The notes: a model not told the origin generated them from the sequence alone. 62,862 bases of DNA from Aplysia californica (GCF_000002075.1 NW_004797298.1:1864257-1927118); one strand, 5' to 3'. Numbered from the stretch's first letter, positions 1-62,862 are shown. A program made the numbers and translations.

Positions 1-113
1 TATTGTATGTTCTTCTTTTTACTCGAAAAACATCAGTAATAAGTTCTGTCTCCTTCTTGAGCTCCCATCTAGTTGTGTTTGTGCTGACATGTCTCGTTGT
101 TTGTGTTCCGCAG

Positions 114-262
114 GAGATTGTGGCCACCCTGAACAACCACCTGAAGCCCTTGGTGCTGGCCGAAATGTCTGTGCTAGTGGACGTTCTGCACCGGCCGGAA
201 CTGTTGTTCCCACCCTCCACCGAGGCCAGGGAGAAGTGTGAGAGTGGTGGATTCATAGCCAG
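114..262 (+). CDS. Itpr: Itpr exon [49 protein letters not shown](R)
   Basis: cag| at 113, AG|gtgact; phase 0 to 2. Confidence 0.96.
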
Positions 263-2731
263 GTGACTGCACTTTTCAAGATTCTCTATTTCTGAGATTG
301 GACATTAATCTTGCTTATCCTCTTTAGCCCAAAGACACAAAACCAAGTACTCAATGTAATGATTCTCTCAAAGTACATGTATGTTTATGTCAATATTTCT
401 TTGTATGTGTGTTTGTTTACTTTACAACCTAATACTAGGGCGAAAAATCTCGGAGGGCCCGTGTGCAAGTTGCGCACGTTAAAGATCCCTTGGTGGTCTA
501 AAATCGATAAGAGTAGGCTTCGGCCGCCACCCGGGCAAAATTCAAAATTTCCTACCAACTGAAAATATTAGGTGTGTCCCGCGCTCATATGTGTGTGCTC
601 ATATGACCTATGCAGTTGCGAGCGCCGTAAAACACTTTACAAAAACAAAAACAAACAACCTAATACTCTTATCTGTCCCATATGAGTAGGGCCTACTCCT
701 TTGTCATGTCCTCTCTCTTCCTCATNNNNNNNNNNNNNNNNNNNNNNNNNNNNNNNNNNNNNNNNNNNNNNNNNNNNNNNNNNNNNNNNNNNNNNNNNNN
801 NNNNNNNNNNNNNNNNNNNNNNNNNNNNNNNNNNNNNNNNNNNNNNNNNNNNNNNNNNNNNNNNNNNNNNNNNNNNNNNNNNNNNNNNNNNATGTCACTG
901 AATGTATGCGTACGTGTCCTCCACAGGCTGATCCGGCACACAGAGTGTCTGCTGGAAGAGAAGGAAGAGAAGCTCTGCATCAAAGTGCTCCAGACGCTGA
1001 AAGACATGATGTCGGCCAACGAGAGCAGGTCTGAAAAGGTGAGGGGCACCCACCGCTTAGACTGTGGGCTAGTCTAGTCACTCCTGAGTTAGCACAACTG
1101 TCCTTTTCTTTGTCCCATCTTTTCCCCCATGCTTCGCAATGCGGGAATCTGTTTTACTAACGTAACTGACTAGTAAATGATACCTGATATCTCTTTGGTT
1201 GTTTTGACGTATGGGTGAATAGGTGAAAAGTTACTGTGCACTGGGAAAAAATGAACGATTAATGTTTTTGTGATGTGGGCAAAACCGTTTTGTCAGCATT
1301 TGACTTTATTTTGATCTTCCCCTGGCAGATACTTGCACTCCCTGTCTGTATGTTGAGATAAATTTTTTTATCCTGCCTAGCCAGATAGTCTTACACAAAC
1401 ACAAAGCCCACTTGTAACCAAGCTGCGATGGTCACCTAATCCTTGTCAGTTGCATTTATGAGGCTGTAAAGGATAGTGAAGCAAAGCTTAAGGAACAAGT
1501 GTAATTTGCAACTTTGTTATGTTGCAAAAAGATTGAATGGGTCAAATCAAGAGGTGCTAACTTTTGTTTCATCTGTTTTTTCTATAATGAAGCTAAATCT
1601 TTTGTCTTTTCATAGCACAGGTGTTGATAACTTGTCGCCCCTAAGACAAACAACCAATTAACGTCTCTTTTTCTTTTTGGTCATGATAGCTTTGACTGAA
1701 GATGTACTGATAACTGCAGGTGATTGATGGGTGCTCTAATCAATTCTGATTTTTTCACTTATTTTCAGTATTTATATTATTATTCTAATCAGTTGGTGGT
1801 GAAGTTTACCATTTATAATACAGACTGTCCGTACATAGCAACTCAGCAACATAATGATAGCTTCTTTCCCTAGAGAAACTATGGTCTATGCTTTTACTTT
1901 AGGTTGTGATTGTGATCCATTGTTATGTGGTGTCAGACACACTGTTTAATTATCTTGTCCTACATTGTCTCTCTATTTTAAATTATCTCTAATTTTAAGA
2001 TTACATATGTGTCATTAAGATGTATTTTTATGTAGTTTAGTGCCTAAAAATGATTTACATTTTCATTAAAGTAGAGAACACACTGTTCATCTGTTTCCCT
2101 GTTTTTGCTTAAATGAAAAGTGTCTAAAAATGTTTTCTTTCTTCCGAAGCAAATCAAAGTTTTGAACAATTCAGTGCACCTTAAAGTTTTGAATGATTCA
2201 GTGTACTTATAGTGAGAGTCTAAAATAAATAATGTGTTCTTGTCTATTACAGTGTGGTTTGTGTTGTGTGTGCGTGAGTGCGTTTATATATGTGCACATA
2301 TGTATGTGCGTGTGTGTTTGTATGTGTGTATGTCGGTGTGACTAGTTGCACTTCCAAGGTTGAAGTGCATGACAAGGCTCTATCAGAACTCTTCAGCTCC
2401 TCTCATGCGTTATGACAATGCTGTTTCTCCTTTTGTGTTTGTGTGAGTCTGCCCGCNNNNNNNNNNNNNNNNNNNNNNNNNNNNNNNNNNNNNNNNNNNN
2501 NNNNNNNNNNNNNNNNNNNNNNNNNNNNNNNNNNNNNNNNNNNNNNNNNNNNNNNNNNNNNNNNNNNNNNNNNNNNNNNNNNNNNNNNNNNNNNNNNNNN
2601 NNNNNNNNNNNNNNNNNNNNNNNNNNNNNNNNNNNNNNNNNNNNNNNNNNNNNNNNNNNNNNNNNNNNNNNNNNNNNNNNNNNNNNNNNNNNNNNNNNNN
2701 NNNNNNNNNNNNNNNNNNNNNNNNNNNNNNN

Positions 2732-2766
<35 letters not shown>

Positions 2767-5700
2767 CATTGGTACTTACACAAGCTTCAACAACCATAAG
2801 CATGCGCATCTCTCCAAGAGAAGGTGTCCAAACACATCCGCTTTGTGCAATTTTCCCTCTTGTGCTTGACCATGATGTACTACACAGAGAGGATACCATA
2901 CGTTTCTAGGGACACCTGCTTCGAGCCTTTTTTTTCTCTCCTTCAGCCTGTGTATGGTATGCTATATACACATGACCATATGTCCCCACGTGTGCTGTGT
3001 ACAGAGTTGTGACCTCTATAGAACTGGCTGCCACTCTTTGCCGATATATATTTGCCTTTATTCTATTCCCTCAAGGGTCTAACTTTGAAGAGTGATAAAG
3101 AGAAGGTATCTATGATATGTTCTGCTGAAGTGTTTCCGTCTGTCTATCCGTCTGTCCGTCCGTCCGTTTTAATCTGGCATGTACTCCCATACACGACTAT
3201 GTCACAATGCCTGTACCCTGCCACCTCATTACTCACTCGTAACTTGCTTTTGCTCTCTCATGGCTAACTGACACAAGGTGGATTTGAAAGCGCTTAGTAA
3301 GAAAGAGTTAGAAGATCATCGAAGGGTAAGACCATCTCTCCTCTCATTTTATACATGTAAAAGTGACGCATGCTGCTATCCATGTTTTGTCTCTGTTTCT
3401 CTAAATTTGGTCAATTTGATTTTTTTTGTTGCTGTCATGGCATTTTTCTCTGTACTATTTTCATGTTGTTATACTGGTCCTCAATGGATAGTTTATTACT
3501 TTCTGTTTTGATGGTTGGTTATGTGTTGTCTCCTTTGTGTTTTACACTGTTGTTCATGGATCCTTGAACATGTTGTAGTTTGGTGTAGTCAATCTGTAGA
3601 AAATTGGTTTTGGACTTGCAGGTGTCAAGTTTAGTGTGTCAGTGTCTGTCAGAGTTTAAGTATTTTTACCAAATTAATTATGGTTAAGACTCAGAACTGT
3701 TCAGTGAGGGGTTTTCTTTGTTTACAAGTTTTTGAGTGTAGGTAGCTGTCATCAGCAGCCGATTTCTGTCCAGTCTTGAGTTGACTAGATTTGTAACAGA
3801 CTGACTTTAGTAAGAAGTAGGCCAAATATTAAGAATACATTTGAAAAGGACATGTGGCTGCTTGCTATGAAAGGGATGATGCTACATTTCTATGAAGATA
3901 AAATGGTCGTGTTCTAAAAATCAAGTGTCCTGTGAGCTGAGGGTCTTCCAGTCAGCTACCCCCTGAGTTCTAAGTAGGGGTATGCGGAAGGAGAAGTAGT
4001 ATTTGTAACACACTACATCTTTATTGCTTTTGAGAAAATACTCCTTCATTAGTTTATCTCCAGCCCCAACTCCACAAAAAAAAGAATGGGCTAGAATATG
4101 CGTCTGTATATATTTGTGAATACGCATGTTTGTGTGCTTGGGATAGGGGGGAGACCGGGTAAGCAAGGGAAAATATTGGTGATTGAGAGGTGGTAGATTG
4201 TAGAACTATCATTTCACTGAATAGGTGTTGGTCTTATTGTTGGGAACTGAAGGGCCTGGTCCTTCCTTTGCATCACAACATGAGGTTTTTGGGAGCAAAA
4301 AGTCTTACAAAATTGTATTGTTTGTTTCCTTTGTCTTGAGGATGGAGTTGTCTGCTGCTGATTCAATTCTTTCATTGTTTATGCTACCTTTATTTTTATC
4401 CATTCTTTACTCATTTGTTTATTGTAACGCTTCATTCCATACTTCCACACACAGAAAAACACACACACGCACACACAGATTTACACACACACAGGCACAC
4501 ATACACATACACACGAGATCCTGCTTGCAGACATAATATCAGTCGAAACAATCAGTCATCTTCACATTCACATTCACACACTTGCACTCAAGTTCAAACA
4601 TGTAACACTACGCTGCAGTCATGAAGTTCACTTCCAGACTCCCTTTCTGACTGTAGTACATGTATTTCCCTATTATCCTGGGCTTTGCCAACTACTGGTT
4701 TCCATCTTCACCGGACTCCTTAATACTTTCCCCAGAAAAAGTGAAGTAAAGGCTACTGCTCGCTACTTACCATACTCGTCACACTTTCTTTGAATAATTG
4801 TGAAATACATCTCAGTGCCGGCTACAAAATATGAACAGGATTTTGTATTACGGTGTAATTCTTCACCTCATTTCTCTATCCTGACCCTAACTTTCACAGG
4901 GCTAGAAGGACTTGACAGTGATATGGGTCAATGAATTCAAAAAGACTTGAAAAAAGAAGACATTAGTTTGGAAAAAAGAAAGTAAAGGTACCTGTAGACT
5001 AGATATCTGCAATCTGCAAGCTTGGATTTTTAGAAAAAGTTGTATTTTTGATTGAGTCTTTTTGTGGTTTTTATTGCCCAAGTGTGGACAAGACGATTGA
5101 TTGGTATATGGGAGAGAGATGATTAAAGGAATTTATAGGATTAAGAATGCTAGTTTGCTTTCATGCATGTGTAGAACTAGTTCGATGTTGTATGAGCTTT
5201 CTCGTTATATAAGAATTTTTGTTCATGAACTAATATTGTGTAGCAATTTTAGTTTCTTGAATAATTGTTTGGTTCACTGTCTTGTTTATCGTTAAGCATT
5301 GCGCAGTATCATGATGTAACCTGAATTTTAGTCTATGTTGCTTGTCATAGCAGACCAGTAAAATGCTTCAAGCAATTCCTGACTAATAACATATTGACGC
5401 TGGTCCTGCAGTCCAGACAGGCAAAATAACTTCATATTTATTGGACTGGCTTTGCAAGGCACAGATCACTGTTATCTCAAGTGGTTTGGTGAAAAATAGA
5501 GTAGGGAGCAGTGGCAAGATAGTCTCATGTTGTGCCTTGTGGGAGGGATGCTCAGCGGGTAGATTTGTCTGTTAGATTGTATTTGAAATAGATGTTGCCT
5601 ACCATTACACAGATATATGAGAAGTCACTCTTCTTTTGCTATGTATTATTCTATTTTGTTTTCTCGAATAGCTCAAGTCATAAGTTTCCGACCTTCTATT

Positions 5701-8700
5701 CCTTGGGAATGTATAGAGAAAGAATACTTCTTGTTATATTTTCCTCTCATTTGATCTTAGCCTGTCGTCTTGTATTTGTCTTTTCTCTATTTGTATAGCT
5801 TACTCTGTATTGTAGACTGACTTTACTTTGCATACCCTCTTGTTTGTCATTTCACTCTTCCCAGCCAGCATGCAGAGTATTTTAAATCTCGTATATGTCT
5901 TAAAGGCCTAGATCTCCAGTGATCACAGTCAGTGTGTATCAGTACTCACTATAATTTGAATTTCCCAGCTTTTTTTTATTACCTACTGTCTTACTGGAGA
6001 AGGGGTTATTTTTGGTGTATGAGTGGATATGTGAGTTTTTGTTTTGTTTGTTTTTAGGGGGGAGGAGTGTTGGCGGTAATGTTTTTGTTGAGGAACCACT
6101 TTTGCTGCCGATGATAGGTGGCTCTACCTCAAAACCTCTGCTGTTTGCAAGATCAAGGATGCTATCTGCCTTTAAGATTTCAAGAATTTGACCTATCCGC
6201 TTCCTAAATTTTTGGAGGGATGAAATTTGATTTCTTTGCCCTCTTTTATTGTTGTAGTAATCTGTGATTGTGCAGATACTGGTTTCTTGAGGTTTGTCCT
6301 CCTCCTAGTTTTGAGAAGCCTTGTCTGTTTTTGGGGGTTTTTTCTAGTTCGTAATTGGATGTAATTTCTGTTGTTTGGAGAAATTGTTATTCCATGTTTT
6401 ATTTTTGAACTACTTTTTTCTGCTGTTGTTACCAATTTTTTTATATTCTGTCACTGCTATAGACTGTGAGATTGTTATGGGCTTGTGCAGTAGCAGGCCT
6501 TCTGACTGCTCGTTGATGAATTGTTTAGGAGTGGATATTGGGTTGTTTTGTGTGCATAGTCTAGATCAAGTCAGCAGTGTCTGCCACATCTACACAGAGA
6601 GTGGGTAGTTGGGGGGTTGTCTGGTGTGGTTTGCTCCTTCTTTTCTATCAAACATCTATCGTTCTTTTCTCTCCTCCTTTTTTGTTGTTGTTACTCTCTT
6701 GTAACACCTCTAATAGTTAGCTCTTATACGGCCTATTGTGTTGCAAAATTCTTACTAAAACTAAACTAAAATCTGCACAGAGGTCATTTTGTCCGCATTT
6801 CCAGGTGCTAATTTGTGCTACCACAACGCTACTTGGGACTTATTACGACTTTGGACACACGTTGTCTCATGGGCTCACTTTCTTTACTCCTTTGCTTTAC
6901 TCTTCTACTTACCGTACACACACTTCAGTGTGCAGTGATGTAAATCTAGCAATCATCCCTGGGGAGTTCAGGTTCACAGGTCTTATAGGCTCAGGAGGGC
7001 CAGGACGCAAACTTTACTTTTTTCTTCCGCTTGTACCGGGGGGGGGGGGTCGCAGGGAGACGCAAGCGTCTGTCTGCAGCAAGGCGAGTGGCTTGTAGGA
7101 GGGACATCCCATGAGCTCTCACAGATTCACTCGATCGCCCCCCTGGTCTTCTTCTGGCTCTCCATCCAGAATATTTTATGTTGTATGCTCTCAGAGCTGG
7201 ATGGTTTGAGGGCATCCGCGTGAGGTGTCCGAACAGGACGCAAAGGATTGAAATAAAAGGCTTACAAGGACTTGTTGGTCATTTTAGTTTCATAAGTGTC
7301 ATTTGTAGTTATGGAGATAATTTGGAATTGTAGAACATTTTAAATTATGCTTATAAACATTTGGTTTTTTTCAAGCATTCTGTATAGACTAGTGCTGTTG
7401 TAATACTAATGTTTTTTTAATACAGTATTATTATGCAAGGCTTTTCATAGTAGAATTAGTTGCCTCTTGCTTTACATTAGAATTACCCATGCATGTTTGG
7501 GTATGACTACTACTGACCCTCATAGCTCCCTGTAGATGTTGTTTTAGTATTTTAATGCTTGATAGAGTAGGGTTTGTATTATTTTGTTTACTTACAAGAC
7601 TAAAAGAAAATACCAGAGGTTCGTGAGGATTTGAATTATGAATGGGTGATGATTGCGGAAGGTTAGAGCGTGTCACTGGTAGGCCATACTTTCCCCCTCT
7701 TGTTTCTTTCTGTCTGTCTGACTTTTTCCCTGCACCAAATGACCATTATTGTGTTGATGTGCTTCTCTGTACTCACACAAAACAGACCACTGATGGTAGT
7801 GTTAATCCTAAGCATGTGTAGACGGTTTCAGTAGCTTTCTGGAGAAAACTGATGGTATGATATATAAATGTTGCCTTCATACAAAACACTGTGATGATTT
7901 GAAACTTGTCATGTGGAGTATCGGGCATTAAGCTTTCCAGTTTTTTCTTGTGGCTTTTTGTAGGATATGGAGGGTTATGTTTATAGAATATAATTATGTT
8001 TGGCTCTCAGCTCTGTCTTTTTCTCTGTGCGTGTGGTGTCTGTAAGAGTGTTGACATGGTGTTTGTAGTTAGTTTTTATGCTTGTAGTGTATTGTTCTTC
8101 AATAACAGTCTTCTTAAGGTCTGCTCATGATCTGGTTTATGTGCTTTTGCACTTAACCATCATTTCATGCTGGACGACACTGTATCTAAGGATAAATTTC
8201 AGTATAAGGCTCTCGTGAATTGTTTTAGGACTTTTTAATTCATAGCTCTCACCCAGTTGGCTCAGTCCCATCAGAGGATGCTTAAATTCAAGGTCTGACC
8301 TCTTGCATAACAGTATTTTGTGAGGAATATTATATTTGTGACACAAATTACAGACTTTTCTGTTTCCCTGAGATCTTTTGCGGGAGAGAAAAAGTCTAGA
8401 TAAATGACATGAAATGATTAGAAAATGAAATTTTGTTTGTCTGCTGTGTCAGGGTGCATGTGTTTGTAGATGTGCTTATATGTGGGAGTGAGTGTGAATG
8501 TGTGTCTGCATGTTTGTCTATGCTTTTTACTTCTGTGAAAAATGTTTAAAAATGTTTACTAATTTTTTTGTGCTCGTACCAGACAGAAATTCAAGAGTTT
8601 AACATCGGCCATCTGTACATAATATGCTGTTGACCTCCTTAATAGTGTTTACTATGGTTATATAGCAAAATCATATCTGTGAGTGCCAGTTATTTCGGTG

Positions 8701-11700
8701 TTCGTTCACTGTGTACATCTTGTCTCGATAGTTTGCATTTATTTTGGCACTGTGCCCTTTAATGATTTGTCCCTGTTATCATTTGTTCATTGTCTCTTTG
8801 TAGGTCATGAAATTCTTAAAAGTAAAAATTTTTTATAAAAGATTTATGTCTTTAAGCCATTCTCTCCTTATCAACATCATCTTTCAGTAATATGTTAGCA
8901 AAAAGCTGTGAGTGTTGTTTGACTTGAATATTCGTTCGATGTGTCTTGTCAGGGGAACTTTTGGCTTGTGGGCGATCTGGTGAGGTCGGCTCGTTTTTTT
9001 TCATCTTTTCAATGTTGCCATTATTTTGGTTGCTAAAGAATATTGTGCTGCTGACTGTCGTAAATTGCGTCTCAATTTGTTCAGACGGTTTTTAGTAGGG
9101 TACCTCCGAAAATCTTTTTTTGTTTCCTATACCTCTGTTGTTTCTATCAAGCCATTTTTTCGACTTTTTACAGAACTAAATTATATGTTACAGTTTTGGT
9201 ATACATCTTTTTTTCCTCCTGAGACAGTTGTCTTCTATGGATGGTTGGCTGGTGCTCTGGTGTTGTTTGCTCCTTCTTTCCTACCAATGTCTATCGTCCT
9301 TAGTAACGCTCTTGTAACACTTTTAACCCTCTCCTTACGTCATGGTTTTCTATTGTATCCATACGACGTGGGGACCTCTGTGCCACCACTTTCAAAGAGG
9401 AAATTTACTCGTTAATCCGATCCGTACTCTTTGCATAGCAGTCTGTCAAAATGATTTTTTGAGAAACATAGAATATTTCAAAGAGATCTTCGTACTTGAA
9501 GTATTCTAAAATGTGAAGAATACAACCGGGGGGGGGGGGGTACAAAATGACCCCAGGGCGTACGGATAGGTTTAATCTTTGGCATTTTTAGGACCTTATT
9601 GTAACTATATGTGTTACAAGTGCCATAAGATTCTTACTATAACTAAAATGCCTGCCTGATGAAAGGGGCCATTGCCGAACTGGCTCACCGTGAACTCCAA
9701 CACTCACCAAGGTCTGTGTATGTACAGTGTGTTTTCTGTGGTCTCCCCTCAGTGCGAGGCGCTACGTCAGAGCCTCCTGATGCGCTACTACGACCGCTCA
9801 CAGCCACGCAGCCGGCGAGAGAGCCAGTCCAGTGGACCATCCAGCGGGCCAGGCTCCACCATGTTGAGTCAAGCTAACAATCTGTCCTTGCATGATGTAC
9901 AGGTGAGTGCTCACTCTTTGTAAGTGTTTGGAAGGGGCTGTGGTCCTTTGGTACTTCCCCAAGATCTTACTACTTTACTTCCTTCTTTTATTTCTGACTG
10001 TCTATCTGTTGGTTTTGCTCTTTTCCAGCCCTATATGATGGTTATTTTGATTCTAATGAGAAATGTGCACTACATACCATGCAGTACTATCGTGACCACA
10101 AAAACCCCCCACCTGAAAGTACCTTTGTGTGATGTTTCTAGATGTTTATTCCCTCCATTACAGTAGGCACACCTGTAAAGTGCCCATAAACAACTGTTGG
10201 GTGATTGGTGTCTTTATCTTTGAACCTACTGTGCCAGAGCCACCTTTTTGTACAAAATCTTTTTAAAAAGATCAGTGTATGTCCTTGTACATTCACTGCA
10301 TGTGTATTTATGTGGGGTTTTTTTCTAATCCTATGTCCAGTGTTTCCTGGATGACAAGGGTGCCTCCAACCTGGTGATAGATCTCATCATCAAAAATACT
10401 AGTAATAAAGTCTTCCTAGAGACTGTTGAGCTGGGCATTGCACTGCTGGAGGGAGGCAACAGCAAGATACAGGTGAGTGTCACTTGTACGTTTTCCTTAC
10501 TTGGCGTCAAGCAGGAGTGAGGAGATTAAGATGTGAAAGGTGTTTTATAGTGGTATGTGTCAAAGTCTTACTGTTTGCTTGAGTTGATTTTTGTTGGCCT
10601 GCCACCTCTATCTGCCATTACCTCAATGCCTATGGATTGGAGTTGGGAAGACACCCATTATATACAAGCATGGATGCAAACTTTCTAATGGTGGATTCTC
10701 TCTCAAACAGCCATGCCCTGGTGTACACATGTATTCTTTTTTTAGTTTATAATCTCTTCTCTTTGTTTTTCTCTCGCTCTGCAACAGCTTGGCCAAATGC
10801 CCAGACTTGAAAATGAACTATTTGTATTTGAAAAAGTCGGCCATCATGTTATGACTTGTCAGCATCTTCCTGGTGAAAAGTTCAGGATACAGAGCCAAAA
10901 GAAACATCAGAGGCAACTGCAAGTTTTAAGACAGCTGAATGACCCATGTTTGTGTTTGGGTGAACAGAATTATTGGCAAGTTATGCCTTGACTTCTACTC
11001 TGTTTCTCAGAAATCTATATACCAGCGGCTGACCACAGACAAGGACGCTGACATCTTCTTCAAGGTGTTCCTTGACCGCATGCGTGACGCACAGGCTGAG
11101 ATACGCAACACGGTGACAGTGAACACATCAGACACAGAGCACAGGCAGCACCGTGAGGAAGACAAGAAAAAGAAAGGTGAAGTTTACTACTGAGATTATT
11201 TAAAAGTTTTGTCACTTTTCTCGAATTTAGGAAATTTGATGTTAGAGAATTGTATTAATTATGTAGCCTCTGAACTGAAGTTTTATGAATGTTGTGTCAA
11301 AATATTTTTGAGGAAACAGTCAAAGCTTGAGGTGAAATCTGCCTCTGGCTTCTTGCCTCATGTCTGGCTAAATGTTTTGTCTCTGTGTCTCGCTACCTTT
11401 TTCAGAGTTGTTTTTAAAAAATGTGCATATAGTGACATTATGGGAGAGCATACGTTAAGTGTTTATCTGTTATTCATAGATGTAAAGTAAGGTCATTTGT
11501 CTTCTAGTATTGTTGTGAATGCATACAAATGGTGAGTCGAAGACTTGCCTGCTTTTGAATTTTTACTCTTTTGTCTAATTAACGGACAGAGTTGGTCACT
11601 CAATCTCAGCCACACATTCTGTTTCCCCTTCCCTCCAACCCAATCTCATTCATGCACATCATATTACACTTGGCTGAAATAAATGTTTTGTGCTGGAGCA

Positions 11701-25300: not shown

Positions 25301-28300
25301 GACTGTTGATTTTTATTTTCAGTTTCTATTGTCTGCTCTGGTTTATTGATGTTAGTCAGTGTGATCACGTAGCCATCATGTAGTGTGAACACTAGCTTTT
25401 GGTACTGCAGTATTTCTGATTCACCATGCCATCAGTGTTGTGATCATGGGGAAAGCTTTATCATACATGTTGTTTCTTTTTCTGTTGTGAAGAGCTCTCA
25501 TAACTTTTCTTAATGGTGGAGATTTGCTTAAAATGTAGCTCATGGTTTTATTTGTGAGGTCTTCCTGGAAAAAGTGGTAGTTATTGGGCTGACTATATCA
25601 TCTGCTGTGAGTGCAAATTGGAGAATTAAACTATGCTTCTGTCCACTGTCAATACAGTGTTTACCAAATTTAGCTGTGCTTTAACAACACCAAGGCACAT
25701 GAATCTAGCTTTATGTTTTGTAAAGAACAGACACTGATGTCAACAAACTTGCCTCATGAATATCCTAGTCATGTAGAGCAGGGTATTCCGGTGTGAGCTA
25801 AAAGCCAAACTAAAAATTTTTTTCCTCAGTAGTCAATTAAATATTTATCTTTTTTTCTCTTTCGCAATATAATTTATTATCTAACAATAACACATGTTTT
25901 CTTGATTCATCTAGATTATTACAGAGGACATATTGCTCAGACTTGATTGAATATTTATTCTTTGATCATATCAGTTCTTGTAATTTGTAACTTTGAGATG
26001 CAACTGCCTAGTCCTAAAGTATTTGTTGTCACCTATGGCTGTGTGTGTGTACAGTGTGTATCAGTCATGACATATAAAGCAGTGTGTACAAGAAAAAGCT
26101 TTAGACATTTTCTTCTTGTCCAAGTAAGGAGACTTGTTTTTACAATGACATTCTTAATGTCTTTTCAGGACATATTTATTATGTATGAAGGCGTCAATGC
26201 TCTGTATGTTGTGTGTATGTACAGATGGACGTTGCCATCCAGGCTTTCCACTCAGAAGATCCTGGCAAAGAGGATGGTGCCCGCTACGATTTGGAAGATG
26301 AGGATGATGGTGTTGAAGAGAATTACACCTCCCCCAAAGCTGTGGGACACAACATCTATATCTTGGCTCATCAGGTATGACATACAGACACAACCGTGGG
26401 AACATACATGATGTCACACCCCCAGACTTGCTCTTAGGCACAGGACTTATTCATACAATATTTCGTCCAATAATGCTGCAGGACACAACATGAACATCTT
26501 GACACATTGGGTGTAACATTCAGACCTGGAATTTTACCCCCATTTACAAGTCAACGACTACATACTGATGTTCTCATATACAGACAAGCACTATAGTAAG
26601 GGGCAAAAGGTTCTAGCAGAAGACTTATTTTAAAATTGTAAAATGCTTTTCTGTTGTGTACATACCACAATGTGGTTTTCAATTTTCCTGCAATAGAAAT
26701 GTTGACCCCTCAGAATTCACTTACACTGAGAAGACTGTGTAGTAATTTATAGAGAAGTGAACAATGTTTTGATTAAGAAAGACAAAGTGTTCTTAAAGGC
26801 CATTTTTCTTCACAGGTTTACACTCCATTCTTGCACTTGTAAACACATTTTGTTGAATCCACTTTTGATTTAACAATGTTCATTTCACAGAATATGTCAT
26901 CACATTGTAAAATCATGTCCCGAACACTGTCTACCAGAATTAGACTTTATTTGTGCCAGTTACGTCTAGGTGTTGTATTGAATAGAATGATTGTGCGATA
27001 AATTTTGAGTGTTGCTACAAGCTAGTCCTGTGTCCTGTGTCCAGCTCTCCCAGCACAACAAGGAGCTGGCTGACTTGTTACGTCCAGGGGGGAACGATCT
27101 GTTTGGTGACCAGGCCCTGGAGTACTACCACAAACACACTGCACAGATTGAGGTAAACAGGACAATGGAGGGCGCTACTAGTACTTTTCTTTCTCTTTGT
27201 TGTTTCTGTCTGTCTGTCTTAACTTTTTCCATGCTCTAAATGACCATTTTTGTGTCATTGTGCTTCTGTTTACTTGAACAAGCAAACAAAGATTGAGATA
27301 AATGGCCATTCTCTCAGGGACTGACCACTTGCAGACTGATTGCAAGGGTAAGGAAACTGTCAAATTTGTCTTTTCAAAATACAAGATTCAAACAGAAATT
27401 ACATGAGCAAGGGTACAGTTATTCTACACATTTCTAAAGGCACACCCACATCCCCCTAAAAAAGTGCAGGGTAGTAAATCTGTCTCAAAACTGTCCTCAG
27501 ACCAGGGTAAATGTTGGCAAACCAGTGATGTGTACTTTAGTTCTAATTTGGTCCTTGCTAAATGTAGCCTTTATTGGTGGATGGTTGGAGGGCGCCACTG
27601 TTAGATCCTACTTCTTTACTCTCCTTCTGTTGTTTATTTCTGTCTGTTTGTCTGTCTGTCACTGTCATACCTTTTCTCAGCACTAAGTGACCTTTATTGT
27701 GTTGATGGGCTTCTCTTTACTTAAAGAAACAAACTGAAACAAGTAGCCTTTATTGTAATTGCCCTTAATACTTAACAACTTTACACCGTGGGTGGTTGGA
27801 AGTGTGCCTCTGGTTTGCCGTACTTCTTTAAGGTACCCCTGTTGCTTCTTTCACATTTGTCTTATTCTTTCCCAACAGTTAATGATTGTAACTGTGTCGA
27901 CGTGATTCTGTTTTCACAAACAACTAACTCCTGTGTCCCCCCAGATTGTTCGTCAGGACCGCACCATGGAGCGTATCGTGTTCCCCATCCCAGAGATCTG
28001 TGAGTACCTGACCAAAGAGACCAAGCTGAACGTGTTTAAGTGTGCAGAGCGTGATGAGCAGGGCAGCAAGGTGCAGGATTTCTTCAGCCGGCACAACGAC
28101 ATGTTTAACGAGATGAAATGGCAGAAAAAACTGCGGAGTAAGTCACTTAGAGCTAGCGTAGGCAAACACGCACTCAAGTATGCATAAAAATGTATGCTCA
28201 CACCCCATCTCCTTTTCTTAAAATTACAAGTGTTAAACACTCCTATCGACACAATTAAATTCATTTAGTAGACAGGATACTTTAACATTGCATCTCTGGG

Positions 28301-31300
28301 TCAACCTTGCCTCGATGGTATAGGGTGTCCCAACCGACAAATGGAGAAACCTGAAAAGAGAGCCTCATTAGAAATCAAATTCACTTTTTCTGTGCACAGT
28401 GGCAGAGAGCCTAACCACTACACTACAGATGCCGGTCCTCTATCTTCCCCACACAGCCACACAATAACTTCCTGTGTAACCCTATGAAGTTCAGCTCTGA
28501 TGTAGCCTCCTACTTCATTTCAGTTTTATTTTTGTCCCAATCAGTTACATAGAGAAATATGATGGCCGTTGTGCGAACTCATAAAAAATTAAACTCTACA
28601 AAAATAATTTTGCAAATGGTTTGAAGGTAGGTCCTACTTCTTTTCTTTCCCTTTGTTATTTCTGTCAAACAGTCTTACTTTTTTGCTGCACTGTATGACC
28701 GTTATTATGTCTTACTTTTTGGCTGCACTGTATGACCGTTATTATGTCAATGCCTTTCTCATTACTTATTCAAATAAACAGACAAAACAGCAGGGGGCTC
28801 TCGTGGCCTAGAGGTTAAGGTGTTGGCCTCTCATTCTAAGGTCCCGGGTTCGAATCCGGGTAGCGACAGAAAAATTTTCTTCTCTAAAATTGTCTCCTTT
28901 CATCTCTTTTCTTGCTCTCTAGCAATGTTCTGTTGTCTGCTTTCATTTCCACTTTCTGCTCTCACCCCCTCACCTCCTTTACCCCCTCCTCTGGGCTCCT
29001 GATTCTTTCTGCAGCCTTTCTTCTGCTACTCCTTGGCTCCTCCTTTCTGCTGTCTTTCTGCCACACCCCTGATTTTCTGGTAGGAAAGATCTACACCTAG
29101 CCTTCTCGGACAAGGGCGAAAAATCTCGGAGGGCCCATGAGCAAGTTGCGTACGTTAAAGATCCCTTGGTGGTCTAAAATCTATAAGAGTAGGCTTCTGC
29201 CGCCACCTGGGCAAAATTCAAAATTTCCTACCAACTGAAAAGGAAAATATTAGGTGTGTCCTGCGCACTCATATGACCTTATGCAGTTGCGAGCGCCGTA
29301 AAACACTTTACAAAAAACCAAAAAAAAGACTAAACAGCTGGGCTCTCTCTCACAGTAAGTTTGTGTTTTGTGTCCCTCAGTGCAACCAATGATGTTCTGG
29401 TTCAGCAGTCACATGGGTCTGTGGAACAGCATCACCTTCTCCTGTGCTGTCATCATCAACCTGCTTGTGGCCATCTTCTACCCTTACGACACTCTGGACT
29501 TCCGTAAGTATCTCCTCATTGATTGACCATATCTGACATTGACTGACTCTCTCTCTCTCTCTGAAAACTTTGGAATTCTGAAAATACAAAATGATTTAGA
29601 CTTTGTTTATGCCTTTCTCTTTCTTTTTTACTTGCAAAGTTGTACTGTAAACTCTGCCAGGTGGGTGGTTGGCGGGTGCTCTGGTGTGGTTTGCTCCTTC
29701 TTTCCTATCAAACGTCTATCATTCTGATCTCTCCTCCTTCTTTTTTGTGTTTGTTACTCTCTTGTAACACCTCTAATCTTCGGCACTTATATGACCTTAT
29801 TGTGTTTCTAGTGCCGTAAAACTCTTACTAAAACTAAAAACTCGGCCATATCAATGTGGCACTCGTTATTGAAGATTTTGTACCTTTTTCCACAATTTCA
29901 CGTGATGGACATAAAATAGAAATTAAATCCTTACTTAGTAATATTTCTCATTCTATGGAGAGTGAGCTGAAAACAATACGCCTCAATTTTTAATAGACTT
30001 AGGTGGCATTGGTTTTTGTAAAGCATTTTCTTTGGCCCTTCCATTTTTGTGGGCCAGTACTGTGGAGTAAAGAGTATACTGTCAAAAAAACCCAGTCCAT
30101 TCAAAAAGAAAATCTGGGACTTGATGTGATTTGTTTATAGAGCTTTTCATGTATAGATGTACACAAAAATAATAATAGTGTTAGCTTTCTGAAGTACAAC
30201 ATCTTTATTTGTCTCAACACGTTCATAGTGTTCCTTCGATTTCAAGCAAGAATTATAAAAGATTTTTTTTAAGTAAAAATCTTTGGTTTGTTCAGCTGTG
30301 TAGAGAAATTTAGTGCCTTTAGAAAAAAGTACACAGCTGTCTTTCTGGCAAGGGACACTTTTTTTTAAACGATTTAAATCTTGTATGTAAAATAAATTGT
30401 ACTTTGAGTGAGTCATTTATTTTCAATTTTTCTACTACCCCAAAGATCTAACAAGGAATACAGAAGAAAAAGAAGTACAGAGTGCCAACTCTTTCTACTC
30501 TTAGTGTTTGCTGTGATGATGACCACTAAAGACTAATAATGATCTTCCTCTATTCTCCCCAGACTCTGTGGGCTTGCGTTTCAACGGTCTGTTGTGGGGT
30601 GCTGTCATGATCTGCACTGCTGTCGTCGTCTTTTTCCCACATCCTCTAGGCTTCAAAACCTTGCTGGCCTCCATCATATTGAGATTTGTCTGTACCTTTG
30701 GTCTGAGAGTCACCCTGTTTCTACTGGGACTCATGAATGTAAGTCATGTTTTGATGATGGTTTTGTCGGGAAAATTACATAGCAAAGGAAGTGTTCGATT
30801 GAAATTTTCAAGGTAAGAGACATACAGAAAAGTGGAAAGACATAGAATAATGTACCCTGTTCCACGGTGAGAAAGACAATGACGATGATTCATGGGGGAA
30901 AAAAGGCACTCAGTGCCTTGTTGGATACCCCAGGGTTTCTCAAAGTATTGTTTTATCACAATACCCTTTTCACTGGACCAAGAGAACATCTGATTAAAAT
31001 TCAGAAAGAAAAAAAAATATTTTAAAAAATGAAAAATAGATGTAAACTGTAAAAGGGAAAAATGATACCGATTTAATTAATTTTAGCAGTAAATTGTGCA
31101 GGACAGCTTGTCAAGTAAATAGTATGACATTAGTGTCTGTAACTTGTCTACCTTTTGGGTGTACACTGAAAACCATATATACTGGAGGGAAGTAGAACAT
31201 CTTGCAAGACACCATTTTAAGTCGTTTTGATTGTCGAGTACTTTATGATCCCATCAAAATACCATGGTAAGAGGAGAAATAGCTTCATAGCCCCATTTCA

Positions 31301-34300
31301 AATTAGGCCCCCCAAATGTCAGTGTGTAGGTCAAGTTCCATGGGTAAAAGTTTGCCAGCTGTTGCAGGAAATTCCAGCAAGAGAAAGCCAGCCGCCACGT
31401 GCCGGCAGCCTGCGACAACCGCCCTTGACTGGACAAGCGTCGATCTCGTGAAGCACGGGTTTCTTTCATTTACCTGACAACTGTTTTAAAAAGTCCAACT
31501 TTTTAACTCTGCTGCTCTCAAGTTCGAGCATAAATCAACAGTACAGGGGTGATTCGAATAGTCTTTCTAGACAAAGCCCCTTGAGATGCTATGCGTTTGA
31601 AAGTTTTCAGGCGAAATGGTTGTGACCAACTATTACCCATGTCAAGTTCACCAACCAGCAAGGCCAGTGGCCAAATGTGGCAGATATACATGCTGTCTCA
31701 GTTTAGCAGATATGGTCTCAGTTAAGCAGATATACATGCTGTCTCAGCATGGCCTAGACCAGCATAGAATACAACTTCACAAAACATGGTTCCCCAGCCC
31801 TTCTGCTACCTCTCTGAACCTGTGTGATGAAAATGTCGTGACTTTGCTGCTTCTCTGCCAGTGCCAGTAACTGCCATGTCTCTAATAATAGTCATGATAA
31901 ATAGCATTTCCCTACCTTTGAATTACAAAGTTCTGTCTAGTATTTTCAGCCGTTTTGCGTTACTCAGACCATGAGGTCAGAAACCAAATGTTCTAGTTCC
32001 TCTATCAAATTGGTAAGATTGTTTGGATTCATTATCAAGATATGCAAAGAATTACATTTGAAAAAGCTAGCTTGACATATTGTGGAACTCAAAATTTTTT
32101 TTTCGGCAAATTTCTCAAAACTAGGTACTGAGCAGATAGCACTTTGTAATTTTGTGGTAGCGATCTGTGTCGCGCATATCCCCAGTCAACAGCCAACTCT
32201 ATGTGTTTTGCCTAAATTATAAAAAATTATCTATGTTTTTTCAGCTGGTCAACAAGTTTGTCTTCATGGTGAGTCTCCTGGGCAACAGAGGTGTTCTCAT
32301 TAAGCCAGTCAACGAGATCCTTTCTGATTTTGAGATGGTCTACCACATCGGGTACTTCTTGCTCTGTGCCCTCGGCTTTTTCTGCCACGAGTTCTTTTTC
32401 AGTTTACTGGTGAGTGTGTGCCAGATGCTAAAAGAACATATGAGATATCACCAACCTGATCTGAGATTTTGATTTTATGAATGAAGTCAATAAGATGTCA
32501 ACAATGCTTTCAAGTCCAAAATTTCAAACTTTCAACCTTCAAATATAAATGATTTACAGCTTTCATTATATTTTCTTGACCTTCCGAAGGCCAACTGTGA
32601 CTTTTCCAACAATATGGCCAGTCAGAAGCTTTTGAAGTATCAATATTTTAAAGAAAAATAGAGCCACTGATGAATATTTTATACCAGATTCTAGATTTTT
32701 TTTTCTAGCGTACAAAATTTGAAAGCACTTGAAAACAGTAAAAGGAGTGAAATAAAAGTTAAAATGTCTAATCAGCAGCTGAGACGCATAACAAAAATAT
32801 AGAGTTACTGTTCAGAAATGTTGTGAGGTGGCCAAGTGGTCCTTGTTTAACAAAAGAGGAAAAACAGATGGTAAAATTAAAGTCAAACAGGTTAAGATGG
32901 TCTTTCTTCTCAGTAAGCTGTTGCTGCCTCTTCCTGTATGTGGTATCATAACATTGTCCTCTTCATGTCTCCAAATCATGTTTTTGCCAAGTCGTATGTT
33001 ATAATGTGTGGATGTATGGGCCATAGGCCTTTCAAATTAATAAAATCAACTTAATACCTCTTTGTGTCTCGTCAGCTCTTGGATGTGATCCAGCGTGAGG
33101 AGACGTTGCTAAATGTAATGAAGTCAGTGACCCGTAACGGGCGCTCCATCATCCTGACAGCGGTGCTGGCCTTCATCCTCATCTACCTGTTCTCCATCGT
33201 CGGGTTCATCAGCTTCCAGGACGACTTCCTCATGGAGGTGGAGTCACAAGCCCTACCGCTGTTGCCAGAGCAACAGGGAAACACCACACTGCCTGGTCAG
33301 GAAATACACTGTTGTTTTTTTTAAAATTCAGAATTGTATAAATGTTTCAGGAAATAAAATTTAAAAAAGAAATATTTTAAATTAAAAAATAAAGAAAGTG
33401 TGCGTAAGTTTATGCAGTTGAACAAAAACTACAGAAAAGGCTCAGGATTTTTGTTAACATACATAGCTGAACTATAAAATAAAAAACTAAAGCTTCTGAG
33501 CTTGTAGAGATGAGTACAACAGCCATATTTGATCATTCAGAATGGTAGCTGTATCAATCTTGGTATAGTTTTTGTATCTTGTGTATATTTGACATTCTCT
33601 GACATATAATCTACGTTGTTATATGGTACACATTAGGCCTACGACTCTCTCACTGGTCTATTGGGGGGAAAGTTTTGGACTATTCTCAAACACCTTCTGT
33701 GGCTTGTTATTTTTCTTTTACCATATTTTTTCCAAGATTTGTTTTCTGTTTAATGTTTACTTTTTTTTAACCTGCTTTGAGCATTACAGGGCAATGGCTG
33801 CATTTGAGCTCTGACAGGGGAAATGGAGATTGTTTTCATTATGGAGGTTGTGACCTGCTCAATGCTTTTAGGCTATAGAGAGTCAGAAAAAGTCATGGCT
33901 GTTTAAATGTGATATAAATAAAGCACTGAGTGTGTGCATGTATATGCTGACACTTGTGTCAAATAGGGGTGTAGGTGTTGATTTATCGTCAGTGCATTTC
34001 GCTATCCGCATAAGGAGCATTTAGATACTTTTGAGAAAACGTGCAAAAACTTTTTATTAGTCTAATATGCCTTTTAACCTCTTGATTTTTATAATGTTTA
34101 AGTTGTCATGAATTATTGTTTCAAATTATAATGTGAGAGCTGATTTTTAAGATTGTGCTTTGGTTAGATTGACTCAAATGGCATATGACCGATGTTTTCA
34201 AATTTTGTTTCATACGCAGATAGCAAACTGCAATGACATTATGTTTTATATACACTGATACTGTCTTGCATAAACAGTTCCTACCACTGTACCTATGTTA

Positions 34301-37300
34301 TGTAACGACCCGTCACAAATGGTCTTTGTTCTGTCTCTCTCAGAGAACCGGACATGTGCAGCAGATGGCAGCAACTGTACAGAGACTCAAGAGTCCTACA
34401 TCTCCCAGATACTTCACAGCACTGACTGTAAGTAATTCTCTTAGATACTTCACAGCATGGACTGTAAGTAAATCTCTCTCATGCTTCATAGCACTGGCTG
34501 TAAGTAAATCTCTCAGATACTTCACAGCTTTGACTGTAAATAAATCTCTCAGGTACTTCGCAGCACTGACTGTAAGGAAATCTCTCAGATACTTCACAGC
34601 ACGGACTGTAAGGAAATCTCTCAGATACTTCACAGCACCGACTGTGTAAGTAAACACTGACTGTAAGTAAATCTCTCAAATACTTCACAGCAGGGACTGT
34701 AAGTAAATTTCTCAGATCCTTCACAGCACTGACTGTAGTAAATTTATCTCTCAGATACTTCGGAGCACTGAATGTCAGTAAATACTGGGATATGCAGTCT
34801 TGTCATTCTCTGACTTACATCTGTATGTGTGAACTTGCCCTTTTCTTTACACTTATGCTATTCTTGAGTGGAAAGCCTCCCATAAGGCTGCGACAACAGC
34901 AAAAGTGCATAGTGACGTTGATCAAAGTCTTGCATGAAAGTATTGGTTTTGTAGAATTTTTTTACTTTCTTTTAGTTTTGAGGCCAAGTTGTTTTGCTTG
35001 ATGAAGTGAGAGCACAATCCCCACCTAACAAAAAGAAAAACTACTTGTGCTCTCACATGCACACATTGAGCCTGTGTTCTTTGCACACACAGAGAGAAAA
35101 CACCTCTGAGTGAGTCATCAGGTGTACTTTTTGATAATAAAAAAGTAAAAATCGAGGTTCATTGTGAGACTGCCAGTCTCATTCTCCTTCATCCTTGCTC
35201 AGACACGTAAGGAGTCGGGCAGAACAATTTTAAATACTTGTAACATACTTTCTCTTCCCTTAGATACTGAAAAGATGAGTAGTTTTGTATTCTTTTCTGA
35301 ATAATAAAGACACTTTGAACTCTCGGCTGTGTAGTTTCTCAAGTCACTGACCCAGTACCATTGAAATTTGGTGTCATTCCAGTTTAATAAACCAAGAAAT
35401 GTGAGGTATCGTGGTGAAGTCAGGCGCTCATCAAAATAATGAAGTCGAAGATACTGACACTTTTTTCCCTTTTGGCAATTTTTATCGAATTTTTATATTT
35501 TGGCTCCGTACCTTTTATGTCCATTTTAGAATGCATTGCTGTGTGGATTTTACTGCAAAATGTTGATTAAAGGCACGGAAAAAATGTACATTTACATTTT
35601 CCAGGGACTCTAAAACTTTAAAAGTCACCAGACTTTGACAGCCATTTTAATGCTAATTTTACCTCTAAAACTAGGCGACCCCCACCTCTTTTAATCACAA
35701 ATATCTCGACTTCTATTCAAGATAGATGTGATTTTTTTTCAACGAAAGATAGTCAAATGAACAAGCTTTAAGGTGATACCAACAACTTCACATGCACGCC
35801 AATTGACGAGCGCCTGATCCTACCACGTCGTGACATATGAAAAACCTTCGATTACCCAGCTGACAGACGTGTTGTGCTAGTGCCTTATACGAATATATCT
35901 GCAGGGGGTCTGAAGGAGTCTGCCGTGGAGGAGGACGGAGACAAGATGCGTGCCTGCGACTCGCTCATCATGTGTATCATTACCAGCCTGAACCAGGGTC
36001 TTCGCAATGGCGGCGGCATCGGTGATGTGCTGCGCAAGCCCAGCAAGAATGTGAGTAGCTGTGATGTAATCAGCATTTGGAAATTACATTATGTTACACC
36101 TGTATGTGAAGTTTTTCTACTTCTCAGGTATGGGACATTTTCGTCTTGCCCTCCCTTCCAGTTTCTGCCTCTCTATCTATTTGTCNNNNNNNNNNNNNNN
36201 NNNNNNNNNNNNNNNNNNNNNNNNNNNNNNNNNNNNNNNNNNNNNNNNNNNNNNNNNNNNNNNNNNNNNNNNNNNNNNNNNNNNNNNNNNNNNNNNNNNN
36301 NNNNNNNNNNNNNNNNNNNNNNNNNNNNNNNNNNNNNNNNNNNNNNNNNNNNNNNNNNAGATTTTGACAGTCCCACTGAAAGGGAGAAAAATCTCAGTGA
36401 GGGCTTGAAAATCTTCCCATATTTTTTTACTCACCTCGACAAAGGCCAGTAGTAAACATGTTGTAGTAAATTGATTGTAAATGATCATAATGAATTGTTT
36501 TTTCAAGTATCCATACCTCAAAGAGTGTCCATCCTTGTTACTTAATTTTATTTTGCAGTAAAACGCTGACCTTGTTACTTTATTTTATTGTGACAGCTTG
36601 TTACTTTATTTTACAGTAACATGTTGTTTCCATGTTACTTTATTTTACAGTAACATGCTTTGTCCATGTTACTTTATTTCACGGTAACATAAATAATGCC
36701 ACCCTAGTTTCTTTATTTTTGCGGTACAATGCATATATGCCCACATTGACAGTCCCATGTCTGTGTTTCCCCACTACAGGAGCCGCTGTTCTTGGCCCGG
36801 GTCATCTACGATCTCCTCTTCTACTTCATTGTCATCATCATTGTCCTCAACCTCATCTTTGGTGTCATCATCGACACTTTCGCCGACCTCAGGAGTGAGA
36901 AGCAGACTAAAGATGAGATCCTGAGGAACACCTGCTTTATTTGTGGTGAGTGACATCTTGTGTGTCATTCGTCTCATTTTGTGGGGAAGACCCTAGTTAT
37001 TCTCGGATAAGGTGCTTGCCTTTTTATTTTTACTACAAGTTAGCTAGGCAATGCACATCTTGTGTTATTTTCTCAGGTGACAAGACCCTTATACAAGCTA
37101 TGTGCATTACTTCTCAGCTGACAAGCCTCTATTATTATTGTTACTTCTCAGTTGAAAAGCCCCTGATATAGGTTATCTGTGTTATTTCTCAGCTGACTAA
37201 CACCTTTTATAAACTCTCTGCATTACTTCTCAGCTGTTGAGCTCCTAATGTAAGCTATAAGCATTACTTCTCTGCTGACAAGCGCTGATGAAAGTTCGAG

Positions 37301-39502
37301 AGCAGTTCTGTGCTCCTGACAAAAAAATTAAAGAATTTCTTTGCCCATCCCCATATCAGGTTGAGAAAATTTTACCTTTTCTTCTAGTGCATGTCAAATA
37401 ATATAAAACTTTTTTTTTTTGGTACAGTACATTAAAACATCACCCACATTGAGGTGCTCATTGCACACAAACATAAAGGAAAAATAATATACTAATGAAT
37501 ATTGCCGCTGTCACAAAAAAACCCAAAAAACAAACAACCACCCAACAAAAAGCAAAAACAAAAAAAAAGAACTTTAATGTATTTTACCCAAGATGTTAAG
37601 TAGGGTCAGATGGAGTGACTCTGGGTTTTTTTCCAACAGTGATAATATACATATTTTGTAATACATTATTATGTGACTTTGTTTATTGTATGGATGTGTA
37701 TAGGTCTGTCCCCGTGGTTTTATGCATCCAGTATAATTTAGCAAAATTTGATCATTTTTTGCATAATTTCTGATTATTTTCCGTTATCATTCTTTGTTAA
37801 AATTAACAGAATCGTATAATTTCACATTTTCGAGCTCAGTTTGCATAATCTCAGAATTTTTCTTGCATAAAACGACGGGGACAGATAGGTGTGTGCCTGT
37901 TACGCATGTTTTTGTATTTTTCAGGACTGGAGCGCTCTTCGTTCGACAACCGCTCTGTGACATTTGAGGACCACATCAAGCATGAGCACAACATGTGGCA
38001 CTACCTTTACTTCATCGTTCTGGTCCGTGTGAAGGACCCCACGGAGTTCACGGGACCGGAGAGTTACGTCGATGCCATGATAAAGGTCAGGGTCCCAGCC
38101 TACGAGGCTACCACCTCGACGTGTAGTTAAATTAATGTGCTTGTGTGCTGACTTGGATTCACGCACACACACACAAACACACACACAACAAACACACACA
38201 CACACACACTAAATTATAATAATAACAATAATAATTATAATAATCATAGTAAGCTTTGCATAGCGCAAATTCCTGCTCAGCACCAAGCTGTATGTTTTTT
38301 ACAATCTATATTTTACCCTAGCAGACCTGATAGCATTCTAAAACAATCCCAATTTCCTGGGAAGCAAACAGTGCAAGCTGCCATTTTATGCTAAAGCACT
38401 AACATACTAACAAGATCTTTCTCTGTCTATGGTCGCATACCCATTCCTAGACGGGTGAAGTGAGGAAAATTTGTATAAAGTGCCTTTCCCAAGGACATAA
38501 TGTCAGGCCTTAAGCTCGAATCCGATTGCTTTGTGTAGCACTACGCCATACTTAATCATGTCAGTATGTCGGTCATTGGTCATTTGATTGTGCTGGGACT
38601 GGAGGATGGCAGTGGAAGGTCCTATTTCTTCTCCATACCTCACTGCTTTGTCTTTCAATCTGAATTATTTTGCTACAGACAAAAGGGCAGTTACTTAGAT
38701 AATTTGCTTCTCTGTAACTTATACTTCCCTCTCCTCGGAACCTTATAGTGACGGCGGTGCAGTCTTTGTCTTTCAATCTGAATTATTTTGCTATAGATAA
38801 AAAGAGTTACTAAGATTATACGTTTCCCTGTGTCTCAAACTTCCCTCTCCTCGGGACCCTATTGTGTCAATAGTGCAGTAAAAATTTACTCTCAAACTCA
38901 AACCCACCTCCTCAGGAGCGTAACCTTGAGTGGTTCCCTCGCATGCGGGCCATGTCGCTGGCGGCAGAGGACAGTGAGGGAGAACAGAATGAGATCCGCA
39001 GTCTACAGCTCCAGCTGGATGTGACCACTCAGCTGGTGCAGAAGTTGTCTCAGCAACTCACTGAGCTCAAGGAACAGGTANNNNNNNNNNNNNNNNNNNN
39101 NNNNNNNNNNNNNNNNNNNNNNNNNNNNNNNNNNNNNNNNNNNNNNNNNNNNNNNNNNNNNNNNNNNNNNNNNNNNNNNNNNNNNNNNNNNNNNNNNNNN
39201 NNNNNNNNNNNNNNNNNNNNNNNNNNNNNNNNNNNNNNNNNNNNNNNNNNNNNNNNNNNNNNNNNNNNNNNNNNNNNNNNNNNNNNNNNNNNNAGACCTT
39301 TTTCTCTTCTCTCTTTACACCGTGCTTTTTGTCTAGTTTTGTGTTTGAAGCTACCAGTGTTCTGCTCAATTTCTCTTGTGTGTGTGTTTTGTCATCGGAT
39401 TATCATGATTTTGCTATTCATGCACATGTGTACAGTAACAATATATTCTTATGTTTTGTCCTAACGATCTGTAGATCTATATTTTCCTTCTTGTGTGTGT
39501 GT

Positions 39503-39534
<32 letters not shown>

Positions 39535-39906
39535 TTTTGGTGGGTGCTCTGTCGTGGTTTGCTCCTTCTTTCTTATCAAACATGTATCATCCTTATAATT
39601 ATCTCTTCTTCGTTTCTTTGCATGTTACACTTTACTTTAGTAACACCTCTAATCTTCGGCTTTTATGTGACCTAATGGTGTTGCTAGTGCAGTAAAACTC
39701 GTTCTTTAACTAAAAATCCCATTTTATCGCAATTTTGCTGTCATGCTCGCCTTTGCAGAGATAACAAATTTCTGTCCTAGGTCCCACCAATCTCTAATTA
39801 TTGTGTATTTCCTTCCTTTCAGATGACAGAACAGAGGAAACAGAAGCAACGTTACGGCCTTCTGCAGCCCCCCTCTGTCCCAATGCCTCTGCCTGCTCAG
39901 TTCTAA
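114..39906 (+). CDS. Itpr: Inositol 1,4,5-trisphosphate receptor, 3' part of a multi-exon gene (5' exons lie upstream of the window)
   Basis: 22 phase-consistent GT-AG exons encode IP3R hallmarks: [129 protein letters not shown]..stop. Confidence 0.99.
437..654 (+). mobile_element. Family A (Nin/Deu-domain SINE), 5'-truncated copy
   Basis: Matches the 3' part of 28793-29334; 13-bp TSD acaacctaatact at 424-436 and 655-667. Confidence 0.9.
927..1038 (+). CDS. Itpr: Itpr exon (R)[37 protein letters not shown], preceding the SII-equivalent region
   Basis: ccacag|G, AAG|gtgagg; phase 2 to 0; matches ITPR1 [20 protein letters not shown]. Confidence 0.96.
3076..3105 (+). CDS. Itpr: Candidate 30-nt alternative microexon [10 protein letters not shown]
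   Basis: Pyrimidine tract + tcaag|, AAG|gtatct; phase 0/0, no stop; lies in SII-equivalent intron. Confidence 0.6.
3278..3325 (+). CDS. Itpr: Candidate 48-nt alternative exon [16 protein letters not shown] (SIIC-like)
   Basis: ctaac branch-like motif + caag|, AGG|gtaaga; phase 0/0; 16 aa ending LEDHRR vs vertebrate SIIC ELEPSPPLRQLEDHKR (recalled). Confidence 0.8.
9327..9571. mobile_element. piggyBac-like MITE nested in a family B copy
   Basis: TTAA on both sides (9323-9326, 9572-9575); imperfect 13-bp TIR ccctctccttacg/acctatccgtacg; family B sequence resumes after it. Confidence 0.75.
9753..9902 (+). CDS. Itpr: Itpr exon [50 protein letters not shown] (contains PKA-type RRES)
   Basis: ctcag|, CAG|gtgagt; 150 nt; matches ITPR1 GEALRQILVNRYY..RRES. 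Confidence 0.95.
10341..10472 (+). CDS. Itpr: Itpr exon [44 protein letters not shown]
   Basis: ccag|, CAG|gtgagt; 132 nt; absent from the ORF track, read manually. Confidence 0.96.
11011..11176 (+). CDS. Itpr: Itpr exon [55 protein letters not shown]
   Basis: ctcag|, G|gtgaag; phase 0 to 1. Confidence 0.94.
14219..14272 (+). CDS. Itpr: Candidate 54-nt cassette exon (D)[17 protein letters not shown]
   Basis: ccacag|, AAG|gtaagg strong donor; phase 1/1 matches host intron; no stop. Confidence 0.65.
15686..15733 (+). CDS. Itpr: Candidate 48-nt cassette exon (D)[15 protein letters not shown]
   Basis: Long T-rich tract + gaag|, T|gtaacg; phase 1/1; purine-rich island in a T-rich intron. Confidence 0.55.
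17352..17387 (+). CDS. Itpr: Candidate 36-nt cassette exon (V)[11 protein letters not shown]
   Basis: ttcttttctatatttcgaacag|, AAG|gtttgt; phase 1/1; no stop. Confidence 0.45.
18218..18360 (+). CDS. Itpr: Itpr exon (V)[47 protein letters not shown]
   Basis: ttcag|, GAG|gtatgc; phase 1 to 0; resembles ITPR1 [20 protein letters not shown]. Confidence 0.92.
19005..19157 (+). CDS. Itpr: Itpr exon [51 protein letters not shown]
   Basis: ttcag|, CAG|gtcaga; 153 nt; start of the RIH-associated region. Confidence 0.96.
19615..19818 (+). CDS. Itpr: Itpr exon [38 protein letters not shown]
   Basis: ttcag|, CAG|gtagaa; 204 nt; GLGLLG (ATPB-type) motif. Confidence 0.98.
20457..20567 (+). CDS. Itpr: Itpr exon [37 protein letters not shown]
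   Basis: ccacag|, AAG|gtacac; 111 nt. Confidence 0.97.
21077..21172 (+). CDS. Itpr: Itpr exon [32 protein letters not shown]
   Basis: ctcag|, CTG|gtgggt; 96 nt. Confidence 0.97.
21638..22021 (+). mobile_element. Family D retroposon (possible 3' end of the partner I/Nimb-type LINE)
   Basis: 12-bp TSD atgacagaatgt (21626-21637, 22022-22033); same 3' tail as family A plus poly(A); no Pol III boxes seen. Confidence 0.8.
22750..22830 (+). CDS. Itpr: Candidate 81-nt alternative exon [27 protein letters not shown]
   Basis: ctgtag|, CAG|gttttt (weak donor); phase 0/0; N-terminus resembles ITPR1 VEVIKKAYMQ and the start of the next core exon. Confidence 0.45.
24641..24990. mobile_element. Hairpin MITE interrupted by family B; uninterrupted copy at ~51808-51955
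   Basis: ~40-bp inverted ends (CTCGCGACCTCAGTGCTTTCTTGTCGTATCTCCATTTTT-like) and shared internal sequence in both copies. Confidence 0.75.
26225..26374 (+). CDS. Itpr: Itpr exon [50 protein letters not shown]
   Basis: tacag|, CAG|gtatga; 150 nt; [11 protein letters not shown] motif. Confidence 0.96.
27045..27152 (+). CDS. Itpr: Itpr exon [36 protein letters not shown]
   Basis: ccag|, GAG|gtaaac; 108 nt. Confidence 0.97.
27577..27741 (+). mobile_element. Family C ~160-bp retroposon (representative copy). Other approximate copies: 7655-7786, 20702-20841, 27164-27290, 28617-28788, 61799-61966 (+)
   Basis: Recurrent GGTTGGAGGGCGCCACTG..CCTACTTCTTT..(TCTG)n..GCACTAAATGACCATTATTGTGTTGATGTGCTTCTC..(CAAA)n. 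Confidence 0.8.
27945..28137 (+). CDS. Itpr: Itpr exon [41 protein letters not shown]
   Basis: ccag|, A|gtaagt; phase 0 to 1. Confidence 0.97.
28793..29334 (+). mobile_element. Family A full-length tRNA-derived SINE with Nin/Deu-like core
   Basis: A box TGGCCTAGAGG, B box GGTTCGAATCC; core TTAAAGATCCC..TAAGAGTAGG..GGCAAAATTC resembles the DeuSINE/Nin domain; stem-loop tail; TSD-like agacaaaacagc/agactaaacagc. Confidence 0.9.
29381..29503 (+). CDS. Itpr: Itpr exon (M)[40 protein letters not shown] (TM1)
   Basis: ctcag|, C|gtaagt; phase 1/1. Confidence 0.95.
29661..29840 (+). mobile_element. Family B ~180-bp retroposon (representative copy). Other approximate copies: 6601-6771, 9239-9648, 20848-21013, 21198-21363, 23323-23462, 24712-24887, 39540-39715, 41347-41503, 41586-41756, 45166-45340, 48745-48897 (+); 62145-62321 (-)
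   Basis: Recurrent GTGGGTGGTTGGCGGGTGCTCTGGTGTGGTTTGCTCCTTCTTTCCTATCAAAC...CTTGTAACACCTCTAATCTTCGGCACTTATATGACC..AAGTGCCGTAAAAC(CTAAAA)n. Confidence 0.9.
30563..30738 (+). CDS. Itpr: Itpr exon (H)[26 protein letters not shown] (TM region)
   Basis: cccag|, AAT|gtaagt; phase 1 to 0. Confidence 0.95.
32245..32409 (+). CDS. Itpr: Itpr exon [24 protein letters not shown] (TM region)
   Basis: ttcag|, CTG|gtgagt; 165 nt. Confidence 0.96.
33076..33295 (+). CDS. Itpr: Itpr exon [50 protein letters not shown] (S4-S5 linker, TM5, start of luminal loop)
   Basis: gtcag|, G|gtcagg; phase 0 to 1. Confidence 0.96.
34344..34427 (+). CDS. Itpr: Itpr luminal-loop exon (E)[27 protein letters not shown]
   Basis: ctctcag|, T|gtaagt; 84 nt; phase 1/1; 2 Cys and 2 N-glycosylation sequons (NRT, NCT). 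Confidence 0.88.
34406..34786 (+). repeat. 36-bp minisatellite, ~10 copies, spanning the Itpr exon/intron boundary
   Basis: Unit CAGATACTTCACAGCACTGACTGTAAGTAAATCTCT starting at 34406, 34442, 34478, 34514, 34550, 34586, 34622, 34677, 34713, 34752. Confidence 0.95.
35905..36050 (+). CDS. Itpr: Itpr pore exon (W)[48 protein letters not shown]
   Basis: tgcag|, AAT|gtgagt; pore helix + GGGIGD filter. Confidence 0.98.
36535..36730. repeat. Degenerate ~30-35-bp tandem repeat, ~6 copies
   Basis: Recurrent TGTTACTTTATTTTACAGTAACA. Confidence 0.7.
36780..36945 (+). CDS. Itpr: Itpr TM6 exon [55 protein letters not shown]
   Basis: tacag|, G|gtgagt; phase 0 to 1. Confidence 0.98.
37055..37290. repeat. 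Degenerate ~39-bp tandem repeat, ~6 copies
   Basis: Recurrent TTACTTCTCAGCTGACAAG. Confidence 0.7.
37925..38085 (+). CDS. Itpr: Itpr exon (G)[53 protein letters not shown]
   Basis: ttcag|, AAG|gtcagg; His pair of the C2H2 Zn motif. Confidence 0.98.
38646..38862. repeat. Tandem duplication, period ~118 bp
   Basis: ctttgtctttcaatctgaattattttgcta..acttccctct occurs twice. Confidence 0.8.
38916..39077 (+). CDS. Itpr: Itpr exon [24 protein letters not shown] (Akt-type RMRAMS, coiled coil)
   Basis: ctcag|, CAG|gta before a gap; 162 nt. Confidence 0.97.
39823..39906 (+). CDS. Itpr: Itpr last coding exon [27 protein letters not shown]
   Basis: tttcag|; [10 protein letters not shown] as in ITPR1; TAA at 39904-39906. 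Confidence 0.97.
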   Translation: MTEQRKQKQRYGLLQPPSVPMPLPAQF

Positions 39907-41052
39907 CTGTCCTTGACCTCTGGGCGACTCCGTGCATGTGTGTGTGCCTGGAGCATCATGTCTTTTGCTAGATGACGTGTCATGACTTCCGCACACTCAA
40001 AGTCGACTCTGAGGACTCGGTGTCTATCAAGATCTGTCTTACCTCTTCAGTCCAGTGGCTCCCCGCCTCGGAGTCCTCACAGTTCTATATATCCAGCAGG
40101 ATGTGATATCACTGTTGGTCCCTGTGTTTTATGCCTATGTGGGACATGGAACACAGAGGACATGGAAGACAGATCTTTCTTTTTTTCTATGAGACTTTTT
40201 AAAAACTTTTTTGTCACATTTCCATTATAAGTTATCACTGCACTTGAAATGTGTATATTTATTGTACCCTTGGTTCTCTGTGAAAATGTTTATAGATCAG
40301 AAATATTTTTATCCTTTCCTCTTGTCAAATGTCCTCAAATTGTTTGTATTTTGTGAACTGTGGCCTTTGTTTCACCCTCTCTTTGAGATTCATATTGACT
40401 TTAAAATATGCTTGTCACCGTGGCTGTTTGATAAGTGAACTGGTCTAGGAGTCTTCTTCTTTTCAAGGGTTCCTTGTGTCTCAACCTGTTTCCACCAACA
40501 TCAGGGATGTAGCAGTTAAACGCTTTGCCATCGCACACAGAAGACATTTGCTGCCGACCTGTTGCCGTACCCGTATTCTTTTTTATTCAGGCCTGGGATC
40601 AGCCATTTTGAAGTTAGTAGGACATCAAACCCAAGCCAAAAGCCAGGGTTAGCGGAGGTGTGAAGGTTGCATCTGACCTCAGAGGGACTTTGGTCCGTTC
40701 AATGTCATGTCCCCATCAGTGGCAGCTCACCACCCTATGATCTTTTGGACAGTCAAATGTTGCAATGCACTCAAAGCTCTCAACATGGATAGTGTAGGCT
40801 TGCATGTTTTTATCCTGCGGTTTGTTCTTTTGCACAAAACTGTTCTGTACGCAATGTAATATACATCAAAATTAATTGTAACTAGATTTTTGCAATTGTG
40901 ATTTTTATATGTACATCTTATCTTGAAATGTGCGATACACGCACAGCTCTAAATGGTGCGGTTAATTTATCCCCAGTCAAAAAAACTTTCCTTATTACTG
41001 ATTCCTTGTACTGTTAGTCTTTTCTTGTTGGAGTACAGAGTATTCTTACAGT

Positions 41053-41058
41053 AATAAA
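41053..41058 (+). terminator. Candidate polyadenylation signal for Itpr
   Basis: First AATAAA I noticed after the stop (~1.15 kb 3' UTR); UA/U-rich sequence downstream; longer UTRs possible. Confidence 0.4.
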
Positions 41059-41066
41059 TCATGAAC

Positions 41067-41097
<31 letters not shown>

Positions 41098-43128
41098 TTT
41101 ATTGAAACCTGATGGCACTCCCTAGTGTGAACATGGAATATATATATATCAAAGTGCTGCAGGCTACTACAGAAGTGCGTTTGTGTTTTGTATGTGTGTT
41201 TTGTGCGCTGTATCTATTTGTGTGTTCCTCTTGTGCCATGTTATCATCCCCCCTTCTTCTCCATCATGTGAGAAAGCCTAAAAAATGTTATGTGTCCTGC
41301 CCAGAGATTTTGTTTATGGAACATCAAGCAAGTGGCCTTTTCTCTTGTGGGTGGTTGATGGATGCTCTGGTGTGATCTGCTCCTTCTTTCCTATCAAACG
41401 TCTTTCCTTCTTTTTTTGGTTTGTTACTCCTTTGTAACACCTCTAATCTTCGGCATTTATATGGCCTAATTGTGTTGCAAGTGCTGTAAAACTCTTTCTA
41501 AAACAAGCAATTTTACCCCCTTATTCTCTTATGGTGGACTGGTATTGTCGCGATGGGGGCTTGTACTTGAGGCTTTGACAGACTTGTTGTGGTTTGCTTC
41601 TTCTCTCCTATCAAACATCTGTCACCCTTATCTCCCCCCCTTCTTTTTTATGCTTGTTACTAGTTTACTCTCTTGTAATACCTCTAATCTTCTGGCGCTC
41701 ATATGACCTTATGCATTTGCGAGCGCCGTAAACCTCTACTAAAAAAACACCAAAAAACTTGTTGCTATATTTTAGGAATATTACTTTCCTCTTTGACCTC
41801 GGTCCCAACAGACAGGTACTTAAGGTTTTGGGCTTAACAGGCAGACATGCTGTATGCTTCTATTGATAGGCCCACACACACATATTGTGAAATTGTGTAA
41901 GCGTTTGAGTGGAGCTGCATTGGACTACTACATTGCTTTAACTTTTGAATATTCCTAGCTCTGAAAAGTCAGTTAAAGGACATCTGACCGTTGGTCTGTT
42001 ATCACATTCCTGTGATATGAGTGCCTTTGTGTCTATGACAACCCTAGCTTCTACCTTGGGTTTGTGTTGTACACTTGGTTTCCAGGGAGCAGACATGGAT
42101 AAAAGTGTTTGACTGGATTCACCTTAGTCATTTCTGTCTTCATTTGTGTGTGTATGTGTTTGTTAGATTACAACTTATAATGGGTTTTGAGTCCCATACT
42201 TATTTTGATAATTATTTTGTCTAATGAGTGTATGTGTGGGGGCTTAGAATTTTCTGTATAACGGAGACGATAGGTCTGCTTGCTAGTGTGCACCGAAGTA
42301 TCAATGAGGATGTGTGCTTGTGCATGTCAAAAAGTGGGTCTACTTGCACCTACCACCCTGCTCCACACATGTGACTCTTGAGTAACTTGTACAGAACTGT
42401 AGCTGCAATCAAACCAATGGGACGACTATATATCCTGTTTTTGTTTTGTTGTCATCAGGGGAAATGTCTCACCTTTCTCTAACTTTATACAGTGATGAAA
42501 ATGAATGCATTTTTCCTTGCGTTTTCTGTTGAACACATGACATATATATTATATATTAACAGCTTTATCTAATGTACCCCTCACCTCTATTTCCTTAAAT
42601 TCTAGTTTTTACCAGCACTCTGTGACTTTCCTGGCGATGTGTATATTGGTGTGTCTGTGTTTGGGTGTGTTTGTTTGTGAGTGTCAGCGTGTGAAAAGAA
42701 GAACATCGTCCAACAGCGTGTTAATTTGTTTTTGGCCGCCGGTATTTTCACATGTGGAAAAAAAGTAGTTTGACACCTTAATCGGAATGGTGGTAGAGCT
42801 AAAACAGGTGCAAAATGAGAAACTAGATTTAGATCTAGATGTACCCCCCCAAAAAATGTGTATTTTAGCTAATAGGCCTAGGCCTAGACCTCTGCGGTAA
42901 GAGCCGCAATGTCTTTGACATGTCGTGAAAACATGCATAGCCTTTTTTTTCCACGACAGGTCGTGAAAACGCACGCAAAAATTTTTTCCCGGTGCGCATA
43001 GATTTTTTTCCCCACGACATGTTGCGAAAATACCGGCTGCCTTTGTTTTTGTTACGTCAGAGACTACAGGCTGGTGGTTGCACTTTACATTCCAGTGTTT
43101 TTCTTTTCCTGTCGCAGCACCTTCTTAA

Positions 43129-44170
43129 CTCATTCGCTACGCCGTTCCGTGGGCAGCGGCGCGGCGAAAGTGACTTCACTACGGCAAACCACCCCTGACG
43201 GCTCGAGAACCGACCTATAATTCTAGCTTAGATATTATTCCAATCCACATATCCTTATTAAAATAAAGGTTATAATATAATATTGACTTCCGAGTTAAAC
43301 GTTTCCACCGAAATTGGGAAGTTTTGATTCAGTTTTGAAACGTGATTTCATAGTTTATGCGAATTTGTTTTATCGGGATGCCCACATTATAGCCCAGACA
43401 CCAGTCTTAGTATTTTAGCACAACAAAATGTATCATTTTTTGCTCACTGGAGAAATGTAGGACTCTTCTGTAGAATATTGATACTATTGGACTCAAATTG
43501 CCAGCAGTGTTACTGAGAAATCAATATTTTTGGTCTAGATCTAAATTGTCAAAATATTTTTTTTCTCCCCAAAATCACTACTTTTTGGTGAAATTACACC
43601 AAACATACCACTCAAGACAGTATAGGTTTATTCCAAATGCTATTCTGAATAATTCCATATATGATACGAGTGTTTTTTTCTGTTCGTGAATGCATCTGGT
43701 CCTTTTTTCAAGATTATAAAAAGAAAAAAAAATTTCAGTATCGGATGTTATGATCCAAATGTACAAATTCTATGGAATGAATGAAAATAACTGCAAGTTT
43801 TTCAATATTTTTCAGTTCTATATTCATTTATGGTTATTTTGATGTATCATTTGACTAGGTGCAAAGATATTTTTGGAGTTTCACCAAAGATTAGGCCTAT
43901 TAATTTTTATTTTCAAATTTTATCTGCATCCAAGCAAAATTGTGTTGCATAATCACCTCTTACAGGAACCAAAGTTGAAAAATAAATAAATAAACATTAC
44001 AGGTGTATTCTAAAAACCATACTGAAAATTTTGGTATTTTCGATGTTGATATTTATTTGAATTTTTGGCCCCAAAGACCTTTGGACTGCGCACTAGTCAT
44101 CATCTCATTTTGCCCTCCCGAAAAAAATGTGTCCCCAAGCCGAAAATAATACGAGTACGTAGCGAATGAG
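43129..44170. mobile_element. Non-autonomous piggyBac-like element
   Basis: Perfect 13-bp TIR CTCATTCGCTACG; TTAA TSD at 43125-43128 and 44171-44174; no transposase ORF. Confidence 0.85.
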
Positions 44171-45639
44171 TTAATAAGCATAGATGAAGCTCAACTATGT
44201 GCTCTGTGAACGTTGCCTAGTCTGAGGTGTAGTCTTGGTGCTTTGTATTTGCTTCATCACTCATGTATTGGGACCTTTGTATAAAAAGATAATGCTTCAA
44301 GAGGAGGGCCTTGACTATATATATAGCTTACACTTTTTCCTTATTCCTGTGCCAGGGATGGGCAGACTCAGGAGTTGTTCTGTATTCAGGAATTATGTTT
44401 TTATATCTCGCTGTAAAAAAGTCCTGAAGTTATATTCCGTGTTTGGTTAAGATACAAGTTCAAGTGCAGGATTTCCTGTGCGTCGCTGCCTCAAACTCAG
44501 GAAAAAAAAACCCCAATACAACAACGATTGTGTGCCCATTCTTGGTTACTGATTAGTTAACCACATGAATGTCAAAATCTTAGTCATAAGAATTGACAGC
44601 TGCATTTACGAGTTGTTCCCCCCGGTAGCTATGATGGCAAGTACTGGCTGCTTCTGGTGATGTCTTGTCTCCTTGCTGTCAGCTCCTGGTGACACCTTTA
44701 ACCCCTCAATATATTATATAATATATACCCCCCGCCCCATTCCCTTAAGGTTTCTGAGGACGTGTAGAGTGAATGAAAGTTTGATCAATGTATCTCATGT
44801 CTCTGGAATTTGTCTTATGATTATGCTTGTGAAAGTGACGCACTAAGCGGGCAAAAAGCTCTCTACGTTTAACACTATAATCTGTCGTGACTGGCTGTGT
44901 TTGTACCGAAGAGCCCATGGAGGAAATAAAAGCCGCCATCTGCACTGTAGGCCTACCATTGCTGAAACCGTGATTTGAATGTTTGTATTTCCCTTGAAAT
45001 TGTTCAAATAAACCTTGCTTAGAATATACTGCAACCTGTTTTGTTAGTTTATGAGTATTGTGAGTGCACATGTAACTATTTTGTGTTTCACCCAGGGAAA
45101 TCCACTTCTGCATTCAGTTTCAGTTCTTGCAGTTGTTGTCACACTTTTTTTTTCAAATTCAATCTGTGGGTGGTTGGAAGATGCTCTGGTGTGGTCTGCT
45201 CTTTCTTTCCTACCAAGCATCTATCATTCTTATCGCTCCTCCTTTTTTGCGTTTGTTACTCTCTTGTAACAATTCTAATCTTCCGCACTTATATGACCTC
45301 ATTGTGTTGCAAGTGCCGTATAACTCTTACTAAAACTGAAATTCAGTCTTGGGCCTATTTGCCATAGTAATTTCTGTGGCAGGATTTTTATCGGTAGGCC
45401 TATCATGGAGTATAAGTATTCAAATCGAAAGTAAGACAAGACAAGACCCAAAGTCTGTGGATTAGATCAAGTCTATACTGTAATATGTCGGGGACTACTG
45501 TGAATACATGTACGTACAAGTAGTATATCTGTGGATGGGGTGAAGAGGCGGGAGCTTGAGGTCTGAAGCTATGATGCTTACCTTGCATGCCAGTGGAACG
45601 AAGGCCCTACTGGATTTTTTCCTGTCTTCGCCAGTGGCT

Positions 45640-46005
45640 AACCGTTCCATTCTGGTTTCCCAGATCTATCCTTTTCATTCTAGATTCCCAGAGCTATCCT
45701 TTTCATTCTAGATTACCAGAGCTATCCTTTTCATTCTGGTTTCCCAGAGCTATCCTTTTCATACAGTTTTCCCAGAGCATCCTTAGCAATATTTTACATT
45801 CCGGTTTCCCAGAGATATCCATTATATTCCGATTTCCAAGAACTAACCTTTCCATTCTGGTTTCCCACAGCTATCCTTTTCATTCTAGTTTACCAGAGCT
45901 ATCTTTTTCATTCTGGTTTCCCAGAGCTATCCTTTTCGTTCTGATTTAACAGAGCTAACCTTTTCATTCTGGTTTCTCCGAGGTTTTTCCCCAGAGCTAT
46001 CCTTA
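45640..46005. repeat. ~28-bp minisatellite, about a dozen copies
   Basis: Unit CCAGAGCTATCCTTTTCATTCTGGTTTC. Confidence 0.9.
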
Positions 46006-46009
46006 TCAA

Positions 46010-47035
46010 TCTGGTGAAATTTCTTCATTCCAAAAATAATGTCTAGACCTTCTCTATCTACGAGTGATTGGGAGTAATTTTTCTCAGCCTGATTCAATGT
46101 TGTACACGGGGAGTCCACTTATAACGAGTCCTGAAACAACGAGAAGTCTGTTATAAAGACACTATTCTAAAACCCCGTTTTTTCTCCTTCTTTATCTTTT
46201 GTAAATAAAATACTGCTATTGCGCAATCAGACCGTCACGCGAGTCGGTTTTAACGGAATATTGCTGCTGCTGTGCACAGCGTGCAGACCAATTACACACA
46301 CATATAAAACCTTGCCAGTTGAGAAAGTTATTGGTGATCCAGCGAAACAAAGAATGGGAGAACCCACGCGAACCAACAATGAAGGCCGGAGCGAATGAGT
46401 GGGGAGGGTGTGGCATGCGCAGACAAGCAGAACGCATTGCGTGATTGGCCAGCCCAGTCTAGATTATCTCTAGGCATACCGTGCCTCTCACTTCTCTGGT
46501 GCGGGACGGAGAGGTCGCAATGCTGTGGTAGATGGAGTGAATGTGTGACGTGCGCTAGCAGACGCAACGCACCACAGGGTGTGGTAGGGTGGGGGACAAC
46601 ACAGCGGGCGAGTTAGCCTAGAGCCAGGGCCCTTCTTTCTGATCGCCAACGCCGAGCTGTCAACATTGCTAGTGCTAGAGAAAGAAACCTAATTTGATTT
46701 TTGATAAAGTAAGACCTAGAGATCATGTCGAACAAATCATCATCAGGGGAAATACAAAAAGGAATAAACAGAACGCCAAACTCATAGATTAGGCCTACTT
46801 TACTATTTCCCTTGAATGTATTACTGGATCCCTTGTAACGAGAATCCTGCTATAACGGACATTTCGCACCGGTCCCCTACCTCTCGTTATAACAGGATTC
46901 CACGTACTGGCATAAGCAATAGGGCGCTCACTACTTTCATCATGATATGATAACACTGCTCCAACACCATCTGGTGATGCATCACATGTTGATATTAGTT
47001 TCTTCTCTGAGTCATAGTGAGTCAGCAAGGTATCA
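46010..47035 (-). pseudogene. Gypsy-type LTR retrotransposon RT-connection/RNase H remnant, split by a MITE
   Basis: LLTHYDSEKKLISTCDASPDGVGAVLS..ERPIAYAS joins TTLNQAEKNYSQ..REGLDIIFGMKKFHQ in frame after removing 46105-46904 and one TA. Confidence 0.85.
46105..46904. mobile_element. pogo/Tigger-like non-autonomous element
   Basis: TA TSD; imperfect TIR CACGGGGAGTCCACTTATAACGAG / CGTGGAATCCTGTTATAACGAG; repeated TAACGAG subterminal motifs. Confidence 0.8.
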
Positions 47036-47557
47036 GACGACGCTCAGCATCTTCAAACACTTAAAAAAGTCTTGAAGTTGGTCGGTGAGAAAGGAATGAA
47101 GATCAACAAGAGATGTGCTGCAGTACACATTTGACGCGGTGAGCTTTGTCCCTGGGCCTGTGACACTCTTTGTTCTTTTTTTAATATTTAAAGTAAAATA
47201 TTTAATGTATCTGCAAGTTTGATCGACTTATTTCTGCAATCCCAACACAACAGTCCGCACATTTCTAAGACTTTTTTTTTCTACAATCAACACTCTACGG
47301 TTTCTGTTAGACTTATTTCTCTGTGCTAAAAGGCAGGGTCGCAATAATGACGTGTCATCAGCTCTGTGAAAACAGAAGGACACGTCAATATTTTGTTCCA
47401 AAAAGTCGAAACAGTCTACTCAGGGGTGGAAAGGCAAAGCGTCTTTCCTCCTCCAAGTCTGTTAACAAAAAGGTTGTTTTCTTGCCCTTTGACCCGACGC
47501 GCGACCATAATCGCGACTCGACCTCCTCGTGTTCGTGTTCCGCGCAATTTACCGATA

Positions 47558-48285
47558 GGAAGTGTCTACGTACTCCCCGATTGGGGTCTACGTAGTCACT
47601 GTGTCTAGGTGGACCCCAAAAATGTTGGATTGTGATTGGCTCGCTGAGCGAGCGGTAGTTTACATTGGTTACAATGCAGGCCACTGATCGTCTCGGGCAG
47701 TGTGTCGATCTTGTGTTACTATAATTTATTTATTTTAGCCCAGAGAGAGAGAGTATTTAATGAATAAACGTATCTAGATCTAGAATCTAGATTTAGATTT
47801 TGTCGTGCACCCAGCCAAGAGTGTGCAGTTCGGAAAGTAGATGATCTAAATCTAGTGGTGGCCTGGTGGGCGAATGACCGAAGAGCGACTCTCGACTACT
47901 CGCCTGTGAATTGGTGGAGGCACACTGGGCCTATCAATATCATGCAACTTGATTCACAGGTCTACAATCATAATTATCAACAGTAGGCCTACTTGCTTCT
48001 GTAGGCCCGGAGTCTACTAGTTTCAGACGGTTTCTTTTTCGGTGCACGGTTTGTTTACATGACTATGACGGCCATTGTGGGAGTGAATCTAGATCTAGAT
48101 CTAGATCTAGATTTCTAGATCTAAATCTAAATCTAGAATCTAGACTAGATATCTAGATCTAGATTCTAGGTCTAGATCTCGATCTCGCTCGATCTAGAAT
48201 CTAAATCTAGACCGAACTGCACACTCTTGGCTGGGTGCACAACAAAATCTAGATCTAGATTCTAGATCTAGATACGTTTATTCAT

Positions 48286-48344
<59 letters not shown>

Positions 48345-48560
48345 CTAAAATAAATTAATTATAGATATCTAGATCTAGTAACACAAGATAAATCCAATCA
48401 CTATCCGAGATGATCAGTAAGTAGGCCTAGTAGCCTTGCATTGTAACCAATGCAAACTACCGCTCGCTCAGGGAGCCAATCACAGTCCAACATAATATTT
48501 GGGGTCCATCTAGACACCATGAAAACGTAGACCCCAATCAGGGAGTACGTAGACACTTCC
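47558..48560. mobile_element. Foldback element with long TIRs, MULE-like
   Basis: 9-bp TSD ttaccgata (47549-47557, 48561-48569); termini GGAAGTGTCTACG..CGTAGACACTTCC; arms ~47558-47833 and ~48212-48560. Confidence 0.88.
48088..48210. repeat. (TCTAGA)n-type palindromic microsatellite
   Basis: Direct reading; lies in the spacer of the foldback element. Confidence 0.85.
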
Positions 48561-49740
48561 TTACCGATAAGCGATTGCGCTGCGCGTTTATACGATCGTA
48601 AGATTGCGCTGTGTGTTTTAACGATGGTATAATTGCGCGGCAATCTGAAGATTGGGTTAATATTTTATATGTAGTTTTGAAATTTAAAAAAAAAACAACC
48701 TTATATATGTACTTTTGAAATAAAATTTTTTAAATACCCTTTGAGGGTGGTTGGCGGGTGCTCTGGTGTGGCTTGCTGCTTGTTCTTTCCTATCAAACAT
48801 CTATCGTCCTTTTCTCCCCTCCTTCTTTTTTGTGTATGTTACTCTCTTGTAACACCTCTAATCTTCTGGCGCTCATATGACCTTATGCAGTTGCGTAACC
48901 TTTTTAAAAAATACCTTTCCATCTTTATTCTTTTACTCACATCAAGGAATATTCACATAGGTTTTCAAAAGTGTAAAAATATGAAAATTAAAACTAACAT
49001 ATAAAACTGAAGAGCTCACAAGAATGATACAATGCCAGGTATTCAACTCAAAGTTCACAAAGTACATAAAAGAATAAATAAAGATGGATGTTATTATTTT
49101 TTTTTATTAAAAAAATATGAAATAAGTCTTCAGATTGATGCACAATTATACCATCGTTAAAACGAGCAGCGCTATCTTACGATGGCTACGCATTTATACG
49201 ATCGTAAAAACGCGCAGCGCAGATAGGTAAATTGCGCGGAACATACTAGGCCTTTACCGTACGGATTAAATTTCTTAGCCACCTTTATGTACTTGAATAA
49301 GACACCGTTATATTGGGTTATTTATTGGCATCTTTTTGTGACCCTTCCAGAGATCCCTGCACTTTACCCCCCCCCCCCCCCCCCCCCCCCACATACACAC
49401 ACACATACACACGTTGTTTCTCTTTCCTCTGTTTATGTGTACAAACTAATTGCCGTACGTTGTGTCACATGGCATCAACTAGTCGTCTAGTACTGTACCC
49501 CAAATAATGCGCTTTGCTTTTTTATGGGAACTATAAAGGCCTATTACTAGTTTTTATACAGTATAAAAGAACTTCACTTCGGTTCCGTTCTACCACAAAA
49601 CAGCAATGAAAATGTGCAAATCTTATCTTTAGGCCTTTTTTTATTTTCTTTTTTATCTGTTTTTAAAAAAATTATCTTTTAAAAAAGAGTCCTTGAAAGC
49701 TCTAATGACTTAGTTAAAATCTCGATATCTCCAACCCATC

Positions 49741-50624
49741 NNNNNNNNNNNNNNNNNNNNNNNNNNNNNNNNNNNNNNNNNNNNNNNNNNNNNNNNNNNN
49801 NNNNNNNNNNNNNNNNNNNNNNNNNNNNNNNNNNNNNNNNNNNNNNNNNNNNNNNNNNNNNNNNNNNNNNNNNNNNNNNNNNNNNNNNNNNNNNNNNNNN
49901 NNNNNNNNNNNNNNNNNNNNNNNNNNNNNNNNNNNNNNNNNNNNNNNNNNNNNNNNNNNNNNNNNNNNNNNNNNNNNNNNNNNNNNNNNNNNNNNNNNNN
50001 NNNNNNNNNNNNNNNNNNNNNNNNNNNNNNNNNNNNNNNNNNNNNNNNNNNNNNNNNNNNNNNNNNNNNNNNNNNNNNNNNNNNNNNNNNNNNNNNNNNN
50101 NNNNNNNNNNNNNNNNNNNNNNNNNNNNNNNNNNNNNNNNNNNNNNNNNNNNNNNNNNNNNNNNNNNNNNNNNNNNNNNNNNNNNNNNNNNNNNNNNNNN
50201 NNNNNNNNNNNNNNNNNNNNNNNNNNNNNNNNNNNNNNNNNNNNNNNNNNNNNNNNNNNNNNNNNNNNNNNNNNNNNNNNNNNNNNNNNNNNNNNNNNNN
50301 NNNNNNNNNNNNNNNNNNNNNNNNNNNNNNNNNNNNNNNNNNNNNNNNNNNNNNNNNNNNNNNNNNNNNNNNNNNNNNNNNNNNNNNNNNNNNNNNNNNN
50401 NNNNNNNNNNNNNNNNNNNNNNNNNNNNNNNNNNNNNNNNNNNNNNNNNNNNNNNNNNNNNNNNNNNNNNNNNNNNNNNNNNNNNNNNNNNNNNNNNNNN
50501 NNNNNNNNNNNNNNNNNNNNNNNNNNNNNNNNNNNNNNNNNNNNNNNNNNNNNNNNNNNNNNNNNNNNNNNNNNNNNNNNNNNNNNNNNNNNNNNNNNNN
50601 NNNNNNNNNNNNNNNNNNNNNNNN
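49741..50624. other. Assembly gap. Others: 726-891, 2457-2731, 14635-14733, 36186-36358, 39081-39293, 60557-60745
   Basis: Runs of N, several next to (CT)n microsatellites. Confidence 0.99.
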
Positions 50625-50907
50625 CCCATTTTGTTTGTTCGAAAATGCACCTCGGCCTAGCCCGTGACGTCAGGAACACGGGAAATGTCAACCACAGACC
50701 GCCGTCTGACGCGCCGACGGAGGCTGGGGCCCGAAAATATCAAGCACCGCTTGATATCAGGGATCGGCCCTGAGGGAAGTAAATTTTGTCCCTCGTCCCT
50801 AGAGTTCTTCCTCCAACACCTACGTTCATCCCCTAGGACATGGCGTTGGACCTCTAGGGACAGAACCTAGCGTCCGATCGCAGCGTCTAAATCGCCATTA
50901 GGAAGGA

Positions 50908-51157
50908 CCGGGGAGTAGCAGTAGAAAGGCTGCAGAAAGAGTCCAGAGCCCAGAGGTGGGGGCAAAGGGGGATGGGGATAGGGATGGCGGCAGAAGGTGG
51001 AAACGACAGCAGACGACAGAACTTAGAGAGCAGGAAAGGAAGAAGCGCGCAGAATTTTTTTAGACCAAAATTTTCCGTCGCAGTCAGGTTTCGAATCCGG
51101 TACCTATATATTGAATAAACAGTGAACAACGTAACCTCTAGACCCCACCGAGCTCCC
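50908..51157 (-). mobile_element. Diverged family A-related SINE, 5' half only
   Basis: Degenerate tRNA head and shared pyrimidine-rich body (ctctgggctc..ctctttctgcagcctttctactgctactcc). Confidence 0.75.
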
Positions 51158-52263
51158 TATCTTATCTTATCTTAAGCGACTACATGTTCCGGAAACAAAG
51201 CACCGTACCGTGCCGGCAAAATGGCTTCTATGAACTTTTAATGTTTCCTAGGTTACCCAAGGAGTGTATACATACACGTATGTATTTTCGCCCATATGGA
51301 CGTAAGGGCGAAAACATAGAGAATGCCGATTACTTACTTACTTGTCTTATTTTTCCACTGTGTTGGGGTCACTGCAGTCGGAACATGTCCATCTCTGCTC
51401 TCCCCCCCCTCCTCTCTTCAGGATCCACCCCAGAGTCTGTCTGCTTATAGTCTCCATCATAATCTGGTTGGAGATCCGTCGGACTGGTTCGCACAGATGG
51501 CTGTGTTTCCCCTCTCCTCTTTGGGTCCCCTTCTCCTTCAATCTACCTAGAGTGTGGGAACCGCTATCCGCCCTATTCTTCCTCAAAATTTCCCTTACAG
51601 TGGTTAGGACGGTTAGAGCGCCGATTTCGGAGACTGACTCAGTAAGCGCCGATATGAATACAAATTCCCTTATGATTTCCAACTTGCCCCACAGAGAGCT
51701 GACGGACTGCATGCGGTTAAGCTCGGATCGGCGATGTCGGCTTTATCGGAATCCAAACTACATTCTTATTAGCCTACGCCGAAAAACTGGGAAGGGCATC
51801 TCGCTGTCAACTCGCGACCTCAGTGCTTTCTTGTCGTATCTCCATTTTTTAACTGTGAAAATGAAACTTCTTCTTTAGCTCACTCTTTGTTGTGAACTGC
51901 TTTCACTGTTATTAAAAATGGAGATGTGACAAGAAAGCACTGAGGTTGCGAACTCTCAATGCCGTCGCCGGTCTCGCCGTCGCCAACTCGGGTTCAGCGG
52001 TTTGCGTGACGTCACCCGACTGGACAGTGGTCAATTTTAAATGGCTATTTCAGAGCTGGTGCTTCACGGTAGACCCAAAACTATTTACATTTTTTTAAAT
52101 CAGCGTCGTCAAATTAGGGTGGAACCCGAGCAGAATTACATTTTAAGCATGGCAATATTTTAAGAATTTCGAGGTTTTTTAAAAACCCCCAAATAGATCT
52201 AAATGCTTCATAAATACCAGCAGTGTTGTGGTGTAGGTTTTTTTTTCTTAGATCTAGATCTAG

Positions 52264-52799
52264 GTTTTTTAGTTTTAGTTTAGTTTTTGTAAAGTGTTTT
52301 ACGGCGCTCGCAACTGCATAGGTCATATGAGCGCGCGGGACACACCTAATATTTTCAGTTGGTAGGAAATTTGGAATTTTGCCCGGGTGGCGGCCGAAGC
52401 CTACTCTTATCGATTTTAGACCACCAAGGGATCTTTAACGTGCGCGACTTGCACACGGGCCCTCCTAGATTTTTCGCCCTTGTCCGAGAAGGCTAGGTGT
52501 AGATCTTTCCTACCAGAAGATCAGGGGTGTGGCAGAAAGACAGCAGTAAAGAGGAGCCAAGGAGTAGCAGTAGAAAGGCTGCAGAAAGAGTCAGGAGCCC
52601 AGAGGAGGGGGCAAAGGAGGTAAGGGGTGGGGGAAGAAAGAGGAGACGAAAGCAGACGACAGAATATTGCTAGAGAGCAGGAAAGGAGGTGAAAAGAGAC
52701 AATTTTAGAGAAGAAAATTTTTCTGTCGCTACCCGGATTCGAACCCGGGACCTTTGAATGAGAGGCCAACACCTTAACCTCTAGGCCACGAGAGCCCCC
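52264..52799 (-). mobile_element. Family A full-length SINE, minus strand
   Basis: Reverse-complement copy of 28793-29334; TSD-like atctaggtttt on both sides. Confidence 0.9.
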
Positions 52800-53329
52800 T
52801 ATCTAGGTTTTAGGCGCCCTCTGTGGCGTCAAGCAGACATCTACATGTACCGGTACTGGCACCTCTCCGCGTCGATATTCAGCCGTATAAGTTTTGGCGT
52901 TCTCTATGTTATCACCCTAACATGGGAAAGTGCAGATCTGCCTTTTTGAAGGGTCAGTGCGACGTGCTTAGCGATAATAATATGATCTTGTTTTCCTTTA
53001 ACCATGTTGTGTTCATCGCAGTTCAAGTAAGAACGTACGCAGGGGGCTAGGTCCACAAAGTGCCTTTAGTGTAAATCTATGGCCAGGCCTCCTCAAGCTT
53101 GATCTTTAGCATTTCTTTTCGCTAACTGCGGAAATGCATTATGGTTTTCTGATCAAGGGGTGCATTTCTTGAACCGGGGCGAAGGCTGACTGGTTTGACA
53201 GGGTAATCAAAGTCAGACAAAGAACCAGATAGAGAAATGGGACCACACACGAGAAGCTTTCCCACTATAGAAACATATTTTTGAACTAAATTTCTGATTC
53301 GAGACGGTACTACATGTACTGAGTAGTGA

Positions 53330-53385
53330 ATGACCTTATGCAGTTGCGAGCGCCGTAAAACCTCTACTAAAACTAAACTAAAAAC
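53330..53385 (+). mobile_element. Tail-only copy of the family A/D 3' end
   Basis: atgaccttatgcagttgcgagcgccgtaaaacctctac(taaaac)n. Confidence 0.75.
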
Positions 53386-54801
53386 CTTTAATTCGTATAA
53401 CTGTAAGTTTACTTGCTAAAATAATCGAGTTAATATCTCAATAAATAGGCTCTAATTATTCCCACTTTGAGCGTTACATAATTATAACTTTATAGTGGTC
53501 TCAGTTGAAGATTTTTTCAACTATAATTTTAACTAAAGATGTGAATACACCAAGGAGGTTACAGTTGCTTTAAGCTCCTTGGAATACACTTACATAATAA
53601 GGCGACAAAGCTGACATGTCTCTCATTCCGTGGCTACGAGCCGCTACCCTAGAATCATGCCATGACCTGATGATAGGGTGGTACAAAGTCGAGGGAAAAT
53701 ACCCCAAACAAGCACTCACAGCAGCCATGAGATTATTATGAGTCTGAGAACCCCCGTTATACCCATTCAAATTTATATCATGCCAGTCTTAACGTTAGTT
53801 TACATAATCAGTGGTTCTGGTTGCTTATGAGAAGTGCCCGAAAGGTGTGAACACTAGTGCATTTACGTGACAAACAGTTTCGAGTGTTGTGCACGCTGCT
53901 TGTTGGTCTGTTTAGATGATAAAAGGCCTGTGTCTCTGAGTGAATTTGACTTCAACTAAATTCTACGTTCCCAAATCAAGGAAGGGAAGCAGTGGTTATT
54001 TGATTATTTAGACACTTCGCCCCTGTACAACGTTACTGTTCTCGAAGTTTCTTGTTTTGAAAGACAAAAGATTGCAAGGGAAAGGCATAAAGTTATCTCC
54101 TTAGTGTAAATCTTTTGGGAAGGGTCAGATTTGGCGTCCAGGCTCCCGGGCCCCCTCCTACGCACCGACAACTTTGATAAAGTAATACTGGCCTAATCTC
54201 TTGATGCAAAGATACAATTTGTGTTAATGGCCACTGCTGGTAAATGATGTCGGCTATTTTGGGCTCGGCTGTAGGTTTAATCATTAGCCCCCTACTGGTG
54301 AATGAATATTAAGGAGAAGACAAACTGTTTTTATGGGGTAAAATATTCAGGTCCAAATTATGCTCTAAGTACATGTACCTGCTTAACACGACCTCTGTAC
54401 GTGGGCCTATTATTAAGATATACGGTTCTCCTGTTCCAAGGACAGGTGCAGGAGCGAAAATGACAAGGGTTGCCCGGATATGCGGCAAACTTAAATTTTA
54501 TTTGAATCAAATCCGTTCGCAACCACCCCCATCCCCTCCCCTAGCTTCTTCGATAAAATTGCGCGCGCATAGAAATGGTCCTGATCCTTGCTATTGTCAT
54601 TAAAAAGCAGTTATCTCCCCTATAACAATAGATGTCGCTAGGAAACATATAAAGAGATATCCGCTCCGGAATGACTATCCGTACAGTTGTGCGAACAACT
54701 GTGTCTGGTTATCCGTACAACATTTTACACACAATTGCTACACAGTTGTACGAATAATTGCTAGGCCTACAGTTATCCGTACAATACAATAGGCCCACAG
54801 G

Positions 54802-54835
54802 CACAGAATTCTACACTTAAGTGTAGAATTCTGTG
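54802..54835. mobile_element. 34-bp perfect palindrome with 8-bp TSD (P-element-type footprint or minimal MITE)
   Basis: cccacagg + CACAGAATTCTACACTT|AAGTGTAGAATTCTGTG + cccacagg. Confidence 0.75.
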
Positions 54836-57159
54836 CCCACAGGTCTACCCGTTCAGTGTTTCCAATTTTCCGCCAGCGGAAATTTTAAAATTTTCCGCAA
54901 GATCCAAGGCTTTCTCTGGGAAAGCCTAGGTCAGACCCCACCTGCCGATCCGATAATATATGTCCGCCGCCTCACTGATGGTGTCCCCCCATGTAAAAAA
55001 AAAAAATGTGAGTTACGCTGAAACCGTGTTGTAAAAATATTTAAGCTTAATCGATCTGTCTTATTTTGTTTATAGTTTTGATGGCAGCATGTCTGTTTTT
55101 GAAGAAGTAGATACATGTATATTCTACATTATTATACTTCGAGTGTGGGATCGAATTCCGGTCCCGGAAGTTTTTTTTTTTCTCTCTTCCCCCGACTGTA
55201 CAACCATTTTTTCCAATAATTGTCTGTTTTGACTTCAAAGATTTCTACACATGGTTTTGTGTAAAAACAAAGAAACATAAATATCATGGATCTAGATCTA
55301 CCTATATTTAAATAAAAGTATATAACTTTTCCTTTTAGGCCTACCAGTTTAGGCCTTGTTAAAGTTAAATATTAATGTTGATGCTCAACTTAAGGGAGAA
55401 CTTTCTGAACGACTAGATCTAGGCTAGGCGTAATTCCAACAACCTCCAAAATTCGAATATTGTAGGAATAACTCTGTCTGGTTATTGGTAGAACTGTACT
55501 AATATCTAGTTGGAGTTGTACGCACTAATGTACTAATAACCCCAGCCTTCCGCTCCTTATAGCTGTAGAAAACAAAATAGTCCTTGAGTTTTGTCTCTAC
55601 CATCAAAATGTACAATAGTAAGTGACATTTCTATCTTTTTTAAATTTATTTGGCAAAACCTGCAATAAAATTAGATCACCAGAGCTGGTTGTATAAATTT
55701 TACTTAATATTTGTTAAGCGCTGACGCGAATTGTAACTAAAAATGGCCGACCAGCTGCTACAGGAAAATATTGGACACTTGTGAACAAGGAAGAGTACTC
55801 CTGACCGTTTCTTGGATAATAGCTGATGAGGGAATAACAAGTCTGTGCAGTTCTGTGAGCATTATTTGTTTGTTCTGATGATTATAGAGTTATATTTTTC
55901 AGTGCGGATGGTTACATTTTAGTTTTTTGTTTTGATTGTTCACCCGCCACCCGAACTGACTGGGCTGGGCAGCTGGAAGTCGCGTCGAGTCATCATCATG
56001 TAAACAGTGCGGCGCTCTGGTCGTTGTTTACATCACTAGAATCTAGATCTAGAATCTAGATCTAGATGTAGTCTAGGGGTTGAAAGGCTCAAAATTGTGC
56101 TTTCTGCAGCGTTACAATATTACAGGTTTTCAGATAATGGTTCTCAAAACAATTTAGAATGACCTGTATTCGGAAAAATTGAAGATTAGCAGACCACCTG
56201 CCGGGAAAGTTAGATTATGCACTTTTTTTGGCACTAAAAAAAACTGTCGCAAACTAGGCTTCTCTAGTTTCTAGATTAGATCTATTATTTTAGTGACTTA
56301 AGCTGGGGGGTCAACCCCCGTGCACCCCCTATCTACACCCCCCGGTAAGATTGAAGAACACCGGACCAGCGGGTTGGGACTACTTTTGCCTTTAGTCCTA
56401 GTCTAGTCTCTAGATCTAGATCTATATTATATAGGCCTGCCTACTGAACTGTAGACTATAGTATAGATGTCTGAACATGATTTCCCCCAATTTTTAATAT
56501 CTCTCAATTGTCTCAATTAATCATCTCGGACAAGTTTGTCTGGGGGGAGACCCCCCTGAAATCCTCCCCCCCCCCCTGAAATCCTCTCCCCCCCCCCCCA
56601 TTCTCGCACAATAATATGAGTGGTCCGGTATTCTTCAATCCCCCCCCCCCCCCTTTCTACTTTCTACCAGAGATCTAGTGGTGGTCTGCTAATGTTCAAA
56701 GAGGCCCTTTATTCTGATAACCATGATGAGCTACTCTTTTTGGCGATTGTTAAGATTCTCGCATTTAATTCCAATGTGCGTTTTTCATAGCTCAGGCATG
56801 TTTCGCTTTGGACCCTCCTCACTGTAGGTATGATACACGGTAGGTCCACCAAAGTGAAATTCCCTACCCACCCTCAACCACCATCTCTCACTCACCTTGC
56901 CTTGCGCTCTGAGCAAAGTCGCACGCGGAACTACCTCTTTTCCGCATTTAGAGAACCATCATTAACTATGAGTGCGTAGTTAGTCATTGTAGGCGCGCGT
57001 AGTAATCATGAGCCTAGTCCAGCAAAGTACAATCCAGCCAAGTCATGAAGTAGATCTATAGAGATTTGGTAGGGGAAATCTTTTGTGATTTCGCAAAATT
57101 TCAGCGTTCAGACCGTGAAGAGGAAATCTTTTAACTTTTGTGATTTCGGGAAGTGACAA

Positions 57160-57221
<62 letters not shown>

Positions 57222-58226
57222 GGGTAGAGAACAGGGGAAGTGCTAGCAAATGTCACATGCCCCAGTTGACAGTAGGGAACAAGTGAAAGATAGAGTGGAA
57301 AGTAGGAGGGGGAGAAGATAGAGAAATAGAAGGGGAGCAATGCATAGAGGAGAGATGGAGAGAGACAGAGAAATAGAGAGGGTGACTGCTCGATTGAAAT
57401 TATAATGACAAATCATTGCTCTTTTCTTCAAATTGTCTTATTTGATTTTTCCAACTCCAGAACGGAGGAAAAACGATTGTTCAATCATCGAAAAGACTTC
57501 CGCAATCTTCATTTGTCTGGGCCTCGAAACTAGATCTATGATTTATGTCTGTCTGCTAGACCTAGGCCTTAGATCTAGAAGAACGTAGTTACCCTGAGAC
57601 AAGGGCGCTGAAACTTTCCGAAGGATTTCCCCAACCAGGTCTGTAGGCTATACTTCATCACAACTTCGTGACTTTGTTCCCAGTTACCGGGTCTGTATAC
57701 ACTCCCAAAACTAAAAATCTAGATCCAGATTTAAAAAAAAAAAAAATTAACTTAGACTTAGATCTAGACGTAGATCTAGTACGGTAGTCTGTCCTTCAAA
57801 CTCTTGCCTTGGCTGTTCTAGAAAAACTAGTGGGTACTTGAGATCTTATTTTAGTCTTGAATGTAATAGCATCATGCATCATTATCATGTCTGAATTATC
57901 ATGTATTGGAGCGGCCAGGAGGGGTTGTAGCCAGTCACTTTACTCACTGATTCAACTGGTTTTTAATGAATCTAACTCATTGAGCCCTCATCCCCCCTCC
58001 CCTCGTGCACCAGTGTGAGATACACCCCCATATGCTGAAGTGTGCATTGGGTAGGCTACTCAGAACTTCAAGTTAGAGTGTTGAGCTCAATAAAAGTTTA
58101 ATGTAAAGTTAGTCAAGCTCATCAGGTGTTCAGCAGGGCCCATGGGGCTTGGTTGATTCTTCACAGTCGAGTCTTGGAAGTAATAAAATAGCATTTATAC
58201 TGCGCATTTCCATTTTCTGAAGCCAT

Positions 58227-58460
58227 GCCGGCAGGGTGGCCTCGTCGTTGACGGTTCGAATCCGCACCACTGACCTAAAAAGATATTTTTAGGTCTGGAA
58301 TCCCGACAATGTGATACTGATACTCTTGAGCTTCTGATCACTTTGGTGACCCCAGCATCCATCCGCAGGTACTCACATGATGACGTGTGATGCGAACACT
58401 CGCGGGTTCACTAACCGGTCACGTTGGTGAGCCCCACAAGCTGAAATTCAGACTACGTTT
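58227..58460 (+). mobile_element. Possible second tRNA-derived SINE (degenerate)
   Basis: A-box-like GTGGCCTCGTCG and B box GGTTCGAATCC; body unrelated to family A; 3' boundary uncertain. Confidence 0.4.
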
Positions 58461-59479
58461 GATTTTGTTTTCTTTTTTTCCCAAGTGACAGTACAGTCAC
58501 AAATAGAATCTATTCTTGATTTATTTTCGTGGCAACACAGTGTTTATAATTCACAACCTGCATGTCACAAATGTTGCGTTATCAGACCGGGAAAACCGAT
58601 TTAGTAACTCAATCGGCGACCGGCTAAAATGAACTTACTGAACTTATCAGATTTTGTTTTCAAATATTTGAGAACTTTATGTATTTTCCCGGGTCTTTCC
58701 AGGGCAAATTACAGTTTTACTCAAATTCCCGGGGCATTCTGGGTCTTGCCGATTCTTTTAAAGTTCCCGGGGCCTGGTGGTCACCCTGTGAGGAGGTACA
58801 AGTGACAGGGTAGTTTCTTTAGACTGCGTTGAATCTGATGGAGTCAGTCTTGATTGATCTGTCTCATTGAAGTCGAGAACTATAAACTTGACTTTTTAAA
58901 TGTATTTTTTGTAATCTAAATTGCTGTTTTAAAATGGGTACTGTTAGCAACTGATCACAACAATGCCCCTTCTCCACGGGAGTTGACCATTTGCGGACGT
59001 CGCCAGTCGCAAGAAGTCTCTTTTATAATAAGGGAATGACTATGCGGCCACCACCTCCCTGAGTCTCCGTTTTTGTTTTCTTTATTTTTATGTTAAGACA
59101 TTTACACAATGATATTTATTCTTTACCCCAACACATGAACCTATTTTATTATTTATAATCGAATAAAAATTATAAGAAAGCTTTGTAATGACCATGGACA
59201 AGTGACCAGTCAAATTTTCACTTTGGGATATTTTGATCGACCAAATCCTTGAAACCACTGGGGCTCTCAAACTTTGCTGGCTATCAAGACCATCTTTGTT
59301 GTGCACATCATGCCTGTTCATCACGGGAGCTTGGTTTCCGTTTGGAAAATGAAACAAGACCGGCGTTATTTTTTACTTTTTATAAGGAAAGTGGCTGCAT
59401 AATTCGGCCGGCCGCAAATAGTGCCTTTACTCTATAGTGTATGTCATGTCATATGTGTAAACATTTCTATGAGAAAAAC

Positions 59480-59872
59480 AGTCTTGCAGTGTGGTTCGTT
59501 CCATACCTGGGGACCAAAGAACAAAAAGGAACGCTGGCCGTATGTTTTGTAATTTTGTTTTGGAGTTTTAAGAATTAGATTTTCAGAGGCTGATCTAAGG
59601 GTGGATGATATAATTCCAGGACCTGAATGTTTTAATTTTTCGGCCTTAAACTTAAAATTGGACAATTTTGTGAATAATTGTACTAAAGGTCCTGTACTGA
59701 TATTTTTAAAGATTGATGAAAAAAGGTGTGTCTTCTTTTACTCTTTTGGACCTTTCGGCTGCATTCGATGTACCATTGATCATGACATTTTACTTGAGAG
59801 ATTAAATACTACTTTTTGTATTAGGGTACTGTCCTGCAATGGTTTGAGTCATATTTTAAAGATCGAACACTA
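59480..59872. pseudogene. L2/CR1-group LINE ORF2 remnants in two orientations
   Basis: (-) TLRSAS..PKQNYKTYGQRSFLFFGPQVWN resembles the L2 ORF2 C-terminus; (+) LLDLSAAFD/TIDHDILLERL/GTVLQWFESYFKDRT resembles RT, with frameshifts. Confidence 0.8.
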
Positions 59873-62862
59873 GCTGGCAAGCTGGAAATTTAACAGCCTT
59901 AACAGTAATCAAGATCAGTCACTGGTCCAAATTAATCCTTAAATAAAATATTATCAGTAAAAATGTTGCTGTACATGAATATATATATATATTTAAAACA
60001 GGTTAGCTTGCATTTTTTGTTGAATGACTCTGCATTCTCATTTCTAGTAGGTGATTAAGCTGTAATAGATAAAAGCCGGGTGTACTGCATTGTGGGTTTT
60101 GAAAAGAGCAAGACGACTGTTGCTGAGGTGAACAATAGGAACAAAAATCGTAATGAGGAATACACTGAATTGTGTGTTTGTAATTTTGCAAATGATGATT
60201 GACTTTATAGCTGCCAGTGTACTGTAGGAATTATCATTGTAGCTGAATGGCACTGCAGGTACAGGGTATGCTATCTTCATCATGTTTTATCTTTTGTAGT
60301 TAAACATTTTTAAAATGTCGGTACTGTGAACAGATTAAACATGTTTCATGACTGGCAATATCTAAAATAGATGTTAGCTTTATTGGTGTTTACCATAGCA
60401 TAGATGCACTGAACTGCCATCAAAATGTTGAATATTTTTGTGTCGAATCCAATCACAAGTCTCACGTGTACAATGTCTATGAGCCCATACAGTCTACAAA
60501 AAACTAGTTGTCACTGATCAATGCGGGCGGTGTGTATCTTTGCTTTTTATTTTCTTNNNNNNNNNNNNNNNNNNNNNNNNNNNNNNNNNNNNNNNNNNNN
60601 NNNNNNNNNNNNNNNNNNNNNNNNNNNNNNNNNNNNNNNNNNNNNNNNNNNNNNNNNNNNNNNNNNNNNNNNNNNNNNNNNNNNNNNNNNNNNNNNNNNN
60701 NNNNNNNNNNNNNNNNNNNNNNNNNNNNNNNNNNNNNNNNNNNNNTACCCGGGCCGTAATGTATTATAATATATATATTTTTGTGAACTATGCACCGAAA
60801 GATACAAGCCAGCCGTAACAGAAAGGGGCAACGCGACCGCTGCCTTTCAAGATCGACAAGGCAAAAGTGCAGAGTATGTAGATTCTAGTTGCTCGAGCAT
60901 TGAGTGTGTCTGCATTGATTTGATTGACGACTACAGTTGTATGACGTGTTTCAAACTGTGTCTTCATTCTGCTGCATCTAGGCAGTAACCGGTGTCCTAC
61001 TTTTTGCTCAACAGAGATGCGTATTTATGTCTGTCTTTAAAATACCCCCCCCCCCAAACACACACATACTATCTTATCCTTACTTACAAAAGACTCGGGT
61101 CTGTCATAAATCCATTGCCTCTAAATATTATTACAGTGACGCACACCCTTTTGGCGGCGCTTTGTTTAAACTGCGATGTTTGCAGTGATGACGCTTCGGG
61201 AATTTGCTCGCTTTATTCTCGTGTTTAAGTTTCAAAGATCGGGAGTCGTACCTATTCATAATTCTGTTAAGGCGATGCGCTAATGACGCAAGTTGCAAGG
61301 AATGCCTCGTTCTCTTAAAAAACAAAACAAACTTAATGCGTAGTCTGTAGAGGCGTAGCCTTCGAGGCGCAGTAGTACGCGTGCTTCTATGAATATCAAT
61401 TCAATCAAGGTTGGGTTTTTTTTGACGCAACCACTGCAACACATCTCCTTCAATTCACCGTCTTCATCAAGAACAAAAAATAACAAAAAGAAAACCCACC
61501 CCTAGTAGAGAAGGAAAACAAAAACATCAGCAACGAAGGTTGATGACCCAGTGGGGGAAAAAAGACCTCTCCTGTAGCAGCTCTCAAGGATAAGTAATCG
61601 CTGAACCGTATCTCGGACTGCCGAAACGACCGACGGTCACAGAATACATGTACATGCACTTGTTGGCTGTACGAGTGTACGCTCGCCCCGACGAGCTTTG
61701 AGGGAAAACATAAGACTGTCGGGTAGGCCCTGAGGTTTTATAAGTCTTCGGTAGAGTACTGTTCCCCCCCCCCCCTCTAAAGGTTCGCCTTGTTTGCAGG
61801 TGGTTGGAGGTCGCCACTGGTTGAGGTCCTACTTCTTTGTTTTCCCTCTATTATTTCTGTCTGTCTGTCTATGATATCTTACTCTTCCCCAACGCTAAAT
61901 GACCATCCTTATGACTATGTGCCTCTCTTTACTCAAACAAACAAACAAGCAAACAAAACAAACAAGCTAACAATCACCCAGTAGTTCTCTCCTATTTCCC
62001 CGAGTGCTTTTGCGTTAGGACCGGTATACTTGAGGTACAACACGACTAGGTTTATATCATTAATTTTATCAAAGTGTTTGCAGAGCGAGAACCCATTCAA
62101 AGACAGCATTTAGTGGGACATGACCACAGAAGTGGGGAAACATTTTTTGTTTTAATAATTGTGTTACGGCACTTGCATCACAATAAGGTCATATGCATGC
62201 GAAGATTAGAGGTGTTACAAGAGAGAGTAACAAACACAAAAAAGGAGGGGAGATTTTTGAGGATGATAGATGTTTGATTGGAAAGAAGGAGCAAACCACA
62301 CCAGAGCACCCGCCAACCACCGACTGGAAAAGTTTACCAACATTGATAGGGGTTGTAGGGTGAGACTATTACAAAGTCGTCCGTCTACCAGATTTAAATA
62401 TGTCGTAAAATTGTACAAAAGCGGGTGATTTACTCTACGACTTATTGTATGTGCACAGTCAATAGATGAATATAAAAACCCAGAAAATGACCCCGAGCGA
62501 AATGCCCAGATGCACGACCGACTGTTTAAATCTCCGTAGATCTAGATCCAAAGTTCGTGGAATAATCTAGATTTTTGGGTTTCCTTAACGTGCCCCCCCC
62601 CCCCCTTCATGTCCTTAGTTACTGGAGTGGTGTCCCTCGGTAGGGAGCCAGTGGGTCGCACAAAGCACTAAAACAAAGGTTCCCCTTTCTCTCCTCTTTC
62701 CCCGCGGGGCGGCCGGGCAGACTTGTCGACTTGGCAAAAGGTTGACAGAAACTCTTCACTTGGCCTTTGATCGACTCGATCAGCCCCCCCCCTACCTGTT
62801 TCTTTTCGTCTCATTCCCTTCCACCCTTTCGTGTCACCCCTTCCCCCCACCCCCCTCTCTCT

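Follow-up and report, generated by a model that had tools for sequence, protein, structure and literature searches.

The inositol trisphosphate receptor (ITPR) gene of Aplysia californica contains a 48-nt cassette exon at positions 3278 to 3325 of the window, the 62,862-nucleotide stretch of DNA analyzed here. The exon is real, far beyond what chance would supply. As judged by sequence comparison, it is the counterpart of the SIIC exon of vertebrate ITPR1, which would date this alternative splicing to the first bilaterians. A sequence-only reading of the window had proposed that SIIC has a counterpart here and that SII splicing is older than the protostome/deuterostome split, and both proposals are borne out by a common intron, phase and length, by a graded series of inserts and by a sequence profile. 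Taken as a whole, the observations are very probably best explained by a genuine optional exon of Aplysia ITPR, orthologous to SIIC, that would lengthen a helix and tune a phospho-loop.

The gene, its host intron and the two cassettes

Aplysia ITPR is represented in the window by its 3′ half. From 111 to 39903 on the + strand, successive exons match P0174 at ~100% identity, a protein that we take, from its source's naming, to be 'inositol trisphosphate receptor [Aplysia californica]'; this mapping fixes the gene, its strand and its frame. A conserved ITPR exon of the window has one match site in the 927-Mb, 4,332-contig genome, indicating a single-copy, invertebrate-type IP3-receptor gene. P0174 also contains two small exons, 14218-14271 (18 residues) and 15682-15732 (17 residues), in the 12-17 kb interval. 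At 990-1004, within the exon at 927-1038, the protein has Asp-Ala-Glu and the genome Thr-Leu-Lys. Exactly the Asp-Ala-Glu of P0174 would follow from the insertion of one base and the deletion of another 11 nt away in the cDNA, so that this mismatch resembles a compensated frameshift error made in the cDNA deposit more than a polymorphism. The features used below are the following.

927..1038, + strand: constitutive ITPR exon upstream of the SII-equivalent junction; P0174 residues 1651-1688, ending on a full codon with ..SRSEK
1039..9752, + strand: intron of 8,714 nt with both cassette exons inside; includes a 275-nt N gap at 2457-2731
3076..3105, + strand: 30-nt cassette exon, phase 0/0, A-type and lineage-restricted; pyrimidine tract, AG and GTATCT donor
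3245..3277, + strand: 3′ splice region of the 48-nt exon; TGC at 3245 and 3251, pyrimidine run, branch-point-like CTAAC at 3264-3268, purine-rich up to the AG
3278..3325, + strand: 48-nt cassette exon, phase 0/0, predicted SIIC counterpart; stop-free, 16 residues, AG at 3276-3277 before it and GT after it
3326..3331, + strand: 5′ splice site GTAAGA of the 48-nt exon
3368..3372, + strand: GCATG, 43 nt downstream of the 48-nt exon, preceded by C (not T)
9753..9902, + strand: constitutive downstream exon, beginning CEALRQ on a full codon (P0174 mapping); aligned to ITPR1 chains 5gug/3jav at 1733-1765
9813-9824, + strand: RRES kinase-site motif within the exon at 9753..9902

For the 48-nt exon, the coordinates, splice dinucleotides, frame, peptide and intron size given by the sequence-only reading were all confirmed by re-reading the sequence, and the GCATG and the upstream TGC motifs are present as it had claimed. 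Openness and splice dinucleotides alone say little about such a block, because the host intron holds 592 open phase-0 blocks of 9-150 nt between AG and GT, 17 of which are 48 nt long. A chance open block was rejected on two other grounds: the hexapeptide that ends the exon occurs once in six frames of the whole 62.9-kb window, and 3278-3325 is the top of ~53,700 windows scored against nemertean, octopus, brachiopod, spider, hemichordate and starfish inserts (z 5.6 to 10.5). An exon of an overlapping opposite-strand gene was also rejected, given that conservation stops at the 48 nt and their splice sites. The exon with its reading frame continued into the intron is too short a query for the PDB and matched nothing there.

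To set the Aplysia intron beside its orthologs, we used a sacoglossan-like contig (L002), Biomphalaria (L003) and Lymnaea (L004). Besides the flanking exons, of which the upstream one at 927..1038 has 87% identity with L002 3729-3845, blastn of the Aplysia and L002 introns gave a sole conserved island, 3276-3330, at 85%. The 48-nt exon, with its AG and GTAAG, is intact in all four heterobranch genomes. Pairwise, the four copies have pS of 0.39-0.83, pN of 0.03-0.13 and pN/pS of about 0.1-0.25, with 12-15 of the 16 residues the same, and the 48-nt flanks on each side of the exon show random identity. On these coding comparisons, the exon is under strong purifying selection in the four genomes. 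Its acceptor has a purine-rich final dozen bases before the AG and is a weak 3′ splice site. The corresponding region is similar in Lymnaea (pyrimidine run ending CTCAT, CTAAC farther upstream, purine-rich last dozen bases); Biomphalaria has the CTCAT run without CTAAC, and L002 has CTAAC without the CTCAT run. In Lymnaea stagnalis, the intact 48-nt exon with AG/GTAAG is at 29988-30035 of L004 and the deposited protein P0299 is without it, an omission that probably reflects incomplete annotation.

The 30-nt cassette at 3076-3105 translates to P0174:1689-1698 exactly and is the only insert of that cDNA-derived protein. Orthologs occur in Plakobranchus (P0407:1700-1709) and in L002, where the copy at 5219-5248, flanked by AG/GT, fell below the blastn threshold and was located by peptide scan; the Biomphalaria and Lymnaea introns gave no copy in a peptide scan. 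The two-tier order of vertebrate SIIA plus SIIC thus recurs in the Aplysia intron, and all four combinations of the Aplysia cassettes are in frame. SIIA (33- and 36-nt exons in mouse) likewise precedes the conserved cassette, and the Aplysia 30-nt cassette, like SIIA, is usable without the conserved one, as in P0174, yet the two have no sequence likeness. Four Octopus proteins (P0371, P0165, P0372 and P0374) display between them four forms: no cassette, a 15-residue upstream lineage-specific cassette, the conserved 16-residue cassette, and both in that order. The four Mya proteins (P0409, P0408, P0410 and P0411) display the same range, again with a lineage-specific cassette of 15 residues beside the conserved one of 16, so that both genera mirror vertebrate SIIA/SIIC, and amphioxus has three cassettes at the junction. 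Because the upstream cassettes differ among heterobranchs, Octopus, Mya, amphioxus and vertebrates, they probably arose independently.

Homologous inserts and the vertebrate SIIC exon

Receptors of many phyla were collected by a search with a flatworm ITPR, and isoforms by cluster look-ups; the non-Aplysia isoforms come for the most part from automatic RefSeq annotation. Exactly at the ..GEK / GEALRQ junction lies a homologous insert, 15-19 residues long (mostly 16), that forms a graded chain over nine phyla. Its carriers are gastropods of four major clades, a chiton, a bivalve, octopuses, two nemerteans, Lingula, spiders, Limulus, two hemichordates, two starfish and amphioxus. The Aplysia exon is identical at 14 of 16 residues to the inserts of the nemertean Tubulanus (P0167:1716-1731) and of the caenogastropods Babylonia (P0172:1679-1694) and Pomacea (P0420:1682-1697), and at 13 of 16 to that of Octopus (P0372:1679-1694). 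An insert-minus form was found in every species that has several isoforms, and both the insert-bearing and the skipped form are among the annotated isoforms of 15 invertebrate taxa (Physella, Biomphalaria, Babylonia, Pomacea, Haliotis, Gigantopelta, the chiton Liolophura, Mya, Octopus, Lineus, spiders, Limulus, Ptychodera, Patiria and Branchiostoma). The 16-residue inserts of other invertebrates (Physella P0178:1705-1720, Tubulanus, Octopus) are orthologous to the Aplysia exon, at the same junction, 11-14/16 identical and alternative within each species; they are database models, and the Aplysia copy is missing from the sole Aplysia protein retrieved. The exon already figures in many automatic RefSeq gene models, and an open-access literature search returned no paper linking invertebrate inserts to SII or stating SII conservation outside vertebrates.

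Other sequences occupy the same junction. In beetles, the SII junction carries just a short alternative insert, 5-11 residues long (P0185:1735-1743, P0465:1749-1759, P0476), which MAFFT sets beneath the conserved half of the exon. Unrelated inserts occur there in single species each: 6 residues in Bradybaena (P0176), 13 in Babylonia (P0319), 19 in Littorina (P0187) and 10 in Branchiostoma (P0362). These extra inserts either mark the junction as a hot spot for new cassettes or are annotation errors. A neighboring-exon search of a representative library gave mostly genomic ORF fragments, P0018 being a piece of a Lingula protein.

SIIC (mouse VastDB exon MmuEX0024736) occupies the same intron, flanked by the exon that ends ..GEK and the one that starts GEALRQ, and shares with the insert its 48 nt and 16 residues, its 0/0 phase and its cassette behavior. 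With the Aplysia exon it also shares an acidic-Asp-His-basic-Arg ending; in Aplysia and mouse ITPR1 alike, the serine of RRES follows the junction by 24 residues. Mouse Itpr1 has exons of 33, 36 and 48 nt, all of class 'Neural', and the 48-nt exon has an alternative acceptor 3 nt upstream (PMC8797185 Table S2). The SII insert of guinea pig ITPR1 has 39 or 40 residues (P0239:1678-1717), and fish ITPR1 isoforms carry the final 16 residues on their own (P0196:1706-1721); checked against vertebrate ITPR1 isoforms, the mammalian SII sequence that the earlier reading had given is correct. The differences lie elsewhere. The N-terminal halves are unrelated, vertebrate SIIC being proline- and glutamine-rich and the lophotrochozoan insert having a Val-Asp-aliphatic-Lys start, and the Aplysia exon is without the vertebrate 'B' glutamine acceptor 3 nt upstream. 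Vertebrate SII-minus ITPR1 has a glycine-rich GYGEKG junction, which is an extra ATP site; skipping in Aplysia does not create one, because SRSEK is followed there by C.

The position, length and phase invoked by the sequence-only reading are indeed shared, but its appeal to the common ending needed another footing. Compared directly, the Aplysia exon and mammalian SIIC agree at 5/16 residues, and 26 other windows of the Aplysia sequence score equally, so that the argument from the shared ending alone is insufficient. It is a profile that links the two endings. In a MAFFT alignment, the C-terminal half of the insert and SIIC fall in the same columns. A position-weight profile was then built from protostome inserts only, using the last 12 residues and one vote per phylum, and among ~2,730 windows of whole ITPR1 proteins (guinea pig, a mormyrid fish and a thrush) its top score falls on the SIIC end, at 15-22 bits as against 8-12 for the runner-up. 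The same profile finds the insert in amphioxus, Ptychodera and Patiria, by a clear margin in each. The exon's C-terminal signature is therefore common to SIIC, whereas full-length similarity to the mammalian exon is weak.

A reading in which the exon is real and conserved among invertebrates, and its likeness to SIIC reflects convergence at a hot spot for short charged cassettes, has some material to draw on. The junction has received unrelated inserts in many lineages (15 residues in Octopus, 15 in Mya, 19 in Littorina, 13 in Babylonia, 10 and 14 in amphioxus, 10 in Aplysia/Plakobranchus and 5-11 in beetles), the Aplysia-mammal identity is low, and splicing hot spots have been argued to be common in evolution (PMC8797185). 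What convergence leaves unexplained is that the sequence grades from molluscs through chelicerates and ambulacrarians to amphioxus and fish, that the profile singles out the SIIC end within whole proteins, and that length (15-19 residues, mostly 16), phase and last-cassette position are the same; we consider it improbable. The intermediates and the profile, together with agreement in intron, phase, length and last-cassette rank, make common descent of the Aplysia exon and SIIC much likelier.

Proposed use and control of the exon in Aplysia

Skipping of the exon in Aplysia is shown by P0174, which is without the 48 nt, and we infer that the exon is also included in Aplysia mRNA. No insert-bearing Aplysia protein was present among 15 candidates from a narrow-region search of a database from which records of this genome may be missing, and a fragment search with the Physella segment gave no Aplysia transcript fragment and led to L002. 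Our RNA survey covered the region 900-4400 in three raw poly-A runs and one contig run. The three raw runs place 8-11 reads per run (<1x) on this region, barely touching the constitutive exon, with no joints or loose ends and no read connecting 1038 or 3105 with 3278, or 3325 with 9753. In run X22, on the + strand, ~33 nt near 1003-1035 and ~30 nt in the exon's bin are covered, a hint that we did not count. Separately, the intronic interval 3825-4400 has + strand reads at a depth of 1-2 from all three poly-A runs, which exceeds the ITPR exons, and at position 3881 all runs and one contig have T instead of G; this signal may come from a repeat or an intronic transcript.

Two other readings of the exon's use in Aplysia bear on these data. 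The block could be a silent relic, conserved but unspliced, with only the 30-nt cassette in use, as might be thought from the sole Aplysia protein, which has that cassette and not the 48-nt exon, from the zero junction reads (at 8-11 reads per run over 3.5 kb) and from the purine-rich bases before the AG. A relic would drift like the flanks, which show random identity, whereas its frame and both splice sites are intact and the synonymous excess includes the Aplysia copy; moreover, the weak acceptor is found also in Lymnaea and partly in Biomphalaria, whose RefSeq isoforms include the exon. We regard a relic as highly improbable. A more serious possibility, to which we give somewhat less than even weight, is that the exon is included by default in most Aplysia tissues and skipped in few, the reverse of the vertebrate pattern and without Srrm or Rbfox control. 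The majority of models include the insert in Haliotis (13/14), Gigantopelta (8/10) and Ptychodera (8/10), although counts of isoform models do not measure expression, and the protein P0183, derived from starfish oocyte cDNA, is without the insert, as is the Aplysia cDNA protein. The weak acceptor, for its part, fits an activator-dependent exon rather than one included by default, whereas the fate of the proposed regulatory motifs, which are not conserved, and the behavior of the mouse SII exons, which are not eMIC-dependent (PMC8797185 Table S2), agree with default inclusion.

The earlier reading had taken the TGC motifs and the GCATG as signs of Srrm3/4- and Rbfox-type neural regulation, and neither inference found support. 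TGC occurs 4 times per 100 nt upstream in Aplysia, 4 in L002, 0 in Biomphalaria and 3 in Lymnaea, with ~1.6 expected, so that the motif does not appear conserved and its counts are near chance, while the weak acceptor layout is shared; in addition, the mouse SII exons are not classed as eMIC-dependent, nor the mouse 48-nt exon as eMIC-sensitive (PMC8797185 Table S2). Within 300 nt downstream, where about 0.3 GCATG are expected, there is none in L002 or L004, and L003 has one at +110. Downstream GCATG is thus missing in two of three relatives, and the Aplysia motif, not being conserved, is probably a chance match.

The Aplysia exon has about an even chance of being enriched in the nervous system. 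Like it, the 27-nt eMIC-dependent neuronal microexon of Drosophila Itp-r83A (DmeEX0004837, dm6 chr3R:5531414-5531440; PMC8797185 Table S2) is a short cassette of a single invertebrate ITPR gene, and the fly exon is neuronal. Older literature cited in a review places a fly splice site at the SIII position, and that review mentions fly-human conservation of the SIII site only (PMC8301844). The fly 27-nt exon may be at the same site as the beetle inserts, an equivalence that is a lead only. Rather doubtfully, we suggest that the cassette is one of very few regulated alternative exons whose sequence is still recognizable in both molluscs and mammals since the bilaterian ancestor, and that it was already enriched in the nervous system there, with the insect insert, possibly including the fly exon, as a shrunken remnant.

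Proposed effect on the receptor and its meaning

We propose that the insert acts through the helix and the phospho-loop that follow it. An AlphaFold2 model was made with a Physella fragment as proxy (42-sequence alignment, mean pLDDT 64). In this model, no structure forms in the first half of the insert, its conserved second half is continuous with helix 146-167, which opens the next exon and is of moderate confidence (pLDDT ~62), and the RRES loop is disordered (pLDDT <50). Splicing the exon in, alone or with 3076-3105, would give the regulatory (coupling) region 16 additional, mostly charged residues, placed 24 residues before the conserved RRES kinase site. Most probably, the C-terminal half, with its conserved pattern (two basic residues, x, aliphatic, acidic, Asp, His/Gln/Ala, x, Arg), extends the first helix of the next exon by roughly two turns, as the model suggests. 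A longer helix may alter the presentation of the disordered phospho-loop, its access or its coupling to kinases or partner proteins, and channel regulation would in this way be tuned by tissue. In ITPR1, SII changes which PKA/PKG sites matter.

The purpose of ITPR1 SII splicing has been debated since 1991, mostly with reference to properties peculiar to vertebrates, among them the extra ATP site that skipping creates. The last cassette appears to be common to molluscs, nemerteans, brachiopods, chelicerates, ambulacrarians, amphioxus and vertebrates. Such sharing implies that the ATP motif of the skipped form cannot be the splice's ancestral reason, and it suggests the small conserved core beside the kinase loop as the functional part. 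As a cassette kept over this span, the exon would be one more rare case for a short list. If the more doubtful suggestion of a cassette already enriched in the ancestral nervous system is true, neuron-specific tuning of IP3-receptor phospho-regulation would be an ancestral bilaterian trait, and the conserved nine-residue core would mark an undiscovered binding or gating element. With its large identified neurons and single ITPR gene, Aplysia would be a practical system for the insert's effect on calcium release.
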